From the IMG/VR virus record IMGVR_UViG_3300003973_000001, positions 1 through 64,000 of that record: a stretch of DNA of 64,000 nt; one strand, given 5' to 3'. Below are positions 1-64,000 of this stretch, in pieces. The stretch's first letter is position 1. Each line of letters begins with the position of its first letter. Source of the DNA: a virus (lineage: Duplodnaviria > Heunggongvirae > Uroviricota > Caudoviricetes). The translations under genes and the position numbers were made by a program. Below the pieces are notes generated by a model, which worked only from the letters and a program-made list of their open reading frames with translations, ran no database searches and had not been told where the DNA came from.

Positions 1-51
1 AAAGATGATATTCTAACCAGCTTAACACGAGAAGACTCCTTGGAAGAATAA
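1..51 (+). CDS. 3' end of an upstream CDS (partial)
   Basis: Open frame from position 1 to a TAA at 49-51; no start inside the window. Confidence 0.3.
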   Translation, partial: KDDILTSLTREDSLEE

Positions 52-101
52 AGTATCGCTGCTCTTATTCCCCCTTTTCGGGGGGATGGGCAAAAACACC
101 C

Positions 102-359
102 ATGATGAAGGTTACCAGACAAGTGTGTATGGCAAGTATGCGCCTTGGTAGAAATGGCACTTTTATTGAAGGGAAGAAGTACTGGTGTAGACATTCAAGA
201 TTTGGAACTTCAATTTTGATGCTAAGCGAAGAGAAACAATGGATTAGAGTAATGGATTCTAAGATGACAACAGGCATTCAGCCTATATCTTACTTCACGT
301 TTACTGACATGTTCTTTGTAAAAGACAAGAAAGAGCTGAACGAATTAATTCAAAACTAA
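102..359 (+). CDS. hypothetical protein
   Basis: ORF track; weak RBS. Confidence 0.3.
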   Translation: MMKVTRQVCMASMRLGRNGTFIEGKKYWCRHSRFGTSILMLSEEKQWIRVMDSKMTTGIQPISYFTFTDMFFVKDKKELNELIQN

Positions 360-380
360 TATAAGTAGGAGGCAGTTATT

Positions 381-644
381 ATGAGGCTAAAATTAAATGA
401 TAAAAGAGAATATATAGCTAAAAAAGGTGATGTAATTGTTTATGGCATGTACAATTATCTAATTGTTCAAGAAGGTGACGGAGATTACACGCTACTGAAT
501 CTCAATGTTGGTAATGTAATGACTAATATTAAAGCTCAGACTATACCATCGCTAATGAAAGAAGCTCAAAATATATTGGGAAACTTAGGTTTTGCAGAAC
601 TCATACCAGAAGAAGAGATAGAGATGAGACGAGTAAAGGCTTAA
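381..644 (+). CDS. hypothetical protein
   Basis: ORF with TAGGAGG RBS at 365-371. Confidence 0.55.
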   Translation: MRLKLNDKREYIAKKGDVIVYGMYNYLIVQEGDGDYTLLNLNVGNVMTNIKAQTIPSLMKEAQNILGNLGFAELIPEEEIEMRRVKA

Positions 645-685
645 TAAAATCCATATTTTAATAATTATTACGGAGGTAAAGTGAT

Positions 686-838
686 ATGACAGTTGAAGAG
701 CTTATTGAGGAGCTAAAGCAATTAAATCCTAAGGAAACGCCTTTCTGGGTTGACGAGTATGGGAATAAGCGCATTATCAGCTCTGTGTCTGAAATTGATG
801 GCGACACAATGTTTGACTTAGATTACGAAGAAGAATAA
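686..838 (+). CDS. small hypothetical protein (50 aa)
   Basis: GGAGGT RBS at 673-678, then ATG at 686. Translation MTVEELIEELKQ... Too short for the ORF track. Confidence 0.4.
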   Translation: MTVEELIEELKQLNPKETPFWVDEYGNKRIISSVSEIDGDTMFDLDYEEE

Positions 839-849
839 ATCAAATTACA

Positions 850-868
850 TTAAACAAAAGTATTGCAC
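850..868 (+). promoter_or_regulatory. 19-bp conserved motif, class A (TTAAACAAAAGTATTGCAC); its TTGCAC followed 17 bp later by TATAAT (886-891)
   Basis: Exact-word repeat; see findings. Confidence 0.6.
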
Positions 869-896
869 AAAATAACAGGAAGAGGTATAATAACTT

Positions 897-1253
897 ATGA
901 AGACAAAAGCAGAACTTAAAAGAGAGCAGATTTTAACACGATTACGCAACCGAGGAGAGGTTGGAGCTACTAATGCAGAGCTTTCACACATCTCATTACG
1001 ATATGGTGCACATCTTGGAACACTGTATCAAATGGGTTACAAAATCGAGAAGGAATCTCTTGGAGAAGGTTTATACCGCTACATTTTAAAAGAAGAGCCA
1101 GAAGAAGGATTTGCTAAGATGCCAAAAGCATTAGAAGCTCTAAAGCAACATCTATTAGGACTTGGATATCCAGTTCTAACAAGCAACCTTGACTCTATTC
1201 TTGAAGATGTCGGCATTGCAGTAAAATACAAACCAAATACTTATAACAACTAA
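897..1253 (+). CDS. hypothetical protein
   Basis: ORF preceded by the 19-bp motif (850-868), a TATAAT at 886-891 and an RBS. Confidence 0.6.
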   Translation: MKTKAELKREQILTRLRNRGEVGATNAELSHISLRYGAHLGTLYQMGYKIEKESLGEGLYRYILKEEPEEGFAKMPKALEALKQHLLGLGYPVLTSNLDSILEDVGIAVKYKPNTYNN

Positions 1254-1269
1254 TCTGGAGGATGATAGT

Positions 1270-1548
1270 ATGAAACGCACTATGGATGATTTAACTAACT
1301 GTTTTAACGAAGCAAGTGAAGCAAATTCAAATTATGTATGTGTAGTAGTCAGTATGGCAGGTTTCCCAAAAGAAGAGGTTATTATTAACCAAAGAGAGAA
1401 CTTTGAAGCGAAGCTTAAATACTATCAAAACGTGTATGACAAAGGGTTAGACCACAAGCATGCCACAGGGGTTAAAATCATTGGATTCTCTCATGGCAAC
1501 ACATTTAATCAGATTCAAAAAGAGTTAGCTTTTAAAAACTTACTCTAA
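1270..1548 (+). CDS. hypothetical protein
   Basis: ORF with GGAGG RBS. Confidence 0.6.
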   Translation: MKRTMDDLTNCFNEASEANSNYVCVVVSMAGFPKEEVIINQRENFEAKLKYYQNVYDKGLDHKHATGVKIIGFSHGNTFNQIQKELAFKNLL

Positions 1549-1564
1549 AACAAAAGTATTGCAG
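1546..1564 (+). promoter_or_regulatory. 19-bp motif class A
   Basis: taaaacaaaagtattgcag overlapping the upstream stop codon; RBS follows directly. Confidence 0.55.
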
Positions 1565-1576
1565 AAGAGGTGTAAC

Positions 1577-1706
1577 ATGTTTTCAGCATTCGTACTTCTA
1601 GTGTTATTCATACTCCTTTTAACAGGGGTATGGTACACGCTAGGCAAATTAAACGTATTTGAGAAAATCGGAAACTTTATTTTAAATCTAAAAAATCTAT
1701 TTAACG
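1577..1706 (+). CDS. small hydrophobic membrane peptide (43 aa)
   Basis: AGAGGTG RBS then ATG. Translation MFSAFVLLVLFILLLTGVWYTLGKL... has a single TM segment. Lies immediately upstream of the SPFH gene. Confidence 0.35.
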
Positions 1707-1722
1707 AAAAGGAGTAATTATT

Positions 1723-2556
1723 ATGTCAATCAAAGCAAAAGTTGGAGCAGTAGTAGTAGCAGGAGGATTATTAGCAGGTGGAGTTTTAGGGATTATGTCT
1801 TTAACAGTTATTGACCAGGGACATGCAGGTGTTATCTATTCACGTTCAACAGGTGTACAGGAGCAAACATTAGGTCAAGGATGGCACATGGTTAGCCCAT
1901 TCGAGCGTGTAACAGAGTATCCAGTAGCAACAGAAACAGTTAAGGTAGACACATTTAAGGCTCAAACGAAAGATGGTAAGGCTTTAGAAGTTAGTATGTC
2001 TTATGACTACTCAAATGAATTAGAGAAGTTGCCACACATCTACAATAAATTCAAAGGTCAAGACCCAGATACTATTGAGGAAAGTTGGTTACAAACTCGT
2101 ATTAAGAAGGCTACATTGAATGTATTCTCTAAATACTCAGTTCTAGATGTATTCCAAAAGCAAGGTGAAATTAACGCTGAAGTCGAGAAAGAGTTCCGCG
2201 ACATGGTATCTAAACATGGATTCCGAGTTGATTCTGTAACAGTTGATTCTCCAACTCCAGATAAGAAGACTCGTGAAGCTATCCAAGCAGTAGTTAATGC
2301 ACAACAAGAACTTGAGCGTTCTGAAATCAAGAAGAAACAGGCTATCATCGATGCTGAAAAATCTGTAGAAGAAGCTCGTGGACAAGCTGAATCTGAGCGT
2401 GTTAAAGCTGAAGGCACTGCAAAAGCAAACCAATTACTACGTGAGTCATTAACTCCAGAAGTAATCCAGAACAAAACTATTGAGAAGTGGGACGGTAAAT
2501 TACCACAGGTAACTGGTGGTTCAACGCCAATGATTACAGTTCCACAAGCTAAGTAA
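1723..2556 (+). CDS. SPFH/band-7 (stomatin/prohibitin/HflC-like) membrane protein
   Basis: N-terminal TM segment followed by the SPFH-type block GVIYSRSTGVQEQTLGQGWHMVSPFERV, then a coiled-coil C-terminus. Confidence 0.75.
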   Translation: MSIKAKVGAVVVAGGLLAGGVLGIMSLTVIDQGHAGVIYSRSTGVQEQTLGQGWHMVSPFERVTEYPVATETVKVDTFKAQTKDGKALEVSMSYDYSNELEKLPHIYNKFKGQDPDTIEESWLQTRIKKATLNVFSKYSVLDVFQKQGEINAEVEKEFRDMVSKHGFRVDSVTVDSPTPDKKTREAIQAVVNAQQELERSEIKKKQAIIDAEKSVEEARGQAESERVKAEGTAKANQLLRESLTPEVIQNKTIEKWDGKLPQVTGGSTPMITVPQAK

Positions 2557-2663
2557 TGAAGAAGCGTAATAAGAGAAAGGGGAGCGCCATTGGGGCGTTC
2601 TTCGAATTTCTCGGAGCAATTCTAGAAGCTATATTCGAAGGATTATTTAAGATATTCGATTGA
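2556..2663 (+). CDS. small ORF (35 aa)
   Basis: ATG overlaps the SPFH stop. Basic N-terminus then a hydrophobic stretch. Confidence 0.25.
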   Translation: MKKRNKRKGSAIGAFFEFLGAILEAIFEGLFKIFD

Positions 2664-2673
2664 GGTGATTATA

Positions 2674-2832
2674 TTGGAAAAGACAGTAACAATGCAACTT
2701 AATAAGCAGGAGATACTTATTATCTCTAAAGCTCTAACTAAGGAGCAGTTATCAAAGATGCAATTTGACCCAGAGCTAGATGAGATTACAACTAAGATGG
2801 CTGTATCATATATGGAACTAACAAAAGAATAG
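2674..2832 (+). CDS. small hypothetical protein
   Basis: GAGGTGA RBS then a TTG start; in-frame ATG at 2692. Confidence 0.3.
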   Translation: MEKTVTMQLNKQEILIISKALTKEQLSKMQFDPELDEITTKMAVSYMELTKE

Positions 2833-2850
2833 AGAAGGGAGAGGAAGGCT

Positions 2851-3420
2851 CTGAAGCAGTTTTTAATACGCTATGATGAACTTCCTCCTTCTGTAAACAG
2901 CTACATTAAACCGAGTGCAAAGGTTATGGGTGGCAAGGCGATTGTACATATGTATGAAACGTCTCAAGCAAAGGATTTTAAAAAGAGATTTCAAGCTTAT
3001 TTAAAGCGAGAAGTGGCTAAACAGGGATGGGATAAGTCATCTACTGCAGAAGGACACTTTTACTTGGATTGCGTATTCTACCAGTCCAGAACAAATCAAG
3101 ATAACAATAACTACTACAAAATACTATGTGATGCACTAACTGGAATCGTAATTGAGGATGATAAGAACATTCTAGTCCGTACCCAATGGGTTATGTACGA
3201 TGCTAAGAATCCGCGTTTTATGGCTGTATTACGACCAGTTGAATACAAAGGAATATTTAGAAACCAAGAGTCCTATGGCAGATTCTTTGAGGATAACTGC
3301 TTCAATTGTAAGAAAGATAGCGAGAAATGTGCTATTCTTCGTAAGGCAAAAGAAGGTAGGGTTCAAGAAGATATCGAACAGGATAATAAGGGGTTTGTTT
3401 GCAAAAAGAGGAAGAGATAA
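2851..3420 (+). CDS. rusA: RusA-like Holliday-junction resolvase
   Basis: Motif YYKILCDALTGIVIEDDKNI matches the RusA catalytic region. The track ORF starts at ATG 2926, but the conserved RusA N-terminal motif (ELPPSVNSYIKP) is encoded in-frame upstream without an ATG. Start uncertain: CTG at 2851 or ATG at 2926. Confidence 0.7.
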   Translation: MKQFLIRYDELPPSVNSYIKPSAKVMGGKAIVHMYETSQAKDFKKRFQAYLKREVAKQGWDKSSTAEGHFYLDCVFYQSRTNQDNNNYYKILCDALTGIVIEDDKNILVRTQWVMYDAKNPRFMAVLRPVEYKGIFRNQESYGRFFEDNCFNCKKDSEKCAILRKAKEGRVQEDIEQDNKGFVCKKRKR

Positions 3421-3510
3421 TCTTTCTCTTTTTTTTATTGACTATAGTTGATTCTTGTGTGTTAGTGTGATACTATGTAATTAGAACATGAGGTTAGGAG
3501 AGGGTGATAA

Positions 3511-4548
3511 TTGGTAACAGAAATTGAGAAGATGCTACTCATCGATAATAGAACCAAGAAGAGAATCGGTAGCAATATCTTCTCTCGTGCATCTACAAGA
3601 AAAGGTGGGACTAACCAAGCGTTAAGAACGCCATATTTATATATGTCTACAAAAGAACGTAAAGCACTAAATGGGGAGGTTAAGAGATACAATATGAATG
3701 ATATTATTTCTTACAAAGACTTTAAAACAAAAGATTTACAAGAGAAAAAGAGGTTGATGAACTACTGGAGAGCTAATTATAAAGTTATTGATATCAAGAA
3801 GCAGATGGGTGGAATCACTGACTACATTTTCTACAAAATATTAGACGAGCTTGATATGGATAGAACTCCTTCTGGAGGCGGAGACCATAGAGAGATATTA
3901 GAGATTTCTCCAGAAGAACTTGAACAATATAAGAAGGAGTTTATAGATTATGAAATGTTCAAGCATCTCTCTAGAGAGACCCAATACGAATTGTTTAGTG
4001 TTTACTACGCGAAGACACCTGTTGTTAGTGAACTTGTTAGACAGTGGGAAGGCGCAGAGGCAGGTTATTTATACAACGTTAAAAGTAAGTGGATGAAATT
4101 TATGAAGGCGCAGAAAGCTGAAAAAGATACCAAAGAAGCTCCTAAATCAGAAGGAACTCCAGTTATCAAGGAAGAGAATCCTGCCAAAGAAGAGATTAAG
4201 GAACTGGGACAATCTATTGTAGAGAAATCTCCAGAAGTCTTTGAGAAGAAACCAGAGCCAGTAGCAGTAGTAGAAGAGCTTTCAGAAGATACAGTAGAGA
4301 TAAACGAACCTATAGGTACGGAAGAATCGTCCGAACCAGTAGTAGAAGTTCCAGAAGAGAAGGTAGTTGAGCAAGAAATCAAAGAAGATAAAGAAGATAA
4401 GTCTTCTTCAAATAAGAACAAGTTATCATTTGAGTTAAAAGGAAATTACAGTACAAGTGCTATTATGAAGTGTCTTCAATTTACTTTGGAAACGCTAGAG
4501 CAAGAAGAATCATTAACAGATATAGAAATCAAGGTTAAGAAGAAATAG
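3511..4548 (+). CDS. hypothetical acidic protein (345 aa)
   Basis: TTG start after AGGAGAGGGTGA RBS. Sigma-A-like promoter upstream (TTGACT at 3437, extended -10 TGTGATACT). E/K/P-rich low-complexity C-terminus. Confidence 0.55.
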   Translation: MVTEIEKMLLIDNRTKKRIGSNIFSRASTRKGGTNQALRTPYLYMSTKERKALNGEVKRYNMNDIISYKDFKTKDLQEKKRLMNYWRANYKVIDIKKQMGGITDYIFYKILDELDMDRTPSGGGDHREILEISPEELEQYKKEFIDYEMFKHLSRETQYELFSVYYAKTPVVSELVRQWEGAEAGYLYNVKSKWMKFMKAQKAEKDTKEAPKSEGTPVIKEENPAKEEIKELGQSIVEKSPEVFEKKPEPVAVVEELSEDTVEINEPIGTEESSEPVVEVPEEKVVEQEIKEDKEDKSSSNKNKLSFELKGNYSTSAIMKCLQFTLETLEQEESLTDIEIKVKKK

Positions 4549-4557
4549 GGGATAGAT

Positions 4558-4986
4558 ATGGTTGAAATACTGAGGATGAATTATGAAGAAAGTGTTAGAG
4601 TACACGAAGAGAATGGAATAATGTTAGAAAAGAAAATGTGCTACAACAATGTATTTAATGTATTATCTTATCATACTGGAAAGTTTCGCAGTGGAGAATG
4701 GCGCGTTGCATACGGATATTGGACTGCAATAGATGGTATTATGGCTAGACATTGTTATATAGTTGATAAGGATAATAATGTAATTGACCCTACAGCACCA
4801 CTTTCTACTGACGAAAATGTCAAAGATAAGAAGTATCTCACATTCAAAATAATTGACGGTCTAGATTCATATCTAGACCTTATAAATGAACATGACAGAG
4901 AACCTGCTCTATATAGAGCTTTCCTAGAAGAAGAAAAGGAAGCTCACGAATATGCTATGAAGAATAACTTAATTCTTATAACATGA
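4558..4986 (+). CDS. hypothetical protein
   Basis: ORF track. Confidence 0.55.
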   Translation: MVEILRMNYEESVRVHEENGIMLEKKMCYNNVFNVLSYHTGKFRSGEWRVAYGYWTAIDGIMARHCYIVDKDNNVIDPTAPLSTDENVKDKKYLTFKIIDGLDSYLDLINEHDREPALYRAFLEEEKEAHEYAMKNNLILIT

Positions 4987-5113
4987 GTATCATCTGTAGT
5001 CATCAATGTCATGAAGCCTATTGTATAAGAATTGGCTTTGTGACATAATATGGTTACAGATATACTATATAGTATATACTGTTACCATTAGAGACACTAA
5101 GGAGGATACGAGT

Positions 5114-5281
5114 ATGAGTAGCAAAAAGAGAGTACTCAATCCAGTAGAAATTAAAAAAGATGTAGATTACATTCCACTAGGAAGAGCATTCGATTTCTGG
5201 AACAACGAGGGAGACGATATTTATGACGAAGTCTATGGGGAAGACAGTGAATCAGGGCGAGGTATGGATAGCAAACGTTAA
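5114..5281 (+). CDS. small acidic ORF (55 aa), antitoxin candidate
   Basis: TAAGGAGG RBS at 5098-5105, ATG at 5114. Overlaps the MazF-like gene in another frame. Acidic C-terminus (DDIYDEVYGEDSESG). Confidence 0.3.
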   Translation: MSSKKRVLNPVEIKKDVDYIPLGRAFDFWNNEGDDIYDEVYGEDSESGRGMDSKR

Positions 5282-5567
5282 GTTCGTCCAAGATAATCAA
5301 ACCAAAGTCAGACCAGTCTTAGCAATAAGCTTAGAAATCGATGGGGATGACGATGTTGTCGTCCTCCCTGTCACTTCTCAGAATCCAAGAAATGACTACG
5401 ATGTAGAAGTTTCGGATTACAAAGGGACTGGATTGTTAAAACAACCATCGTACATAAGAACATCAAAGCCATTAACAATCGAAAAGAGAGAGCTTAAAAG
5501 AAAAATAGGCGAAATCAAAGATGTTGACCTAGCGAACGCATTGGAAAAGTTTCGTTCATTATTTTAA
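5223..5567 (+). CDS. MazF/PemK-like (CcdB/MazF fold) toxin endoribonuclease
   Basis: GEVWIANVKF...TKVRPVLAIS...VVVLPVTSQ...YIRTSKPLTIEKREL matches the MazF/PemK pattern (GDI-WxxxF...KxRPxLVxS...xxPxTS). Start is ATG 5223 or ATG 5235. Confidence 0.6.
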   Translation: MTKSMGKTVNQGEVWIANVKFVQDNQTKVRPVLAISLEIDGDDDVVVLPVTSQNPRNDYDVEVSDYKGTGLLKQPSYIRTSKPLTIEKRELKRKIGEIKDVDLANALEKFRSLF

Positions 5568-5573
5568 GCAGAA

Positions 5574-5612
5574 AAGATGGAAGATTCATAGTCTTTCATC
5601 TTTTTATTTTTC
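5574..5612 (+). terminator. rho-independent terminator after the MazF-like gene
   Basis: GATGGAAGA-ttcata-GTCTTTCATC stem followed by TTTTTATTTTT. Confidence 0.55.
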
Positions 5613-5616
5613 TCTG

Positions 5617-5728
5617 ATATCTCAAAAGACAAGTATTCTCTACTCTATGAGATATGATACCAATTTCATAATTATACTTAATATCTCATAAATATAAGTA
5701 ATCTTAACTTTCTGAGATGTCTTACAAC
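5617..5728. repeat. four operator-like half-site repeats (TGAGATAT / ATATCTCA) in alternating orientation
   Basis: gatatctca (5621), tgagatatg (5649), atatctcat (5685), tgagatgtc (5716). Confidence 0.4.
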
Positions 5729-5794
5729 CTCAAAAAATGACTACCTATAATAAAGCTTATGTAAACTAACTAAAAGTAAGTAGGTAAATAAAGC

Positions 5795-5831
5795 AAAACC
5801 CTCCTGCATGAACAGGAAGGCTGTTTTAGGA
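5795..5831 (-). terminator. rho-independent terminator for the small minus-strand gene
   Basis: CCTTCCTG-ttcatg-CAGGAGGG then TTTTGCTTTATTT on the minus strand. Confidence 0.5.
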
Positions 5832-5950
5832 TTCTGTATATTTTGTTGTATATTTGTTATGTAGATTTTACATAGCTATATGCTACCAGAGCGTCCTCTG
5901 GTGTATCGATACTCCCCTATTGTACTAAATGAGAGAGCGAATATCAATAT

Positions 5951-6112
5951 CTAATTTTTAGTTGCTTTCTTAGCAATATTATTAAATTTCTTAACTTCCT
6001 CAATATTCAAATCTTTTAGTTCTACATCTCTAACAGAACCATCCGTATATATCCCTACAGGTATAAGATGACCGTTCTCGTCTTTTCTTGCTCCAATAGT
6101 TACTCTAATCAT
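5951..6112 (-). CDS. small hypothetical protein (53 aa)
   Basis: Strong AGGAGAGG RBS, ATG at 6110-6112. Own rho-independent terminator at 5795-5831. Divergent from the XRE gene. Confidence 0.45.
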   Translation of the reverse strand: MIRVTIGARKDENGHLIPVGIYTDGSVRDVELKDLNIEEVKKFNNIAKKATKN

Positions 6113-6241
6113 TTATACTTCACCTCTCCTCATTTTATATAATAGCAAAAAATAGCCTCGCTCACTAACTTAACTTTTCTTGACCAATCGGTTAAGTTTT
6201 GTTAAGATAGCCTTACTATAATTTTACAAAGGAGAATCTAC

Positions 6242-6595
6242 ATGTCCGATATTGCTCATGTCACCGCAAAAAGAGTTAAAATGTTAAGATTAAAGAAAGG
6301 ATTGACTCAAAAGAGTCTTGGGGAATTGGTTGGGGTATCTGAAGCATTTATATCCATGATAGAATCTAGGTCATCTACTAACAAGAGACCATCTGGGAAA
6401 ACTATATCTCTTATAGCAGAAGCCTTAAACGTATCAACTGATTACTTATTAGGATTATCTAATACAGAAGATTTATTACCTTACTCTGATACAAGAAGAG
6501 AATTTGAAGCAATCATTGAAAAGGTCGAGCAGTTAGATGAGGATAAGCGTGTGATGGTCATAAAGATGATTCAATCTATGGTCAAAACATTATAA
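6242..6595 (+). CDS. XRE-family helix-turn-helix transcriptional regulator (CI/Cro-like)
   Basis: HTH block LTQKSLGELVGVSEAFISMIE. Sigma-A-like promoter upstream (TTGACC-17-TAAGAT and a TATAAT at 6216). Confidence 0.8.
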   Translation: MSDIAHVTAKRVKMLRLKKGLTQKSLGELVGVSEAFISMIESRSSTNKRPSGKTISLIAEALNVSTDYLLGLSNTEDLLPYSDTRREFEAIIEKVEQLDEDKRVMVIKMIQSMVKTL

Positions 6596-6651
6596 TTGCT
6601 GTTAGCGCATAATATTACGATACAATGGCTACACTTCTATTGGAGGTGTAT

Positions 6652-6889
6652 CATGTTATTTAAGAAGAGTAAGTCCCAGAAGGAAAAGGAGTTTAAGGCA
6701 ATTGAGGATATGTTAGTTAGCTCCAAGATAAAGTACGATGCGTATACTCTCGATTTGGTTAATGTCAAACATGATGAGACAAAGGAATTACTATCCAGAG
6801 AAATCGTTCATCTAAGAGAACTAATCGACACTCTGAAAATTACATATGTGGAATATGAGAAGAAGCATTTAAAGCGCAGAGAGAAATAG
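6652..6889 (+). CDS. hypothetical coiled-coil protein
   Basis: GGAGGTG RBS then ATG 6652. The track ORF from 6596 looks over-extended. Confidence 0.45.
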
Positions 6890-6926
6890 CATGGTATAAT
6901 ATGTATGAGTCGCGTCATTTTTCATT

Positions 6927-6958
6927 GCCTTGGCTAACCCCCAAGGTTTCTTTTTAAT
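6927..6958 (+). terminator. rho-independent terminator
   Basis: CCTTGG-ctaaccc-CCAAGG followed by TTTCTTTTTAATT. Confidence 0.55.
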
Positions 6959-7021
6959 TATCCCAATATTCTGAATAATATTGAAAAATAAGGCTATTTC
7001 ACTTTCGCTTCATTCTCCTAC

Positions 7022-7040
7022 TATATAATAGGAAGAAACA
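7022..7040 (+). promoter_or_regulatory. TATATAATAGGAAGAAAC promoter-like element (copy 1, upstream of rap)
   Basis: Perfect TATAAT plus conserved downstream AGGAAGAAAC. Same 18-mer at 10261 and (one base shorter) at 55133. Confidence 0.45.
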
Positions 7041-7071
7041 TGACATATATATATGGATGAAGGAGGATACT

Positions 7072-8166
7072 ATGAACGTCCCAGTCAAAGGAAACGAAAA
7101 GATTACGCAGTTATTAAACGAATGGTACATTGAAATTCGTGCCAGACGAATTGGTCAAGCTCATAGATTGAAAGAAGAGATTGATAAAAAGATTGATAGT
7201 ATAGAAAAAGACCAAACTCTACTATTGTATTACTCTCTCTTAGACTTTCGATACCAGTACATTTTAGACAATCTAGGAGTCTCTGTTAACAGCTTTGATA
7301 AGGTTGAAGAGTTTGAGATTCCAACGAACAACTTTTTAACTTATTACTACCACTTTTTTAAGGCTATTCATGCTTCTGGTATTGGTAACTACATGATAGC
7401 AAAAGAACACTTTGACAAAGCTGAATCTCTTCTTGAATTAGTTCCAGATGAGATTGAAAAAGCTGAGTTCTACTACAAATTAGGCGCTTTCCACTATGAC
7501 ATCTACGAATCACTTAACTCAGTTAAATATACTTCAAAGGCAAAGGAAATCTTTGAGCAACATGAAAATTACGAGCGAAACATAGGTTTCTGCGAGAATC
7601 TTCTTGGAACTGCTTGTACAAAGCTAAGAGAATGGGCTTTGTCAGAAGAGCATCTTATTAAGGCTATGGATATTTTCAGTAAGCATGGAGAAGAAAAATA
7701 TGTTCTAATGGTTAGACATAACTTAGGATATATGTATTCTAGTCAGAACTTATCTCCACTAGCAATTAGATATTTATCAGAGGTGACAAACCACAATCCT
7801 AGACATCACAAAGCTTTATTCTTACAAGCTAGAGAGCATTACAAATTAGATGAGCTTGATATCGCAAAAGATTTGGCTGATAGAGGATATAGTATCTGTC
7901 TTGAGTTGGGGAATATAGAGTATAAGCACCTTTTTGCAATTCTGAAATGTCTTATCTCGAATGTGTCTAGTGATGAATTGGAGAAGGTTACAATTGAAGG
8001 AATATCTTACTTTGAAGGCGAATCATTATATGAGTATATAGAAGAGAGTCAAGAGTATATGGCTGTTAAGTTCTATGAAGAAGGCAACCATACTAAATCT
8101 AGTGAATACTTCTATCTAGCTTCAAAAACGAGACAAAAAATTAAGGAAAGGGAGTCTTTAAAATGA
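7072..8166 (+). CDS. rap: Rap-family (RNPP) TPR quorum-sensing regulator/phosphatase
   Basis: About 365 aa. N-terminus ...KITQLLNEWYIEIRARRIGQAHRLKEEIDK...LLLYYSLLDFRYQYIL resembles Bacillus Rap N-termini. TPR-like repeats throughout. AAGGAGG RBS before ATG 7072. Confidence 0.8.
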   Translation: MNVPVKGNEKITQLLNEWYIEIRARRIGQAHRLKEEIDKKIDSIEKDQTLLLYYSLLDFRYQYILDNLGVSVNSFDKVEEFEIPTNNFLTYYYHFFKAIHASGIGNYMIAKEHFDKAESLLELVPDEIEKAEFYYKLGAFHYDIYESLNSVKYTSKAKEIFEQHENYERNIGFCENLLGTACTKLREWALSEEHLIKAMDIFSKHGEEKYVLMVRHNLGYMYSSQNLSPLAIRYLSEVTNHNPRHHKALFLQAREHYKLDELDIAKDLADRGYSICLELGNIEYKHLFAILKCLISNVSSDELEKVTIEGISYFEGESLYEYIEESQEYMAVKFYEEGNHTKSSEYFYLASKTRQKIKERESLK

Positions 8167-8297
8167 AAAAAGTAGCATTGGGCTTAATGGGAATTTTAAC
8201 AGCTTTAACTATGATTGTGAGCGTTCAGTCTAATAGTGATAGTAAGCCTGCATCTCCTACTATTATGATGATGGAACATGGAGACCATGGTGGTTGA
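8163..8297 (+). CDS. phr: Phr-like secreted signalling peptide precursor (44 aa)
   Basis: ATG overlaps the rap stop (ATGA). Translation MKKVALGLMGILTALTMIVSVQSNSDSKPASPTIMMMEHGDHGG has a signal peptide plus a short polar tail. Canonical rap-phr arrangement. Confidence 0.55.
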   Translation: MKKVALGLMGILTALTMIVSVQSNSDSKPASPTIMMMEHGDHGG

Positions 8298-8313
8298 TAA
8301 GAATATAAAATGA

Positions 8314-8365
8314 AATAGCCAACCCACATTATATAGAGTGGGATTGGCTATTATTTTCCTTAAAT
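8314..8365. terminator. bidirectional terminator between phr (+) and the papain-like gene (-)
   Basis: Long hairpin AATAGCCAACCCAC-(11 nt loop)-GTGGGATTGGCTATT with T-runs on both sides. The minus-gene stop codon sits in the loop. Confidence 0.55.
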
Positions 8366-8844
8366 TTCTTTACGTATTTTATAAAATCGTATAGTTGGTT
8401 TGGGGTCATATCTATTCCACGAGTTCCGCCTCTAAGAGAAAGTTCTTTTAAAGTTCCTGCCTCTTCCAATACGACAAATACTAGCTCGGAACATATGTAA
8501 TTATTAGGATTATTAAATTTATTCTTACCCTTTAGCCTTAATAACTTGCTAATCATATACCAGATAATTTGCATATAATCGTATTTTTTACCAACCATTT
8601 TCGTTCCTATATCTACTACCCTACTTCTCTCTTCTTTGTTAAGCTCTAAATCAATTACTTCTATTATATTATATTGTTCCCTATCGAATGGGACTATAGA
8701 AACTCTTGTATCAAAATCCGCCTCCAATATATGAGTATTAGACATGGCGATTGCTACGTGACTAAATGTTCCCTTATCGAAGAATCGTACAGCTTTTGAT
8801 ATAAAGCTTTTGCCTTGTAGAAATACTACGTCACCTTGTTTCAA
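8329..8844 (-). CDS. permuted papain-like (NlpC/P60 superfamily, YiiX/DUF830-like) putative peptidase
   Basis: Pattern MKxGDVVF...SxxI...SHVAIA...YICSELV is typical of permuted papain-fold amidases. Lies in the lysis neighbourhood. Confidence 0.45.
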   Translation of the reverse strand: MKQGDVVFLQGKSFISKAVRFFDKGTFSHVAIAMSNTHILEADFDTRVSIVPFDREQYNIIEVIDLELNKEERSRVVDIGTKMVGKKYDYMQIIWYMISKLLRLKGKNKFNNPNNYICSELVFVVLEEAGTLKELSLRGGTRGIDMTPNQLYDFIKYVKKFKENNSQSHSI

Positions 8845-8858
8845 AGGAATCTCCCTTT

Positions 8859-9140
8859 CTATTTGCGCTTACGATATTTTAATAGCAATGAAAATTCAAT
8901 CGAACATAAAGTTAATGCAATCGTATTTGTAATCATAAATGCCCCTGCTGTATGAAGCACAAACCACATGTAGATAGCATAAGCCTCCATAAATGCTACA
9001 CCTAAACAGATTCCGCCTAGATAGGTTACACTAAAGTCGTCTACCGATTTTGTACGAATGAATTTAATGATTTGAGGAATGTATCCGAAACTCAATATTA
9101 ATCCACCTATTAACTGTAAAGTATTAAAAAATTCTGTCAT
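8859..9140 (-). CDS. PQ-loop (SemiSWEET-like) small membrane protein, putative holin
   Basis: 93 aa with 3 predicted TM segments. GYIPQIIKFIRTK PQ-motif. Adjacent to the endolysin. Confidence 0.45.
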   Translation of the reverse strand: MTEFFNTLQLIGGLILSFGYIPQIIKFIRTKSVDDFSVTYLGGICLGVAFMEAYAIYMWFVLHTAGAFMITNTIALTLCSIEFSLLLKYRKRK

Positions 9141-9235
9141 TATTTATATATCTCCTTATCTTTTCTTCCATTTAAAAGGTTCGAACATAGCGTTAGCTAC
9201 ATCCGAACCAATAGATTAATAAAATCTAAGTTTTA

Positions 9236-10213
9236 TTACTTAACGTGTACGTATGAAGGACTTGCAGTAATGTAGAAATACTTACATCTGTACATCTTAG
9301 AACCGTTAACTGTTAATTCCTCAAGGATTGTAAATGCTTCGCCCTTCGGAACAGTTTTTTCTTTTGCATTCCAATCTGGAGCTGAGTAGACCCATAACTC
9401 TGGAGCATCTACTACAACTAATTTCCCTACATTGCTAGTTTGTCTACGTGCAAAACGAGTGTAGCTAGGGTCTCCATATATCCACTGGTCTCCACCAAGG
9501 TTTAGCCATCCATCCTTTTCTGCCCATACAACATAGTCTTCTGGAGAGTTTAAGTAGCGAATAAATTCTCCACTTGTGCTTGGAGACTTACGCAATTTAA
9601 TGTTAGTACCTTCGATATAAACGATACCTAAACCTTGCGTTCCTGCATCCCCACCGCCAGTTGGAGGAGCGATTGTGTTACCGCCACCAGAGCCATTGCT
9701 GCCTTGAACCATACTCTTGAATCCTTCGAATCCACCAGAACGATTTAAGATTGGTCGTGGGCAATATTTACCAGACCAACGTTGGTGAGGTACTACATTT
9801 CCAATGCCGATACCAGTCTGTCCCATTAAGAACTTAACTAATTTAGCACAGTTTGCTAATGCTTTCTCAAAGTTGCCATCTGAGTTTTCAGCAGTTTCGA
9901 TACCGATTGATTGGCGATTACCTGTTCCACTGCCACCATCTCCTGCATGCCAACCATTTTCATTAAGTGGTAAATGCTGAATGATACGTTTGTCATCTAC
10001 TGTAAAGTGCCAAGACACTCCTGCCGAACCGCCACCATTGTTAACAAAGTTAGAGTGAGCTAAAGCATCTGCTCCTTTGTCAGTGTTTTCAGTTGTATGA
10101 ACTGTAATGTACTTAGCTGTCATTGCATGTGCAGGACGATTACTATTACCCTTTGGAATTTCTCTAACTTCGAAAGGTACTCCACCAATGCTTGATACGT
10201 TTAAAAATGTCAT
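9236..10213 (-). CDS. endolysin: N-acetylmuramoyl-L-alanine amidase (Amidase_2/PGRP) with SH3b-like C-terminal binding domain
   Basis: Amidase_2 signature residues (H..H...E, CPRP) in the N-terminal 160 aa. C-terminal W/Y-rich SH3-like module. Confidence 0.85.
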   Translation of the reverse strand: MTFLNVSSIGGVPFEVREIPKGNSNRPAHAMTAKYITVHTTENTDKGADALAHSNFVNNGGGSAGVSWHFTVDDKRIIQHLPLNENGWHAGDGGSGTGNRQSIGIETAENSDGNFEKALANCAKLVKFLMGQTGIGIGNVVPHQRWSGKYCPRPILNRSGGFEGFKSMVQGSNGSGGGNTIAPPTGGGDAGTQGLGIVYIEGTNIKLRKSPSTSGEFIRYLNSPEDYVVWAEKDGWLNLGGDQWIYGDPSYTRFARRQTSNVGKLVVVDAPELWVYSAPDWNAKEKTVPKGEAFTILEELTVNGSKMYRCKYFYITASPSYVHVK

Positions 10214-10260
10214 ATAAATCTCCTTCTCTTGCTCTTTGGCAAGCTCTTATTTTTGTTTTA

Positions 10261-10292
10261 TATATAATAGGAAGAAACTCGGTTTAAATCGG
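10261..10292 (+). promoter_or_regulatory. TATATAATAGGAAGAAACTCGGTTTAAATCGG element (copy 2), antisense within the minus-strand late block
   Basis: 30-bp similarity to the copy at 55133. Preceded by hairpin CTTGC-TCTTTG-GCAAG plus a T-run. Confidence 0.4.
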
Positions 10293-10310
10293 CTCTCCCT
10301 ATTGATATCT

Positions 10311-10329
10311 CTGCAATACTTTTGTTTAA
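10311..10329 (-). promoter_or_regulatory. 19-bp motif class A (upstream of endolysin)
   Basis: Plus-strand ctgcaatacttttgtttaa. Confidence 0.55.
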
Positions 10330-10333
10330 TAAT

Positions 10334-10972
10334 CTATTTTGTATAAGTGATTTTTAACTGAGGCGCACCCCAATCACCATATCCATTGAAGATACCGTAG
10401 TATTCTCCGTTACCAGTATTAGCAAATATACTAACACCTTTATAATAGCCATCTCGAATCCCATAACCTAGAGCTACTGGAAGGTTAACCCATCCTGCAC
10501 TTCCGCGATTATAGAACTTCTGATAAGCTTTACCATATTCTGAATGGCTGAATGTATTTGGCTTACTGCCATGATTGTGGAATCCTGCGACTACAGTACC
10601 ACCTGCATAATAGTACCAATGCTCATTCTGTAAATACAACTCTACCTTATCGATACGCGCTCCTTGTAATTCGTTACGGATTCTTGAACCGTCATCAAAT
10701 CCAATTAGAGAACGCATGATTCCCCAAGGCTCATAAACATATCGACCTTGACAAATCTTTTCTGAGCGATAATCGGTACGTTTTGTACCTGCTTCACGAT
10801 AAGTTTGAGTAAATGTACAACCCCACGTTTTTGTATATGTTTGAGAGGTCATATTAGACCATCCAGAGCCATTCCATTTATACACTTTAGCATCTTGCCA
10901 ACTAGAGCCATTCCATGCCTTCACGCTTGCATCGTACCATTCAGAACCGCTCCATCTTTTGATATTACTCAC
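10334..10972 (-). CDS. hypothetical W/G/Y-rich protein (tail fibre or wall-binding associated)
   Basis: ORF. Repeated WNGS-type motifs. Confidence 0.5.
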   Translation of the reverse strand: MSNIKRWSGSEWYDASVKAWNGSSWQDAKVYKWNGSGWSNMTSQTYTKTWGCTFTQTYREAGTKRTDYRSEKICQGRYVYEPWGIMRSLIGFDDGSRIRNELQGARIDKVELYLQNEHWYYYAGGTVVAGFHNHGSKPNTFSHSEYGKAYQKFYNRGSAGWVNLPVALGYGIRDGYYKGVSIFANTGNGEYYGIFNGYGDWGAPQLKITYTK

Positions 10973-10987
10973 AACAACACTCCCTCT

Positions 10988-12358
10988 CTACACTTGAATC
11001 CAAATGTCTCCATAAGAAGCGCCAGATGGGGCATCCCCTCGAATATGAAGTCTTTTACCTTGTATTCTAATCTGGTTATTGAATTCCATCATGTTTTCAT
11101 TTCTGTTTGCAGTAAAGAAGTATCTGTCGTTATTCCAGTCGTACATGCCCAATTGTTTTGTATTATTGTTCATATAGAACCCCATACCCTTGTCGCCATC
11201 ATCTGCTCGGAACTTAAGGTCAGTTTCCTTATTCTTACTATTAAATTCCATTCCATACTCTGAAGTAATTACTCCATCATGTCGAACTCTCATATCTCCA
11301 TAGAATTGAGAACGCAGAACTAAAGTTCCGTTAGAATCAACGAATACACGACCAATTTCTCCATTACCGCCTTCTGCGAATACAAGGTCTCCAGAATTCA
11401 TAGAGCCTGCAGGCGCACGAAGAACGATGTCTTTACCATCTGTCATGATAAGATTCTTTTGGAAGTTAGGCTCTTCATCAACCCTAGCAAATTGATTAGC
11501 ATGAATGCCATCTAGCTTATCTGCATCTAAGCCACTTCCACTACCCATTTTCCCTGTATGCCAAACAGAATGTTCTTCTATTCCATCGTAGAACTTTAGA
11601 GTCTTTTTAGTATTAGTGTGAATGACTGTTTGAGCGCTCGTATCACCAATGATAACTGCATTGGCTACGCTGATTCTACCGATATTTATTGCTGAGCCAC
11701 CAGTATTTTTACCAGAGATTGACTGATTGTTTGCTACTGAAAGACCACCACTTAATGAACCGCCAGATAACTTAAGATAAGTATTATCGTGGTTATGATT
11801 AGTAGAATCCTTGCCCAATTGAGCGATAGCTGTCGCATTATCAGATGCTTTCTTTAGAGCTACATCTACCTCTGTTTGAACCTCATTTACTGCGCTTACA
11901 ACGCTAGTTTTATCAGAAGTTTTTAAGCTTGCTATTGAGCCGATGCTCGCATTGATAGTAGCAATTGCATCATTTGTTTTCTTACCGCCTGCGCTCCACG
12001 CACCAACTGTGTTGCCTACGATTGCTCTTTGGTGAGTATCGTTTCCTGCATGGTCGTAAAATGTTTGTAGAGCGACTGTATCTACAGCATCCACCTTCAT
12101 AAGATAAGTAGTTGTAGTCACCATACCAGACGGAGAATTTGTACAACCTTTAACTCGGTATAATCCATTCTCTTTGACTGTATTTAGGTTAACGCCTTGT
12201 AGTAGTTTACCTAGAAGGAACATTTCATTAAAATCTGATGTGATACCGCTAGTACCAACGATTTTAACCTGTTCCGCTTGTGTTTCATAATGGAGAGTAT
12301 CATAATCTGTTCCATTATGGATTTTAGCTTTAGACTTTTTAATTACCAAGTCTATCAT
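10988..12358 (-). CDS. putative tail fibre / receptor-binding protein
   Basis: 456 aa, G/S/T/N-rich beta-type sequence. Position is distal in the tail module. Confidence 0.5.
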   Translation of the reverse strand: MIDLVIKKSKAKIHNGTDYDTLHYETQAEQVKIVGTSGITSDFNEMFLLGKLLQGVNLNTVKENGLYRVKGCTNSPSGMVTTTTYLMKVDAVDTVALQTFYDHAGNDTHQRAIVGNTVGAWSAGGKKTNDAIATINASIGSIASLKTSDKTSVVSAVNEVQTEVDVALKKASDNATAIAQLGKDSTNHNHDNTYLKLSGGSLSGGLSVANNQSISGKNTGGSAINIGRISVANAVIIGDTSAQTVIHTNTKKTLKFYDGIEEHSVWHTGKMGSGSGLDADKLDGIHANQFARVDEEPNFQKNLIMTDGKDIVLRAPAGSMNSGDLVFAEGGNGEIGRVFVDSNGTLVLRSQFYGDMRVRHDGVITSEYGMEFNSKNKETDLKFRADDGDKGMGFYMNNNTKQLGMYDWNNDRYFFTANRNENMMEFNNQIRIQGKRLHIRGDAPSGASYGDIWIQV

Positions 12359-12367
12359 TCTCCTTTC

Positions 12368-12754
12368 TTATTCAATCTCTAATATTACGTTTATTGGCAT
12401 TTGCAATTCTTCATCCCATAACTGCTCTATAGAACTTACAATTCTATTTTCAACGTCATCATAGATATGGAACATATCTTGATTAATAGATGAGATTACG
12501 CCTTGAACAATCTTCTGGGCATTGTTATTTCCGATATCCTGCACGATTACAATGTCGTCAATATCAACAAATGAAACTAGATTATGAGGTATAATACATT
12601 CAGATTCACTGCCAAATACTTCAACTACACATCGTAAACCTTTTACATCTCTTACAATGCCAGTGTATGACTTTGTAAAGTTTACATTTTTAAGTCTTTC
12701 ACCTGCTAAAATCCGTACAGTTTCTAGCAGGCTATTTTGGATATCCTTCATCAC
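12368..12754 (-). CDS. hypothetical protein (paralog of the next gene)
   Basis: ORF. Shares the C..VE..G.E..C..P..L......D.V.VQD..NN..K..VQ pattern with 12751..13026. Confidence 0.5.
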   Translation of the reverse strand: MMKDIQNSLLETVRILAGERLKNVNFTKSYTGIVRDVKGLRCVVEVFGSESECIIPHNLVSFVDIDDIVIVQDIGNNNAQKIVQGVISSINQDMFHIYDDVENRIVSSIEQLWDEELQMPINVILEIE

Positions 12755-13026
12755 TGTTTCGTACCAATCTTACTTTGCACGAATTTTTTAACACTGTTGT
12801 TATACAGGTCTTGCACAATAACAATATCTCCTACACCTATTTCCGTATGGAGATGCTCTGGTACTTTGCATGTTTCCTCATTCCCATATAACTCTACAAT
12901 GCAATCAAAGCCCATTAATTTCTTAACAAGACCAACATGAGAAGATGTGTAAGATGTACTCTTAACCGCCTCATCTACCATGATTTGAATTGCATCTATT
13001 AAACTAGTTTGTAGGTTTTTGTCCAC
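12751..13026 (-). CDS. hypothetical protein (tandem paralog)
   Basis: ORF. Overlaps the previous gene by 4 nt. Confidence 0.5.
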   Translation of the reverse strand: MDKNLQTSLIDAIQIMVDEAVKSTSYTSSHVGLVKKLMGFDCIVELYGNEETCKVPEHLHTEIGVGDIVIVQDLYNNSVKKFVQSKIGTKQ

Positions 13027-13040
13027 CTTACATCACCTCT

Positions 13041-13733
13041 TTAGTCAATAATTTCAATCCACATTAGACCTTCTTGCTGAACAGCAGGAGCAGTTTTACT
13101 TGCAATAAATCTATCAAACAAGAACCAATACGTCACATCAGTAGGCGCTTTACCTGCTGTCGTGTCTTTAGAGCAATAGAATAAGTTCCCTTGATAAGAT
13201 ACTGCATCCCCTACTTTGTAAGTAGCAGTTGCGCTGTATTGCCCACGATAATAGGTATTTAATCCAACGTCACCCTTATCACCTTTTGTAGAAACCTTTT
13301 GCCAGTAGCCAGTGTTTGTTGGAACTGTACCTGCAGGCGTATTCTTTGTACATAAGTACAGGTCGCCATTATACGTAACCATATTTTGAAACTTGTATCC
13401 TACAGATGCACTGTATACGCCTTTATGAACAAAGTCATTTACGTATGTAGCCCACTCTGCTTGCTTCGTATTAATGTATCCATCTACCTTATCTTTAAAG
13501 AACGTTTCTACATTGACGATACAATCAGCCATCTTATTAAACGTTTCTGGAGTAATAATATAGCTATTTAATTGAGATGTTAAACCATTCAATTCATTTT
13601 GCTCCGTCTGATTTAACGTAGGCTTAAGCTTTAATTCTTGATATCGCTTAGCTTGATTAAACTTACTAGGAGGCATGTCAAAAAGTTCGACAAATGAATC
13701 TACTTTACTTGGAAATTGACTTCTATTAGCCAA
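13041..13733 (-). CDS. tail-associated protein
   Basis: TTG start after AAAGGA RBS. Preceded by motif, hairpin, motif. Confidence 0.5.
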   Translation of the reverse strand: MANRSQFPSKVDSFVELFDMPPSKFNQAKRYQELKLKPTLNQTEQNELNGLTSQLNSYIITPETFNKMADCIVNVETFFKDKVDGYINTKQAEWATYVNDFVHKGVYSASVGYKFQNMVTYNGDLYLCTKNTPAGTVPTNTGYWQKVSTKGDKGDVGLNTYYRGQYSATATYKVGDAVSYQGNLFYCSKDTTAGKAPTDVTYWFLFDRFIASKTAPAVQQEGLMWIEIID

Positions 13734-13748
13734 AATACTTCATCCTTT

Positions 13749-13767
13749 CTGCAAATCTTTCGTTTAA
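13749..13767 (-). promoter_or_regulatory. 19-bp motif class B (TTAAACGAAAGATTTGCAG)
   Basis: Plus-strand ctgcaaatctttcgtttaa, 15 nt before the TTG start. Confidence 0.55.
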
Positions 13768-13826
13768 TAACCTCCATACGACACTACTTAAATGTCTACT
13801 ACCATGATATCATATATTGGAGGTTA

Positions 13827-13846
13827 TTGCAATACTTTTGTTTTAA
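13827..13846 (-). promoter_or_regulatory. 19-bp motif class A, directly after the stop of the upstream gene
   Basis: ttgcaatacttttgttttaa. Separated from the class-B copy by a 9-bp-stem hairpin (13776-13826). Confidence 0.55.
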
Positions 13847-13848
13847 AT

Positions 13849-15966
13849 TTATGGACGGTCAAAATCAACAGAAAATCCATAAGATGTGATACCATTTGCT
13901 TCACTATTTTTGAAAATATCTTCAGCATTTAATGGAATTGTTCCGCGATGGTCTGAGCCACCGATTGAACCAGTATCTAATTCGTCACCTGTTAAATTTA
14001 GCGATACGCCTGTCTTTACATAATTAACTGCATTAGCAGAGAAGTTATTTACAAAGTCTGCAAATGTTCCAAACGGTGTATGAGCCACAATGGCATCCTT
14101 AATTAATTCATTCGCCTTATAACCCTTCTTATCAGAATCCTTTATGTGCTTCATAATATCCTTCATAGTTTTACCACTAGAAAGCTTCTTATCTAAATAC
14201 TTCATGATAATGTATCCTGCTCCATAATCATCTGATAAGCTTTCCCATTGTCCACCGTTCAACAACTTTGTAGCTCTTGTAATTAAAGCATCCAGTCTCG
14301 TGTCGGAAATTTTACCGCCCTCAACAATAATAGTCTTTAATCGCTCATCAGCCCCATGAATAAACTCACCAGAACCCTCTTTAAACCATTCTTGCATATA
14401 CATCGTTTTATCCATACCGAATGAGCTATTCATAACAGCATGAACCATTTCGTGACCGAGAATACGGTCATTGTGGTCGCCTTTGCCCAGTTCGTTATCT
14501 CCACTCTCTCCTACTCCTGTGCCGAAATCTGCTAGGTCAATAGTTAAGGTTTGGATATCGAACCCTAAGTACCCAGTTACATATGCTGTAGTGCCACCTA
14601 CTGATTGATGTTCGAATCTCACAAACATCTTGGAATTATTCCCTTCTAATCCATAGAAATCTTTAACTCTCTTTTCTCCTAATGAGAGCCATCCCTTATT
14701 TTCAATACCATCGATAACTAGTTCGATAGCTTCCTTGTATTTCTCAGAGGCATCTTCCCCATCAAAAGCAGTATCATAATACATCTTATGACAGCCTATC
14801 TGCATCGTGTCGCTAACTCCTAGACCAAGAGAAATTGAATCAATAAGATATTCTTCAAGTTCTTTCGTGGCATGGTTTGTTACGAGAATAATGTTATTAG
14901 CATCTAGGTAATAGATAGGTAGCGAATCAATATTTAGCTTTTCTTGCATATTACTATTCTTAAACAACTCAAATCTAGCGCGAGATTGACATTGCTCTGG
15001 AAGACTATAATTGCCATCAGATACAACCATCTTTCTTAATCCGATTTCATCCTCATGAAAAGGAGATTCTATATTCGTAATAGACGATTCTGCCTTAGGT
15101 GCAATGCCTGTTGTACTATTTACTTGACCAACTACAACCACTTTATTTTTGACACTCTTATACGAAAATGTTTCAGAGAAGCTCGTGATTAAATCACCTT
15201 CGTCTGAGAAATTCCACATAGTAGGCTCTCCGCCTTTTCTCTGGATTTTCATCTTTCTAAAAATGAACTTACCACTTACATCGTAGAAGGCTTCCCAATC
15301 CATATATAAGTCTCTTATTTTTGTAATCATGTCTACAACGTTTTGACCTTCATTAAACTCCAATGTGTAAGGAACTGTGAGGTCTGTCCACTCTATAGAC
15401 GTATTAAATTCTCCATTCTGATTCAACACCATGCTCATTGCAATATGAATAGGTGTACCTGCAGGAATTACAACTTTATTTTCTAAAGGTGAATCTTCCC
15501 ATTTCATCATATAATCCTGTAAGTTGATTGTGATTGAGCGACTGTCATTCCCAATACTTATGCTAGGCTCTGTAATAAAGAATGTTCCTAAACAGAAATG
15601 TGTAACTGTATTATCTTGTGTTGCCAAATTCTCGACACCTGCATAAACACGAAGTTTATTCGTCATCCATAAGAGACTCTGTCTTCTTGGAAGTAGAGAA
15701 TCAAAGAGGACGAAGGACAGAGAACCTGTCCGTCTAATTAAGCTACCGCCCTCAATATTGATATTCCCACCTGTCGATAAGCCTTGAATCGTCTCAATGA
15801 CCTTATCGCTCTTATCAATCACCTCTACAGTGATATGAAGTCTTCTAATGGATTGTAAATGCAAGTTCGCATATTCGACTATCTTACTATGAACATCTTG
15901 ATTGTTCATAACGATATTTCCTTGAATATAATTGCTAGATTGCACTCTCAATCTCTCCTTCGTCAT
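13849..15966 (-). CDS. tail protein with HExxH zinc-metallopeptidase motif (Tal-like / tail endopeptidase candidate)
   Basis: 705 aa. GHEMVHAV motif. Confidence 0.55.
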   Translation of the reverse strand: MTKERLRVQSSNYIQGNIVMNNQDVHSKIVEYANLHLQSIRRLHITVEVIDKSDKVIETIQGLSTGGNINIEGGSLIRRTGSLSFVLFDSLLPRRQSLLWMTNKLRVYAGVENLATQDNTVTHFCLGTFFITEPSISIGNDSRSITINLQDYMMKWEDSPLENKVVIPAGTPIHIAMSMVLNQNGEFNTSIEWTDLTVPYTLEFNEGQNVVDMITKIRDLYMDWEAFYDVSGKFIFRKMKIQRKGGEPTMWNFSDEGDLITSFSETFSYKSVKNKVVVVGQVNSTTGIAPKAESSITNIESPFHEDEIGLRKMVVSDGNYSLPEQCQSRARFELFKNSNMQEKLNIDSLPIYYLDANNIILVTNHATKELEEYLIDSISLGLGVSDTMQIGCHKMYYDTAFDGEDASEKYKEAIELVIDGIENKGWLSLGEKRVKDFYGLEGNNSKMFVRFEHQSVGGTTAYVTGYLGFDIQTLTIDLADFGTGVGESGDNELGKGDHNDRILGHEMVHAVMNSSFGMDKTMYMQEWFKEGSGEFIHGADERLKTIIVEGGKISDTRLDALITRATKLLNGGQWESLSDDYGAGYIIMKYLDKKLSSGKTMKDIMKHIKDSDKKGYKANELIKDAIVAHTPFGTFADFVNNFSANAVNYVKTGVSLNLTGDELDTGSIGGSDHRGTIPLNAEDIFKNSEANGITSYGFSVDFDRP

Positions 15967-16888
15967 TAAATGTAAACTTGCCTAATTCAGCAGTTGAAAT
16001 CAAATCGTTCTTCAGCATATTGCCAAAGTTTAATTCGCCAATCTCTGTATAGTCAAATGATACCGATGCCAAATCTCTTAAAGCGCCTTCCTTATGTTGA
16101 GATGAAACGTTTTGCGTAGCCACCAGAATAAGAACTCCACTATCCATTCGTAATACTTTTGCTTTATGGTTATTTAAGAAGTCAAGCCAGTCTTGACGAT
16201 TGATTTGCTCTGCCAACTTATCAATTCCTCCGCCTGCCATAGCAATTGTTTCTCTAGACAATGGTAAGGTTGATAAGTTACCGCTTCTGTAATTACTGTT
16301 ACCAAATGTTACAATTGGATACGCACCATTAATAGGTTGATTTATGCTAGAAGCTTGGTTGTACGCTACATCTCCTAGTGAGATGTCGTATTCAAGTCTC
16401 TTGTTTTCTTTTCTATCAGTCAGGAAGATACCTTCGTACTCAGACTTAATCTGGTCTGATTTAAGCATATCCCCAATAACTTCATTCGCTACTGGAACAA
16501 TTGCGTACTGGTATGTAGCTCCATTCTGGACATATCTATCAATGTAGTTGTATACATTATACTCTTTGTTGTAATCGAATTGTGCGACTAAGTCCCACTT
16601 GTTACTTCCGTATACAGAGCGATATAGCTGAATGTGAGTTACTTTAAATCCTTCTGCACCAATAGAACCTGCATCTAAGTCTCCTGTAAATTTGGAGTCC
16701 ATGATAGTAGTTAGCGTCCACATAAATGGCTTCGCTGTGTCATTCGCGATTTGCGTGTTTAAATCGATATAGATTTCATCGTAAGTACCTTCGTTGATAT
16801 TTAACTCATCCATCATATCTGTACACACTGGCGTATCAAATATAGTTCCACCATGCTCATAATTGAAGAAATTATATCCAATAATCAC
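15935..16888 (-). CDS. tail protein
   Basis: ORF in the tail module. Confidence 0.5.
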   Translation of the reverse strand: MIIGYNFFNYEHGGTIFDTPVCTDMMDELNINEGTYDEIYIDLNTQIANDTAKPFMWTLTTIMDSKFTGDLDAGSIGAEGFKVTHIQLYRSVYGSNKWDLVAQFDYNKEYNVYNYIDRYVQNGATYQYAIVPVANEVIGDMLKSDQIKSEYEGIFLTDRKENKRLEYDISLGDVAYNQASSINQPINGAYPIVTFGNSNYRSGNLSTLPLSRETIAMAGGGIDKLAEQINRQDWLDFLNNHKAKVLRMDSGVLILVATQNVSSQHKEGALRDLASVSFDYTEIGELNFGNMLKNDLISTAELGKFTFNDEGEIESAI

Positions 16889-16901
16889 ATTATCACCTCT
16901 C

Positions 16902-17996
16902 TTATAAAATCTTTAATTCTACATCAATTCTATGCTCTATTACTTTTACATAAAGCATGAAAGCTGTTCCTTTAGGGATTGTTACGATATTTGAACAATA
17001 TCTAGCTCTTACTCCCTTATATTCTTTGATGGCAAGAACTCTATCTTTATACTTCCATAGTTGGATAGGAAGGTCATTTTTAACGCCCTTCTGACTTATC
17101 TCTAGAAACATTTTATCGTCTGGGATATCTTTGCACCAAACCTTCATAACGAAGTCTGAGGCGCGATTCATGCCCAATCCTTTAAACATGATTGGTCTTT
17201 CTTTTGGAACAACAATCCAATCATTGTCGAGATATTTATAGTTGTTACTATCCATACCATCGTCATCTACTTGCGGTGTACCTTCTACTTGCGTACCAAG
17301 AATCTGCTTTAAGTTGGATGCAATTCTAACGAATCCCTCTTCAGAATCGTTTCTAGTAGATATGACACCATTGATAGAAGGAACGATATATAGGGGAATG
17401 AATCTCTCTCTGTGAGAGTGGATGAACCCATTCGTAGTTTCTACGATACATTCTATAAAGTATCCTTTACTCTTCTCTAAGCCAGTTACTGTTTCCGATA
17501 GTCGATTCGGAGAATTTGTAGGCATTCTTAAAGGGAATTTCTGAATTACATCTTCATGCTCATCATATAGAATGAATCTATAATTCTTTACAGCCTCACC
17601 ATTCGCTTGTGAATACTTCGCTATGAAAGTTACGTTAGCATTGTACACATGTCCCAAACCATCAATATTATCAATGTCGAGAATAGGAGTTTTGACTGTC
17701 GCAAACACTACTTCTTGTGAATAAGGAGAGTATGTTGAATCAGAGAACTTTACTCTGATTTTTGCTACATATTTTTTACCATTTTGTAATGCCCCATCTG
17801 GTATGTGATGAACTCGCTCAAAGCTACTCCACTCATGGTCGTATACAGCCATACCTGTACTCTTGTCGTAGATATGGAGATTATTAACCATCGATTGCTG
17901 ACTTCCAGTGTATGTAAAATAAACACTAGTACCCTTGGTTGCATCAAACGGTTCTATTCTTTGTAAAAATGGTTGAATCTCTTGAACCTCTGCCAT
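16902..17996 (-). CDS. distal tail protein (Dit)-like
   Basis: Immediately downstream of the TMP. 364 aa. Confidence 0.5.
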   Translation of the reverse strand: MAEVQEIQPFLQRIEPFDATKGTSVYFTYTGSQQSMVNNLHIYDKSTGMAVYDHEWSSFERVHHIPDGALQNGKKYVAKIRVKFSDSTYSPYSQEVVFATVKTPILDIDNIDGLGHVYNANVTFIAKYSQANGEAVKNYRFILYDEHEDVIQKFPLRMPTNSPNRLSETVTGLEKSKGYFIECIVETTNGFIHSHRERFIPLYIVPSINGVISTRNDSEEGFVRIASNLKQILGTQVEGTPQVDDDGMDSNNYKYLDNDWIVVPKERPIMFKGLGMNRASDFVMKVWCKDIPDDKMFLEISQKGVKNDLPIQLWKYKDRVLAIKEYKGVRARYCSNIVTIPKGTAFMLYVKVIEHRIDVELKIL

Positions 17997-18011
17997 TTAA
18001 ACACCCTTTCT

Positions 18012-18030
18012 CTGCAAATCTTTTGCTTAA
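18012..18030 (-). promoter_or_regulatory. 19-bp motif class B (upstream of the Dit-like gene)
   Basis: ctgcaaatcttttgcttaa; RBS begins immediately after. Confidence 0.55.
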
Positions 18031-18060
18031 GAGGAGTGATTAAACTCCCCTAAGCATCAA

Positions 18061-21000
18061 TTATAGTTTATTCTTGCTTTTTTGTAAAGCAATTTGTGGA
18101 AGAGATAGAATCGCATCCTTAATTCCGTCAGCAGTCTTAATATTAGGGAATTCAATATTGTCGATAGTGATTTGAGTTGGAGAACTCGCAACACTTCTAG
18201 ATACCGCCTGTCCATTAAATGTGTTCGGCATTCGAGAAAGTAATGCATCCGCGAACACTTTCCCTAGCTCACTGCTGATTTCAGTAAATGTCTTTTTCAA
18301 TTCATTGTTAAAGTCATTAGAAATAGGCTTCATAATGTCTTTTACTGGTAATTTAGACAATACATCTTCGTTGCCTTTGATATACTTAGAATACGCATCT
18401 ACCAGTTCTTTAACATAGTCTGATTGGATTTGTGGAAAGTCTCCTAAGATAGACTCAAATGCATCTCCAAGTTTTCCAATTGCATCTTCAAACTCTTTAA
18501 CAGATTCGTAGTCGCCCTCTTTAGCATTAGAAAGAATCTTATCTAACTGACTCAAGTAATCCTCTTTTGCCTTCTCCTCCATTTTCTGAAGTTCTAGCTG
18601 AGCTTTCTCAAGGTCTTCTTTAGCCTTATCAAGTTCCTTCTGGTCTGCTTCATAAACCCAGTCCCATTGACCCAATTCATTCTGCTTTAACGTCTGAACT
18701 TTCTTCTCTTGGTTAAGATTATTAATCTTATTCTGAAGCTCAACAATATCAAGCTGTTTGTTTAGATAGTCCATTTCGAACTTGCTTAGCTTTTCCTGCT
18801 TGTCAAGAAGTGCTAATTTATCCTCGTTAATACTAGTGCCAAGGTCAGCCATTCTCTTATACATTTTCTCTAATGCAATTTCTCGTTCTAAACCTTCTAT
18901 CCATAATTCTTGATGTTGCTTCCAAGCCTTCTGAGTCTTGCCTCCGAAGAACTCTTTCTCCATTCTTCCAGTGATATTATCGAATGAGTTATCCATAATA
19001 CTCTTGTTAATCTGAAGCAGTTCTTTATTACTATCATTAAGTTGCTTATTGTATTGCTCAACTTGTGCATTGATTAGATTCCACTCGAAACTTCCTTTTT
19101 CATACAGACCAAGCTGTTGATTCAAGTAGTTTAGGGATTTTTTAATTTCAGCATTCTTGTTTTGCTCCACATTAAGCTGTTCGCCTAGAATAGTACCCTT
19201 TGTTGCTGTATTATTCTTGTCTAGTAAGTTAACGATACTTGTGAGGTAATCTAGACTAGCAGATGCCTTGTCATACTCTTTAACAGCTTTGCTAAGTAAA
19301 CTAAATTCAAATTCAAATCGCTTTTTAATAGAATCTTTGATACTATTTTGAGCGCCTACATTATCCTTTTCATAATTAACAATTTGCTGTTTAATTTTCT
19401 CTACTTGGTCATCTGTTAAACTTGTATCTTGTAACTGACGATTTAACTCTTCAATTGCCTCATTATTGCCCATAATATTAGCTCTCAGATACTTTTCTTG
19501 TATCTTCATACTATCGATAATATATTTGTTTGTAAGGGATTCTTTGTCATCTGGGCTGAAAGCTGAGGCAAGATTGCGCTCATACTCTTTTAAAAGTGAC
19601 GATTGCTCTTTCTGAACCTCTTTTATATACTTCGTAAGCTGTCCTGCTACAAGAGTACCGTAGCCTCTATCAATCTTATTAATGTCTCCCATATCTCCTA
19701 GTACTGAATATGATATTTTTGACATCGAGAAGTCTTGACCATTCTTATAGGCATTCTCTAAGCTTAAAAGTTGATTATACATTTGTTTGTTGATATCCAA
19801 TGTAGAATTGGCAACCCACTCTGTTCTCTCAACGTTTTTCTTAGCATATCCTGCCAATGCTTCTTGGACTTCTTTTTCAAGATTAATGCGCTCTATAGCC
19901 ATCTGCTGAAGTCTATTGTCTCTAGATAGGTCAAGCTCAGTAATATTGGAGCTATATAAGTCTCCAACTCCTGTTCTGCTTAAAAGACCATCTTGCAAGT
20001 TCTTTACAACATTATCAATCTTAGAGTTATTTTCATCGATTGCAGAATTAAATTTAGTCATATCTTCAGTAACACGACTAATTTCAATATCATTCATCGC
20101 TTGACGATACTTCATAACAGCATCTGCCTGAGCTAGAATTGCAGAACTAACCTTCTGTAGCTGAGACTGAATTGTAGAGCCATTCTCCTTGAATTGTACC
20201 GACATGGTAGATAATCGATTGAACTCATTAATCAATTCAGACATGTTCTGCTTAGACTCATTTAAAGCTCTTGCATTAAGATGTAGAGCAAGCTCCTTAT
20301 CTTGTGAACCAACGAATCCAAGCTTCTTAGAAGTTATAGTGTCAGAGTTTGTTACTTTTGTAAGTACCGCATCTACTCTCTTCATTACAGGTTCAAGTTT
20401 TTTCAGTTCTTCAGCGATTCTAGATTTTTCAATCGTGTCATCTAAGCCTTTTATATTAGAGTTTAGAGTAGCAATTGTATCTTGTAAGCCATTCATCTCC
20501 CCAAACAAAGACTTCCATCTATTAAGAAGTTCCTCAGCCTTTTGAGCCGACTCCCCTTTGAGACCTCTAGCATGGTCAAGGTTATTGATTTTATTAGAGT
20601 TTGTATCTACTGAGAACCCATAACCTCTAAGCTTATTAAGGATATCATTCATCTCATTATCTTTACTGCTATATAAAGATTGATTATAAGAGATTTGTTG
20701 ACGCATCAGAGATTGCTGTTGTTTATAAAGCTGAATAAGTTTCGTTTGGTCGTCTTTTGCATCAGTGATTGCACGAGTAAGCTCTTTTAATTGCTTCTCA
20801 AGGTCTCCACCTCTATATGTTTCTTGCCCCCAGTAGCGCCAAACAGCTTCGCTCACCGTAGCATTCTCATTCGCAGAGTTATCTCTGTCTGAATTATATT
20901 TAGAAACACCAGATACGCTTCTACCAACGCCTTTTACTGGAACTCCATTGGCGCTTATAGAAGAGCTTCGACTAGAAGAGACATTTGCTACACTTGAAGA

Positions 21001-24000
21001 TTTACCTTGCTCTGGAGTAGCTGATACAGACTTGTCAACTTTCGCACCAGTTCCACTTCCTGCAACTTTGTCCAACCAACTCTTAGCCGATTTAGCCTGT
21101 TCGATTATCCAGTCAAGACCTTTAGCAACAACGGTAGTTACAACTTCTTTAGGAATTTCACCGTACTTTGTATTAAGAATACCAATCTTCTTTTCTGTTT
21201 CTGAGGCTTGCTTTCCGCTTCCCTTAATTTCCGCTTGAACCTCTTTCTCCGCACCTATATGATTACCAATGGCTATAAGAGCTTCTTCAGCAGTCTTAAT
21301 AGTTGTGCCTTTTTCTTTTATCTTAGCATCAATATTATTCTGAATTTCTTTTTGTAAATTTTTGTCAGCCGCGATTTTCTCTGGAGCAATACCTGCATAT
21401 TGTTGAAGTTCCGCACCTAAAAGTTCGGTTTCTTCTTTAGAAAGTGCAGTTCCTTCAGCAACCTTTTTCTGAACATTAGCTAAATCATCAGAAGATTTAC
21501 GCATATTGCGGTACTGAGCAATCATGGCAGGATAAACCGTAGTAGCTTGCTCTGCTGTTAAGTTAGAAGCCTTCATATTCTTACCTTGTTTTAAAAGTGC
21601 TTCCGCAGATGCATTGATAGAATGTTGTGCAGTTTCATATTCTTTACCTGCAGTGTTGATTTTCTTACCTAATCCATCGTATTCACCTTGCAAAGTCTTA
21701 AGTGTTGCTTGCCACATTTTACGCTTTTGGTCATCTTCTGGAGACGTTCCTAACTTGCCCATAGCCTCTTCAATCTCATTCATCTTCTTCTTGACGTTAT
21801 CTTGCTCACCTTTTAACTCTGCAATAGTTTGCTTGGATGTTTCAAGCTTTTCCCAGTCTCCAGTCATCTGGGAAACGATTTCAACAGTAGATTTCTCAGC
21901 TAACTTATCTTTTCTCTTTTGCAACTCATCTATCTTAGACTGAATTTCATCGTAGTTGTTAAATGTAAGCTTAATATCTATCCCAAGGTCTTGACCTTGT
22001 TTTTCTATCTCTTCTTTAATTTTCACAAACTCATCTTGTTCCAACCAAGATTGCGTACCTTCTTGGTTAGGGTCTTTATCGGTTTGTCTTGCCTTGTCTA
22101 GCTTCTCTTGTAACTTATCAAGGTTGGCTTGAGTCTTTTCAATCATACCGTTGACAATAAAGTTTGTTGCTTCGAATTTCTTAACCGACTGGTCGTACTC
22201 TAGAGCTTGTTTTTCAGCGCTCTTAAATAGGTTGTCGTAAGCCTTACCCATATTTTCAAATACAGGAACTCCAACGAAATCTAGTAATAGCAAGGCATCC
22301 CCAACTAAAGGAATCATGCCAAGTACCTTACCAATCCCCTTACCTACTGCAGAAATCTTGCTACTGGTCGCATCCAACGCTGTACTTGCATTTGTTGCGC
22401 TTTGAACAGCATTTCTAGTACCATTATTTCTGTCAGCATCAGCGTTGTTGTTACTATTATTATTTCTGCCACCAGAGTTAACGTTTCTTGAACCGCCATT
22501 ATTAATATCTACAGTAGATACATTGGCTAATCTTGCCTCTTGATTATATCTCCGCTGTGCATTTGTTGCATCGCCAATTTTACCTGTAAGAGTTCCAAAG
22601 TAATTACCTACTTGAGACAGGTCTCTCATAATATTACCTGCACCAGTTCTCATAGTGTCTGTTAACTGTCTCATACCATTGCTCATAGCATGGATACCAA
22701 CAGCAAATGCAGTGAACTTTAAAGCTTCCATGAACTTCTCATTCGTTGCTACATCTGCAAGCTTTTGAAGTGCCACAGTTACAGCATCAACTAATCCTGT
22801 AAGACCTGTAGAATTTCCGATATTATTCATTAATTCCATCCAAGCGTTCTTTAACTCTACTAACTTGAACTTAAGAGATGATGCCTGTTTCGCATGCTCT
22901 AGGTATGCAGAACCATTTGTACCTTGACCAAGTTGGTTATTCGTTTCTCCTGCAACCTGTTCAACTCGTTCCCATTGGTCGATGATACCACCAAGAATTT
23001 CGGCATGCTCCTTACCTGCTAGATAGAATTTTGCAGTACCTTTTTGTTCTTGAGAAAGAGAATCCCACTTTTTAACTAGGTCTCCTAAGATTGCATCACC
23101 TTCACGCATCTGACCATTAGAATCTTTAAAGTCTACTCCGATTTGTTTGAACCATCCAAATTTCTTTTGAGTATCTGGAGTCAACTGAGAAGTGATATTA
23201 GTCATGTTCATGGCAATCGTCTTAATACCTGTACCAATACGTTCCCCACCCTTACGAGTAGCCTCCTGCGCTCCTGTAATCATACCTGTTAAGTATCCAA
23301 AGTCGATACCAGTATCTTTTGCAGTATTTGCAGAACGAACATAAGCTTTCCCAAGGTCATCCATTTCGATGGCATGGTTATTGGCAGTTTCGTTCATTAC
23401 GTTGATTACGTCATTGGTTTCAAGACCCTGCTTTTTGAACGCGTTTAATGGAACTGACATGTATTTAACCATGTCGTCTGGCTTTAAGTTACCTACGAAA
23501 GAACCGACTAGCGATACTTTCGCTTTCTCTTGAGCCTGCATAAATGTCTCACCAGATGTTACCCACGTTTCTACAGCCTTCATATAATCAGAGGCAGTTA
23601 CCCCTAAAGTAGAACCTACATCAAAGGCTGTATCTTTAAAGCTATTTAAATCGGCTTCTGATGCCTGTGCAACCTTAGACACACCAATAAACGCTTCATC
23701 AAGCTCTTTCATTGGCTCTATAATAGCTCGAATAGCTTGCTCGGCATTTGCATATGCAGAATAGAAATCAATAACACCATGAGCATCGTTACTCATTCTA
23801 TCTCTCTCTCTGGCTTCCGAGCGAAGACGATTTAATCTTTGTTGGGCATCTTGAGCCTGTTCAATAGCATGAATTTCTCTCATTCGTTCTTGCACAAGTG
23901 AATTTTGGGCTGACAGTGATGCTTTCATTGCTTCAGCTTTTGACTTTTCTCCAGAAAGCGCTCTTTCAATCTCAGCTCTTTCTCTTGTGCCTGCGAAAGC

Positions 24001-25563
24001 TAAATCTCTACTAAGCTGATTAATGTTTCGCATTACAGTTTCATATTCTTTAAGTTTAGCAGTAACCGCATCTTGCTCTGCTCTATGTTTAGCTGTAATT
24101 TGGCTACGTTCCATCTCTCGCTGATTAATCTTGCCTGTCTCAGTTAATTGCTTCTGCATTTCGCGAGTAACAAGCTGAACACTTTCAAACATTTGTCTGT
24201 TTGCCTGTTGGTTTCGTTCTGCCAGTACAAGTTGTTCACGCAATGCTCTTAATTGAGAATTCTCTGCAACGCCTGCGTTCCCCATACTCTTTTTAGTATC
24301 TAACTCAGCAATTTTCATCTTTAAGCGATGAACATCTTGAAGGTCTGCTTTCATAACAGCTAGAGCTTCTTTTTGTTCCTGTTTGGTTTTTCTTTCTTCT
24401 TCAGTAAGCTTCTTGGCATCAGCCAATGCTTGCTTTTTAGCTTCAGCTTGTTGGACTTGCAACATACCAATCGTTCTGAGATTGTCCATCTCATCTTTTT
24501 GAGCAGAGGTCATCTTATCTTGGAGATTATGTTTCTCTTTAATCTTATTTTGAGCCTTCTCATAATAACCGAACAACTCTTGCTGAGAAGCCTTTTCTTT
24601 CTCTGTCGCATTAACCATTTGTACAGCAAGAGCATTTTTCTTAGCTTCTAATTGAGCAATTTTTGATACAGCCTGTGCAATTTCATTATTAGCTTGCTTC
24701 TCCTGTTGTTTTAACGCCAATAGCATCTTGGTTTCTAACGCAACCTCTTGTTGACGTTTAAGCTCCGCCATAGAGCCATGCTGAAGGTCGAGTGCGCCAT
24801 ACTGATATTTCTGTTTGAATTGGTCTGACAAGATTCCCAATTGCTCTTTTTGAATACCGCGTTCTCTCTCAAGTATTTGGAAATGTTTCCCTTGTGCGTT
24901 TACCTGTTCCATCTCAATCTGATGGATTCTTCTAGCAACACCTTCAAGTTCTTTCATGGCTTTTAATCTATCTTCAACAACCTTTACGTCACTTGTTCCA
25001 TCTGGTTTATTAGTTGTCGTCTTGGATACGCCAGAGCCAACATTCTCTGTTACAACTTTTGTTTTTAACGTTGTAGTACTGCCATCTTGATTTCTAACCT
25101 GTCTAGACAGAGTACTAATTTTTGCCCATGCGCCTGCTTGCTCTTTTAACGCTTCCGTTTCGCCCTTAGTTTTAGACTTAAGGCTGTCCATAGCATCATT
25201 CATTCGTTTTGCGTCACTAAGAACTTCTTTTAGAGGAGCGTCTAAATCAATGCCTTTGACATCTATTTTTAATTCACGCTTCTTGGTTAGCTCTTGGTCG
25301 AGCTGTTTCAACTCTCTATGGAAAGTGTTTACAGCTTTTAAAGCATCGCTAACATCTGCCTTTAATTTAATTTCAAAGGCATCTTCTTTCAAAGCTGTTT
25401 TAATTTTAGCTCTTGCACTTTTTAGACTATTACCATCAATGTCAATGTTAATCTTACCTTCGAAACCATTCTTAACTTTTGCCCATTTCTGAGCTAATTG
25501 AGCCTGTAGTTCTCCAACCGTAGGGAATTCGACACCGACTTCAATTCCTATCTTATTTGACAC
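18061..25563 (-). CDS. tail tape-measure protein (about 2500 aa)
   Basis: Giant coiled-coil Q/E/K-rich protein with a central hydrophobic/glycine region. The track start (TTG at 25590) lies inside the 19-bp motif. A GTG at 25561-63, 10 nt after an AGGAAGG RBS, is more plausible. Confidence 0.85.
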   Translation of the reverse strand: MSNKIGIEVGVEFPTVGELQAQLAQKWAKVKNGFEGKINIDIDGNSLKSARAKIKTALKEDAFEIKLKADVSDALKAVNTFHRELKQLDQELTKKRELKIDVKGIDLDAPLKEVLSDAKRMNDAMDSLKSKTKGETEALKEQAGAWAKISTLSRQVRNQDGSTTTLKTKVVTENVGSGVSKTTTNKPDGTSDVKVVEDRLKAMKELEGVARRIHQIEMEQVNAQGKHFQILERERGIQKEQLGILSDQFKQKYQYGALDLQHGSMAELKRQQEVALETKMLLALKQQEKQANNEIAQAVSKIAQLEAKKNALAVQMVNATEKEKASQQELFGYYEKAQNKIKEKHNLQDKMTSAQKDEMDNLRTIGMLQVQQAEAKKQALADAKKLTEEERKTKQEQKEALAVMKADLQDVHRLKMKIAELDTKKSMGNAGVAENSQLRALREQLVLAERNQQANRQMFESVQLVTREMQKQLTETGKINQREMERSQITAKHRAEQDAVTAKLKEYETVMRNINQLSRDLAFAGTRERAEIERALSGEKSKAEAMKASLSAQNSLVQERMREIHAIEQAQDAQQRLNRLRSEARERDRMSNDAHGVIDFYSAYANAEQAIRAIIEPMKELDEAFIGVSKVAQASEADLNSFKDTAFDVGSTLGVTASDYMKAVETWVTSGETFMQAQEKAKVSLVGSFVGNLKPDDMVKYMSVPLNAFKKQGLETNDVINVMNETANNHAIEMDDLGKAYVRSANTAKDTGIDFGYLTGMITGAQEATRKGGERIGTGIKTIAMNMTNITSQLTPDTQKKFGWFKQIGVDFKDSNGQMREGDAILGDLVKKWDSLSQEQKGTAKFYLAGKEHAEILGGIIDQWERVEQVAGETNNQLGQGTNGSAYLEHAKQASSLKFKLVELKNAWMELMNNIGNSTGLTGLVDAVTVALQKLADVATNEKFMEALKFTAFAVGIHAMSNGMRQLTDTMRTGAGNIMRDLSQVGNYFGTLTGKIGDATNAQRRYNQEARLANVSTVDINNGGSRNVNSGGRNNNSNNNADADRNNGTRNAVQSATNASTALDATSSKISAVGKGIGKVLGMIPLVGDALLLLDFVGVPVFENMGKAYDNLFKSAEKQALEYDQSVKKFEATNFIVNGMIEKTQANLDKLQEKLDKARQTDKDPNQEGTQSWLEQDEFVKIKEEIEKQGQDLGIDIKLTFNNYDEIQSKIDELQKRKDKLAEKSTVEIVSQMTGDWEKLETSKQTIAELKGEQDNVKKKMNEIEEAMGKLGTSPEDDQKRKMWQATLKTLQGEYDGLGKKINTAGKEYETAQHSINASAEALLKQGKNMKASNLTAEQATTVYPAMIAQYRNMRKSSDDLANVQKKVAEGTALSKEETELLGAELQQYAGIAPEKIAADKNLQKEIQNNIDAKIKEKGTTIKTAEEALIAIGNHIGAEKEVQAEIKGSGKQASETEKKIGILNTKYGEIPKEVVTTVVAKGLDWIIEQAKSAKSWLDKVAGSGTGAKVDKSVSATPEQGKSSSVANVSSSRSSSISANGVPVKGVGRSVSGVSKYNSDRDNSANENATVSEAVWRYWGQETYRGGDLEKQLKELTRAITDAKDDQTKLIQLYKQQQSLMRQQISYNQSLYSSKDNEMNDILNKLRGYGFSVDTNSNKINNLDHARGLKGESAQKAEELLNRWKSLFGEMNGLQDTIATLNSNIKGLDDTIEKSRIAEELKKLEPVMKRVDAVLTKVTNSDTITSKKLGFVGSQDKELALHLNARALNESKQNMSELINEFNRLSTMSVQFKENGSTIQSQLQKVSSAILAQADAVMKYRQAMNDIEISRVTEDMTKFNSAIDENNSKIDNVVKNLQDGLLSRTGVGDLYSSNITELDLSRDNRLQQMAIERINLEKEVQEALAGYAKKNVERTEWVANSTLDINKQMYNQLLSLENAYKNGQDFSMSKISYSVLGDMGDINKIDRGYGTLVAGQLTKYIKEVQKEQSSLLKEYERNLASAFSPDDKESLTNKYIIDSMKIQEKYLRANIMGNNEAIEELNRQLQDTSLTDDQVEKIKQQIVNYEKDNVGAQNSIKDSIKKRFEFEFSLLSKAVKEYDKASASLDYLTSIVNLLDKNNTATKGTILGEQLNVEQNKNAEIKKSLNYLNQQLGLYEKGSFEWNLINAQVEQYNKQLNDSNKELLQINKSIMDNSFDNITGRMEKEFFGGKTQKAWKQHQELWIEGLEREIALEKMYKRMADLGTSINEDKLALLDKQEKLSKFEMDYLNKQLDIVELQNKINNLNQEKKVQTLKQNELGQWDWVYEADQKELDKAKEDLEKAQLELQKMEEKAKEDYLSQLDKILSNAKEGDYESVKEFEDAIGKLGDAFESILGDFPQIQSDYVKELVDAYSKYIKGNEDVLSKLPVKDIMKPISNDFNNELKKTFTEISSELGKVFADALLSRMPNTFNGQAVSRSVASSPTQITIDNIEFPNIKTADGIKDAILSLPQIALQKSKNKL

Positions 25564-25584
25564 TAAGCTAACACCTTCCTTTTT

Positions 25585-25603
25585 CTGCAATACTTTAGTT
25601 TAA
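25585..25603 (-). promoter_or_regulatory. 19-bp motif class A variant (upstream of TMP)
   Basis: ctgcaatactttagtttaa. Confidence 0.5.
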
Positions 25604-25612
25604 GAGAGGATA

Positions 25613-26644
25613 TTACTCCTCCCTGTTTTTCTCTCTGAGCTTCTTCATCTTATCGCGAATCTCAGCCTTAGACTTAGGTTTCACATAATGTTTTTGAGTT
25701 GTGCTAACATCGGAATGGTTAAGAAATTCCTGAGCTAATGTTAAATCCCCTGTTTCATCAACGATTCTATTTCCTGCTGTTTTACGAAGACAGTGAGGGT
25801 GTAAGTCTGGTAATCCTAAGATAGTACCAATCTTTCTAACTCGCATATAAATTGAAGTCTGAGACATCTTTTTATATTCTCCATCTTTCTTAACAAGGAA
25901 AATTCCATCGCATTCTAGATTATCCATAGACTCACGTTTTACCTTCCACTCTTCTAGCAACTTAGCAGAACCTTCTTCAAAAGCAACCTCTACCATCTTA
26001 CCGCGCTTCTCTCTGATATCTAAGAACATCATATTCTCGGCATCTAAACTAGACCACGTAAGCTTAGAAATAGCTCCATTTCGGTTTCCACTTTCAATCA
26101 TGATATGCCAGATTAATAGGTCTTGAATATCAAACTTTCTTCCCTTTTCTTTCTGGTAATCTTCATGAAGATATTTTGTTACAACATCAATCTGCTCTTG
26201 ATTTAAGAAGTAGTGGTTAATAAGCTTTTCATCATTAGCACCCTTCATTCTGTCTAGCTTTCTATCAAATGGATGAGCCTCGATAATACCTCGCTTCATA
26301 GCCCATAAGTAGTAACTAGATACAGCAGAAAGCTTTGTGTTAATTACTTTCTTGTTATTACCAAGCGTATCTTGACAGAAGCCAATGTACCCTTCCATAA
26401 TATCTACAGCATTTTCCATATACTCTTCATCATGAATGAAAATGTTTTCCCATTCCTCTTCCATGTATACAAGGAATTGATTGAAGTAATTTTGGTAAAC
26501 CTTGTAAGTTGTCTCTTTCACATCTTTGTTCTTAATAATGTTGGAGCGAAGGTATTTTTCATAAGCTTTAACACTCTTCTGATTAACCTTTGCCAACTTA
26601 TCTTTTGTAAAATAACGTTTATAAACTCGTTTCTGAGCCATCAA
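25613..26644 (-). CDS. tyrosine site-specific recombinase/integrase
   Basis: Catalytic signature: R (GNRNGA), HxxR (LHPHCLRK), H...Y (QKHY). Confidence 0.8.
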   Translation of the reverse strand: MMAQKRVYKRYFTKDKLAKVNQKSVKAYEKYLRSNIIKNKDVKETTYKVYQNYFNQFLVYMEEEWENIFIHDEEYMENAVDIMEGYIGFCQDTLGNNKKVINTKLSAVSSYYLWAMKRGIIEAHPFDRKLDRMKGANDEKLINHYFLNQEQIDVVTKYLHEDYQKEKGRKFDIQDLLIWHIMIESGNRNGAISKLTWSSLDAENMMFLDIREKRGKMVEVAFEEGSAKLLEEWKVKRESMDNLECDGIFLVKKDGEYKKMSQTSIYMRVRKIGTILGLPDLHPHCLRKTAGNRIVDETGDLTLAQEFLNHSDVSTTQKHYVKPKSKAEIRDKMKKLREKNREE

Positions 26645-26685
26645 TACACCTCTATTCTTGAGTAGTATGATAGCCTCCTAAATTC

Positions 26686-27189
26686 CTAAAATACCTTTAC
26701 GTCCCATCCTTCTCTACGAAGAGCCATTGCTAACTCTTTAGGAATGTCAGCGTCTAATTTATGGTAAGATTTCTCCATATAATGAGCGCCATCTCTATCC
26801 CATAAAGAACCACTTGTACCTTCTTCAACCCACATTGGAATGTATTCGCTAGTATCTTCTGTATATGAAACATCCGCATGGGCATTCCATCCGACTCCAC
26901 CAAAAGCTCCATTTCTGTTATGAGCATTGATTTTATCTGTATCCATAATGATTTCAAATGTAGCGAATTTAGTTCCAATTTTCAGATTATCGATGGTCAC
27001 ACTATTCATTAATTCGAACGTTCTATCATAGGCGTATTCACCTTGAGGCACATACGTGTCATAAACATTCTTCTTTACATTCTCCTGCACAACTTTGATG
27101 CAGATGTTTGTAATCTGATTCTGTATAGTATCGATAATGGAACGTTTTAGGTGAGCATGAAGAGCAGAGACACTATCGAACTTCCGCAC
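26686..27189 (-). CDS. hypothetical protein
   Basis: GTG start with GAGGTA RBS. Overlaps the upstream gene by 17 nt. Confidence 0.5.
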   Translation of the reverse strand: MRKFDSVSALHAHLKRSIIDTIQNQITNICIKVVQENVKKNVYDTYVPQGEYAYDRTFELMNSVTIDNLKIGTKFATFEIIMDTDKINAHNRNGAFGGVGWNAHADVSYTEDTSEYIPMWVEEGTSGSLWDRDGAHYMEKSYHKLDADIPKELAMALRREGWDVKVF

Positions 27190-27820
27190 CGTCTGCTACC
27201 TCATATTCTGTTTTCCCAGTTTTTAATTGAATTGTATCTTCCATTTGAGTAATGCTTGATTCTGCATTTTTCAACTCTTCTTCTCTTCTTAACATCTCTG
27301 TTTTTGCAAGATTCTCAATGTCTTGTGTAGTCTTTTCAATCTTATCTAAGTTTTCTTTTACCTTTGGATTGTAATTAGCATGGTTTAATAATGCTGAAGG
27401 GATAGAATTGATTAGTTCTGATTGAGCCAAGATGCTATCTGCGCTTATGATTTCAGACTTCATATTTTCAGCATAAAGCTTATTAATCTCTGAGATAATT
27501 TGAGCTACGATATTTTGTGCAATCAATAGGTGAACTGAAGGATTGTCAATTGTCTTATTAATCTCTTCATCCGACATATCGCTAACGTCAATATTCGTTA
27601 GTAATGGGAATACATCTTTCATCATTGTCATTCCATCGAATATGATTTTGTCATTTTCTAAACCCATTCCTTTTGCGTTCTGCAAATCGATGATTGCATT
27701 CGCATCAACTAAAGTTGGTTCATAAATTTCAATATTTCCTTGTGGAGCGTTAACGTATTCGCGAATCTTTCGAACTCCCTCTTGAGCTACTTGAAGTGAA
27801 TCTAATTTAATTTTTGTCAT
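27173..27820 (-). CDS. hypothetical protein
   Basis: AGGAGG RBS. Preceded by a motif copy. Confidence 0.5.
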   Translation of the reverse strand: MTKIKLDSLQVAQEGVRKIREYVNAPQGNIEIYEPTLVDANAIIDLQNAKGMGLENDKIIFDGMTMMKDVFPLLTNIDVSDMSDEEINKTIDNPSVHLLIAQNIVAQIISEINKLYAENMKSEIISADSILAQSELINSIPSALLNHANYNPKVKENLDKIEKTTQDIENLAKTEMLRREEELKNAESSITQMEDTIQLKTGKTEYEVADGAEVR

Positions 27821-27839
27821 AATTATGTATCCTCCTTGT

Positions 27840-27858
27840 TTGCAAATCTTTTGCTTAA
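27840..27858 (-). promoter_or_regulatory. 19-bp motif class B
   Basis: ttgcaaatcttttgcttaa upstream of 27173..27820. Confidence 0.55.
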
Positions 27859-27917
27859 TTAAATAATATCAAAAAAGATGGCATGCGTCAACACATACCA
27901 CCAAACTTTTTGATATT

Positions 27918-27936
27918 CTGCAAATCTTTTGTTCAA
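27918..27936 (-). promoter_or_regulatory. 19-bp motif class B variant
   Basis: ctgcaaatcttttgttcaa. A terminator-like hairpin plus T-run (27860-27900) lies between the two copies. Confidence 0.5.
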
Positions 27937-28058
27937 CCTAACAGCTTACAACGCTCACCATAGTTCGCGCTTGGGTTTTCCCATATGTAATGAGGCAGGG
28001 TTACTGGTTTGTCGAACTACTAATACTAACCCTTTTTCGTAATAAAACCGCTCTTTTA

Positions 28059-28514
28059 TTAATTCTTATCGTTCATAGAATCAAATTTGCCATCTTTAAA
28101 ATTGGCGCGGTCTCCACCTTTTCCTTTAACCTGTGACAATCTGTCAACAATACCTTGAGGAATTGGAACTCCTAAAGACGCTAGGTTTTCTAATACAGAT
28201 ACTCCCTCTACGAAGATATAGAACCATACAGCAACTGTTCTAAGCAGTGGCGCGGTCTCTGGCATTAAACCATCGAACATTGTAGCTAACATAATTACAA
28301 TGAAGTATCCAATTTTAGTTGTGAATCCTTCTCTCATTCTTTGGCTAGAGAAACTCTTATCTCTCCATCCTTTTAGCATTCCTGTTAAAATATCCAGAAT
28401 AACACAAGCAACAATTACCTGTAATGGTTTATCCCATCCTCCAAGTAATGCTGTTAATCCTGTCATACCGCCTGCAAAAATAACAGATACCTCATTTAAG
28501 TTTTCGAACTTCAA
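28059..28514 (-). CDS. holin (3-TM Bacillus phage holin type)
   Basis: 151 aa. Three hydrophobic segments and a charged C-terminus. Confidence 0.65.
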   Translation of the reverse strand: MKFENLNEVSVIFAGGMTGLTALLGGWDKPLQVIVACVILDILTGMLKGWRDKSFSSQRMREGFTTKIGYFIVIMLATMFDGLMPETAPLLRTVAVWFYIFVEGVSVLENLASLGVPIPQGIVDRLSQVKGKGGDRANFKDGKFDSMNDKN

Positions 28515-28776
28515 ATCATAACACCCTTCCGTTTTATAATAACCATTTATCTCTTAATGGATATTAATGATTGCAGGGTCTCCTATATCTCGTTTACTTG
28601 CTACCGTTCTTTAATTGCTCAATCTCTTGTTGCTGTGTAAAGATAACCGCATCTTTAACAGCATTGTCTCTAGTCAATTCTGCAATCTTTACGCTTAAAT
28701 TTTCAACCACTACAGCAAGGTCAACATTCATATTCATCTGCACCTACGTCACCACCTTTCTGTTTTAAGGAAACTA

Positions 28777-29325
28777 CTATTCAGACTTCGTTAGAACTGC
28801 TTCCTTTTTCTCTTCTTCTTTCTTTGGTGGCTCATTCCAGTTGATAAGAACTATTTCTGCATGAGTTGTTGCATTGTTGATTTTTGTCTTGCGCTCGCTA
28901 TACTTAAATAACTGAGTTTTCTTATGCATAAACGCCTCTCTATACACGTTATTCAACCACTCGTCTCTTGAATGTTCAATGTAGTCAACATCTTCGGTTA
29001 GCCAAGGGATTACTTGAGTTTCTTTGTCGAAGAAGATTAGCTCATGAGCTTGCCCTATGAAGTTAATTTGGTCTTCATTTTTCATTCTATATGTGTGTCC
29101 ATTAGTGGACTTAAATCCCTTTACAATAGCATCGTCACATATTTCAGACAACATTTCACTCTTTAGCTTTTTATGATGATTTAATATATATCCTTCTGTG
29201 ATTTGTGAGAGGACTGCGCCCTCCTTTCTTGCCAGTGTCGTAATAAGTTCATTCTTTTGCTCCATTGTCATTCTATCGAATCCAATGTCTACTAGTGTCT
29301 TTTCAATCTGAGAATCGAACAACAC
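28777..29325 (-). CDS. hypothetical protein
   Basis: ORF. Confidence 0.5.
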   Translation of the reverse strand: MLFDSQIEKTLVDIGFDRMTMEQKNELITTLARKEGAVLSQITEGYILNHHKKLKSEMLSEICDDAIVKGFKSTNGHTYRMKNEDQINFIGQAHELIFFDKETQVIPWLTEDVDYIEHSRDEWLNNVYREAFMHKKTQLFKYSERKTKINNATTHAEIVLINWNEPPKKEEEKKEAVLTKSE

Positions 29326-29337
29326 TTAATCATCTCC

Positions 29338-32300
29338 TTATCTGTTGTTTAATTGGTTTTTAAGGTATCTCACCTGCTCCGAAAGCTCTTGTATTGCCTT
29401 CCAAGCTAATGTTGTCATCCCATAACCATCTACTGTTTTACCATCTTTCCCTTGAATTAATTTAGGTGCTTCTTCTGCAATTAATCCAATGTTCAACTTT
29501 TCACTGTCATCTTGACTATTGTAGTGGTATAGCCTAGCCTTAGAAGCATTGATTATATCTAATGCACTTCTTTCAAAAGCCGAGATATTCTTCTTATAAT
29601 CTCTAGAAGAAGTATTCTCTATAATACCTGCTAATCTCGCCCAATCAGTATCATTCCCATTACGAGTTTCAAAGCGACCCATAGTTTGTTGATACTTGAA
29701 GATTGCATGAGTGCCATACTGTTGCATGTAGTTAGCCCCTTGAATCCAATAACCCATTAAACGGCTTCCATTTTGGTTAAAAGATATACCGCCACCATAT
29801 GCGTTTATTTCAGTTGACTGGTCTGCATTCTTGCCAATACCAGTTAAGAACTTAACACGACCATTTGCATCCTTAATCGACCAAGTTGCATATTTATCTG
29901 AATTGGGATTACCTACAATATTTCCCCAACCATTAATAATTGCTGATTGATAGCTTTGAAATTGAATAGCAGGTTCGTCCGCATTCTTGCCATGAATCTC
30001 GATTCCTGATTCAGTGGTAAACATTAATCCTGCGCCCGAACCATTTGATAAACCTTGAAACTCAACCGTAGACTTTACAGACCCAACGCTAAATTCAAGA
30101 ATTGACGGAAAGACCTTCGTGTTTCGACTACCATGCGTAACAGTCATTACTGAAGGCTGTATAGCAGTACCTTTATCACCAAAAGGCGAGCCACTTTCAG
30201 CCATTTCAAAGACCTTAACAAGACCTTCTTTTAACTCAGCGTAGTTCTGCTTCGTACCATCAGAAGCACCGTAACTTTTAAATGTGTTACCCTCAATGAC
30301 AGCCTTAATTTTAGGATTTGAAGCGTTAATACTTTGATAAGTAACACCCTTAATCGTACCACCGACAACTTTATCACCACTGATATTCTGAGATTTAAGA
30401 TTATTGATAAAAGCAGTATGAGCGAATAGGCTTGCTACATCTAACTGTTGAGCCTTAATAGAGCCATCAACAATTAATTCTCCAGTGTATCGTTTGCGAA
30501 CTTCTATATCTCTAATATAGTAATATCCACTAGTTCCACCATCTTTTTCAAAGAATAATTGGATACGAGAAATTGTCTTCGTGTCATCTGGAGCAGTCGT
30601 AATCTTAAGGTTCTTAATTACACGAGTGTCTGCTGTTGTAGGAAGAGCAGATATCGCCCCTGCATTTACCCAAGTACCATCAGTGTAATGATATCGCATA
30701 ATTAGATTAAGACTTGTTACACCTGCATCACGATACCCATTGAAGGCAATGTAATACTCATCGTTAACCTTAAACTCAACATAAGTATTGTCCATTATTG
30801 TAAGTGAAGCATAAGCTCCATTCCCAATTTTGAAGAATCTCTTATTGCTTAATAGAACCGTAGGATATCCATTAGGATTTTTCTCTTCGTTAATCTGAGA
30901 CAAGTTAGTAAAGTCGCCAATCGCAATCTGCTGAGCGAAGATTGTATTTGTGGCAATTTTTCCACCATTGATTAACGTTGTCCCTGATTTCCAAGAGTCT
31001 AGTAGGCTCTTTGCACCATTCCAGTTAGAAGCAGAAGAGATTTGTGCATCAAGGATAGTTCCACTTAACTTACTTGAGTTAAATGTTCCATTAGAGTTGA
31101 TATTAGAAGCTCTGTCCCATGTAGCCTTGTTACTATTGATAGCATTGTTTGCTGTGTTTGCTGTATTATTTGCCGTATTGGCAGTTCCTTGAGCGCCATC
31201 AGCTAATGACTTAGCTTTCTGATTAATTACCTTGACTAACTGTGCTTTCTTATCATAATAGTCATCAAATTGACCTCGGAATGTAGCGCCAGTAACAGCA
31301 GAAGTCGTTGTCATATTCGTTAGAATACCGCCAGTACCATTAAGAACAGTGTTTAGAGTGTTATAGGAATTAACAAAGTTTGTCTTCTCTGTTGTGATAC
31401 CATATGTTGTAGCCAATACTTCGTACTGAGGTTTCTCAGAAAGCATTACAGCCCACTCTTTCTTCAATTGAACTTTTTCCACTGGAGTAATCTTACTGTC
31501 AGAAGACATGTCTGCGATAGAGTTTTTAGCCTCTTGAGCTTTTGCATCTGCCCCAGTTCCAATACTTCTAGACAATTCATTAATCTTTCTAACCAGTTGA
31601 GCCTTCTTATCATAGTAGTCATCAAACGTATTTCTAAATGTTTGACCATTGACATCGCTTGTTATAGTAATGTTAGAGATAAGAGGTGAAAGGAGAGTAT
31701 TTAACGCATTATAAGAATTAACGTAATTTGTCTTTTCAGTAGTGATGCCGAAAGTATTTGACAATGCCTCATACTGAGGTTTCTCTGCTGAAATCGTTGC
31801 CCACTCTTTTTTTAACTGTTGCTTCTCAAGTGGAGTTAACTTATTATCATTTGACATATCTGTGATAGAGTAGTCATAGTCTGTAGCATCAATAACTGTC
31901 GCGTATGCAACATGCCAAGTTAAAGGTAATGTTCCACCTTCTAGGTTGAAGAAGTTCGTTGAACTGAAAGTTCCTGCTGAACCGCATTCTATTCTAAATA
32001 AGTATTCTTCCCACTTACCTGTACCTGCTGTTGGAGTTAACCACTCTTGCTTACCGCCTGTTCCAGTTGAATTACTAGCAAATACAAGCTTAGAACCAAC
32101 AGGTATTTTCGCGACAATTCTAGTTATAAAAATAGCATTTGCTCTAGAAGCAGTTTGGAATGAGAACCCACCGTAAGCAGGAGAGATAGGTAATGCAAGA
32201 GATTTTATCTCCAAGACATGTGTTGAATTCGTTGGAGCATCACTTGGCTTAGCAACCCTAGTTACTGTTACGTTTGTATTAGCTGAGTTGTTATATACTT

Positions 32301-35300
32301 TAACGTCATTAAGTCCATTCTTAAACATTGGGTCGCTGTATAAGACTTTCCCATTTAACCCTTGAGTTAATGTTCTCGACAACTCATTAATCTTTCTGAC
32401 TAATTGAGATTTTCTATCGTAGTAATCATCAAACTGCGCTCTAAACGTTGCACCAGTTACACTAGAAGTTGTCGTCATGTTTGTAAGTATTCCGCCACTT
32501 CCATTTAATGCTGTATTCAGAGTGTTGTACGCGTTAACGTAATTATTCTTTTCGGTAGTAACACCAAATCCATTCCCCAAAGCTTCGAATTGAGGCTTCT
32601 CGGCGACCATCACAGCCCATTCCTTTTTAAGCTGAACCTTTTCTACAGGAGTGATTTTGCTATCGCTAGACATATCTGCAATAGAGTTCTGAGCTGTTTG
32701 AGCTTTACTGTCCGCATTAGTACCAATCGTTCTAGCTAGTTCATTAATCTTTTTAACCAATTGTGACATCTTGTCGTAATAATCATCAAATGTATTTCTG
32801 AATGTCGCTCCGTTGATATCACTAGTCACTGTTGTATTAGCGATGATAGGAGTAACTGCTGTATTCAAAGTATTATAAGCATTGACATAGTTCGTTTTCT
32901 CAGTAGTAATTCCATAGATAGTAGCAAGTGCTTCATACTGTGGCTTTTCCGCTACGATTGTCGCCCATTCCTTTTTCAACTGTTGTTTTTCTAAAGGAGT
33001 AGCTTTATTGTCGTTTGACATATCGGCAATAGCACTTTGACTACTTTGAGCCTTTTTATCAACGTCAGCAACTAACTTATCGTAATCCTCTGGAGCTAAA
33101 GTGAAATCAGTTTTTCTGTTACCTTTTTCGAGTTTCATTCTCTTAACATAGAATTCTACTCCATTAGCAAGTGCTGTCGTATAGAAGATGACTGTTCCAT
33201 TTCCTACACCAGTCCCCTTGAATGTATGAGAATATTCTCTCCAAGTAGTGTCAACGTCTACTGTTTTAACGTCAATACTCTCTGCGCCAATGTGAAGCTT
33301 ATGATTTCCTGTACTAGCCTTCATCATTACGCTAACAGTGTACTCTTGGTCTTTCTCAAATACTTTAGTAGCAGAAGAACCGCCACCCAATCTCTGATAA
33401 ATACCTGCTCTTCCTGCTCCAGTGTTAGGAGTAAACTTGAAAGCCTTATCCTCTCCATCGTCTACAACTGCAGTTTGAGCCACGTTTGAATACCAGTTAG
33501 TAGCACCTTGAAGCAATCCTGCATTTAGGAATATGTTCCTACCACCGACAGACATGTTGTCGAGATTTCCTTGAACTCTGGCAATAGCCTCATCAATATC
33601 CTCTTGAGCCAAGCTGTAATCTGTAACTACGTTTCCTAGCTCACCTTTTACATTTCTTATTTTAAACGTAACAGGCGCACCGCTATTATTAACTAATCCA
33701 ATGTTAGATTGGTCGTATAAATCACTAGTGTAGTTATCCTTGTTCTTCCAAGTAAACCAACATTTAGTCCACGTATTAGCTTTTAAGCTTTTGCTAGAAG
33801 TCTGTCTCAATGCAGTATCGTCATTATCATTAGATGTGGACGTTCCAGTCACAGGGAAGTTATTTACATCAGCATTCCAAGTAGTATCGATAGGAGAATA
33901 AATCTCAAAGCTAACCGCGAACCAACTCCCAATAGGAACTACAGAAGTTTTATCGATTATTCTTACGCCTGCACCCCATGAACCACCTGCTCCACTATTA
34001 GCAGTTAAAGTCCAAGTATTTGTAGCTTCATCATATGATGAAGAGGTTACGTTTATAGGAGATATCTGTTTCTTTCTAACAATGTTTTTCGCACCGAATT
34101 GCATTCCATCGATTTTATCCTTAGCATCAGTACCTGCGTTAACTTTACCTTGCATAGCAGGGTCTAAGCTTTGGAATGTAACAGCTCCTGTGATATCAAG
34201 ATGTTTGCCAAGGATTTTAACACCTTCTGCACTAGCGTTGATAGAAGTTTTTACATTACCCTTCTTAACAACATTGATAGCAATCTCTTCAGCGGTTTGT
34301 TTAATTTGAGTTCCTTGAGATTCAACAGTTGTTTTCATACCGTCTACATCTTTTTTAACATCAGTAACAGTCTGTGAAATCCCCTTAGTAGTAACTTCGA
34401 TTTCTGATTTCAACTTAGTCGCAGATTCAGTAATCTTCCCATTTGCTTGCTCTATCGTATATACTTTATCAGCTTCAGCTTTAAGTGCAATACTTTTGTT
34501 TAATAATGTAATAGATGTATTATGCTCTTCAATAGCTGTTCCTTGTTGTGTAACAGACTTACTTAAATCCGTTACGGACTGCCTAATCTTTCCTGCGTCC
34601 TGTTCGATTGCTGTTGTTTTCTTTCCTAAATTATCTAATTCAGTTACGGTAAGTGAAATTTTATCATTCGCGACTTTAAGTGCGCCTTCTGCAACTTCGA
34701 CTCTTCCGTTTAGTTTGTCAACTTTTTCATCAGATGCCTTAAGTTCAATAGATTCGTCTAGTTGCTCTAATTTTGTTTGTTGTGTAGAGTATTTATCATT
34801 CAACTCATCAAAGTCTTTTTTCTCTACCGTATTAACTATCTTACCTTCTAAAATTTCAACGCTAGATTCCGCAGTCTCTAATCTATTAGAGTACTCATTA
34901 AATCTTTCCGTTTCTACTTTGGATTTAATAGCATCGCTTAATACCTCCATAGAAGATGATTGTGACTCCACTTTATTACCTAGCTCTGTCACTTCATCTT
35001 TTGTAGCCATAAGCTTAATACTATCTTCTGTCTGTTTGAGAGATGTTTCAGCCTCTCTTAGTCGAGCATCATTCTTGTCCCCAACGCCAATCACTGCAGT
35101 TAGCTTATCGACCTGCGTAGATAATTTAACGCCTAGATTCATAACTGGCGCTCCTGTGCGATTCCCATGGAGAATATCCACTGTATTCCATCCTGCATTA
35201 AATCCAAGAGCAACTTTAGTTCCAATAGTACTCATATGAGCATTTTCGTATATTTTAGCTCCATTCATATAGATGGTCAAACTATCTTCATGAACAACAT

Positions 35301-35988
35301 TAAAGTATACGGTTTTTCTATCTTTTAAATTTACGTTAGTAAAATAATGAGTGATAATATTGTCACCTGCGAAAGCTACCATACTTGAAGCATCTGGGGA
35401 TTCATTTACTTCCTTTGCGTTAAGACCTTTGATTAAGGAAAAAGATGGAGCTGTATTATCGAAATCAGTTCCTGCAACTTCATATTTTGAAGCAACCCAC
35501 TTGTTTAAGCCTAAATCATGCTCATATGTAGTTCTACTTACCTTTTGCTCAAGCGCTCCATTAATATTCTCGACAGATACATTTAAATTATCAACATCTT
35601 TCCCTACTTTTTGAAACTCTGTTAAGTCAGCCTTGTCTCTTAACTTACTTGTTACGTCTTCATATTCTTTCTCGTAATCCTCAACGTTAACCTTACTGCC
35701 AATCTCTGACTCCATATCCGCAACTTTTCCTTTTAGCTCGTTCCCAACTGTCGATATAGCTTCAACTTCATTATTCAAGGTATTAATTAGGTCTTGTGCG
35801 GTTTTAATGAGTTCGGCTTGTTTAATTTGCTCATCTACTACATCAGCCATTCCACCATCAATTAATGAATTAATTGCTGTTACCACATCAGTCTTTGCTA
35901 ATGTTTTGAGTTTAGATATGTCTCCAACATCTTTTACTGAAGCGTACTTCCATTCATTATTTTCTTTGTAACGAATATAACGTGACAT
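29338..35988 (-). CDS. giant tail fibre (2216 aa) with C-terminal intramolecular-chaperone (S74-like) domain
   Basis: Four internal repeats of about 125 aa (DMSNDNKxTPLEKQQLKKEWA...YGITTEKTNYVN...). C-terminal ...GLIAEEAP...YGMTTLAWKAIQEL matches the self-cleaving chaperone domain. Confidence 0.75.
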   Translation of the reverse strand: MSRYIRYKENNEWKYASVKDVGDISKLKTLAKTDVVTAINSLIDGGMADVVDEQIKQAELIKTAQDLINTLNNEVEAISTVGNELKGKVADMESEIGSKVNVEDYEKEYEDVTSKLRDKADLTEFQKVGKDVDNLNVSVENINGALEQKVSRTTYEHDLGLNKWVASKYEVAGTDFDNTAPSFSLIKGLNAKEVNESPDASSMVAFAGDNIITHYFTNVNLKDRKTVYFNVVHEDSLTIYMNGAKIYENAHMSTIGTKVALGFNAGWNTVDILHGNRTGAPVMNLGVKLSTQVDKLTAVIGVGDKNDARLREAETSLKQTEDSIKLMATKDEVTELGNKVESQSSSMEVLSDAIKSKVETERFNEYSNRLETAESSVEILEGKIVNTVEKKDFDELNDKYSTQQTKLEQLDESIELKASDEKVDKLNGRVEVAEGALKVANDKISLTVTELDNLGKKTTAIEQDAGKIRQSVTDLSKSVTQQGTAIEEHNTSITLLNKSIALKAEADKVYTIEQANGKITESATKLKSEIEVTTKGISQTVTDVKKDVDGMKTTVESQGTQIKQTAEEIAINVVKKGNVKTSINASAEGVKILGKHLDITGAVTFQSLDPAMQGKVNAGTDAKDKIDGMQFGAKNIVRKKQISPINVTSSSYDEATNTWTLTANSGAGGSWGAGVRIIDKTSVVPIGSWFAVSFEIYSPIDTTWNADVNNFPVTGTSTSNDNDDTALRQTSSKSLKANTWTKCWFTWKNKDNYTSDLYDQSNIGLVNNSGAPVTFKIRNVKGELGNVVTDYSLAQEDIDEAIARVQGNLDNMSVGGRNIFLNAGLLQGATNWYSNVAQTAVVDDGEDKAFKFTPNTGAGRAGIYQRLGGGSSATKVFEKDQEYTVSVMMKASTGNHKLHIGAESIDVKTVDVDTTWREYSHTFKGTGVGNGTVIFYTTALANGVEFYVKRMKLEKGNRKTDFTLAPEDYDKLVADVDKKAQSSQSAIADMSNDNKATPLEKQQLKKEWATIVAEKPQYEALATIYGITTEKTNYVNAYNTLNTAVTPIIANTTVTSDINGATFRNTFDDYYDKMSQLVKKINELARTIGTNADSKAQTAQNSIADMSSDSKITPVEKVQLKKEWAVMVAEKPQFEALGNGFGVTTEKNNYVNAYNTLNTALNGSGGILTNMTTTSSVTGATFRAQFDDYYDRKSQLVRKINELSRTLTQGLNGKVLYSDPMFKNGLNDVKVYNNSANTNVTVTRVAKPSDAPTNSTHVLEIKSLALPISPAYGGFSFQTASRANAIFITRIVAKIPVGSKLVFASNSTGTGGKQEWLTPTAGTGKWEEYLFRIECGSAGTFSSTNFFNLEGGTLPLTWHVAYATVIDATDYDYSITDMSNDNKLTPLEKQQLKKEWATISAEKPQYEALSNTFGITTEKTNYVNSYNALNTLLSPLISNITITSDVNGQTFRNTFDDYYDKKAQLVRKINELSRSIGTGADAKAQEAKNSIADMSSDSKITPVEKVQLKKEWAVMLSEKPQYEVLATTYGITTEKTNFVNSYNTLNTVLNGTGGILTNMTTTSAVTGATFRGQFDDYYDKKAQLVKVINQKAKSLADGAQGTANTANNTANTANNAINSNKATWDRASNINSNGTFNSSKLSGTILDAQISSASNWNGAKSLLDSWKSGTTLINGGKIATNTIFAQQIAIGDFTNLSQINEEKNPNGYPTVLLSNKRFFKIGNGAYASLTIMDNTYVEFKVNDEYYIAFNGYRDAGVTSLNLIMRYHYTDGTWVNAGAISALPTTADTRVIKNLKITTAPDDTKTISRIQLFFEKDGGTSGYYYIRDIEVRKRYTGELIVDGSIKAQQLDVASLFAHTAFINNLKSQNISGDKVVGGTIKGVTYQSINASNPKIKAVIEGNTFKSYGASDGTKQNYAELKEGLVKVFEMAESGSPFGDKGTAIQPSVMTVTHGSRNTKVFPSILEFSVGSVKSTVEFQGLSNGSGAGLMFTTESGIEIHGKNADEPAIQFQSYQSAIINGWGNIVGNPNSDKYATWSIKDANGRVKFLTGIGKNADQSTEINAYGGGISFNQNGSRLMGYWIQGANYMQQYGTHAIFKYQQTMGRFETRNGNDTDWARLAGIIENTSSRDYKKNISAFERSALDIINASKARLYHYNSQDDSEKLNIGLIAEEAPKLIQGKDGKTVDGYGMTTLAWKAIQELSEQVRYLKNQLNNR

Positions 35989-36073
35989 CTTATAGCATTC
36001 CTCCTTTTCGATATTTTACGTGGACGAAAGTCCCATATATTCATATATTCATTATAGCAGTCTGACAAAGTTA

Positions 36074-36092
36074 CTGCAATACTTTTGTTTAA
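36074..36092 (-). promoter_or_regulatory. 19-bp motif class A (upstream of the giant fibre); TTGCAG-17-TATAAT
   Basis: ctgcaatacttttgtttaa. On the gene strand TTGCAG is followed by 17 nt then TATAAT. Confidence 0.6.
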
Positions 36093-36123
36093 TAAAATTC
36101 AGATTTTATTAGGTCAATATGAT

Positions 36124-36160
36124 ACAAAAAAAATTGGGAAGACACATTATTATGTCTTCC
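36124..36160 (-). terminator. rho-independent terminator after the major-tail-protein extension
   Basis: GGGAAGACA-taataatg-TGTCTTCCC then A-ATTTTTTTT on the minus strand. Confidence 0.6.
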
Positions 36161-36335
36161 CAAAATCCTACTTATCTTCAGTAATAATTGATTCTTTTTC
36201 GGATGCGGTTTTTACACCACCAGAATTCTCTTCCCCACTCGTATCAGAACCAGTTTCTGGCTCTGAAGGAGTAGTTTCCTCCTCTTCGATTGGTGGAGGA
36301 GTCGGAATTACAGGAGGAGAGACTGGCTCATCCTC

Positions 36336-37094
36336 TCATTCACCGATGATTTTGTAAGTAGCCATATTCTTGTCTTTATCTGGGAACAAGTCAAATGTTA
36401 CTTCAAGCTTTGTAGGCTCTGTAGCAGACATTGTGATTGTAAAGTTAGATTGTGGACGAGCGTTTGGATACTCAATTTGTACGAACTCATCAGTTCCAGT
36501 TTCTTTTTCACGCATTAAAGCATCAGCAACAATGCGGTAAGCTTTAGGGAACTTATCTGCTGAGATAGAGATAGTACGAGCTTGAGCGTCTTTTACTAAG
36601 TAGTAAATAGCGTAAGCGTCACCTACAACTGCATCTGTAGCGAAAGTGATGTCAGAACCAGTGATAGTGAACTGACCTGCTGTTGGAGAAGCAGTAACCT
36701 TGTTTAAAGGCTCATCGATATGCTCGATTTGGTCTCCACCAACTTTGATAATTGTTACAGAATCAGCTACTGGAGCGCCTGCTAATGTAACTTTCTTAGT
36801 AGAAGGAATACGCACAACTTCACGTTTAGCGATGTTAGTTTCACCCTTAACAATTTCTGAACCTGCTACCATAGCTAACCATTGTAGTTCGAATACTTCC
36901 ATTTCAACTTTTAACGTACCTTGACGGTCAGCGTCCCAAGCGATAGAACGTACTCCTTTTGCGTTTGCGAATACACGCTCTGCTTGCCATTCGTTAGTAG
37001 CAACGTTAGCATAGTCAGAGAATACTGCAGGTTTTCCTGTTGCTAATTCAAAAAGACTTAAATTAGCGCAATCTTTAATACCGTAAATAGCCAC
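36336..37094 (-). CDS. major tail (tube) protein
   Basis: GTG start with AGAGGTG RBS. 252 aa, beta-rich. Position between the head-tail genes and the tail. An open in-frame extension follows its TGA stop (see findings). Confidence 0.65.
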   Translation of the reverse strand: MAIYGIKDCANLSLFELATGKPAVFSDYANVATNEWQAERVFANAKGVRSIAWDADRQGTLKVEMEVFELQWLAMVAGSEIVKGETNIAKREVVRIPSTKKVTLAGAPVADSVTIIKVGGDQIEHIDEPLNKVTASPTAGQFTITGSDITFATDAVVGDAYAIYYLVKDAQARTISISADKFPKAYRIVADALMREKETGTDEFVQIEYPNARPQSNFTITMSATEPTKLEVTFDLFPDKDKNMATYKIIGE

Positions 37095-37131
37095 GAAACA
37101 ACACCTCTTGTTTTCTTATAATTTTTAGCTT

Positions 37132-37150
37132 CTGCAAATCTTTTGCTTAA
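37132..37150 (-). promoter_or_regulatory. 19-bp motif class B (upstream of the major tail protein)
   Basis: ctgcaaatcttttgcttaa. Confidence 0.55.
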
Positions 37151-37180
37151 GCGTTTATATAATAAAAGACATATAGTCTT

Positions 37181-37939
37181 TTACTTTCCGATTTTCAATG
37201 TTTCTGTCCAGTGTTTGATAGTATCTTTCATATCAAACTTTTGACTTAATTTGTAGCTCATATTAATGTTGAAAGAATCTAATCCTACAACACTCTTATA
37301 AGCGTTCTGCAATTGATAATAAGTCATAATATCAATCTGTGTGAGCGGTATAAATGTCGAACCGCCAAAAGCAGTAAAGTTTATAATATCTTGAAGATAT
37401 ATAGCTTCCCTTTCGGCTTTTCTTCTTCTACCCTTTTGAAGTTTATCCCAAATATCTTTCTGTCTAGGAGTCATATTTTTAGGAGGCTTTTCAACCTCAA
37501 TATCTTTACGCCCCACAACACTTTGAATAGCATTCCGAACTGTGTTAAACTCAGCCTCATCAATTAGATAAGAATTGTTAACAATTATCTTCATTCTATT
37601 CTCTAATATTTCGATATCGTCAGTCTTAAAGAAGAATTGAAGACTTTCTTTAAGTACGCCCAAAGCGCTCTTCCCATCAAAAATACCATCTAGAAATCCA
37701 CCCTCTTCAGTCTTAGCAAAGAATAACTGAAATACAGTAAACTTCTCTATTAACTCTTCTTCATTCTCAACGCCACTAAATATAGCATCTAGAGTCAAAG
37801 TGTAAGGCATAATATATTCACTAAAACCTTTTTCTCCAATGTCAACAACATCGCTGATTAATGGTTGGTGAATAAATATATTATGCTCTTCACTTACAGA
37901 GATAGGTCTTCCCATCAATAACTTTAACTTATCCATCAC
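37181..37939 (-). CDS. hypothetical head-tail/tail protein
   Basis: ORF. Confidence 0.5.
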   Translation of the reverse strand: MMDKLKLLMGRPISVSEEHNIFIHQPLISDVVDIGEKGFSEYIMPYTLTLDAIFSGVENEEELIEKFTVFQLFFAKTEEGGFLDGIFDGKSALGVLKESLQFFFKTDDIEILENRMKIIVNNSYLIDEAEFNTVRNAIQSVVGRKDIEVEKPPKNMTPRQKDIWDKLQKGRRRKAEREAIYLQDIINFTAFGGSTFIPLTQIDIMTYYQLQNAYKSVVGLDSFNINMSYKLSQKFDMKDTIKHWTETLKIGK

Positions 37940-37944
37940 ATCAC

Positions 37945-38460
37945 CTACTTAAAGTCAGTAACAGTGAATGCAATAGAGTAACCGCCAAACTTGTTATTAT
38001 GCATCCATAGTTCATTTACATATCGCATTTTTAGTTCGCCCATTCCTAGACCTTTCGTTCCTTCGAACATTTTAACGATTTCACCAAGCATTAAATCTTG
38101 TCTAACACCAGTGTCTGTACGCATTAAGTCGTGATGAGTAAATAAGTAGAAATATAGCTCTCCACTCAGATAGTCATCGAAGGTTTTAAATCCCTCTTGA
38201 TGTCGCCTAAAACCGTTAACACCCAACGTTAAAAACGTCTTCTGTTCATCAACGGTAGCAGGGACAAATCGATAAGGGAATACGTGCGTATGCATTAATT
38301 CGTATGGGTCTTCTAAACTAGGTTTGAATAAAGCATCTCTAGTGCTGTACTTTATTAATTTTGTCAATTTATCAGATTCAAGTACGCGATTTAAGATTTC
38401 CATCTTGTACTCGCTAAGTTTTTCAACTGTTGATAATCCAAGCTTTGTCAACTTTTTCAC
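37945..38460 (-). CDS. hypothetical head-tail protein
   Basis: ORF. Confidence 0.5.
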   Translation of the reverse strand: MKKLTKLGLSTVEKLSEYKMEILNRVLESDKLTKLIKYSTRDALFKPSLEDPYELMHTHVFPYRFVPATVDEQKTFLTLGVNGFRRHQEGFKTFDDYLSGELYFYLFTHHDLMRTDTGVRQDLMLGEIVKMFEGTKGLGMGELKMRYVNELWMHNNKFGGYSIAFTVTDFK

Positions 38461-38468
38461 CCTTTCTA

Positions 38469-39467
38469 CTAATATGGACTAACGATTCGAACCGTCTTAG
38501 AGCCAACTGTACCGTCCTTAGATGTGGCAACTACGTTAATAGTTAAGCCAACTTTTCTAAAGTCTTTGACAATTCTAAGCTTGATACTATTCGCTGTCTG
38601 CTCAACTATTTCAGCAGATGAATCTATATCGGCAATTGTCCAATCGACTTCTTCCTCGACCTCTTTTCCATCATGGAAAACCTTAGCCTCATACTGTACA
38701 AGAGCGCCTATTCTAGCATTGTCCGCACCACTAACAATAACTTCTTTAGCTACGTTAGAAGGCTTTTCCTCTACATCCTTATCTGGATTAACAACATCGT
38801 AATAATCCGCAATTTCAAGTTCAACATTATCTCTACTAGGATTAACGAAGTCTTGCTCTAAAAGATAGTTGATTAAACCTTTACGAGAAACATAATCTTT
38901 GAACATTACTTGGAACACCATGCCACCAATAAAGATACGTTGACCAATTTTAATAGCCATCGTTTCCGCATTGTTCTGCATGTACATCATCATCTTTCCG
39001 TTTACAATCCAAGAGTAGTAACCACTTGTACTAACCCCTAATGTGTATAGAGTCTGGTTCTGAATGAACGCAGGAACGCCACTACCATTACCACAAACTT
39101 TTCCATCGACCATCCATTTGATGACTTGGTTAGAAGACTTCATCTTCCCTTGCTTGTGTGAGTTAATAGTTTTATATTCTTCTGTGAAGACCATCCAAGT
39201 TTTATCTCGCCAATCAACATAAGAGCCAACTTTCATATTACTATCGTTTTCAGTGATGATATATTTATCATCCGACAGGTCTTTATTGTTGTTCTGGTTG
39301 ACATCTTGGAAAACAGCAGGTTGCTCAATCCCATCGATTCTAACCAATTCTCTATTAATTGTATTTTCGAAATATAGCCCAAATTCTCTTTTCTGTTGAT
39401 TTAAACTTCTTTCAAATGCAGTATTACCCTTAAGACTCATTCTCTTTCTAAAAGTAGAATAAGACAT
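38469..39467 (-). CDS. structural protein with C-terminal Ig-like domain
   Basis: C-terminal about 90 aa (VVSGADNARIGALVQYEAKV...VVATSKDGTVGSKTV) resembles bacterial Ig-like Big_2 domains. Confidence 0.5.
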   Translation of the reverse strand: MSYSTFRKRMSLKGNTAFERSLNQQKREFGLYFENTINRELVRIDGIEQPAVFQDVNQNNNKDLSDDKYIITENDSNMKVGSYVDWRDKTWMVFTEEYKTINSHKQGKMKSSNQVIKWMVDGKVCGNGSGVPAFIQNQTLYTLGVSTSGYYSWIVNGKMMMYMQNNAETMAIKIGQRIFIGGMVFQVMFKDYVSRKGLINYLLEQDFVNPSRDNVELEIADYYDVVNPDKDVEEKPSNVAKEVIVSGADNARIGALVQYEAKVFHDGKEVEEEVDWTIADIDSSAEIVEQTANSIKLRIVKDFRKVGLTINVVATSKDGTVGSKTVRIVSPY

Positions 39468-39468
39468 A

Positions 39469-39903
39469 TTACCACCCCTCTAGTGAGAAGTTTTTATATG
39501 TGTACTCAACTGCGTATCTACGAACCTCATCTTCCATGTCTTTATCAAGTTTAGATAGTTCCTTTAAATACGTAGTACCTTGCACAGCCTTAAAGTCTCT
39601 GTCGCCAACCGTTTTACTCATTAAGTCGGCACTATTCTTCTTAGTAGATAACCAAGCTCTTTTCATGCCAAGTGCTAAAATAAATTGCTCTTGAGAACTT
39701 AAATCCTCTGCAAATTCACCTATACCATTTTCTTCAACAATGTTTTCTAGGTCTTTTTTGCATTGAGGAAAATACAAGCTTCTAGCCGTATCAAGAAAAC
39801 CAAAGAGAACTTCGCTCAACTCAGCATCACCAAGCAAGCCAAATTCATAGTCATCGATAGAGCCTAGAAACTTGTCATAAATAGAATCAAAAGATGTCGC
39901 CAC
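39469..39903 (-). CDS. hypothetical head-tail connector-type protein
   Basis: ORF. Confidence 0.5.
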   Translation of the reverse strand: MATSFDSIYDKFLGSIDDYEFGLLGDAELSEVLFGFLDTARSLYFPQCKKDLENIVEENGIGEFAEDLSSQEQFILALGMKRAWLSTKKNSADLMSKTVGDRDFKAVQGTTYLKELSKLDKDMEDEVRRYAVEYTYKNFSLEGW

Positions 39904-39917
39904 TGCAACACCCCCTA

Positions 39918-40553
39918 TTAAATTTCAATTTCATCATCGATTTCAGTTTCTTCTGCATCATCGAATAGGTCTTCGTTAACATATTCTTCGATTACTTTCA
40001 TCTTTGTGTAATCTCCGAACTCATCAAGTTTGAATAGTTTAACAGATGTTTCAATAACTTTAGCGCGTAATTTAGGACTCATAGACTCCATGACTTCCTT
40101 AAATTTCTTCGCACTTGTTCTCTGAATGAAGTTTTTGATAGCGTCTGGGTCAGCATCTCCATTAGACAGTGCATATAGCTCATCGTATACTTTAGTCAAT
40201 CCAAGGTATCCAAGGACATCCTCTAACGTATATTCTGGGTCTAGCACCTCTGTAATAATGATTGAGAAACCTTCCAAGTTTTTTCTACCAGAGTTAACCA
40301 ATGCTCGTAAATCGCCTACTGAAACTTCTGTTTCATCACCATGTTTCTCCATATCAATTCGTTCAGTCATTCTAGCATTCTCATAGAAGAATTGACCAAA
40401 TGAATTGTTCACGACAATACACATAGTATCTCGGTCTACATTTACGCGTCTTCGAACTGGTTTCTTTTCTAATAGTTCACGATTCTGTCTTTCATTTGAT
40501 TGAAAGCGCCCTTTCGGCTTACTTTTATTGTTGCTATAATTACGTTTTTCCAT
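39918..40553 (-). CDS. hypothetical protein
   Basis: Start moved to ATG 40551-40553 (MEKRNYS), downstream of the motif copy and an AGAGGGAGAG RBS. The track start at 40580 lies inside the motif. Confidence 0.5.
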   Translation of the reverse strand: MEKRNYSNNKSKPKGRFQSNERQNRELLEKKPVRRRVNVDRDTMCIVVNNSFGQFFYENARMTERIDMEKHGDETEVSVGDLRALVNSGRKNLEGFSIIITEVLDPEYTLEDVLGYLGLTKVYDELYALSNGDADPDAIKNFIQRTSAKKFKEVMESMSPKLRAKVIETSVKLFKLDEFGDYTKMKVIEEYVNEDLFDDAEETEIDDEIEI

Positions 40554-40574
40554 AACACAACTCTCCCTCTCTTT

Positions 40575-40593
40575 GTGCAATACTTTTGTTTAA
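40575..40593 (-). promoter_or_regulatory. 19-bp motif class A
   Basis: gtgcaatacttttgtttaa, 21 nt before ATG 40553. Confidence 0.55.
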
Positions 40594-40652
40594 ATATAGA
40601 GGGGCTGTATTGTTTAACCCCTCTATGATAGAATACCACAAACTTTCAAAGC

Positions 40653-40671
40653 CTGCAATACTTTTGTTTAA
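40653..40671 (-). promoter_or_regulatory. 19-bp motif class A, 2 nt after the MCP stop
   Basis: ctgcaatacttttgtttaa. Hairpin 40597-40625 lies between the two copies. Confidence 0.55.
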
Positions 40672-40673
40672 AA

Positions 40674-41657
40674 CTATTGGATTTTGTACATTCCGTAAAC
40701 TGCAGAACGAACTACACCAAGACCGAATTTCTTCATTAATTGGTGTTCCATTTGTTGGTCGTTACGCGCTCCTGCTTCAGCAGTTTCAAGCATAATAGAC
40801 TCACCCTCAACAACAACCTTGATTAATTTTTCCCCTTGAGGAACAACTAATAGCATATTGTCGTCTACAGCGAATTCTTCTGTACCAACTTTGTAAGCTT
40901 GTGGAAGCAAGATTAAATCAGTTCCAGAGAAAGTACCAATGTAACCAACTTGGTTCATTTTATCTTTCATACCGTCTGAAAGGTCTAACGCTTTAGAAAT
41001 CTTACGTAAAGCTTTCTTAGTTCCCATTACAACAGCTTTCTTCCCTGACTTCGTTTCAACGTGTTGAATCATGTTGAATAACTTGTCTTCATCGTAAGCT
41101 CCAGTTACACCGAAAGTAGCATTTAGTGTAGTGTAAGACTTAGCGATACCTTCATAGATACGAGTACCCATGTCGTTAACGTAAGATTGAGCAATACGGT
41201 CAACCATAGCAGTCCAATCAACTAAACCTGCGATGAACATCTCAAGTTCAGAGTAGATTTTCGTACCGAACCAGTCAGTGTCTACAGTGAAGTTACCGTT
41301 TAGTAATTTCTGTCTACGGAAGTCGTTGTTTCCGCCTGCTACACGCGAGATACGGAATAGAGATTTATCTTCCACAGTAAATACTAATTTGTCGCCAGTA
41401 GCGATATTACGTACTTCTGCTAAGCTATCAAATTGATTTGTTACAATGATTCCAGTTACTACGTCTACTGCTTCCGTGATAACGCGGAATAATTTGTATT
41501 TGTTTTCTTGGTAGTTGTAGAAGTTAAATTCTCCACCTACTGCGTCAAGAATAATATTGCGAAGTGCATCTTCGCCTGTTACATCATTAAATTTAACGTT
41601 TTTGCCTTGATATACATCTAAAGCTAAGCGCTGTAATTCAGTCATTTTTGCTTTCAT
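40674..41657 (-). CDS. major capsid protein (HK97-fold type)
   Basis: 327 aa. Position after the protease-scaffold and a decoration-like gene. Confidence 0.7.
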   Translation of the reverse strand: MKAKMTELQRLALDVYQGKNVKFNDVTGEDALRNIILDAVGGEFNFYNYQENKYKLFRVITEAVDVVTGIIVTNQFDSLAEVRNIATGDKLVFTVEDKSLFRISRVAGGNNDFRRQKLLNGNFTVDTDWFGTKIYSELEMFIAGLVDWTAMVDRIAQSYVNDMGTRIYEGIAKSYTTLNATFGVTGAYDEDKLFNMIQHVETKSGKKAVVMGTKKALRKISKALDLSDGMKDKMNQVGYIGTFSGTDLILLPQAYKVGTEEFAVDDNMLLVVPQGEKLIKVVVEGESIMLETAEAGARNDQQMEHQLMKKFGLGVVRSAVYGMYKIQ

Positions 41658-41767
41658 AAAGCGTATTCACCTTCCGTTGTTAAATATAGTTTTATTATTT
41701 TTTTACAGGAGTTACCCCAAACCTACTATTCTTTCACTTCTGGAGGAGTAGTAGGTTCTTCAGTAAT

Positions 41768-42211
41768 TCACTTAGTAGAAATGCGGATAACAGCCATTTC
41801 TCCTGCATACATGTCTTTATCGATAGCGATAACTTCACCATGTAAGCCTGCAGGTGTACCAACTTTGAATCCATTAGCATCTGGAACTACAAGAGCGCCT
41901 TTTGCTAGAGCGCCAGAAACGCCTTTCTTCTCAATAGAGATAACGTCTCCTTCTTCAAGAACGAACGCACGACCAACTTTTCCTTTTTCAAGAACGAAGT
42001 CTAGTTCATTTTGGCGTTCCCAGTAAGTTAATGGTACAGAAACGTGGAATACTAATTTCTTAGTAACATCTCCAGATGGAGTAACTTTGCGAGCCTCTCC
42101 GTCAGCTTCTAATGCTCCAAGAGCAAGGAATTGACCATTCACTAAATCTGTATCAGCGATAACAGACTCGATGTGGGCAGTTGATTTAATCTTGTCTAAA
42201 ATTACGTACAC
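41768..42211 (-). CDS. hypothetical head protein (decoration/auxiliary)
   Basis: ORF between the scaffold and the MCP. Confidence 0.45.
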   Translation of the reverse strand: MYVILDKIKSTAHIESVIADTDLVNGQFLALGALEADGEARKVTPSGDVTKKLVFHVSVPLTYWERQNELDFVLEKGKVGRAFVLEEGDVISIEKKGVSGALAKGALVVPDANGFKVGTPAGLHGEVIAIDKDMYAGEMAVIRISTK

Positions 42212-42239
42212 TAATATGCACCCTTTCTAATCTTCTAAA

Positions 42240-43631
42240 TTATTTTGTGAAATATGTTGATAGCGAACCATACGGTTGATTTGCATCTGTATTAGTCGCA
42301 TGAACACGATTTCGAGTCTCTTGCGTATTAGCAGAGAATTTATCTTTCTTAAGAAGCATGAATCCAATTTCTTTCTCGATTTCTACCATAGAGAAAGTAG
42401 CTAGATTTGCTTCAATTGCCTCAAACTCATCCTTAGATAAAGCAGACGCATAACTAGCAAGCTTGTCTTTCTTCTCAGCCAATTCAACATTAGCTTTGAA
42501 GGTACGAAGTTCATTAGCTTCGTCCGTTAAAGTCTGATACTTAGCTTTTAAATCAGCTAATTCAGTCTCTACAGCTTCAAACTTTTTCTTCTCTTCGTCT
42601 TCTTTAGACTTGTCAGCCTTAGACTTTTTCTCGTCCTCATCTTCCTCATCGTCAGAAGCAAACTTTTTCTTTTCGTCCTCATCTTCGTCCTCAGACTCAT
42701 TAGATTTAGAAGCTTTTTTAGCCTCTTTATCTTTCTCGTCTTCGTCATCATCAGCAAACTTTTTCTTAGCCTTCTCTTTTTCTTTTTCTTCTTCCTCTTT
42801 TGCTTTAGCTTTCGCTTCTTCTTCATCGGAATTAGCTTCTGGAGATTTAGCTTTGGCTTTCTCAGCCTCTAATTTTTTCTTTTCTTCCTCATCCTTCGTA
42901 GTGAAGTCTGGGTTAGTATTCAGTTTTGTCAAAGTTACACCACCTTCGGAATTGTTATTTGCAGAGAAGTGACTATTAAACTCTGCAAGAAGTTCTTTCA
43001 TCTCAGATTTAACATTGTTAGCAACTGAGAATCGCTCAACGGTACTTGATACCATTGCAGGAGTAACACCTTCACCCAAAATGCAAGCGCCTTCAAACTT
43101 AGCTTGTGTAAACACAAATAAGCCTTCATCATCAACGTAACCTTTGATGCTTGAAGGAGATAACTCCATTGACTGTGACTTTAAGCCACCGTCTCTATCA
43201 AAAATCTCAGATACCTCTTTGAATTTGTTCCAAAGAACTCCATCAACAACAAGGTATTCTCTTTCAATGCCATCTTCACCATATTTGGTTTCAAATCTAG
43301 CATTGTTTGCCTCTGGAATTACACCGTAGGCATGACCGACATATTTGATGTGAAACTCTCCACCTTCTATTACAAGTCGCTCTTCGTGACCTGCAAAATC
43401 AGTGCCAATCTCCTCTGTTGAAGTTAAATATCCAAGAATAGGAGTATTGGCGAGGGATGGAATCATAGATTCTAAAACCTGCTTTGAGAAGATGGAATTG
43501 TTTCTGTTTTCACCAACATGTGCAATCCAAATTTTCACTGTCATGAATCTGTCATCTAGAACATTTTTCATCTGTTCAAATTTAATTGGTAGACTAGTAT
43601 TAACTAATTTCACCATTTCACCACCCTTCAC
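42240..43631 (-). CDS. prohead protease fused to scaffold-like coiled-coil/KE-rich domain
   Basis: N-terminal about 180 aa resemble HK97-family prohead proteases. The rest is extremely acidic/lysine-rich low complexity plus coiled coil. Confidence 0.6.
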   Translation of the reverse strand: MKGGEMVKLVNTSLPIKFEQMKNVLDDRFMTVKIWIAHVGENRNNSIFSKQVLESMIPSLANTPILGYLTSTEEIGTDFAGHEERLVIEGGEFHIKYVGHAYGVIPEANNARFETKYGEDGIEREYLVVDGVLWNKFKEVSEIFDRDGGLKSQSMELSPSSIKGYVDDEGLFVFTQAKFEGACILGEGVTPAMVSSTVERFSVANNVKSEMKELLAEFNSHFSANNNSEGGVTLTKLNTNPDFTTKDEEEKKKLEAEKAKAKSPEANSDEEEAKAKAKEEEEKEKEKAKKKFADDDEDEKDKEAKKASKSNESEDEDEDEKKKFASDDEEDEDEKKSKADKSKEDEEKKKFEAVETELADLKAKYQTLTDEANELRTFKANVELAEKKDKLASYASALSKDEFEAIEANLATFSMVEIEKEIGFMLLKKDKFSANTQETRNRVHATNTDANQPYGSLSTYFTK

Positions 43632-45163
43632 TATTCGGCATCTTTAATACGAACAGTGGTATCAGTTGGCTTTTCTGATTGCGGTCTTCCCTTCTCTTTT
43701 TCTTGAGCTTCGTTTCCGCTCATTGTATGAGAAGTCTGTTTCGCAATCATAAGGTCATCAATCGTTAGAACTTGCTGTTCAAAGACTAATATCATAGCAA
43801 ATTCTATTGGAGTCATTCCGCAATAAGCTAAGTACTCCATACGAGAACCACCAAATGAAAGTTGGTCTTTAGCAGTCTTAATTGCTTCATCTCTATCGAA
43901 GTGTGAAATATTTAAGAATTTCGTTTTCCAAGTGACTGACTTTTTGCTTGCCTTCTTCAGTTCATAATTGTAATAATTAGTAAACATAGGAAGCAGGAAA
44001 CTGTACAGCCATTGGCAATCTACTTGAATAGAACGTTCTAAAGCTTGAGAGCTAGAGTTGTCGTCCGCGAATAACTGAGGTGATACACCTGCACCCTTAT
44101 AAAGTTGCTCAGATGTTTTATCTAGCAACGAGAATTTACCGTCTTTACCAGTTCCGTTAAGCGTAATACCTCTCGTATCGAAAGGATTCGTAATCGCTAC
44201 AGAACCTTCTGGTAAACTCTTTTTAAGAGCATTATGATATTCGTGAACTACTGGAAGCTCCATTAAAGGTCTTCCCTTGTCATCGGTCTCAATTTTAGAA
44301 TGAACAATTTTGGAATTATCCAGTTTATCTGTATCTTCCATTTTGTCTTTTGCATTCTCAATCTTGATTGCATCGATAAGAGCGTTGGCAATCGGTGGCA
44401 AAGCCATACCTCCGTTAGCTAAAACATCGGTATCGATTGTGAATGCTACACCTTTATCCGATACTTGATACCATCGTCCTTCAATCAACTTTTCAGTTTG
44501 ACCGTTTTTGTAAGACGTATAAGCATTCTGTAGCTCTTTTGGAAATACTTCAAAAGTAGCATCAGAAATCTTTGTTACGTCAAATTGGAATCGATATACG
44601 CCATCTTCCACGTATCCAACGCGACAGAAAGCAGGAGCAATATCTTGATAAACAACACCCTTTGAATCTTCCAATTTATACTGATATGTAACACCAGTAG
44701 TAAACAGTTTTTCTGTAAAGATTGGAAGATTGTACTTAGGGTTTAATCTATCTAAATAGACTGCTGTATTAACAAATGATTCCTGCGTTTTCTTCATATC
44801 GCTAGATTTAATCTTCATAGGATTCGTAAGAATTGGGTAAAGCACATGGTCAAATGTTAGCAAGCTACTCATATACTTTATGATTCTCTTGTACATACCA
44901 TTGACCTGTTTCATAGAAGACGATAGCCCTGCAACTTGCACAGCACTCTTAGCAGGGTCTTGAAGCATTGTCTTGAGACGAGATTCGCTCATACCTCTTG
45001 CTCCGTTATTACCACCACTAGAGCCTTTAAAGTTTGCTGAGGCTGATGCGAACTTAGAATGTTCTAGCACCGAATTCGGCTTCTCGCTATTATTCTTGCG
45101 TCTTCGCTTGTAATAATTGTTAGTATTACGATTATTCAACGCTTCTTCACCTACCATAAGCAA
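43631..45163 (-). CDS. portal protein
   Basis: 510 aa, immediately downstream of TerL. Confidence 0.65.
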   Translation of the reverse strand: MLMVGEEALNNRNTNNYYKRRRKNNSEKPNSVLEHSKFASASANFKGSSGGNNGARGMSESRLKTMLQDPAKSAVQVAGLSSSMKQVNGMYKRIIKYMSSLLTFDHVLYPILTNPMKIKSSDMKKTQESFVNTAVYLDRLNPKYNLPIFTEKLFTTGVTYQYKLEDSKGVVYQDIAPAFCRVGYVEDGVYRFQFDVTKISDATFEVFPKELQNAYTSYKNGQTEKLIEGRWYQVSDKGVAFTIDTDVLANGGMALPPIANALIDAIKIENAKDKMEDTDKLDNSKIVHSKIETDDKGRPLMELPVVHEYHNALKKSLPEGSVAITNPFDTRGITLNGTGKDGKFSLLDKTSEQLYKGAGVSPQLFADDNSSSQALERSIQVDCQWLYSFLLPMFTNYYNYELKKASKKSVTWKTKFLNISHFDRDEAIKTAKDQLSFGGSRMEYLAYCGMTPIEFAMILVFEQQVLTIDDLMIAKQTSHTMSGNEAQEKEKGRPQSEKPTDTTVRIKDAE

Positions 45164-46902
45164 TATTGAAGTAAGTCATCGTTTCCACCAGTTTTTAAGA
45201 TGTCATTCTCTAATAGAGTCGCTACATAGTTTCCATATCCAATAGAGGAGTATCTATCCTTTGTAGTTGTTCCGACTTCTTTAATCTTGATGTAACCATT
45301 TCTAACTTCGTATACAAGGTTAACTAGCTCGTTCGTTAAAGCAGTTGTCTGCATAAACGGTCTTAGCATGTGAACCTGTTCTTCCGTTGTTTTCTTCATA
45401 TAACCCTTGCGCTCGATTAAATCTTCTTTCGCTTCAATATCATTGATAAGTAAGCGAATTTTGCGCTTCTCAAAAGCAATTCGTAATCCTGTAGCAACCT
45501 TATGGTTTAACTCAGAATTACCTTTAATGGAATAGATGATTGGAATGGCGTTAGCGTCAATTTTACGCTCATCCATTGCCTCATCATTAATTACTGTCCA
45601 AGCAGGATATTCTTCATCTCTATCTTTGTCATAGAGTATTTTTGTACAAGAATCATAGATTGCTATACCATTACCATTTGTATCCATGCCAACAAAGTCA
45701 GCTTCGAAATCATAGAATAGTTGTTTTAATCTAATTGCTTGAAGTTCAGCATGTTGTCCTGCCATACTCTCTAAGTAAACTACGTCGCGTCTAAATTCTT
45801 CGCCTTGTGGCAATAATCTCATTAACGTGAAAGCAGTTGTATCATTTCTAACCGATTTACTGCTACCCATTAAGGCAATATCCATACTTACAATACGGAT
45901 TTCTCCTGCCTGTTTAGGCATGTTCGTAAGTTTCTTCCTACTACCCTTGTTTTCTACAAACTCTCGGTCTGTAGGAGGATAGAAAGGTTTAGGAAGTGTT
46001 CTACACTTCTGAATATCATCTAATTTGTAGTAAGCGTTCTCATTTTCACCAACGAAAAGCGCCTCATATTCCATGTCCCAGCTCATCTGGTCAAAGTCTT
46101 CTTCTGTTCTTTGCTGTTCTACACGCTTCTTAGATAAGAGCTTGTGATACACAGATAACTGCCAAGGCAGTACAGCAACGAAGTAATCTTTGCCTGCCAT
46201 CATTTGTTTTATATACGAATTGAAAGATTCATATATCCAATGATTTTTATACCACGCTGAAGAGATATAAATTTCCTTATTCTCTTCTTCTAAGTGTTGG
46301 TATTTTGGATTTGCTAAGTACGGTGGAGTACGGTTTACGTTCAAGAATGGACGTAAAATAGTATCGATTGTTTCTTTTGATATCAACCTAAACTCGTCAA
46401 CTATTAATATATTAGCGCGGTATCCGCGAGCTGAGTCGCCTGACGTTACGGCTGTAATTTTAGAGCCATTAAAGAAGACTACGTAACATTCGTTAGCACT
46501 AGTCTTGAATTCTTTTATTTCTCGCTCAACATTTTTAGAGTTGTTTTTAAGAGCGAATATCTTCTCTGTGATTATTAATCTCGCTTGTCCTTTTGTACCA
46601 GATGCAAGCACGATATTAGAGCCTGGGAAAAGTATAGCCCTAATTACACAGTAAACTGCGATTAGGTAAGACTTCCCTTGTCCGCGCGCCGCCAAATACA
46701 TAAAGAAACCATAGTGGTTCATCGCCCACAATAGAATCTTCTGATATAGAAACAAGTGTATTCCGAGATAATCCTTTGCAAATCGTTGTGGATTTGCTCT
46801 ATAGAACGATGTCCATAATTTAAAGCCATCTCTCAGCTTATCTGTTTTTGTTTTAGTTTCTTGGGAATTTTTAGTAACCTTAGACATATCAGTCTTCACC
46901 AT
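45151..46902 (-). CDS. terL: terminase large subunit
   Basis: Walker A (AARGQGKS), ATPase then nuclease domain order. 583 aa. Confidence 0.85.
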   Translation of the reverse strand: MVKTDMSKVTKNSQETKTKTDKLRDGFKLWTSFYRANPQRFAKDYLGIHLFLYQKILLWAMNHYGFFMYLAARGQGKSYLIAVYCVIRAILFPGSNIVLASGTKGQARLIITEKIFALKNNSKNVEREIKEFKTSANECYVVFFNGSKITAVTSGDSARGYRANILIVDEFRLISKETIDTILRPFLNVNRTPPYLANPKYQHLEEENKEIYISSAWYKNHWIYESFNSYIKQMMAGKDYFVAVLPWQLSVYHKLLSKKRVEQQRTEEDFDQMSWDMEYEALFVGENENAYYKLDDIQKCRTLPKPFYPPTDREFVENKGSRKKLTNMPKQAGEIRIVSMDIALMGSSKSVRNDTTAFTLMRLLPQGEEFRRDVVYLESMAGQHAELQAIRLKQLFYDFEADFVGMDTNGNGIAIYDSCTKILYDKDRDEEYPAWTVINDEAMDERKIDANAIPIIYSIKGNSELNHKVATGLRIAFEKRKIRLLINDIEAKEDLIERKGYMKKTTEEQVHMLRPFMQTTALTNELVNLVYEVRNGYIKIKEVGTTTKDRYSSIGYGNYVATLLENDILKTGGNDDLLQYCLW

Positions 46903-47725
46903 CTAGCTTAACTATGTCTTCATCTTTAATTAATCCGAATACACGCTTGATTTGCGTTACGAACCATCGGTCAACGTATTTCTTAATACCGTCAACATCT
47001 CTTAGGTCTTCGGATGCTTCTGGAATAGGCTCGGTTTCCTCAATTTTCTTTACCCAAGAACCCCAGTCATTCAGTCCACTATCTTGAGCGTTACCTGTAT
47101 CTTGAACTGGTTTTAAGTTAGCATCATTCATCTGCTTCGATAAAGTATTCATTAACTTCTCGAACTTGCTTACGTCACCGTCATCTAGTGCGGTGTTAGC
47201 TAACCATTGAGTGCGTGCCATATTCTTATAGATGTTCTCTTGGATTGGGGTATCACATCCATATGCGATTGCGAGTCTATCGAACTCTTCTTGTAAGAAC
47301 ATATAATCGTCCTTTTGCAAGTTTCTTCCCCATCTCTTGACAATAGTTTCGGTTACCTCGAAATCTTTATATTCGATTTCGGTCAGTTCGGCTCTATTTG
47401 TTCTTCCTGTTAAATCATCACTATCTTTGAATCTCTTTTCTTGATTCTGTTTCAGTGAATTGATATTTTTGAAGTAAGTGCCGACTGTCTCTGTACTAGC
47501 GTCATTCGCTACTTTCCATTGTGATTTGAAATACGGAATATCCATTGTCCGTAAGAAATCAACCATTGTGTCCATGTCGTCTAAATCGACATTCTCTTTC
47601 ACACATTTTTTACAGAATCCAAATTGTTCATTTATTAACGGATTCCTGTGTGAATAAAACGAAGAAACCGCATATTCTTTACCGCATTTCAAACAAGTCT
47701 TTTTTTCTGATGGCTGTCGTGCCAT
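46889..47725 (-). CDS. putative terminase small subunit / zinc-ribbon DNA-binding protein
   Basis: CxxC...CxxC N-terminus. Sits directly upstream of TerL. Confidence 0.4.
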   Translation of the reverse strand: MARQPSEKKTCLKCGKEYAVSSFYSHRNPLINEQFGFCKKCVKENVDLDDMDTMVDFLRTMDIPYFKSQWKVANDASTETVGTYFKNINSLKQNQEKRFKDSDDLTGRTNRAELTEIEYKDFEVTETIVKRWGRNLQKDDYMFLQEEFDRLAIAYGCDTPIQENIYKNMARTQWLANTALDDGDVSKFEKLMNTLSKQMNDANLKPVQDTGNAQDSGLNDWGSWVKKIEETEPIPEASEDLRDVDGIKKYVDRWFVTQIKRVFGLIKDEDIVKLDGED

Positions 47726-47779
47726 ACTATCACCGCCTTGTGAAACACGAATAAAAAGAAAGGAGATTACTCCCCTTCC

Positions 47780-48220
47780 TTAAATGTTTTCTGAAATATT
47801 TATTACATCTGTTAATGCTTCATAAACAGATTCTAGTTTTAATTCAATTCTAAATTTACTACCACTACCAAAGTGTTCTTTAACCTCTTGCGGTAAGTAA
47901 TGCGGTAGAATCATAATGTCTGACTCATGGTCAATGTATTTCTTGTTAACGCCTTTGATATCATCTGCGTAAAAGGCATTGCCTTCTTCTCCAATATCAG
48001 AGGTAACAAGAAAGTATTCTTTAGCGCCTAAGTCAATAGCCTTTTCATCATATAATGATAGGTCGATTACTTTTAAAAGCTCAAGCGTATCATTCTTATC
48101 TAAGACGATTGCAATATTGCGCTTTGTTTCTCCATATGGATGTCCACCAATGAAGTAAGCGATATGTTCCATCGCTATTTTATGTGAGTCTACTGGCATT
48201 TCATATTTAACTTGGTTCAC
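47780..48220 (-). CDS. hypothetical protein
   Basis: ORF. Confidence 0.5.
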   Translation of the reverse strand: MNQVKYEMPVDSHKIAMEHIAYFIGGHPYGETKRNIAIVLDKNDTLELLKVIDLSLYDEKAIDLGAKEYFLVTSDIGEEGNAFYADDIKGVNKKYIDHESDIMILPHYLPQEVKEHFGSGSKFRIELKLESVYEALTDVINISENI

Positions 48221-48410
48221 CGTTAAGTAACCTCCCTGCTTCTAAATGATAAGAAGATTCTGCAATATTTTTCTGCATTTCAACATATCGTTGCATATCA
48301 GAGATTTGTTTAATATCAATGTTTTCGTGACTCTTAATGTCATTAATTTTCTCTTGAACGAATTCCCAGTTTGAATCTAGGGACTCTTTTTTTGTTTTAA
48401 TGTCTTTCAT
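48207..48410 (-). CDS. hypothetical protein
   Basis: ORF. Confidence 0.4.
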   Translation of the reverse strand: MKDIKTKKESLDSNWEFVQEKINDIKSHENIDIKQISDMQRYVEMQKNIAESSYHLEAGRLLNGEPS

Positions 48411-48429
48411 GTCTGTGTTCCCTCTCTCT

Positions 48430-48660
48430 CAATAAGACATTTCTACAGTGCGTTAGGCTGTGAAGCACGAGACTTCACAAGATAAACACAAAGGAGTGTG
48501 CGAGAATAACGAGTGCAACTAAAGATAAATAACTTAAATACACAAAGGATTGGTGTACTACACACCCTAACGCACTGCAGAATGCTTTGGTCTAATACGA
48601 TTTAAAAGACCCAGATAATAAGACCTCTCTTGGAGGAATTCAAAGCACCGCATAGCAGTG
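48430..48660. other. structured non-coding region between the late operon and the tRNA island
   Basis: 12-bp long-range inverted repeat CAGTGCGTTAGG (48446) / CCTAACGCACTG (48567) enclosing local hairpins (TGTGAAG-cacgaga-CTTCACA, GGTGT-actac-ACACC) and repeated ACACAAAGGA words. Confidence 0.35.
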
Positions 48661-48682
48661 CAACATAATATTTAGTTGTCAA

Positions 48683-48753
48683 CAGGGGTTGTAGGAATCG
48701 AACCCACACTGGAGGTTTTGGAGACCTCTGTTCTACCGTTAAACTAAACCCCT
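48683..48753 (-). tRNA. tRNA-Trp (anticodon CCA)
   Basis: Hand-folded cloverleaf. Acceptor AGGGGTT/AACCCCT, anticodon loop CTCCAAA, T-loop GGTTCGATTCC. CCA not encoded. Confidence 0.75.
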
Positions 48754-48757
48754 AAGA

Positions 48758-48834
48758 TGGCATCCCATACAGGATTCGAACCTGCGAATGCTCGATAGAA
48801 AGTCGAGTGTGTTAGCCAATTTCACCAATGGGAC
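48758..48834 (-). tRNA. tRNA-Glu (anticodon TTC), CCA encoded
   Basis: Cloverleaf with anticodon stem CTCGA/TCGAG and loop CTTTCTA. Position 37 is U, which is unusual. Confidence 0.6.
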
Positions 48835-48965
48835 ATAAAGCACAAGGGTTGTTTACGTTTTTTGTTTTGGACACCCAAGAAACATAAAACTTTCTATAAT
48901 TAGTGACGAATCAAGGCATTGCCTTTGCGTTTTTTTGAATAGAAAGAAACGTATTAAGTCCATAA

Positions 48966-49039
48966 TGCCGACTGTAGGAATCGAACCCACGACCTGTTGC
49001 TTACAAGGCAACCGCTCTAACCTGCTGAGCTAAGTCGGC
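48966..49039 (-). tRNA. tRNA-Thr (anticodon TGT)
   Basis: Acceptor GCCGACT/AGTCGGC. Anticodon stem-loop GTTGC CTTGTAA GCAAC. Confidence 0.75.
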
Positions 49040-49094
49040 AAAACTGAGGACTAGCCTCAGAAATCATAGTAAGGAGGGCTTACAAATGAATAAA

Positions 49095-49166
49095 AGGGAC
49101 ATGAGGGAATCGAACCCTCGTCATCTGGTTGGAAGCCAGAGATAATAGCCTCTATACGAATGCCCC
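49095..49166 (-). tRNA. tRNA-Gly (anticodon TCC)
   Basis: Anticodon stem-loop TCTGG CTTCCAA CCAGA. T-loop GGTTCGATTCC. Confidence 0.7.
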
Positions 49167-49167
49167 A

Positions 49168-49244
49168 TGGAGGAGAGAGTGAGATTCAAACTCACGAATA
49201 ATAGGGTTGCAACCTATCGCGTTAAGCCACTTCGCCATCTCTCC
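49168..49244 (-). tRNA. tRNA-Cys (anticodon GCA), CCA encoded
   Basis: Acceptor GGAGAGA/TCTCTCC. Anticodon stem-loop ATAGG TTGCAAC CCTAT. Confidence 0.7.
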
Positions 49245-49247
49245 ATA

Positions 49248-49334
49248 TGGTGGGAAAGGTAGGATTCGAACCTACGAAACTTGTAAGGTAACAGATTTAC
49301 AGTCTGCCTGCTTTAACCCCTTGCATACTCGCCC
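49248..49334 (-). tRNA. tRNA-Tyr (anticodon GTA), long variable arm, CCA encoded
   Basis: Anticodon loop CTGTAAA. 87 nt, class II. Confidence 0.7.
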
Positions 49335-49342
49335 AAATAAAA

Positions 49343-49372
49343 TAGCGCCCATATTTCAGAGCGCTGTTATGT
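49343..49372 (-). terminator. hairpin terminator after 49374..49637, immediately upstream of tRNA-Tyr
   Basis: AGCGC-(12 nt)-GCGCT followed by ATTTTATTT. Confidence 0.45.
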
Positions 49373-49373
49373 T

Positions 49374-49637
49374 TTAATCTAATTCTACAAATTTATTAAT
49401 CTTGGCTTTAAATCGAGCATTTTGCTCTTTGCCTGCTTTTGCACTATTTACAGAAGATTGAAGTTTATCAATTTCGGCTTGCTTCTTGGCGATTTCGCCT
49501 TGGGCATCCTTAATAATAACGTCAAATTCAGCATCTGATTTATCTACTGATGCAATCGCATCTGCAAAAACCGTTTGTGCATTTTTAAAAGTATTTTCTG
49601 CTTTCGCAATCTTTTGTTCATGATTCATCTTTAGCAT
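49374..49637 (-). CDS. hypothetical coiled-coil protein embedded in the tRNA island
   Basis: ORF with a downstream hairpin terminator (49343-49372). Confidence 0.5.
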   Translation of the reverse strand: MLKMNHEQKIAKAENTFKNAQTVFADAIASVDKSDAEFDVIIKDAQGEIAKKQAEIDKLQSSVNSAKAGKEQNARFKAKINKFVELD

Positions 49638-49660
49638 AACTCTCTCATTCTCCCTTGTTT

Positions 49661-49735
49661 GCTAATTTAATGGTACAGGTGGCAGGATTTGAACCTGCGT
49701 GACCTCCGCCCCAAACGGAGTGACTGACCTCTAGC
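49661..49735 (-). tRNA. tRNA-Pro (anticodon TGG), CCA encoded
   Basis: Anticodon stem-loop CTCCG TTTGGGG CGGAG. Acceptor has two G-U pairs. Confidence 0.6.
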
Positions 49736-49851
49736 CTACACCCATATAATAAAAGCTACCGTTATTTTAAGCTTCTATAGTCCTCTTAATAAGAGTCCAG
49801 AAGTGTGCTTTCATGAGAACCGTAGCGAAACTCAGTGTGTGTGAAAAATAT

Positions 49852-49938
49852 AAGTAAGGAAAGGAGAATACAGGATTCGAACCTGTGGGAGCATTCAGTC
49901 TCCACTTCTTTAGCAAAGAAGCACAATAAGCCACTCTG
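49852..49938 (-). tRNA. tRNA-Ser (anticodon GCT), class II
   Basis: Acceptor GGAGAAT/ATTCTCC. Anticodon stem-loop CTTCT TTGCTAA AGAAG. Long variable arm. Confidence 0.7.
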
Positions 49939-50017
49939 ACAATTCTCCACGTTGGTACTCGTTTTATTCGGAACACGAGTATACATTCCACTCATCGATG
50001 ACAATGCTAGGTGAGCA

Positions 50018-50091
50018 ATCGCATAAGCTTCGGAGGAAGGGGTCGAACCTCCACGTTCTTGGGTCAAAGCCAAGTGACTTTACCAATTTGT
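50018..50091 (-). tRNA. tRNA-Gln (anticodon TTG)
   Basis: Acceptor TTCGGAG/CTCCGAA. Anticodon stem-loop CTTGG CTTTGAC CCAAG. Confidence 0.65.
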
Positions 50092-50097
50092 CTACTC

Positions 50098-50187
50098 CGA
50101 AATAATGTGGCGGAGAGTGAGGGACTTGAACCCCCATCGGCTTTCACACCTACGCTAGTTTTCAAGACTAGTCTCTTACCAATTAGA
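50098..50187 (-). tRNA. tRNA-Ser (anticodon TGA), class II, CCA encoded
   Basis: Acceptor GGAGAGT/ACTCTCC. Anticodon stem-loop CTAGT CTTGAAA ACTAG. Confidence 0.7.
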
Positions 50188-50192
50188 GTAAC

Positions 50193-50267
50193 TCTCCACA
50201 TTTGGCGAGGATAACGAGATTCGAACTCGTGCTACATGGTAGACAGCCATGTGTGTTGACCACTACA
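50193..50267 (-). tRNA. tRNA-Asp (anticodon GTC), CCA encoded
   Basis: Acceptor GGGGATA/TATCCTC. Anticodon stem-loop CATGG CTGTCTA CCATG (U37 again). Confidence 0.65.
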
Positions 50268-50374
50268 CTATATCCCCAAAGCTGTTCTAGCCACCACAGC
50301 TAGAACAGGAGGTAGGAGGTTTTAAAATGAACCAAGATTTAGGTGTTTATAGATTGGATTTAACCAATGCCTAA

Positions 50375-50455
50375 ACATATTAAGAGCCGAGTGCAGGAAT
50401 CGAACCTGCGACCAAAAGTCTGTTACTGAGCGCTCCTTATCGCTTTACCACTAAG
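50375..50455 (-). pseudogene. tRNA-like element (81 nt) lacking a canonical anticodon arm
   Basis: Perfect acceptor GCCGAGT/ACTCGGC, D-arm GCTT/AAGC and T-arm GCAGG-TTCGATT-CCTGC. The 31 nt between them contain a GAGCGCTC palindrome and no 5-7-5 anticodon hairpin. Confidence 0.4.
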
Positions 50456-50521
50456 CTAACTCGGCATAATGTGGAGCAGGAAGTGAGGGACGACCTCATA
50501 GACAATCGTTAATTGCAACCT

Positions 50522-50618
50522 GCATATGGAGTTCTGTAGGTGGGAGTCGAACCCACATGACAAATACTTGACCCTTTCTTTCCCATTTGGGATTACTCGA
50601 ACCTTTCAATATCGCTGA
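50522..50618 (-). ncRNA. oversized tRNA-like element (about 97-100 nt)
   Basis: Acceptor-type terminal pairing GTTCTGT(G)/(C)ACAGAAC and perfect T-arm GTGGG-TTCGACT-CCCAC (the selC-type T-loop). The internal region is too long for a standard tRNA and I could not fold it by eye. Confidence 0.35.
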
Positions 50619-50624
50619 CCTTCA

Positions 50625-50701
50625 CAGAACATAATGGCGTGTCTAGATGGACTTGAACCAACGACCCTCCGCTTAACAGGCGGATGCTCTAACCAACTGA
50701 G
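50625..50701 (-). tRNA. tRNA-Asn (anticodon GTT), CCA encoded
   Basis: D-arm GCTCAGTTGGTTAGAGC. Anticodon stem-loop TCCGC CTGTTAA GCGGA. Confidence 0.7.
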
Positions 50702-50921
50702 CTACAGACACAAATTTGAGGATAGTACCGTTCCTATCCTCAATAACATATATAGTAGGAGGAAAATACATGTCGAGAAAAACAAGCAGGTTGTAACTGG
50801 ATTTGCACCAGTCATCATCCATCTAGGACAACCATGAAAAGAAGCCACGCCAATCAGCATGACTCCTTGGGTATGTTTTGGGGAGTAGCTATCGCATTTC
50901 CCCAGTTATGTTTGTTTTAAA

Positions 50922-51191
50922 TTAGAATTTACGTAATGATTTTGCTAATTTAGCAGATGCTTTACGGTGAGCAGGAACAGTGATTGCTTCGCCAGTTTGT
51001 GGATTACGACCAGTGCCTTCAGCAACTTCTTTTGATACGAATGAAGCTAAACCTTTAAGTTCTACATCTTCTCCGCGAGTTACAGCGCCAACAATTACTT
51101 CTTTAAAAGCATCGAAATGTGCCTTCGCGTCTTTCTTAGTTCCACCTGTAATTTCTGCCATTGCGTTTACTACTTCTGTTGTTTTCATCAT
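50922..51191 (-). CDS. HU/IHF-family histone-like DNA-binding protein (SPO1 TF1-like)
   Basis: MMKTTEVVNAMAEITGGTKKDAKAHFDAFKEVI...GRNPQTGEAITVPA matches the HU fold signature (GRNPQTGE). Start set at ATG 51189-91 after an AAAGGGAGAT RBS. Confidence 0.8.
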   Translation of the reverse strand: MMKTTEVVNAMAEITGGTKKDAKAHFDAFKEVIVGAVTRGEDVELKGLASFVSKEVAEGTGRNPQTGEAITVPAHRKASAKLAKSLRKF

Positions 51192-51275
51192 AATTTGATA
51201 TCTCCCTTTCTCTCTCATTCCATTATGAGATTTAATAAAATATTTGTTTTATTAGTTTTGTAATAATTTTGTTTG

Positions 51276-51346
51276 AGCCGAAGGTGGGAATCGAACCCAC
51301 TCTACCACCTTGCGATGATAAGCTTTCCATATACTTCTCTTTCGGC
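51276..51346 (-). pseudogene. tRNA-like element (71 nt) with a degenerate anticodon arm
   Basis: Acceptor GCCGAAA/CTTCGGC and T-arm GTGGG-TTCGATT-CCCAC are intact. No convincing D or anticodon stems. Confidence 0.35.
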
Positions 51347-51445
51347 ATAATAAGAAGCCCAAGCTAGGAGACTTGGGCAAATTTGAGATACAACGATTTA
51401 GGAGGCAATCATTAATTGCTAAGTTTTTAAATCCATTAACCACTT

Positions 51446-51464
51446 CTGCAAATCTTTTGCTTAG
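51446..51464 (-). promoter_or_regulatory. 19-bp motif class B variant (downstream of the sigma gene, upstream of the tRNA/HU unit)
   Basis: ctgcaaatcttttgcttag. Confidence 0.5.
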
Positions 51465-51525
51465 TGGCTTACACTATATATAGCAGTAGCCTCCAAAATA
51501 GTTCGTATCATTTCTCATATTTTTT

Positions 51526-52584
51526 TTATTTATTTTTGATGGCGATTTTATAAAGCTCTTTAACGTAGAATTCTGCTGACTTTTTAGCGATTCGTGTAAT
51601 CGTCTCTGAAACAGTATTCTTCTTGATTCCCAGTAATTCCTCTAGTTCTTCTTGTGCATATCCCTGTCTGAATAAGTCAACAATACTTTGCTCACGAACA
51701 GTCAGAACCATTCTATCTAGCATTCTATTGTAGTCATATATAATGATTCCTAATCCATCTTCATCCATCATATCTTCTCTATTAAGCATTCTGAGAAGCT
51801 CTTTGTTATTTACAATATCAGCGAAATCAATAACATCTAACTTGTTTGCCACACCCTCATCCTTAAGTAGATTCTTAAATTCGATAGGACGCTTGATAGC
51901 TTTCTTGATAGCAATCTGATTATCTTTCGCCTCGCGAATCCAACGAGTTACATAGCCTTTGACGTTTTTGCGAATCTTTAGGAGCTTCGCACGAGCCTCT
52001 TCTTCCATTATAATAGGAAGAGATGCGTCAATTCGATTTTCAATCATCTTCACAAACGAGTCGTCTCCTGCCTTTTCGACTAAGTCTTGCAGTCTGCCAA
52101 TCTCTACTATTTCTCTAATATCCTTAGAAAGTATACTCATACCCTTGACTAGCTTCTGATTTTTATCTTCATTAGAATAGAACATATCGAATACTTCTAC
52201 TTCTGAATTGCCATCTCCACTTTCAAATGCTGAAGCTACAACGTTCTCAGACTCTTTATATTGCTTGAACTCTCTCTCACTCTTCCAAAATCGGTACTCT
52301 ACCTTTCTGTTAGTGTCGATATCTTTTGCATTAAGAAGATATGTACCTAGCATCTCTAACGTTCGGCATACAGCATCCTGCTCAGCCATCCAACCTTGTT
52401 GCGTTGGGCTTACATCGTAATATTCACCAAAGTATGCAGAGAAGAATTCATGTACATTCCCTTCTCCATCACCAATCACTTCATTTATTACCTCTAATCT
52501 ATCATGAAACTTCTCAACTGAATAATCCTGCTGTTGGAAATCCACCAATTTTTTACCTGCAATTGAACTACTGAAGTACTTCAC
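51526..52584 (-). CDS. phage-encoded sigma-70-family sigma factor
   Basis: C-terminal region-4 HTH (QSIVDLFRQGYAQEELEELLGIKKNTVSETITRIAKK). 352 aa. Confidence 0.6.
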   Translation of the reverse strand: MKYFSSSIAGKKLVDFQQQDYSVEKFHDRLEVINEVIGDGEGNVHEFFSAYFGEYYDVSPTQQGWMAEQDAVCRTLEMLGTYLLNAKDIDTNRKVEYRFWKSEREFKQYKESENVVASAFESGDGNSEVEVFDMFYSNEDKNQKLVKGMSILSKDIREIVEIGRLQDLVEKAGDDSFVKMIENRIDASLPIIMEEEARAKLLKIRKNVKGYVTRWIREAKDNQIAIKKAIKRPIEFKNLLKDEGVANKLDVIDFADIVNNKELLRMLNREDMMDEDGLGIIIYDYNRMLDRMVLTVREQSIVDLFRQGYAQEELEELLGIKKNTVSETITRIAKKSAEFYVKELYKIAIKNK

Positions 52585-52789
52585 GTTTCATCTCTCCTTG
52601 TGCTTTTCTATATGTTTTCATCTTTGTAATAAATCTAGCTGTTGCTTGTAGTTGTTTTTCTCGCTCAATATCGTCATACATTTTATCTAGCTCTCCACTA
52701 AGATATAATTCATTCATCTCATCTGGTGACAATGTCCCTAGATAGTTCTCTAATGGTATGTATGAACCAAACTCTCTCATCATTTCCAT
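52568..52789 (-). CDS. hypothetical protein
   Basis: ORF overlapping the sigma start by 17 nt. Confidence 0.4.
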   Translation of the reverse strand: MEMMREFGSYIPLENYLGTLSPDEMNELYLSGELDKMYDDIEREKQLQATARFITKMKTYRKAQGEMKREVLQ

Positions 52790-52871
52790 ACTTTTGTTTA
52801 ACTCCTTTGTTTAAAATTCACCTTTGTTTTATTCGCCTTTGTGTGTACATTATATAACGTTTCTTTAATTT

Positions 52872-52890
52872 CTGCAATACTTTTGTTTAA
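52872..52890 (-). promoter_or_regulatory. 19-bp motif class A
   Basis: ctgcaatacttttgtttaa. Confidence 0.55.
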
Positions 52891-52926
52891 GGTGAAACTA
52901 GCCAGAAGCTCAAGGCTTCTATAGGC

Positions 52927-53313
52927 TTATTTCATCTTCGGTTCTTTAAGAATTCCCATCTCTTTAAGCTGTTCAGTAGATTTTAGATATGTCTCTCTAT
53001 CCATTCTAAGCTCTTTATGGAACATTTCTTTACCATACTCATCTCTCTTAACAGATTTATTCGTATTCTTATCTGTAGAACGGTAAGCGAAAATCATTTC
53101 GTACATTCTCTCAGTTGGTGTCTGTATATATTCAATCAACTTTTGTACTAGCACTCCACTTGGCGCACTTCTGTTCCCAATACAGTTCATATAGTAGTTA
53201 TAGTTAACCTCGAAAACGTCAGTAAACTCTCTCTTAGATACGTTTTCTGCAGTACGTTTAATTTCTCCTAATCGAAGAATTTCTCTTCCATCCATTGTTT
53301 CTAGTAAGTTCAT
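52927..53313 (-). CDS. hypothetical protein
   Basis: ORF. Confidence 0.5.
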   Translation of the reverse strand: MNLLETMDGREILRLGEIKRTAENVSKREFTDVFEVNYNYYMNCIGNRSAPSGVLVQKLIEYIQTPTERMYEMIFAYRSTDKNTNKSVKRDEYGKEMFHKELRMDRETYLKSTEQLKEMGILKEPKMK

Positions 53314-53372
53314 TTGTAATTCCTCCGTTAACCTTATGTGTTATAGTGTTAGTGTAACACAATCACACTAGA

Positions 53373-53822
53373 TTAACAACTGCTTTTTTGGATTACTTTT
53401 CTTAATTCCTCAATTTCTTTCTCGCGGTTCTTTATTTCCTTCTCAGCTTTAACCTTAATTCCTTTTAATATAATGAATCTAAGATTCTCCATTATATATA
53501 GAAACTTCTCGTCATCAAGGAAACTAGCATATATCTCATTAGCAATGATATGACTAACCTTATGAAGAATGAAATCATCTTTACTATTATGGTAAGGAAG
53601 CTCCTCATAATCTTCTCTAGACATTGGATATACGGAATCTACAAATTCATAAAATCCGTCTTCCATATCGTATACGCCTGCAAGGTCGATAATTTCAAAT
53701 ACACGTTTAACTCGTGTATCTTTTAGGTCTCGATATTCGTCCATGAAAGTTGTCCATAGTTCTAATATCTCACCTTTCTTCTGTTTATATTGCTTTGTCG
53801 TTCCATTTTTAATTACTGCCAA
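53373..53822 (-). CDS. hypothetical protein
   Basis: ORF. Confidence 0.5.
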   Translation of the reverse strand: MAVIKNGTTKQYKQKKGEILELWTTFMDEYRDLKDTRVKRVFEIIDLAGVYDMEDGFYEFVDSVYPMSREDYEELPYHNSKDDFILHKVSHIIANEIYASFLDDEKFLYIMENLRFIILKGIKVKAEKEIKNREKEIEELRKVIQKSSC

Positions 53823-54593
53823 CTATTCCACCTCATTAATAGGATTGTTATTTCTATCTAATACTTGGATATAATGAGTCTCATTACTATAGCCCAGTTT
53901 ATCCATAGCATCTTGAATATAGATAAAAATTGATTTTGCACTATCCCCTACTCTCCAGTAGAAGTTGTGCGTCTTAGAAATGCTCTTGCCTTTAATTTGC
54001 TTCTTGGCTGTAAATCTCATCTTTCTAAAGTCAATGACACTGAGTTCATCTTTTAATATGTAGATGTACTTTGATACGGTTTTGTCACTAATGCCTGTTT
54101 CAAACTGAATTGTTCCTTGAGAAATCCAAGACACCTTGCAACTTGATTCGCTCTCGAATATAGGAGATACGATACTAGCATATACAGAGAATACTCCAAA
54201 CTTCTTCTTCTTATCCAACGTCATGAACTTCTTGATAATATCCACATCAAACATTGTGAAGTATCCACCCTTGTTAGGCTCTACCATTTTAATAAAGTAT
54301 AGTGTAGAAGGTCTCATCTTAGATGCCTCTATCCTGCACATTTCCGCTTGGTCTTCGTATACTTCAATAAATTGATGAACTTCTAGATTAGTAACGAATC
54401 CTTTCATCTTAGATTTATTTCTACTGTCCGAATGATTCATTCCCATCTGTTTGAGAAGATTTGTAATACTAACCGTTGCAGAGCCAGTTGGATTATTGGC
54501 TCGAATGACAGCGTATGTAAATTTCTCTTCTGATGTAATTACTTCGTGTTTAATTAGGGAGTCGCTAATTTTAATAAAGTTATTATTTTTCAA
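53823..54593 (-). CDS. hypothetical protein adjacent to the iteron region (possible DNA-binding/replication function)
   Basis: ORF. Motif copy 14 nt upstream. Confidence 0.5.
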   Translation of the reverse strand: MKNNNFIKISDSLIKHEVITSEEKFTYAVIRANNPTGSATVSITNLLKQMGMNHSDSRNKSKMKGFVTNLEVHQFIEVYEDQAEMCRIEASKMRPSTLYFIKMVEPNKGGYFTMFDVDIIKKFMTLDKKKKFGVFSVYASIVSPIFESESSCKVSWISQGTIQFETGISDKTVSKYIYILKDELSVIDFRKMRFTAKKQIKGKSISKTHNFYWRVGDSAKSIFIYIQDAMDKLGYSNETHYIQVLDRNNNPINEVE

Positions 54594-54613
54594 ATTCTAT
54601 CATATTCTCCTTC

Positions 54614-54632
54614 CTGCAATACTTTTATTTAA
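54614..54632 (-). promoter_or_regulatory. 19-bp motif class A variant
   Basis: ctgcaatacttttatttaa, 20 nt before the start of 53823..54593. Confidence 0.55.
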
Positions 54633-54649
54633 TGAAGTGTGTGAAAGTC

Positions 54650-54740
54650 GAAAGCGCCACTGCGCGCGACCACCCACTTATCTCTCTCTTCTTAATATGG
54701 TTCTTTTCTGCTTAAATGGTTCTCTTTTATTAGACCCCCA
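54650..54740. repeat. GC-rich segment (GCGCCACTGCGCGCGACCACCCAC...TTAGACCCCCA) duplicated at 54948-55016
   Basis: About 80-bp imperfect direct repeat preceding each iteron array. GC-rich, unlike the flanking AT-rich DNA. Confidence 0.5.
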
Positions 54741-54862
54741 GATTTACACCAATAGGGGGTGTGTATTTCCGTATACCTGTCGGAGATTTACACCCCCTAT
54801 TGGTGTAAAAATCCGTATACCCTCGGAGATATACACTAGCAGGGGGTGTAAATCTCCGTATA
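54741..54862. repeat. iteron array 1: at least 3 copies of a ~22-bp unit TATACGGAGATTTACACCCCCT (some as inverted pairs)
   Basis: Direct and inverted copies of GGTGTAAATCTCCGTAT / TACACCCCCTATTGGTGTA. Confidence 0.6.
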
Positions 54863-54903
54863 CTTTAACTCATGGATAAATTTTAACAGAGAATAAGAAA
54901 TAC

Positions 54904-54922
54904 TGCAATACTTTTGTTTAAA
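54904..54922 (-). promoter_or_regulatory. 19-bp motif class A heading the first iteron unit
   Basis: ctgcaatacttttgtttaa. Confidence 0.55.
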
Positions 54923-55016
54923 GGAATACGTTTCAGTAGTGGGAAAAGAGCGCCACCGCGCGACCCCACTACTATCTCTCTCTGCTTCGTCTGGTTCTCT
55001 TATTATTAGACCCCCA

Positions 55017-55094
55017 CATTTACACCCCCTAGTGGTGTAAATCTCCGTATGGTATGCGGAAATACGCACCCCTAGAGGGTGTAAATCTCCGTAT
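55017..55094. repeat. iteron array 2: 2-3 copies of the same unit
   Basis: atttacaccccctagtggtgtaaatctccgtat ... agagggtgtaaatctccgtat. Confidence 0.6.
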
Positions 55095-55132
55095 CAGTGA
55101 GATGTATAGAAATTTGGGTGAGTGATTTTTGC

Positions 55133-55165
55133 TATATAATAGAAGAAACTCGATTTGAATCGAAT
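55133..55165 (+). promoter_or_regulatory. TGCTATATAATAGAAGAAACTCGATTTGAATCGA element (copy 3), upstream of the winged-helix gene
   Basis: Extended -10-like TGCTATATAAT plus a hairpin TCGATT-TG-AATCGA. Confidence 0.45.
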
Positions 55166-55410
55166 GAACCAGAAATTTATTGTCAGATTGAAGGGGATTC
55201 TGCTACAATGAATACAACAAACAAATCTTGAAAAAGCAAAAACGCCCTATCCTTTGTAAGTTTGGCGACCTGCAAGGATAAAGCGTTCGAAAGATAAAAC
55301 ATAGAATTCAGTTTTTTGTTACCTCAATAATATCATACATATAATATGTATGCAAAGGAATTCTATGATTTTTTCTTCCTGCTTTTTCTATAAAAATGGG
55401 GGAATTGAAT

Positions 55411-56445
55411 ATGGCTAGACCAGATGGTTATGATGTAGAAGGTTACATCCACTTTATTAAGAAGAGAGTAGATGGGACTCATTGGGTTGGCAAAGGAGAG
55501 AGTGCTAGAGAGATGCCTAATAAAGAAGCGTATGAAGTGCCTTTTGAATCTATCGAAAACTTAGACCTTAATAGGATTGGTAATGAGATTTCTTATCTTA
55601 ATAGCAATGTCTGGAATGTAGAAAGATATATGGCTTATTTCTGGAAGCAAATAATGGATGCTGATTCTATTTTCGTTTGGAAGCATCTGTGGGAATATGC
55701 AAATGAAGCAGAGAATATTGATATGTGTTATCCGAAAATGTCTGAATTGATGCAGAGATGCGGATTATCGAGACCCACCCTAATTGACAAGATAAAGAAA
55801 CTGGAAGAGAACAACTTCCTTATTCAAATACATAGATTAAACAAGAAGTCCGATAATAAAAAAGAAGACAGCCCATTATTCAAATTAAGAAGAACTATAC
55901 CTCTGCTGTCGAAAGAACAGGTTGAAAAGCTTACTCCTTTTATGAAGAAAAAGCATGACGATTACATGAATAAGTTTGCTAGTAAATCTAGTCTAGAATG
56001 GTTCTCTGCGAGCGGTAAAGAAACTGTTGATAATCTTATAGAGACTTCTGGAGACAGAATCGTATCTAGCAAGGCAAGACAGGAAATCAAGAATCTGCTA
56101 AAGAACGAGGAAGAAGAAGGTTATATAATTGTGAACCTCCCTCCTCATATGCAGGACACATTAAAAGATTCTAATTCACTACATGAGGCTCTTATGAAGA
56201 ACGGATTTAGTAAACCGTCAGTAGAATTGCTATTTGGAGACGTAATGTCTACATATGATAGTGAGACATCTACTGCACATATTATTACCAGAAAAAGTTC
56301 TCAGAAAGAGTATTATGAGAAAAATATGGAAGATAAGTATAAAGACATGCTATTCTCATCACTAATTGAAATGTACGATTCTGTTGGAGATATAAAGTAC
56401 TTCACTACAGAACAATATATAATTACAATTCTGAAGGGCAAATAA
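55411..56445 (+). CDS. winged-helix DNA-binding protein flanked by repeat arrays (replication initiator / origin-binding candidate)
   Basis: HTH-like segment PKMSELMQRCGLSRPTLIDKIKKLEENNFL. Iterons upstream, DnaA-box/palindrome array downstream. Start moved to ATG 55411 (GGGGGA RBS). Confidence 0.55.
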   Translation: MARPDGYDVEGYIHFIKKRVDGTHWVGKGESAREMPNKEAYEVPFESIENLDLNRIGNEISYLNSNVWNVERYMAYFWKQIMDADSIFVWKHLWEYANEAENIDMCYPKMSELMQRCGLSRPTLIDKIKKLEENNFLIQIHRLNKKSDNKKEDSPLFKLRRTIPLLSKEQVEKLTPFMKKKHDDYMNKFASKSSLEWFSASGKETVDNLIETSGDRIVSSKARQEIKNLLKNEEEEGYIIVNLPPHMQDTLKDSNSLHEALMKNGFSKPSVELLFGDVMSTYDSETSTAHIITRKSSQKEYYEKNMEDKYKDMLFSSLIEMYDSVGDIKYFTTEQYIITILKGK

Positions 56446-56493
56446 GCCCTTCTTTTTTTTATCTATTTTCGTTCACATTTTAGACACATTTGG

Positions 56494-56720
56494 TTATCCG
56501 CCTAGTGTAAAGAAATTTTATACTATGATTTTCGCCTAGTATAAAGAAATTTTATACTATACCATAAAGAAATTTTATACTATAGTGTAAAGAAATTTTA
56601 CACTATAGAAACACTCACTTATCCCCAGATTCTGTGGATAACCTAGTATAAAGTTTTTTTATACTATAAAACCCTAGTGTAAAATTTCTTTATAGTCCCC
56701 CTAAAGAATCTTTACACCCT
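56494..56720. repeat. array of at least 6 palindromic 24-bp repeats (TAGTRTAAAGAAATTTTATACTAT) flanked by three DnaA-box-like 9-mers
   Basis: TTATCCGCC at 56494, TTATCCCCA at 56619, perfect TTATCCACA (complement) at 56634-56642. Each repeat is itself an inverted repeat TAGTATAAA/TTTATACTA. Confidence 0.6.
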
Positions 56721-56979
56721 ATATCTTTATGATTCTATATATCTTTTTATTATTAATTAATATAAGATTCCATAAGAATCATTAGTGTAGAATTTTCAGA
56801 AAATACAAGTCTCCAGAAATACGAATCTCGAATCGGTAGACATATAGACCCTCCAGAATACTCCTCTCACCTCCATACTGACTCACTGACACGTTCTACG
56901 AACGAAGTAATCCAAATATATCTGTAAAAATAGCCCCTCCCCTACGGAGCGCTACCTATCTTAAAATTTATTATTTTTA

Positions 56980-56998
56980 TTAAACAAAAGTATTGCAA
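56980..56998 (+). promoter_or_regulatory. 19-bp motif class A (upstream of the antirepressor)
   Basis: ttaaacaaaagtattgcaa. Confidence 0.55.
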
Positions 56999-57053
56999 AG
57001 ATATAGGGTTATGGTGTAGTATGAAAACAACAACAAAACACAGGAGGTTCTAT

Positions 57054-57818
57054 ATGGACAAATTACAAGTATTCAACAATGACGAACTCGGACAGGTTCG
57101 AACGGTTACTATCGGAGAGGAAGCTTGGTTCGTAGCGAAAGATGTTTGCGATGTCTTATCAATCGGCAATATTACAAAAACGATTTCGCGACTGGATGAA
57201 GATGAGTTTACTACTAGTAAAGTCACCGATTCTACAGGAAGAAACCAAGATACATTCGTTGTAAACGAAAGTGGTCTTTACTCTATTATTATGACTAGTC
57301 GTAAACCGCAGGCAAAAGTATTTAAGAAGTGGGTTACATCAGAAGTGTTGCCGATGATTCGCAAAACTGGCGGTTACGTAAATAACGATGAGATATTCGT
57401 TAATACATATCTGGCTCATGCGGATGAAATGACAAAGACATTATTTAAATCAACATTAGAAACGGTGCGTAAGCAAAACGAAAAGATTGCTGTACTAGAA
57501 CCGAAAGCCGAATATCACGACAATGTACTTGATAGCAAAAACTCATTTACAATCACAGAGATTGCTAATGACTTGGGAATGACAGCTCGTAAATTGAACT
57601 CCCTACTACACCAATTAGGAGTGCAGAGAAAAGTTGGGGCAACATGGGTGTTGTACGCGGAACATCAGAATAAAGGCTACATCGATACAAAGACTTATGT
57701 ATATGATGGCGGTAACGAAGGATTCCAAACAGCCATGCATACACGATGGACTCAGAAAGGTCGCAAGTTCATTATTGATTTAATGACTGAGATGGGTCTT
57801 CAAAAAACATTTTACTAA
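57054..57818 (+). CDS. antirepressor (Bro-N N-terminal domain + KilA-C/ANT C-terminal domain)
   Basis: Bro-N-like LQVFNNDELGQVRTV...WFVAKDVCDVL...ESGLYSIIM...KVFKKWVTSEVLP. C-terminal TITEIANDLGMTARKLNSLL. AGGAGG RBS before ATG 57054. Confidence 0.75.
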   Translation: MDKLQVFNNDELGQVRTVTIGEEAWFVAKDVCDVLSIGNITKTISRLDEDEFTTSKVTDSTGRNQDTFVVNESGLYSIIMTSRKPQAKVFKKWVTSEVLPMIRKTGGYVNNDEIFVNTYLAHADEMTKTLFKSTLETVRKQNEKIAVLEPKAEYHDNVLDSKNSFTITEIANDLGMTARKLNSLLHQLGVQRKVGATWVLYAEHQNKGYIDTKTYVYDGGNEGFQTAMHTRWTQKGRKFIIDLMTEMGLQKTFY

Positions 57819-57833
57819 ACAAAAGTATTGCAG
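57815..57833 (+). promoter_or_regulatory. 19-bp motif class A overlapping the antirepressor stop (upstream of the helicase)
   Basis: ctaaacaaaagtattgcag. Confidence 0.55.
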
Positions 57834-57885
57834 AAAATGTGACGATGTGTTAGTATAACATTAACGATAACTAGGAGGAATCATT

Positions 57886-59850
57886 ATGAAATTAACAACA
57901 GAACAACAATTGGCAGTAGATACTATTGACGGAAACGTTTGTACAATCGCGAGTGCAGGCTCTGGAAAAACTAGCGCCTTCACTACTCGTATTGCGAACA
58001 TGGTAAACAATCACTATATCAATCCTACATGTATTCTAGGAATCACGTTTACGAAGAAGGCATCCGAGGAAATGCAGAAGCGACTTGCCAAGCTTATTGG
58101 TAAGGAAACAGCAAAGAAGGTCGTGCTTAGTACATTCCACAGCATCGCTTACCGATTACTAAAGGTTTTAGATTCAGAGTTTGATAAATTACAAATTGCC
58201 CCAGATTGGTGGAAGATGTCGCGCCTTAACGACTTGTGTAAGCCTCGCGATGAGCGAAACCATTTAGGTATGAATCTAGGAATCAAGGCAGGCGAACTTG
58301 CCCAGTTTATTTCTTACCAGAAAGCGAATATGGTGAAGCCGACTGACAATCTCATTATCAATGAGCAAGTCGAATTTGTAGACGGAGTGTCAGAACCACT
58401 TCTCAGAGAGGCATACGCCACGTATGAGCGACTTAAAACAGAATCTAGACAAGTAGACTTCGATGACATGTTATTGCGATTCTACGAGAAACTGAGAGAC
58501 GACAGCGTATTCCGTTCTCGCATTGCTAAACAGTATCAGTACATCATGATAGACGAATACCAAGATACTTCAACTATCGTGCTTGAAATTGTTAAGCTTA
58601 TCAACTCTCGAAACGTATTCGTAGTTGGCGATTTCCGCCAATCCATCTATGCATTCATCAATGCGAATGTTGAGAATATCCTTAACTTCAAAGATGAATT
58701 TGAGAATGTTAAGCTAATTGAATTGAACAAAAATTTCCGCTCAACGCAGAATATTGTTCACCTATCAAACAAAATTATTGAAAACAGTTCGATTGAAAAA
58801 TACAAGCAATTCAAGCCATCCGAGAGTGTTGGCGAAGTTGGAGATAAAGTTAAGTTTTCTCTATACCAAGACGAAGGAAAACAGATTCTTGGAATCGCTA
58901 ATCAGATTCAAGATTTAGTAGATGGCGGTATGCCATATAAGGAGATTGCTATTCTAGTTCGCGCAAATGCGGATACAGCAATCATTGAGGAAGTACTGGC
59001 AGATAAGGATATTCCTTACGATGTATCCAAATCCCTATCCTTCTTCGACAGAAAGGAAATCTTAGATTTACTAAGCTACGGAAGACTTGTAGTAGATAGC
59101 GAAGACGACAGCAGTTTCCGCAGAATCATCAATTCACCGAATCGATATTTAGGAAAGCAGTTTGTCGAGGAACTGGAGCGATTTGCAGGTTCGCACGATA
59201 TGAACTTAATGCAGGCGCTACGCGTAACTCCTCAGAATGGTGAGTGGAAATTCAAGCGAGGAATCGATAACTTCACTAAGATTATTAGCGATTTGCACTA
59301 TCAATCTAATTCTAGTACGAATGCAGGGCGATTCCTTCGCAATGTAATTAAAGCGACTCGCTACATTGAGTTTGTGAATGAGACGACTCCTAACGCATCT
59401 TCTATTGATGAGAAATTGGAATCTATCGAAAAGCTTTGCACTATGGCTTCTAAATTCCCTAATATCAAAGCGTTCTTGGCTCACGTTTCTACCATTAAAG
59501 ACAAACAAGCGAAGTCTAAAGGTAAAGATGCGGTGCAGGTAATGACTAGCCATGCATCTAAAGGATTGGAATTTGACGCGGTATTCGTTCCGAATGCTAA
59601 TGAAGGGCTTATTCCTCACAAGATGAATCCAGACGAGGAAGAAGAGCGAAGACTGTTTTACGTATCATGTTCTCGCCCTCGTAAGCACCTATATATCAGT
59701 TGGTTCTTTTACGATGCCGAAGCCATGCTTCAAAATGAGAGTATCTTCGTACAGGAATTGCTTGGAGAAGATACGATTCTAGAAATGAAGAAAGACCTCT
59801 TCCGAGGCAAATCGGAGACCCATGTGTGGTATCCTTCAAAAACTAGCTAA
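57886..59850 (+). CDS. UvrD/PcrA-like superfamily-1 DNA helicase
   Basis: Walker A AGSGKT. Motif II DEYQD. 654 aa. Confidence 0.8.
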   Translation: MKLTTEQQLAVDTIDGNVCTIASAGSGKTSAFTTRIANMVNNHYINPTCILGITFTKKASEEMQKRLAKLIGKETAKKVVLSTFHSIAYRLLKVLDSEFDKLQIAPDWWKMSRLNDLCKPRDERNHLGMNLGIKAGELAQFISYQKANMVKPTDNLIINEQVEFVDGVSEPLLREAYATYERLKTESRQVDFDDMLLRFYEKLRDDSVFRSRIAKQYQYIMIDEYQDTSTIVLEIVKLINSRNVFVVGDFRQSIYAFINANVENILNFKDEFENVKLIELNKNFRSTQNIVHLSNKIIENSSIEKYKQFKPSESVGEVGDKVKFSLYQDEGKQILGIANQIQDLVDGGMPYKEIAILVRANADTAIIEEVLADKDIPYDVSKSLSFFDRKEILDLLSYGRLVVDSEDDSSFRRIINSPNRYLGKQFVEELERFAGSHDMNLMQALRVTPQNGEWKFKRGIDNFTKIISDLHYQSNSSTNAGRFLRNVIKATRYIEFVNETTPNASSIDEKLESIEKLCTMASKFPNIKAFLAHVSTIKDKQAKSKGKDAVQVMTSHASKGLEFDAVFVPNANEGLIPHKMNPDEEEERRLFYVSCSRPRKHLYISWFFYDAEAMLQNESIFVQELLGEDTILEMKKDLFRGKSETHVWYPSKTS

Positions 59851-59866
59851 AACAAAAGTATTGCAC
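59847..59866 (+). promoter_or_regulatory. 19-bp motif class A overlapping the helicase stop
   Basis: ctaaaacaaaagtattgcac. Confidence 0.55.
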
Positions 59867-59883
59867 AAGAAAAGGAGAATCGC

Positions 59884-60130
59884 TATGAAAATTATTCCAG
59901 TGTTAGCGCCAAGCTACCAAGAGTTCAGATATTTTGTTCAAGACAATCAATTGAAGTTTCAGCAATTTGCTTATATCACAACGGAAGATAACCTTAGAGG
60001 ATATGGCGGTATCGTCATAGTTCTACCTAATTGGAAGAGAAATGATAAGTATGACGTAAACTTCAGACGTAGGCTGATTGAAATGGAAGTATTAAAACAT
60101 ATCTTTTTATCGAGACATGTAGAAATCTAG
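59884..60130 (+). CDS. hypothetical protein
   Basis: AAGGAGA RBS then ATG 59884. The track start at 59822 lies inside the upstream gene/motif. Confidence 0.5.
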
Positions 60131-60196
60131 GGAGGTGTGGGCAATTCGCCCTCCCCTGTCCTTCAATACTTTTGCTCTATAAATCTCTATTTTTTG

Positions 60197-60247
60197 GACG
60201 AAAGTATTGCGAGGCATTTTATACAATTAAACTAAACTATTGCGAGG
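60197..60247 (+). promoter_or_regulatory. two degenerate tandem motif copies (GACGAAAGTATTGCGAGG and AAACTAAACTATTGCGAGG)
   Basis: Upstream of 60257..60520. Confidence 0.35.
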
Positions 60248-60256
60248 ACTGATAGA

Positions 60257-60520
60257 ATGGAAACGACAAAAAATATAATGATGACAGCTATATTAGTAGA
60301 TGGTAGAAATGTAGTAATACGCCCATCCCCTACTAGCAATGAAGAAATGCTATGGAGATTTACGAATGGATTTGACGATGAAGAGAATGCAGGCATTGCA
60401 TTTATCTATCAATGGAACAAAGCTAAAATCATGGGCAAGGCTAAGGTATTTAAGAATACTACAACCTGCTACATTGAAATTAAAGGCAACAATATCGTAC
60501 TTAACTTGCTAGAGGACTAG
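60257..60520 (+). CDS. hypothetical protein
   Basis: ORF. Confidence 0.5.
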   Translation: METTKNIMMTAILVDGRNVVIRPSPTSNEEMLWRFTNGFDDEENAGIAFIYQWNKAKIMGKAKVFKNTTTCYIEIKGNNIVLNLLED

Positions 60521-60711
60521 AAATAGTCTTCTTTTTTATTTTGTACCACTTTTAGACCAATAATTGGTACATAGGGTGGTCAATCTATTATTTTTTCTAT
60601 ATTTTTTTCATCTATCAAACTCTTCAGTACCAAGGCTTGGCACTGAGGGTGGTCTAATTTCTGTCTTTCGGGTATTGCAAAGTAGAGAAATGCGTGATTT
60701 AATATAGACAA
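60521..60711. repeat. repeat sites upstream of the ParM-like gene: two palindromes each followed by AGGGTGGTC(A/T)AAT
   Basis: GACCAATAATTGGTACATAGGGTGGTCAATC and ACCAAGGCTTGGCACTGAGGGTGGTCTAATTTC. Confidence 0.45.
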
Positions 60712-60738
60712 ATGGTAAATGAAGGAGAGATTGGCAAA

Positions 60739-61878
60739 ATGGTCAAGAAAACTGCGTTAAAAGTTACTATGAAATACGATAGAGTTATTGGAATCGACTT
60801 AGGTAACGGTCTTGTAAAGATTAGAAGTGTTTACAAAAGCGGTGAATTATATGAACTGACTCTTCCAAGCGCATTCGGAAAACTGATTGATGTAGGGAAC
60901 AGTGTTGGGGGAGAAGAGCTAGATTTAGATACATATAGAATTAATGGCATCGATTATGTATGGGGAGAAGATATCACTAGACTTCGAGACAAGATGAAGC
61001 CTTGCTACGGTCATCAAGGAAGATATGAATCTGAAGCATATAAGATTATGGCTCAAATCGCTATGTCTAGAGTTGTAAAGGATTTAGGAATCGATGCAAC
61101 GGAAAAGGTTTTAGTAGTAACTGGAGTTCCTTCTATTGAAACTGATACAGAGTGCGAGACTGATATAGCGAATGCTTTCTATGGAGAAAGCTCTGGATTC
61201 TTCGAAACAGTAGTAAATGGACAAGAGTACAGCTACAGATTAGCTCACGTACAGGTTACAGCACAGGCTCTGGCAACTGTAATTGGAAGATATATAGATG
61301 AGGTTGGAAGAGTATTAAATTCGGATTATGAGAAGATTAAGGTAGCTGTAGTTGATATCGGTGCAGGCACAACGGATTTAGATGCTGTATTTGAGCTTCG
61401 TAGACAATCGAACTACCATAGTATCCAACGAGGATTCAGAGATGTTTATGAGGATATCAGAACGTATATTAGAAAGTATCATCCTTCTCATGTTGTTACG
61501 GACTACGATATCTTAGAAATCATCGAAGAAGTAGGGGATATGAGGAAGAGGCAGGAACTTGAAGCTTCTATTAGCAAGAAGAAGAAAGAGGATATTCGAT
61601 ATGAATACACTCCTTCAAAGAGAAGCGCACCAGTAGATTTCACTGATGTATTCCTTAATTCATTATATGAGCTTGCAATGGATATTCAGCAGGCTATACT
61701 TGATAAGTGGAAGAATACACTTGAATTTGATGAAATATTAATCGTTGGAGGAAGCGCAGAACACTTCTCTGACATGATGTTAAAGATTGTTAAGGATGCA
61801 ATTATCCCAGAGAACAATGGAGATAGTAACGTAGAGGGTTATTACAGATTGGGCGTAAGTATCGCACTGGCAGGATAA
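60739..61878 (+). CDS. ParM/StbA-like actin-fold partition ATPase
   Basis: N-terminal phosphate-1 motif VIGIDLGNGLVKI. DIGAGTTD phosphate-2 motif. GAAGGAGAG RBS then ATG 60739. Confidence 0.7.
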   Translation: MVKKTALKVTMKYDRVIGIDLGNGLVKIRSVYKSGELYELTLPSAFGKLIDVGNSVGGEELDLDTYRINGIDYVWGEDITRLRDKMKPCYGHQGRYESEAYKIMAQIAMSRVVKDLGIDATEKVLVVTGVPSIETDTECETDIANAFYGESSGFFETVVNGQEYSYRLAHVQVTAQALATVIGRYIDEVGRVLNSDYEKIKVAVVDIGAGTTDLDAVFELRRQSNYHSIQRGFRDVYEDIRTYIRKYHPSHVVTDYDILEIIEEVGDMRKRQELEASISKKKKEDIRYEYTPSKRSAPVDFTDVFLNSLYELAMDIQQAILDKWKNTLEFDEILIVGGSAEHFSDMMLKIVKDAIIPENNGDSNVEGYYRLGVSIALAG

Positions 61879-61890
61879 GGAGTGTAAAGA

Positions 61891-62178
61891 ATGTCTATAT
61901 ATAAGCTACCATTAGATGATGATGTTGATGTGGATATACAGAAGTGGATGGACAAGATACCTAGAAACAAGAAGGCTGAAGTTATACGACACGCTATAAG
62001 GCTGTATAAGAGCCAACTGAAAGAAGGGGAATTCTTCTATTATCCTACTGGAGAAGGCGTGTATAAGGTCAATAATACGCAAGAGGAAGTTATTGAAGAG
62101 GAAGAGATAGAAGAAGAGAGACCGATGGCTAATCCTGCATTCTTAGCTAGTATGCACAAGGCGAAGGGTGATAAATAA
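61891..62178 (+). CDS. ParR-like ribbon-helix-helix adaptor (putative)
   Basis: 95 aa. KKAEVIRHAIRLY RHH-like N-terminus, acidic C-terminus. Immediately downstream of the ParM-like gene. Confidence 0.45.
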   Translation: MSIYKLPLDDDVDVDIQKWMDKIPRNKKAEVIRHAIRLYKSQLKEGEFFYYPTGEGVYKVNNTQEEVIEEEEIEEERPMANPAFLASMHKAKGDK

Positions 62179-62384
62179 TGAGAAGAGTCTTTTATGAAAT
62201 GAACGTTATGACCAAGGGTGAGACGTTCACTAAGAAATTCTCTATAGAATACGATAGGGAAGAGTACGATAGTAATTCTGAGAATTTAGATGCTGAGATT
62301 ATTTCATATAAATGGAGCGAACTAGTTAAGGAGTACGGTATAGATGCATTTCTAGTTAGCTATTCAATAGAAAGAGAACTTTAA
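62178..62384 (+). CDS. hypothetical protein
   Basis: ORF. ATG overlaps the upstream stop. Terminator hairpin at 62388-62420. Confidence 0.45.
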   Translation: MRRVFYEMNVMTKGETFTKKFSIEYDREEYDSNSENLDAEIISYKWSELVKEYGIDAFLVSYSIEREL

Positions 62385-62387
62385 GTC

Positions 62388-62420
62388 GAGTAGAGATACT
62401 CGGCTTTTGTTTATGTTTGG
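62388..62420 (+). terminator. rho-independent terminator
   Basis: CGAGTA-gaga-TACTCG followed by GCTTTTGTTTATGTTT. Confidence 0.55.
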
Positions 62421-62478
62421 ATATATTTGGGTAGTATAAATAATGCGATTTATATAATGAAAAAGGGGAGGGATTTAC

Positions 62479-62739
62479 TTGCTTAGCGATAAGGAGATAG
62501 TGATTGCAAACTTTGCATTTAATGATATTCGCAAGAATTGTTTTGAGGAAGATAGTCCTATGACTGCATACGCAGGCGAGAAATTGATAAAGGACTTGTG
62601 TAATTCGTTATTTAAAAGAGGTGCTACAGTAGAAGAGATAGAGATTATTATGAAAAATAATGGATTCGACATGATAATAAATGTTAAAGATGTAGATGAG
62701 TTAACAATGAAAAGGTTGAAGAAGACAGAGGAGATGTAG
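62479..62739 (+). CDS. hypothetical protein
   Basis: TTG start after GGGGAGGGA RBS. Confidence 0.45.
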   Translation: MLSDKEIVIANFAFNDIRKNCFEEDSPMTAYAGEKLIKDLCNSLFKRGATVEEIEIIMKNNGFDMIINVKDVDELTMKRLKKTEEM

Positions 62740-62741
62740 GT

Positions 62742-62990
62742 ATGAATTTTCCAGTTGGTCTTACAAGTGGGGCTAAATATCTATTAGAACTTTACACTGA
62801 CAGAAATAGAGATAAGATGGATATCTCTCTAGCTGAGTTGGTGGGTAAGTATTATGATGGAGAATCTGCGATGGATTACTCTGCGGTGATGCTTGGAAAT
62901 CATGTCTTGGTAGGGTATGAGAACAAAGAAGGCAAGTTTATGGCTGAAACTCTTGATGAAATTGTAATGAGAATGAAGGAAACTGGCTAA
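62742..62990 (+). CDS. hypothetical protein
   Basis: ORF. Confidence 0.45.
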   Translation: MNFPVGLTSGAKYLLELYTDRNRDKMDISLAELVGKYYDGESAMDYSAVMLGNHVLVGYENKEGKFMAETLDEIVMRMKETG

Positions 62991-62999
62991 AATATAGCA

Positions 63000-64000
63000 A
63001 ACCGAGACGATTTTGTGGTAAAATTGTAGCAAATAATGCTGTGATAAGCCCAGATTCGTCTTATTTTTGTTATTATGAGTCGAAACAGGGTTAAAAAGGT
63101 GTAAAAGCGTGACAAAAGTGCTAAATAACGCTTAATAAGGCTTATTTATGGCTTATTATAGGCGTATCGGTGAATATATGATGAAATATCGTTAAAATAG
63201 CTTTCGAACGACCTTAACGTACAGAGGTAGATGGTAGAAGGGGTTAGTTGTATTTAAGTACCTATTTTATGTCGTAAATAACCCCTCTGGATGGTTAAAT
63301 AGGGTAGGGGAAGTAAGGATGTTGACGAGACGCTTTACGAGAGGGATAAAATAGCAAAAAAGTCAATGGTTGGTAAGATTAGGGTAGGATTAGTGGAGAT
63401 TCGTATCGGAATCGGTAAAATATTTGTGGTGTGTGGATGAGGGTACATAGGTCGGTTGGCTAGGAAAAGTCCCCCTAATATGTGGTAAATAGCCCCCCTA
63501 CGCCTGTCATCCTATTTCCTATTAGTGCGACACGTACACGCCACACATGCAGGCAGGCGCACACATACGCGCACACGTACACGCGCGAGCGCATGGAAGG
63601 AAATGGAAAAGTTGAGAGACTCCTTACAATGGGAATCATTTACTATACATTGTTTATGCATACGCTGAATAGCGCGCAGGAGGAGAGGGAAAATTCCACC
63701 GACCCAATAGGGATAGGCTTCTCGGTAAGGAATGCATGCGGTGTGGAACATGGAGCTACCATACATATTTATTCATTCTTACCACTCACCACGACACCAT
63801 ACAACCTCAATTAATCCCACGCTTTCCAACACCACAAACCCACTAATACCAATACTTCAACCACTATGACAACATACCATACAACTAACATCAATCACCA
63901 CTGTATAAACACTGCATATACAACGTTATACATTCCAACAATTACCAACAAGACTATATCAACTATACAACCTACTTGTATACATGGCATCATCGAATAC
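63000..64000. other. ORF-free region with extreme, polarity-switching strand composition and a (CA/CG)n core
   Basis: 63000-63500 is C-poor and G/T/A-rich on the plus strand. 63520-63600 has CACGTACACGC/CACACATACGCGCACACG microsatellite-like words. 63780-64000 is almost G-free and C/A-rich. No credible ORF. Confidence 0.5.

What the first reader, a model, noticed from the sequence alone, without database searches (positions are those of the whole stretch)
48673..51346. tRNA island organised as tRNA-hairpin modules with embedded protein genes
At least 12 canonical minus-strand tRNAs cover Trp, Glu, Thr, Gly, Cys, Tyr, Pro, Ser-GCU, Gln, Ser-UGA, Asp and Asn; seven have encoded CCA. They are separated by perfect 6-10-bp hairpins: CTGAGG-actag-CCTCAG at 49046, CTGTTCTAGC-caccaca-GCTAGAACAG at 50271, GAGGATAG-taccgtt-CTATCCTC at 50709, and GCCCAAG-ctaggaga-CTTGGGC at 51360. 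A coiled-coil ORF and an HU-like gene are interspersed. Two tRNAs (Glu, Asp) have U at position 37 of the anticodon loop by my fold. The hairpins look like processing or termination punctuation for a long precursor driven from the motif at 51446.
Basis: partly seen in the sequence, partly recalled or inferred. Interest (0 to 1): 0.5.

Follow-up and report, generated by a model that had tools for sequence, protein, structure and literature searches.

The report
Phage tRNA island with tRNA-like RNAs
This is a genuine tRNA gene island of an SPbeta-like Bacillus phage; the island itself is an ordinary kind of feature, but it also carries conserved hairpins, a repeated CCUCCU motif and several tRNA-shaped RNAs that cannot decode codons and whose function is unknown.

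Summary
ARAGORN and the Rfam tRNA model both minus-strand tRNAs at 48682-50711.

The four hairpins exist. Perfect hairpins are enriched over shuffles. Three of them end exactly 4 nt before a tRNA 5' end, and relatives keep them through compensatory changes.

The setting is an SPbeta-like temperate Bacillus cereus-group phage. The island lies between a phage sigma-factor gene plus an HU gene and the terminase/structural operon.

My reading is that the tRNAs are the punctuation (host RNase P and RNase Z). The hairpins are the 3' stem-loops or terminators of whatever non-tRNA unit precedes each tRNA block.

- **X:** the 13th "tRNA" (50384-50465) has a conserved 17-nt loop in place of an anticodon loop.
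- **B:** a 104-nt tRNA-like RNA (50527-50630) with no D arm and no anticodon arm, an encoded CCA and a swappable central arm. Twelve copies (ten distinct sequences) show strong covariation.
- **A and C:** a degenerate tRNA-like element ahead of HU (A) and a minihelix (C).
- **CCUCCU motifs:** these sit 5' of the hairpins, and CCUCCUACCUCCU is invariant in eight genomes.
- **CCA rule:** encoded CCA tracks tRNA adjacency.

The island is ordinary. B and X look like undescribed tRNA-like families.

The parts
51443..51489 (-). Conserved non-coding block (CTACTGCTATATATAGTGTAAG...AAGCAAAAG.TTTGCA). It is the best promoter or leader candidate for the island.
   Evidence: Conserved in all six related genomes (alignment A5). 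Occurs once in the window. Not called by the sigma-70 consensus scan.
51357..51378 (-). Hairpin GCCCAAGT-ctccta-GCTTGGGC followed by UUCUUAUUAU. Terminator-like. It is preceded by CCUCCUA at 51399-51405 and lies 10 nt before element A.
   Evidence: Terminator scan. A hairpin of different sequence sits at the same place in all six genomes.
51273..51346 (-). Element A, a degenerate tRNA-like RNA. It has an acceptor stem (GCCGAA.G/CUUCGGC) and a T arm (GUGGGUUCGAUUCCCAC), with an 8-bp stem capped by a GCAA tetraloop in place of the anticodon arm. No CCA.
   Evidence: Fold. T-arm plus acceptor scan in six genomes with compensated acceptor pairs. Homologues in L009 and L010 reach the Rfam tRNA gathering score (41-46 bits), but the window copy does not.
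50922..51191 (-). HU-like DNA-binding protein gene (YonN-like).
   Evidence: PF00216 E=2.4e-22. phrog_379 E=1.1e-23.
50843..50864 (-). Hairpin AGUCAUGC-ugauug-GCGUGGCU followed by UCUUUU, the probable HU terminator.
   Evidence: Read from the sequence. An equivalent hairpin plus U-tract follows HU in L011, read from its L004 copy. Not called by the scan.
50789..50833 (-). Element C, a 45-nt minihelix. It has an acceptor-like stem GGUUGU/ACAACC and a T-arm-like hairpin ACUGG-ugcaaau-CCAGU.
   Evidence: Read from the sequences. The stems change with compensation in L008, L011 (GGUUGC/GCAACC, UGUCAG/CUGACA; read from its L004 copy) and L009 (GGUCGC/GCGACC). Coordinates. No formal covariation count was made.
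50716..50743 (-). 10-bp hairpin UUGAGGAUAG-gaacggua-CUAUCCUCAA, ending 4 nt before tRNA-Asn. CCUCCU lies at 50757-50762.
   Evidence: An 8-10-bp hairpin of differing sequence lies 4-7 nt before tRNA-Asn in all six genomes, mostly without a U-tract.
50635..50711 (-). tRNA-Asn (GUU), CCA encoded.
50527..50630 (-). Element B, a tRNA-like RNA. It has an 8-bp acceptor stem (last pair G-U), a 9-nt linker AAGGUCAGC, a long central arm closed by GA..UC, a T arm, then U-CCA. It has no D arm and no anticodon loop, and starts 4 nt after tRNA-Asn-CCA.
   Evidence: Not called by ARAGORN or Rfam. Twelve copies (ten distinct sequences) found. Covariation: 10 of 19 pairs changed on both sides, 94.7% paired, 0 of 500 shuffles. 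The covariance model scores members at 84-100 bits and everything else at 26 bits or less.
50384..50465 (-). Element X, a tRNA cloverleaf whose 'anticodon' loop is a conserved 17-nt sequence GAGCGCUCAGUAACAGA. No CCA. ARAGORN mislabels it Ala-AGC.
   Evidence: Homologues in L011/L014, Bacillus phage KLEB30-3S and three IMG/VR contigs. 11 of 17 pairs changed on both sides, 95.3% paired.
50278..50383 (-). Spacer module before tRNA-Asp. It holds a 5' hairpin (50352-50369), an A/U-rich stretch, CCUCCUACCUCCU (50307-50319), and a 10-12-bp hairpin (50282-50308) ending 4 nt before tRNA-Asp.
   Evidence: Fold z-score -3.86, 0 of 200 shuffles. The motif is invariant in eight genomes while both hairpins change sequence.
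50203..50277 (-). tRNA-Asp (GUC), with U37 and encoded CCA.
50108..50197 (-). tRNA-Ser (UGA), CCA encoded.
50027..50101 (-). tRNA-Gln (UUG), no CCA.
49862..49948 (-). tRNA-Ser (GCU), no CCA. A 7-bp, 12-nt-loop hairpin (49956-49981) lies 7 nt upstream.
49671..49745 (-). tRNA-Pro (UGG), CCA encoded. A weak A/U-rich hairpin (49749-49778) lies 3 nt upstream.
49374..49637 (-). 87-aa ORF, a probable coiled-coil protein of unknown function.
   Evidence: ORF list. Weak coiled-coil Pfam hits only. No PHROG match. Homologous ORFs occupy the islands of L008, L009, L010, L011 and L014.
49344..49365 (-). Terminator-like hairpin AGCGCUC-ugaaauau-GGGCGCU followed by AUUUUAUUU. It ends the 87-aa ORF unit 9 nt before tRNA-Tyr.
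49095..49334 (-). Tight block tRNA-Tyr (GUA, CCA), tRNA-Cys (GCA, CCA) and tRNA-Gly (UCC, no CCA), 1-3 nt apart.
49044..49077 (-). CCCUCCUUA motif (49073-49077 core) followed by the 6-bp hairpin CUGAGG-cuagu-CCUCAG (49044-49060) and UUUU, ending 4 nt before tRNA-Thr.
   Evidence: In L008 the same slot holds CCUCCU and a different 9-bp hairpin.
48965..49040 (-). tRNA-Thr (UGU), no CCA.
48682..48834 (-). tRNA-Glu (UUC, U37, CCA) and tRNA-Trp (CCA anticodon, no encoded CCA), 3 nt apart.
48645..48661 (-). Terminator-like hairpin GCACUGC-uau-GCGGUGC followed by UUUGAAUU, closing the island.
   Evidence: Also present in L008, read from its L002 copy.

Best explanation
**What it is.** The region is the tRNA gene island of an SPbeta-like temperate siphovirus of the Bacillus cereus group. 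It sits in the co-oriented stretch between a phage sigma-factor gene plus an HU (YonN-like) gene and the terminase/structural late operon. SPbeta itself has a 1.5-kb non-coding leader in this slot.

**Contents.** It encodes 12 decoding tRNAs, two small proteins and four tRNA-shaped RNAs that cannot decode (A, B, C, X).

**How it works (inferred).** The island is transcribed as multi-gene RNAs, and the tRNAs themselves are the punctuation. Host RNase P cuts at every tRNA or tRNA-like 5' end. tRNAs that are followed within a few nucleotides by another tRNA carry an encoded CCA, and their short trailers are trimmed back by exonucleases. tRNAs followed by a long spacer lack CCA and are cut after the discriminator by RNase Z, which releases the spacer.

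**Role of the hairpins (inferred).** Each hairpin is the 3'-terminal stem-loop of the non-tRNA unit that precedes a tRNA block, whether that unit is the sigma mRNA or leader, the HU mRNA, the small-ORF mRNA or a spacer RNA carrying CCUCCU. Once RNase P has cut 4-10 nt downstream, the hairpin caps that RNA against 3' exonucleases. Hairpins with a U-tract also act as partial intrinsic terminators.

**Shown versus inferred.**
- Shown: the tRNA calls, the anatomy, conservation and covariation, and the association between CCA and adjacency.
- Inferred: transcription, the cleavages, and any function of A, B, C, X and the CCUCCU motif.
For: **tRNA calls.** Two independent methods agree.

**Phage context.**
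- The terminase is 47% identical to SPbeta YonF and 51% to Lysinibacillus phage LC76P1.
- There is a YonG homologue, an HU gene and a sigma-factor family match, phrog_5767 at E=1.4e-36.
- All ORFs of the flanking modules are on the same strand.
- In SPbeta the syntenic gap after yonN has no tRNAs. Its late operon is reported to start upstream of yonK and an unannotated ncRNA (PMC5467207).

**Hairpins.**
- They are enriched over shuffles, and three end exactly 4 nt before a tRNA.
- In six genomes every junction between a non-tRNA unit and tRNA-Asn, tRNA-Asp or element A carries an 8-13-bp hairpin of different sequence, 4-13 nt upstream.
- Terminator-like sites number 7 against 2.9 +/- 1.8 expected.

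**CCA rule.**
- Window: 6 of 8 CCA-bearing elements are followed within 12 nt by the next one, against 0 of 5 CCA-less elements (p=0.02).
- The unrelated Bcp1 island gives 8/0 against 1/8 (p=4e-4).
- Seven islands pooled give p=6e-5.
- This matches the established B. subtilis split between RNase Z processing of CCA-less precursors and exonucleolytic trimming of CCA-encoding ones (my own knowledge: Pellegrini et al. 2003; Wen et al. 2005).

**Non-decoding elements.** All keep an acceptor stem and a T arm, which is the minimal RNase P/RNase Z substrate.
Against: - No expression data exist. Promoters, transcript ends and cleavage sites are all inferred.
- The sigma-70 scan finds no more promoter-like sites than chance (10 against 7.7 +/- 3.0) and none that would drive the tRNA blocks.
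- If the U-tract hairpins terminate efficiently, the downstream tRNAs would need promoters that I cannot see.
- Two CCA-bearing elements, B and tRNA-Pro, break the adjacency rule. The pooled p-value uses related genomes, so it overstates independence.
- A structured leader starting at -5 could hinder rather than help RNase P.
- The hairpin explanation does not account for the invariant CCUCCU motifs.
- It does not account for B and X being better conserved than the real tRNAs either.
Confidence: 0.65

Rival explanations
1. The hairpins are simply efficient Rho-independent terminators. They divide the island into independent transcription units, each tRNA block having its own promoter, and no long precursor exists.
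For: - Four minus-strand spacer hairpins fit the terminator consensus.
- In L009, L010, L011 and L014 the hairpin before tRNA-Asp is GC-rich and is followed by UUUUA.
- Every ORF-to-tRNA junction has a hairpin with a U-rich tail.
Against: - Only 4-10 nt separate hairpin and tRNA, which leaves no room for a promoter after the terminator.
- The scan finds no sigma-70-like sites upstream of the blocks.
- The tRNA-Asn hairpin has no U-tract in four of six genomes (tails CCUCCU, ACUACU, CCUCCUU) yet is conserved.
- The window's tRNA-Asp and tRNA-Thr hairpins have only 3-4 U.
Confidence: 0.15
2. The unit of function is 'CCUCCU motif plus hairpin', a regulatory RNA element. Two forms are possible. 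In one, spacer sRNAs released by tRNA processing use an anti-Shine-Dalgarno-like seed to pair with ribosome-binding sites. In the other, nut-like sites (a linear box plus a hairpin) recruit an antitermination factor or another protein so that RNA polymerase reads through the island into the late operon.
For: - CCTCC occurs 9 times on the sense strand of the island against 1.4 +/- 1.2 expected (0 of 1000 shuffles), and five of the six spacer copies lie 5-30 nt 5' of a pre-tRNA hairpin.
- CCUCCUACCUCCU is invariant in eight genomes whose flanking hairpins differ.
- The module before tRNA-Asp has the layout of a Gram-positive sRNA: a 5' hairpin, a single-stranded C-rich seed and a terminator hairpin. 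Its fold z-score is -3.86.
- No conserved plus-strand ORF follows the complementary GGAGG (read).
- Precedents from my own knowledge: the tRNA-spacer sRNA 3'ETS-leuZ in E. coli, and C-rich seeds in Firmicute sRNAs.
Against: - No target, partner protein or expression data are known.
- An extended complement of the motif is absent from the window.
- A motif this invariant could equally be a DNA-level protein-binding site.
- This reading is compatible with the main explanation rather than exclusive of it.
Confidence: 0.15
3. The palindromes are DNA-level features of a recombination hot spot, for example homing-endonuclease or recombinase targets, or cruciforms bound by the adjacent HU. They mark the cassette boundaries of a mosaic island and are not RNA signals.
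For: - tRNA content varies from 7 to 13 among close relatives.
- Whole segments, such as B's central arm, are swapped between otherwise near-identical genomes.
- Endonuclease-like ORFs occur in relatives' islands.
Against: - Several stems include G-U pairs that would be A-C mismatches on the other strand, for example 51357-51378 and the extended tRNA-Asp hairpin.
- The U-rich tails are strand-specific.
- The hairpin position is fixed relative to the tRNA 5' end rather than to the points where relatives' content diverges.
Confidence: 0.05

Closest known systems
tRNA gene clusters of large phages, for example Bacillus phage Bcp1 (Herelleviridae) and coliphage T4
   Same: - Co-oriented runs of tRNAs with interspersed small ORFs, lying next to the structural genes. 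Bcp1 has 18 tRNAs beside the portal gene.
- Individual window tRNAs are 86-94% identical to those of B. cereus Herelleviridae.
- They share the unusual CU-NNN-UA loop (U37) in Glu and Asp.
- Bcp1 follows the same CCA-adjacency rule.
   Different: - The host genome is an SPbeta-like temperate siphovirus, a group whose type members have no tRNAs in this slot.
- Elements B and X are absent from Bcp1.
T4 small stable RNAs, species 1 (rnaC) and species 2 (rnaD), in the T4 tRNA cluster
   Same: These are non-decoding stable RNAs encoded inside a phage tRNA cluster. rnaC has a canonical T arm (CCGGGUUCGAAUCCCGG), pairing between its 5' and 3' ends, and long internal hairpins, which is the same architecture as B. 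Their function has been unknown for decades (my own knowledge).
   Different: - There is no sequence relationship. The B model scores rnaC at 18 bits, no better than ordinary tRNAs.
- B is shorter, has an invariant AAGGUCAGC linker and an encoded CCA.
- B's central arm is exchanged as a cassette.
tmRNA tRNA-like domain
   Same: B has an acceptor stem, a short single-stranded D-loop analogue containing GG, a long helix leaving the core, a T arm identical to that of B. subtilis tmRNA (recalled from memory, not tested here), and CCA.
   Different: - ARAGORN's tmRNA search and the Rfam tmRNA models do not call B.
- It has no G3-U70.
- It has no pseudoknots and no consistent tag reading frame across the insert variants (read).
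- One unpaired C lies between the T stem and the acceptor.
tRNA punctuation of mitochondrial transcripts and plant mitochondrial t-elements
   Same: tRNAs and degenerate tRNA-like structures that keep only the acceptor and T-arm features serve as RNase P/RNase Z cleavage signals defining mRNA ends (PMC1920247, listed). Element A before HU and minihelix C after HU fit that layout.
   Different: This is a bacterial phage setting. Cleavage has not been shown here, and B and X lie between tRNAs where no mRNA end needs defining.
tRNA-Other, the pseudo-tRNA of Bacillus cereus
   Same: It is a tRNA-shaped RNA in the same host group that is kept out of translation and has regulatory effects (PMC3399842; PMC5389517).
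   Different: - It is chromosomal and has a normal-sized CCA anticodon loop.

Membership tests
Phage tRNA gene cluster | Several canonical tRNA genes detected by structure-aware methods, clustered and co-oriented. | tested here: met
   13 calls by ARAGORN and by Rfam RF00005 (43.9-73.5 bits, gathering score 29), all on the minus strand within 2 kb.
Phage tRNA gene cluster | Located in a phage genome. | tested here: met
   Terminase, portal-sized, tape-measure-sized, HU and sigma-factor genes flank it. The nearest relatives are IMG/VR viral contigs of 120-137 kb.
Intrinsic (Rho-independent) terminator | G+C-rich stem-loop immediately followed by a U-tract. | tested here: inconclusive
   - Met for 51357-51378, 49344-49365, 48645-48661 and marginally 50716-50743.
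- 50282-50308 (tail CUUU) and 49044-49060 (tail UUUU, short stem) do not reach the scan's criteria.
- The tRNA-Asn hairpin lacks a U-tract in four of six relatives.
Intrinsic (Rho-independent) terminator | Causes transcript release. | not testable with these tools
   Needs term-seq or in vitro transcription.
Canonical decoding tRNA (element X, 50384-50465) | Cloverleaf with acceptor, D, anticodon and T stems. | tested here: met
   Rfam tRNA 52.4 bits. The acceptor, anticodon-position and T stems covary across 5 sequences.
Canonical decoding tRNA (element X, 50384-50465) | 7-nt anticodon loop with U33 and a purine at 37. | tested here: not met
   The loop is 17-18 nt, GAGCGC(G)nnRUAAmA(A)GA, conserved in all five homologues. 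ARAGORN's 'Ala-AGC' fold pairs only 3 of 5 stem positions.
Canonical decoding tRNA (element B, 50527-50630) | D arm and anticodon arm present; recognised by tRNA models. | tested here: not met
   No call by ARAGORN or by Rfam even at E<=10. Nine nucleotides replace the D arm, and a 39-64-nt variable hairpin replaces the anticodon arm.
tmRNA (element B) | tRNA-like domain with G3-U70, a resume codon with a tag ORF, and pseudoknots; detected by ARAGORN or Rfam tmRNA models. | tested here: not met
   No tmRNA call. The only tmRNA-model hit in the region is a 17-nt T-arm match in element A. The acceptor pairs are G-C, U-A, U-A at positions 1-3. There is no shared reading frame among the insert variants.
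RNase P / RNase Z processing signal (tRNA punctuation, t-element) | Coaxial acceptor stem plus T arm, the minimal substrate. | tested here: met
   Present in A, B, C and X with compensatory changes (C from reading).
RNase P / RNase Z processing signal (tRNA punctuation, t-element) | Cleavage at the predicted 5' and 3' ends in vivo or in vitro. | not testable with these tools
   Needs end-mapping or enzyme assays.

The most novel reading that the evidence does not exclude
The island is more than a codon-supply cassette. It encodes at least two undescribed families of non-decoding tRNA-shaped RNAs, together with CCUCCU-bearing spacer RNAs.
- **B:** no D arm, no anticodon, CCA-ended, with a central arm exchanged as a cassette between phages.
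- **X:** a cloverleaf with a conserved 17-18-nt loop that holds an AGGAG and a GCGC palindrome.
- **Spacer RNAs:** carry CCUCCU and would be released by RNase P/RNase Z.

These RNAs would act in trans during infection. Possible roles are decoys or inhibitors for tRNA-targeting or ribosome-targeting host defences, or regulators of translation initiation. The U37 Glu and Asp tRNAs would be nuclease-evading variants.
Probability: 0.3. Interest if true: 0.8.

Novelty: new variant of a known kind. Interest (0 to 1): 0.5.

Why it matters
**What is not new.** Phage tRNA islands are common. This one mainly extends them to SPbeta-like temperate Bacillus phages, and it places the island in what is the late-operon leader of SPbeta.

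**What could matter.**
1. **A processing grammar.** Three regularities can be read from sequence and checked with one small-RNA-seq experiment. CCA is encoded only when another tRNA follows directly. CCA-less tRNAs precede long spacers. Every non-tRNA unit ends in a hairpin 4-10 nt before the next tRNA.
2. **Two tRNA-shaped RNA families (B and X).** Both have strong covariation support and no Rfam family. Both are better conserved than the neighbouring real tRNAs, and B has a central arm that is swapped between close relatives. That pattern is expected of molecules in a host-phage conflict, and it is relevant to recent work on phage tRNAs and tRNA-targeting defence systems.
3. **An invariant tandem anti-Shine-Dalgarno-like motif** of unknown role.

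A related element is carried by an available strain, Bacillus gaemokensis KCTC 13318, so these ideas can be tested directly.

Tried and rejected
- **B as tmRNA or mini-tmRNA.** Rejected. ARAGORN and Rfam make no call, there is no G3-U70, and the insert variants share no tag frame.
- **B or X as a known Rfam family.** Nothing was found at E<=10 apart from the tRNA model matching X.
- **B's variable arm as a guide sequence.** blastn-short of four insert types and the X loop against about 170 kb of window and relatives gave only 10-14-nt chance matches.
- **CCTCC motifs as ribosome-binding sites of plus-strand mini-ORFs.** The ORFs behind the complementary GGAGG are 15, 4 and 1 codons in the window, L008 and L011, so they are not conserved (read).
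- **The 51470-51484 motif as a repeated phage promoter.** It has a single exact copy in the window, and 3-mismatch hits are at chance level (8 against 6.4).
- **Sigma-70 promoters inside the island.** At chance level, with none placed to drive the tRNA blocks.
- **A YonO-type RNA polymerase nearby, as in SPbeta.** tblastn found none in the window or the loci.
- **tRNAs or B-like elements in the syntenic gap of SPbeta or Lysinibacillus phage LC76P1.** None.
- **Close relatives in the INPHARED phage collection.** Megablast gave only tRNA-sized matches. A distant search with B hit only T arms.
- **Pattern scan for B.** Three of its 13 hits (L022, L025, L028) were G+C-rich chance matches with no structure and were discarded.

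Full report

Yes. ARAGORN finds 13 tRNA genes in the 64-kb window. All lie on the minus strand between 48682 and 50711 (structures). The Rfam tRNA covariance model independently calls the same 13 at 43.9-73.5 bits against a gathering score of 29. Seven canonical tRNAs have an encoded CCA: Glu, Cys, Tyr, Pro, Ser-UGA, Asp and Asn. Glu and Asp have U at position 37, with loops CUUUCUA and CUGUCUA.

The four hairpins exist at 49044-49060, 50282-50308, 50716-50743 and 51357-51378.

The hairpins are more than chance. The island's 1386 nt of spacer contains 7 perfect hairpins of at least 6 bp, against 2.27 +/- 1.47 in dinucleotide-preserving shuffles (3 of 500 shuffles reach 7). It contains 5 of at least 7 bp, against 0.64 (2 of 500). 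The hairpins before tRNA-Asn, tRNA-Asp and tRNA-Thr each end exactly 4 nt before the tRNA 5' end.

The HU-like gene is confirmed (PF00216, E=2.4e-22; phrog_379). The 87-aa ORF is conserved in relatives but has only weak coiled-coil matches.

**2. What genome is this?**

The large terminase (45151-46902, minus strand) is 47% identical to SPbeta YonF and 51% to its counterpart in Lysinibacillus phage LC76P1. The gene just downstream of the island is a YonG homologue. The gene just upstream (51526-52584) belongs to a phage sigma-factor family (phrog_5767, E=1.4e-36).

All genes from that sigma gene through the structural module are on the minus strand. At the DNA level only tRNA-sized pieces match known phages, namely B. 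cereus-group Herelleviridae at 86-94%.

Five distinct related genomes were recovered:
- L008, an IMG/VR contig with 97% protein identity.
- L010, which is identical to L012, a 120-kb scaffold of Bacillus gaemokensis KCTC 13318.
- L011.
- L014, from a metagenome.
- L009, the most distant.

In all of them the order is sigma gene, HU, tRNA island, then late operon. The tRNA complement varies from 7 to 13.

In SPbeta the same slot, after yonN (HU), is a 1.5-kb non-coding gap with no tRNAs. [quoted passage not shown] So the island occupies the position that is the late-operon leader in SPbeta. No YonO homologue is present in the sequence available here.

**3. What the hairpins are**

They are not a uniform separator between tRNAs. 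tRNAs that abut each other are 1-6 nt apart with no hairpin. Hairpins appear where a non-tRNA unit precedes a tRNA or tRNA-like element:
- After the sigma gene or leader: 51357-51378, 10 nt before element A.
- After the HU-to-Asn spacer: 50716-50743.
- After the spacer before tRNA-Asp: 50282-50308.
- After the 87-aa ORF: 49344-49365, 9 nt before tRNA-Tyr.
- After the Gly-to-Thr spacer: 49044-49060.
- At the end of the island: 48645-48661.

Across the six genomes, element A, tRNA-Asn and tRNA-Asp are always preceded at 4-13 nt by an 8-13-bp hairpin whose sequence differs between genomes. Before tRNA-Asn, for example, the stems are UUGAGGAUAG, UGCGGAUAG, UGCAGAUAG, UGCAGGGAG and UGAAGAUG. The structure is therefore under selection.

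Several stems contain G-U pairs and strand-specific U-rich tails, which argues for an RNA-level role. Some hairpins meet the intrinsic-terminator consensus: 7 terminator-like sites against 2.9 +/- 1.8 expected. The tRNA-Asn hairpin lacks a U-tract in four of six genomes, so termination cannot be the only role.

**4. A processing grammar**

Encoded CCA correlates with adjacency. In the window, 6 of 8 CCA-bearing elements are followed by the next tRNA within 12 nt. All 5 scored CCA-less elements are followed by spacers of 54-130 nt (Fisher p=0.02). The unrelated Bcp1 island shows the same pattern (8/0 against 1/8, p=4e-4). Seven islands pooled give p=6e-5, although the related genomes among them are not independent.

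This fits what is established for B. subtilis. CCA-less precursors are cut after the discriminator by RNase Z. CCA-encoding precursors are trimmed by exonucleases (my own knowledge, not tested here).

Together with the hairpin positions, this gives the model in the Best explanation section. RNase P and RNase Z at the tRNAs do the cutting. Each released non-tRNA RNA then ends in a hairpin plus a 4-10-nt tail. This part is inference.

**5. tRNA-shaped RNAs that cannot decode**

*Element X (50384-50465).* ARAGORN labels it Ala-AGC, but its fold pairs only 3 of 5 anticodon-stem positions. Comparison with L011/L014, with Bacillus phage KLEB30-3S (where it lies inside an annotated 'hypothetical protein') and with three IMG/VR contigs shows a 5-bp stem that covaries: AUAAG/CUUUU, AUUAG/CUAUU, CAAG/CUUG and GUCAG/CUGAC. 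That stem encloses a conserved 17-18-nt loop, GAGCGC(G)nnRUAAmA(A)GA. Over the acceptor, anticodon-position and T stems, 11 of 17 pairs change on both sides and 95.3% of cells are paired. Shifted registers give 28-49%.

*Element B (50527-50630).* It starts 4 nt after tRNA-Asn-CCA and is invisible to ARAGORN and Rfam. Its parts, in order:
- An 8-bp acceptor stem whose last pair is an invariant G-U.
- The linker AAGGUCAGC.
- A long central arm closed by GA..UC.
- A canonical T arm.
- One unpaired C.
- The 3' strand of the acceptor stem.
- U-CCA.

Exact-pattern scans of IMG/VR found it in twelve loci (ten distinct sequences). It always lies in a tRNA island and usually right after tRNA-Asn. The acceptor stems are completely different between copies but fully compensated. 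Three further pattern hits were chance matches.

On a core alignment, 10 of 19 pairs change on both sides and 94.7% of cells are paired. No shuffle out of 500 reaches these values, and shifted registers give 31-62%. One caveat applies: the linker and part of the T arm were fixed by the search pattern, so their invariance is partly ascertainment. A covariance model built from the family scores members at 84-100 bits and everything else, tRNAs included, at 26 bits or less. There is one copy per genome and none in SPbeta, LC76P1 or Bcp1.

The distal central arm exists in at least seven unrelated versions. It differs between otherwise near-identical genomes (window against L008, L011 against L014), yet it is shared between distant ones (window, L010, L011). 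This is cassette-like exchange.

*Conservation of B and X.* Between the window and L011, B is 96.2% identical and X is 90.2%. The canonical tRNAs are 66-84% identical.

*Element A (51273-51346).* It lies between the first hairpin and HU. It keeps the acceptor stem and T arm but has an 8-bp stem with a GCAA tetraloop where the anticodon arm should be. Its homologues in L009 and L010 still reach the Rfam tRNA threshold, and the acceptor pairs covary. A is therefore a decaying tRNA that retains the minimal RNase P/RNase Z substrate.

*Element C (50789-50833).* This 45-nt minihelix follows the HU terminator and shows compensated changes in relatives. That is based on reading the sequences, with no formal count.

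**6. The CCUCCU motif**

CCTCC occurs 9 times on the sense strand of the island, against 1.4 +/- 1.2 expected (0 of 1000 shuffles). Five of the six spacer copies lie 5-30 nt 5' of a pre-tRNA hairpin.

The tandem form CCUCCUACCUCCU, immediately 5' of the tRNA-Asp hairpin, is invariant in eight genomes, including distant ones whose flanking hairpins are unrelated in sequence. The complementary GGAGG is not followed by a conserved ORF.

The motif resembles the anti-Shine-Dalgarno end of 16S rRNA and the C-rich seeds of Firmicute sRNAs (my own knowledge). The spacer before tRNA-Asp has an sRNA-like layout and folds far better than shuffles (z=-3.86). I could not identify a target, so its role is open.

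**7. U37**

The CU-NNN-UA loop of Glu and Asp is shared by the window, L008 and three lytic Herelleviridae of B. cereus (Bcp1, Zuko, PBC6). The tRNA-Asp of L009-L014 has the usual CUGUCAC loop. U37 is therefore a recurrent trait of B. cereus-group phage tRNAs, probably spread by gene exchange (91-92% identity). It is compatible with the published idea that phage tRNAs carry anticodon-loop changes to evade tRNA-targeting defences (PMC10264068). That paper does not mention this particular case.

**8. Comparison with what is known, and verdict**

The island is a member of a well-known class, the phage tRNA clusters.

The closest precedent for B is T4's species 1 RNA (rnaC). It is also a stable RNA of unknown function inside a tRNA cluster, with a T arm, paired ends and long internal hairpins. 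There is no sequence relationship. B resembles a tmRNA tRNA-like domain in layout but fails every testable tmRNA criterion. A and C resemble the t-elements of organelle tRNA punctuation. B. cereus tRNA-Other is a precedent for non-translational pseudo-tRNAs in this host group.

It is the tRNAs that punctuate, and the hairpins cap or terminate the units in between.

Noticed in passing
window 48446-48577 (-): A conserved structured RNA of about 130 nt lies between the island's last terminator and the first late ORF. It is closed by a long-range helix of 16 + 8 bp (CAGUGCGUUAGG.GUGUG ... CACAG.CCUAACGCACUG). Compensatory changes occur in L011/L014 (GUACUA/UAGUAC). It may correspond to the 'unannotated non-coding RNA' upstream of yonK in SPbeta.
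   Followed up: partly
window 51526-52584 (-): The 352-aa ORF directly upstream of the island belongs to a phage sigma-factor family (phrog_5767, E=1.4e-36; weak GerE/LuxR helix-turn-helix at the C-terminus). It is conserved in all relatives at 44-97% identity. It replaces the YonO RNA polymerase gene found at this position in SPbeta.
   Followed up: partly
window 51443-51489 (-): This is the most conserved non-coding block of the region (CTACTGCTATATATAGTGTAAG..AAGCAAAAG.TTTGCA). It is present in all six genomes and is followed about 65 nt later by a terminator-like hairpin. It could be the promoter plus leader of a discrete small RNA, or of an attenuated entry into the island.
   Followed up: partly
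window 48758-48834 and 50203-50277 (-); L001, L032, L033: U37/A38 in tRNA-Glu and tRNA-Asp is shared with the lytic B. cereus Herelleviridae Bcp1, Zuko and PBC6, but not with the more distant SPbeta-like relatives. This suggests tRNA gene exchange between unrelated phages of one host group.
   Followed up: yes
L017 (Bacillus phage vB_BceS_KLEB30-3S, MT136606.1 about 36050-36180): The annotated CDS gp57 ('hypothetical protein') overlaps an X-family tRNA-like RNA and the CCA-ended 3' part of another tRNA-like element. ARAGORN calls neither. The CDS annotation is probably wrong.
   Followed up: partly
L016 3767-5307 (SPbeta-type phage, between yonN and yonK): This 1.5-kb stretch has no annotated gene, no tRNA and no B-like element, and it is syntenic with the tRNA island. 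It contains ACCTCCTTACAC at about 4467, which resembles the window's CCCTCCTTACTA.
   Followed up: no
L009 2723-2821, 4947-5015, 5039-5108, about 5475-5540; L008 13468-13551; L014 about 12668-12735 and 13583-13735: Relatives' islands hold many more degenerate tRNA-like elements. These keep the acceptor stem and T arm but have truncated or expanded cores, and one carries an insert of about 100 nt. tRNA decay and remodelling appear to be ongoing in this island type.
   Followed up: partly
L004 6086-6462 (equivalent position in L011): A relative carries an extra 125-aa ORF inside the island, between the small coiled-coil ORF and tRNA-Ser. By eye its sequence looks like a PD-(D/E)XK-type nuclease. 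That would be consistent with mobile-endonuclease traffic in the island.
   Followed up: no
window upstream of starts at 51191, 49637 and 48410 (-): Genes in and after the island are preceded by purine-rich GAGAGAG..GGGA(G) stretches rather than by the canonical AAGGAGG ribosome-binding site.
   Followed up: no

What the first reader, a model, noticed from the sequence alone, without database searches (positions are those of the whole stretch)
50522..50618. Oversized (about 100 nt) tRNA-like element with a selC-type T-arm
Between tRNA-Asn and the next tRNA-like gene lies a molecule with an 8-bp acceptor-type terminal helix, GTTCTGTG/(C)ACAGAAC. It has a perfect T-arm GTGGG-TTCGACT-CCCAC, the T-loop sequence used by bacterial tRNA-Sec. 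About 65 nt lie between these where about 40 are expected. I could not fold a standard D/anticodon structure by eye. It could be a class II tRNA with an unusual insertion, a tRNA-Sec-like or suppressor species, or a tRNA-derived regulatory RNA. This is relevant to the in-frame TGA in the major tail gene.
Basis: seen in the sequence. Interest (0 to 1): 0.55.

Follow-up and report, generated by a model that had tools for sequence, protein, structure and literature searches.

The report
Anticodon-less tRNA-like RNA in phage
The flagged sequence is real and belongs to a conserved, apparently undescribed family of tRNA-shaped RNAs in Bacillus phages that keep the two ends of a leucine tRNA but have a swappable hairpin instead of an anticodon, so it cannot read any codon, including TGA.

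Summary
On the minus strand at 50527-50630 lies a 104-nt gene with an acceptor-type helix, a perfect T-arm and an encoded UCCA tail. It sits 4 nt after tRNA-Asn inside a 13-tRNA array.

It is not tRNA-Sec, a suppressor or any canonical tRNA. ARAGORN (with introns, tmRNA mode) and Rfam (E up to 10) do not call it, and it has no D-arm or anticodon arm.

I found 25 distinct relatives in Bacillus, Viridibacillus and Peribacillus phages and phage-plasmids. They share this architecture:
- an acceptor helix of 7-9 bp whose outer pairs covary;
- an invariant strand AAGGUCAGC;
- a hairpin (P2) with a covarying base and an apex of 8-68 nt that differs completely between phages;
- AU, then a near-invariant T-arm GUGGG-UUCGAyU-CCCAC;
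- a bulged U, then N73 and usually CC(A).

Covariation is strong (97.6% of cells paired against 79.6% in shuffles). A covariance model separates members (68-90 bits) from all ordinary tRNAs (31.5 bits or less). The 3' half is of tRNA-Leu type.

Best reading: a non-decoding tRNA-Leu-derived mimic, processed like a tRNA, carrying an exchangeable hairpin module. Its cellular function is inferred, not shown. The TGA link is unsupported.

The parts
50527..50630 (-). Whole tRNA-like RNA gene (104 nt including the encoded U73-CCA)
   Evidence: Covariance model R1 hit of 83.1 bits, E 2e-17, the only family-level hit in the window. Exact coordinates.
50623..50630 (-). 5' strand of the acceptor helix, GUUCUGUG. 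The outer 5 nt covary in the family; the inner GUG is invariant.
   Evidence: Outer pairs are 100% paired, with 3-5 pair types per position.
50614..50622 (-). Junction J1/2, AAGGUCAGC. This single strand replaces the D-arm and contains the GG expected to dock on the T-loop.
   Evidence: Eight of the nine positions are invariant in 20 aligned variants. The second A is C in L031 only.
50559..50613 (-). P2 hairpin in place of the anticodon or variable arm. The closing G-C is invariant, the next 3 pairs covary, and the apex is clade-specific (class A, with an internal T-loop-like GGUUCGAGU).
   Evidence: The insert is 94% conserved in L003/L004, but is replaced by unrelated sequence in L015 and L052/L073, which carry an identical scaffold.
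50557..50558 (-). Junction J2/3, AU (AA in three members). This is the same C-AU-T-stem junction seen after the variable arm of tRNA-Leu genes.
50540..50556 (-). T-arm GUGGG-UUCGACU-CCCAC
   Evidence: Invariant stem in 19 of 20 aligned variants, with one compensatory GCGGG/CCCGC. Across 17 phages the element has 2 distinct T-stems while the neighbouring tRNA-Asn has 8.
50531..50539 (-). 3' strand of the acceptor helix, C-U-ACAGAAC, with an invariant extra U (a bulge, or a G.U wobble plus an A/C mismatch)
   Evidence: bulge model, G-C 20/20; RNAalifold picks G.U 20/20.
50527..50530 (-). Discriminator U73 plus encoded CCA
   Evidence: N73 is A in 14 of 15 acceptor types and U in this clade. The tail is CCA, CCU, UCA or CUU.
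50635..50711 (-). tRNA-Asn(GUU) immediately upstream (4-nt spacer UUAU). It is the usual neighbour of the element.

Best explanation
The element is a non-decoding, tRNA-Leu-derived tRNA mimic encoded as one gene of the phage's tRNA operon.

Shown by sequence and comparison:
- It folds as a three-way junction: an acceptor helix ending in N73-CC(A), a canonical T-arm, and a hairpin (P2).
- The D-arm is reduced to an invariant 9-nt strand, AAGGUCAGC.
- The anticodon arm is missing, so the RNA cannot read a codon.

Inferred from established tRNA biology:
- It is co-transcribed with the neighbouring tRNAs.
- RNase P cuts its 5' end after a conserved U(-1).
- Its 3' end is trimmed, and CCA is added where it is not encoded.
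- The GG of the junction docks on the T-loop to give a tRNA-like elbow.

Inferred function (least certain): the near-invariant core is read by a host factor that recognises the body of tRNA-Leu rather than its anticodon. LeuRS is the obvious candidate. A tRNA-processing enzyme or a tRNA-targeting defence enzyme is the alternative. The RNA would then act as a mimic or decoy, or as a charged carrier outside decoding. P2 is an exchangeable, clade-specific module displayed on this scaffold.
For: Structure:
- Covariation test on 20 variants: 97.6% of cells paired against 79.6% in shuffles. The score is 0.481 against 0.118, reached by 0 of 500 shuffles. Slid controls give 41-60%.
- RNAalifold independently returns the same junction.
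- Unconstrained MFE folding gives it in 20 of 24 variants.

A discrete family:
- R1 scores members 68-90 bits and every other tRNA 31.5 bits or less. There is one copy per phage.

Selection:
- The element is 96-97% identical where coding flanks are 66-71% identical.
- The T-stem is nearly fixed while the tRNA-Asn T-stem in the same phages takes 8 forms.

Not a decoder:
- No ARAGORN or Rfam tRNA, tRNA-Sec or tmRNA call.
- The P2 apex ranges from 4-nt loops to a 76-nt insert holding a nested cloverleaf.

tRNA-like processing context:
- It lies 0-4 nt after the preceding tRNA.
- The motif AU|G marks the 5' end.
- N73 and a CC(A) tail directly follow the helix, whatever its length.

tRNA-Leu ancestry:
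- The 24-mer CATGTGGGTTCRANTCCCACCTAC otherwise hits tRNA-Leu in 27 of 33 cases.
- It shares 20 of 20 nt with the T-arm region of Bacillus phage Bc431v3 tRNA-Leu(UAG), which occupies the equivalent position there.
- The host phages' arrays contain no tRNA-Leu.

Plausibility of a LeuRS interaction:
- For a bacterial LeuRS, the key elements are A73, G18-U55, G19-C56 and the variable-arm orientation (U48). Deleting the whole anticodon stem-loop cost only 2.5-fold in affinity (PMC2377443).

Modular P2:
- Identical scaffolds carry three unrelated inserts (window/L003/L004, L015, L052/L073).
- One insert class is shared by scaffolds with different acceptors (L019, L029, L090), with a compensatory G-C to A-U change.
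Against: No expression, processing or aminoacylation data exist for any member. All functional steps are inference.

Against LeuRS specifically:
- The window's clade has U73. A73U cost 45-fold in the cited system.
- There is no D-stem, and position 8 is G rather than U.
- The acceptor helix carries an extra U. It also varies from 7 to 9 bp, whereas that study found a regular acceptor helix is required.

Other points against:
- No partner protein co-occurs. The flanks differ between SPbeta-like and phBC6A51-like phages, and no tRNA-related enzyme was found in the window ORFs scanned.
- Three SPbeta-like relatives keep tRNA-Asn but lack the element, so it is dispensable for the phage type.
- In the window, L004 and L092 the unconstrained MFE prefers a competing fold by about 3 kcal/mol. 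The single-sequence z-score is only -1.09.
Confidence: 0.55

Rival explanations
1. A pure carrier or 'natural tRNA scaffold'. The tRNA-like core only supplies RNase P/RNase Z/CCA processing and stability. The biological activity would lie entirely in the exchangeable P2 module, for example as an aptamer, a decoy hairpin or an antisense loop.
For: P2 inserts are swapped between identical scaffolds, yet each class is conserved: 94% in window/L003/L004, and L019/L029/L090 share one class with a compensatory change. One member carries an entire cloverleaf in P2.
Against: Processing alone does not explain the near-invariance of J1/2 or the bulged U. Nor does it explain the near-fixed T-stem, when the neighbouring tRNA-Asn T-stems drift freely. 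Some members have almost no cargo: L018 P2 is a 7-bp stem with a 4-nt loop. No antisense target of 12 nt or more was found in the 64-kb window.
Confidence: 0.2
2. A tmRNA-like tRNA-like domain, that is, a mini-tmRNA or SmpB decoy. The topology fits: acceptor, T-arm, a single-stranded D-loop analogue containing GG, and a helix leaving the junction.
For: The only Rfam model touching the element is tmRNA. It matches the T-arm at 12.3 bits (E 0.0015) in the window. Model ends 1-374 align at 16 bits in L056 and L075.
Against: - These scores are far below the gathering score of 47.
- The matches are essentially the 17-nt T-arm.
- ARAGORN tmRNA mode finds nothing.
- There is no tag ORF and no pseudoknots.
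- G3.U70, the alanine identity pair, occurs in only one variant (L092).
- The junction sequences (CAU, CUAC) are tRNA-Leu-type rather than the GAC/CGUC type I recall from Bacillus tmRNA (own knowledge).
Confidence: 0.07
3. A decaying tRNA-Leu pseudogene with no function of its own. It would be retained by linkage to tRNA-Asn/Asp, or merely serve as an RNase P entry site for maturation of its neighbours.
For: It looks like a tRNA-Leu that has lost its D-stem 5' strand and its anticodon arm. Some relatives lack it.
Against: - It is conserved well above the coding flanks.
- Compensatory changes appear in two helices.
- The same derived architecture recurs in at least two unrelated phage types and three host genera.
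- The single-stranded junction is invariant.
Confidence: 0.07
4. One reading: a tRNA-Sec-like or suppressor tRNA that reads the in-frame TGA of a tail gene.
For: An 8-bp acceptor helix in the window clade, and a UUCGACU T-loop that E. coli selC also has (own knowledge).
Against: - No anticodon arm, no 6-bp D-stem and no UCA loop are conserved.
- Acceptor length is 7-9 bp across the family.
- There is no Rfam tRNA-Sec hit at E up to 10.
- TGA is an ordinary stop here.
Confidence: 0.02
5. An intron-containing or split tRNA-Leu gene, or a DNA-level site such as an attP core or recombination site, rather than a stable RNA.
For: There is a variable insert at a fixed position, and the 3' half resembles a tRNA-Leu 3' half, as attP cores do.
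Against: - Inserts of 16-76 nt are far too small for group I introns.
- Removing the insert never restores a D-arm plus anticodon arm.
- ARAGORN with intron search finds nothing.
- The 3' acceptor strand varies and covaries with the 5' strand, which an att core identical to a host tRNA would not do.
Confidence: 0.03

Closest known systems
Class II tRNA-Leu (bacterial and phage)
   Same: - The T-arm, the preceding C-AU and the following CUAC are shared. A 24-nt motif is otherwise found almost only in tRNA-Leu.
- The T-arm region matches Bc431v3 tRNA-Leu(UAG) at 20 of 20 nt.
- Most members have A73.
- The GG, the encoded CCA and the position inside a tRNA array are also shared.
   Different: - No D-stem and no anticodon arm or anticodon.
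- An extra U in the acceptor 3' strand, and an acceptor of 7-9 bp.
- The window clade has U73.
- It is not detected by the Rfam tRNA model or by ARAGORN. Conversely, tRNA-Leu genes score 30 bits or less with the family model.
tRNA-like domain of tmRNA, including the reduced jakobid mitochondrial tmRNAs (own knowledge)
   Same: The topology is the same: acceptor plus T-arm, a single-stranded D-loop analogue with GG, a helix in place of the anticodon arm, and no anticodon. The T-arm matches the Rfam tmRNA consensus.
   Different: There is no tag reading frame and no pseudoknots. G3.U70 is absent, except in one variant. The score is 12-16 bits against a gathering score of 47.
Stable 'species 1/2' RNAs (rnaC/rnaD) of the phage T4 tRNA gene cluster (own knowledge; not tested here)
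   Same: They are non-tRNA small RNAs encoded inside a phage tRNA cluster and matured by the tRNA-processing machinery. Their function is still unknown.
   Different: There is no sequence relationship that I could test, and they come from different hosts. The present family has a defined tRNA-Leu-like core and a modular hairpin.
Bacillus cereus pseudo-tRNA tRNA-Other (PMC3399842; also cited in PMC5389517)
   Same: It is a tRNA-derived RNA in the same host group that does not work in translation. It sets a precedent for recruiting tRNA relics to other roles.
   Different: tRNA-Other keeps a Trp anticodon, acts on a T-box and is part of a longer transcript. Element 1 has no anticodon. The neighbouring 82-nt gene at 50384-50465 is the better candidate relative of tRNA-Other.
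tRNA-shaped processing or scaffold elements: mascRNA/menRNA (PMC11693755), gammaherpesvirus tRNA-miRNA units, engineered tRNA scaffolds (own knowledge)
   Same: A tRNA-like fold is used for RNase P and CCA processing and for stability, without decoding. In engineered scaffolds the cargo replaces the anticodon arm.
   Different: Those are eukaryotic, viral-eukaryotic or artificial. None has this conserved junction sequence or tRNA-Leu-type core.
allo-tRNAs and 8/4 or 9/3 tRNAs (PMC5389517)
   Same: They are irregular tRNAs with longer acceptor helices, some with a bulged nucleotide. Some are phage-borne, and some are proposed to be regulatory.
   Different: allo-tRNAs keep a full cloverleaf with an anticodon and a 12-bp acceptor/T branch. 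Here the T-stem stays at 5 bp and the anticodon arm is gone.

Membership tests
Canonical tRNA (Rfam RF00005) | Cloverleaf with a D-arm and a 5-bp anticodon stem carrying a 7-nt loop; detectable by tRNA finders | tested here: not met
   No ARAGORN call, with or without introns. No RF00005 hit at E up to 10, even in a 126-nt search. The family alignment has neither arm.
Canonical tRNA (Rfam RF00005) | Acceptor helix, T-arm with a UUCRANU loop, and a single-stranded N73-CCA end | tested here: met
tRNA-Sec (selC) | UCA anticodon in an anticodon arm, a 6-bp D-stem with a 4-nt loop, and a long variable arm | tested here: not met
   No such arms are present in any of the variants. No Rfam tRNA-Sec hit.
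tRNA-Sec (selC) | A 13-bp acceptor/T branch (8/5 in bacteria) | tested here: inconclusive
   The window clade has 8 bp (with an extra U) plus 5 bp. Across the family the acceptor is 7, 8 or 9 bp, so the length is not a fixed family trait.
tmRNA (Rfam RF00023) | tRNA-like domain plus a tag-encoding reading frame and pseudoknots; G3.U70 for alanylation | tested here: not met
   ARAGORN tmRNA mode finds nothing. Rfam matches only the T-arm, at 12-17 bits against a gathering score of 47. G3.U70 occurs in 1 of 24 variants.
tRNA-Leu | tRNA-Leu-type T-arm and flanks | tested here: met
   Of 33 non-family hits to the 24-mer, 27 are tRNA-Leu..
tRNA-Leu | Leu anticodon, D-arm with U8-A14, and A73 | tested here: not met
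   There is no anticodon or D-stem. The window has U73, whereas most other members have A73.
tRNA-Leu | Leucylation by LeuRS | not testable with these tools
   This needs an in vitro charging assay or acid-gel northern blots. The literature shows only that the anticodon arm is dispensable for one bacterial LeuRS.
The new family defined here (model R1) | GUG-AAGGUCAGC-G...C-AU-GUGGGUUCGAyUCCCAC-C-U-AC core with a covarying outer acceptor and P2 base | tested here: met
   Window hit of 83.1 bits, E 2e-17. Pair statistics.
B. cereus tRNA-Other pseudo-tRNA | Trp (CCA) anticodon; T-box regulation of trpS1; part of a longer transcript | not tested
Element 1 has no anticodon, so membership is unlikely.

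The most novel reading that the evidence does not exclude
Bacillus phages carry a dedicated class of anticodon-less tRNA-Leu mimics that serve as natural tRNA scaffolds. An RNase P/CCA-processed L-shaped core is held fixed by a host tRNA-binding factor. On it, exchangeable RNA modules, in one case a whole nested tRNA-like cloverleaf, are displayed. The RNA would act either as a decoy for tRNA-targeting host immunity or for LeuRS, or as a codon-independent aminoacyl carrier.
Probability: 0.3. Interest if true: 0.8.

Novelty: new variant of a known kind. Interest (0 to 1): 0.6.

Why it matters
Phage tRNA arrays are usually read as codon-usage or anti-defence supplements made only of decoders. 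This family shows that such arrays also hold conserved RNAs that keep the tRNA body but have discarded decoding.

Three things make it a tractable system for asking what a tRNA body does outside translation during infection:
- a clean sequence signature;
- a modular hairpin;
- culturable host strains.

It also matters for annotation. Neither tRNA finders nor Rfam nor the RefSeq annotation of three plasmid records appear to list it. The locus-tag gaps fit only the ARAGORN-callable tRNAs.

Tried and rejected
- ARAGORN with introns, relaxed thresholds, tmRNA and mitochondrial modes gave no call on the element.
- Rfam at gathering and at E up to 10, on the window and on seven relatives, returned only tmRNA T-arm fragments and chance hits.
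- Single-sequence folding was uninformative (z -1.09, and the MFE breaks the T-arm).
- The first exact-pattern scans found only two near-identical relatives plus chance hits L005/L006.
- The genome-contig scan, using a pattern from the variable insert, found only the B. gaemokensis contig plus ordinary tRNAs. In hindsight that was a poor use of the single scan.
- BLAST of the shortest member against INPHARED phages found only T-arm hits, mostly in tRNA-Leu.
- The antisense-target search of the insert against the window gave only chance-level 11-mers.
- Pfam and PHROG scans of neighbouring and non-structural ORFs for a tRNA-related partner found none.
- Literature searches for a described equivalent found none. 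They did surface tRNA-Other and allo-tRNAs as the nearest precedents.
- Several 5'-motif scan hits (L076-L078, L080-L082, L084-L087, L089, L091) were GC-rich chance matches and were discarded.

Full report
**What is there**

The finding lies in a minus-strand array of 13 tRNA genes at 48682-50711 (ARAGORN; Rfam). Four nucleotides after the encoded CCA of tRNA-Asn(GUU), the minus strand reads:

GTTCTGTG AAGGTCAGC [55-nt hairpin region] AT GTGGG-TTCGACT-CCCAC C-T-ACAGAAC T CCA

This is 104 nt, at window 50630->50527. The stated interval (50522-50618) omits the 5' strand.

No tool recognises it as a tRNA. ARAGORN fails with default settings, introns, relaxed thresholds, and tmRNA or mitochondrial modes. 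Rfam gives no tRNA, tRNA-Sec or full tmRNA match at E up to 10. Folding the single sequence is uninformative (z = -1.09).

**Who carries it**

The window is part of an SPbeta-like phage. Its terminase is 47-51% identical to those of SPbeta, phi3T and Lysinibacillus phage LC76P1. It has plasmid-type maintenance genes: an Alp7A-like actin and an HTH_36 initiator.

Two IMG/VR contigs are syntenic with the window. One equals a 120-kb contig of Bacillus gaemokensis KCTC 13318. Their coding DNA is only 66-71% identical to the window, yet the element is 96-97% identical. That alone argues for purifying selection on the element.

**Finding the family**

Using the HU-like gene 300 nt upstream (50922-51218, Pfam PF00216), I pulled related contigs from public assemblies. 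Their elements kept the two ends of the window's element but had entirely different middles.

That gave a usable signature. Scans of viral contigs, metagenomes and plasmids followed. In all I obtained 24 distinct variants, plus one more from Peribacillus asahii.

Hosts named by the records are:
- B. gaemokensis, B. wiedmannii, B. cereus, B. altitudinis and B. licheniformis;
- Viridibacillus arvi;
- Peribacillus asahii.

The carriers are 115-145-kb SPbeta-like elements and about 60-kb phBC6A51-type phage-plasmids. None of the 50,697 INPHARED phage records holds it.

**Architecture**

All members share these features:
- G1, except in the Peribacillus member, preceded by U(-1).
- An acceptor helix whose outer 4-6 pairs differ between phages, over an invariant inner G-C, U-A, G-C with one extra U on the 3' strand.
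- The single strand AAGGUCAGC, with one A-to-C change among the 20 aligned variants.
- A hairpin, P2, closed by an invariant G-C and then covarying pairs.
- AU (AA in three members).
- The T-arm GUGGG-UUCGAyU-CCCAC, with a single compensatory GCGGG/CCCGC.
- N73, which is A in 14 of 15 acceptor types and U in the window's clade.
- A tail of CCA, CCU, UCA or CUU.

**Covariation and discreteness**

On the 20-sequence alignment A2, 97.6% of cells form standard pairs, against 79.6% in shuffles and 41-60% when partners are slid. The covariation score is 0.481 against 0.118, reached by 0 of 500 shuffles. Nine of 17 pairs show double changes. RNAalifold, given no structure, returns the same three helices. 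Unconstrained folding reproduces the junction in 20 of 24 variants.

A covariance model (R1) scores members at 68-90 bits. Every other sequence in 380 kb of phage loci scores 31.5 bits or less, including all ordinary tRNAs and tRNA-Leu genes. There is one copy per phage. The family is therefore discrete, not a tail of the tRNA distribution.

**It cannot decode**

The place of the anticodon arm is taken by P2, and P2 has no conserved loop. In L018 it is a 7-bp stem with a 4-nt loop, for a 67-nt RNA in all. In the window it is a 55-nt irregular hairpin with an internal T-loop-like GGUUCGAGU. In L088 it contains a complete nested cloverleaf, which ARAGORN calls tRNA-Leu(caa). There is no room for a D-arm.

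This refutes the tRNA-Sec or suppressor reading. The TGA link also fails:
- The only TGA followed by an open in-frame stretch (stop at 36336, then 55 codons) ends a 252-aa virion protein.
- That protein aligns to phrog_2729 over profile positions 4-246 of 252.
- TGA terminates 7 of 41 long ORFs.

**Ancestry**

The 3' 24-mer CATGTGGGTTCRANTCCCACCTAC was found 37 times in metagenome contigs. Four hits were family members. Of the other 33, 27 were class II tRNA-Leu genes, four were tRNA-Pro and two were uncalled.

In Bacillus phage Bc431v3 the equivalent position in a partly homologous array holds tRNA-Leu(UAG), with 20 of 20 identical nucleotides across the T-arm region. BLAST of a short member hits T-arms annotated mostly as tRNA-Leu.

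The 5' part reads like a tRNA-Leu D-region that has lost its 5' stem strand. Compare GUG-AA-GG-UCAG-CG with GUG-GCGG-AAuu-GG-CAGA-CGC. That last alignment is my inference, not a test. None of the phage arrays that contain the element encodes a tRNA-Leu.

**Constraint beyond pairing**

Across 17 phages the element has two T-stem sequences, while the neighbouring tRNA-Asn has eight. Together with the near-invariant junction and the extra U, this suggests that something reads the core by sequence or by exact shape.

P2 behaves differently. Phages with an identical scaffold carry three unrelated inserts (window/L003/L004; L015/L016/L028; L052/L073). Yet each insert class is conserved, at 94% within the window's class. 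One class is shared by scaffolds with different acceptor stems (L019, L029, L090) and shows a compensatory G-C to A-U change. So P2 looks like an exchangeable but functional module.

**Mechanism, with levels of support**

Shown:
- a selected, structured RNA gene with tRNA ends and no anticodon;
- membership of a discrete family;
- a position as a unit of tRNA operons, 0-4 nt after the preceding tRNA and mostly between tRNA-Asn and tRNA-Asp.

Inferred from established tRNA biology:
- 5' cleavage by RNase P (U-1/G+1, acceptor/T-arm stack, RCCA);
- 3' trimming or RNase Z cleavage, plus CCA addition;
- a GG/T-loop elbow.

Inferred with low confidence: the core mimics the body of tRNA-Leu for a host factor. 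LeuRS is the natural candidate because it ignores the anticodon. In Aquifex LeuRS the determinants are A73, U8-A14, G18-U55, G19-C56 and the variable-arm/U48 orientation, and deleting the anticodon stem-loop costs only 2.5-fold in affinity (PMC2377443).

Against that reading, the window clade has U73, the D-stem and U8 are missing, and the acceptor helix is irregular and of variable length. A decoy for another tRNA-binding enzyme, including tRNA-targeting defence nucleases of the kind now being described (abstracts), fits equally well. So does a pure scaffold role for P2.

**Rivals and what is known**

A dead pseudogene, a mini-tmRNA, an intron-bearing tRNA and a DNA site are each disfavoured by specific tests, listed under rival explanations.

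I found no description of this family in Rfam or in the searchable literature. The nearest precedents are:
- the T4 tRNA-cluster stable RNAs (own knowledge);
- the tmRNA tRNA-like domain;
- the B. cereus pseudo-tRNA tRNA-Other (PMC3399842);
- allo-tRNAs (PMC5389517);
- tRNA-shaped processing elements such as mascRNA.

I therefore rate it a new variant of a known kind, the non-decoding tRNA-like RNA. It is of moderate-to-good interest, chiefly because the family is well defined, modular and experimentally accessible.

Noticed in passing
window 50472-50523 (minus strand): A second uncalled mini tRNA-like gene of 52 nt lies 3 nt after element 1. It has an 8-bp terminal helix (two U.U mismatches here), a 4-bp/5-nt-loop hairpin, a 5-bp/5-nt-loop hairpin, and then U-CCA. 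It is conserved in Bacillus phages Bc431v3 and Bcp1 and in the B. wiedmannii plasmid, with compensatory changes in all three helices.
   Followed up: partly
window 50384-50465 (minus strand): An 82-nt irregular tRNA. ARAGORN calls it Ala(agc) with the anticodon at position 32, or Cys(aca) with a 10-nt intron. Rfam tRNA scores it 52.4 bits. Its homologue in phage Bc431v3 is annotated 'tRNA-Trp, possible pseudogene' (CCA anticodon). It may be related to the B. cereus pseudo-tRNA tRNA-Other.
   Followed up: partly
window 50789-50833 (minus strand): A 45-nt acceptor-plus-T-arm minihelix (GGUUGUC...ACUGG-UGCAAAU-CCAGU-UACAACC) lies upstream of tRNA-Asn. It is conserved with small changes in L015 and L016. 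At the same position other relatives have a longer, roughly 72-nt tRNA-like sequence.
   Followed up: partly
window 51273-51346 (minus strand), upstream of the HU-like gene: Another tRNA-like sequence that ARAGORN does not call. It has the T-arm GUGGGUUCGAUUCCCAC. R1 gives a weak hit of 19.7 bits, and Rfam tmRNA matches the T-arm at 51284-51300. The region is conserved in L003 and L004.
   Followed up: no
L088 140-266: A family member whose P2 hairpin contains a complete nested cloverleaf. ARAGORN calls it tRNA-Leu(caa), although the loop lacks U33. RNase P processing of the inner unit would split the outer RNA into two halves.
   Followed up: partly
window 50307-50320 and 50327-50374: The tRNA strand carries ACCUCCUACCUCCU, an anti-Shine-Dalgarno-like motif, followed by a hairpin just before tRNA-Asp. 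On the opposite strand this reads as a double SD 7 nt before an ATG that opens a 15-codon ORF. The motif recurs before tRNA-Asp in relatives, but the peptides are not conserved.
   Followed up: partly
window 50716-50743 (minus strand): A 10-bp hairpin lies immediately upstream of tRNA-Asn. Relatives have a hairpin at the same place with a different, still complementary sequence.
   Followed up: no
L052, L073, L093, L019: ARAGORN reports 'tRNA-???' genes with 4-base or 2-base anticodons (agcg, tact, ataa, tt) in the tRNA arrays of relatives. This suggests further irregular tRNAs in these phages.
   Followed up: no
L094, L095, L096: SPbeta-like relatives from Virgibacillus and from metagenomes keep tRNA-Asn next to the HU-like gene but lack the element. 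In L094, tRNA-Asn and tRNA-Asp are only 5 nt apart.
   Followed up: yes
window 55396-61878 and 7057-8166: The phage has plasmid-style maintenance and signalling genes: an HTH_36 replication initiator, a UvrD-type helicase, an Alp7A-like actin, a Bro-N/KilAC antirepressor and a Rap-like TPR protein. A sigma-factor-like gene (51526-52584) lies just upstream of the HU gene.
   Followed up: partly
A 252-aa virion structural protein ends at TGA (36336), with 55 open codons after it. The protein matches its PHROG profile end to end, so this looks like an ordinary stop.
   Followed up: yes
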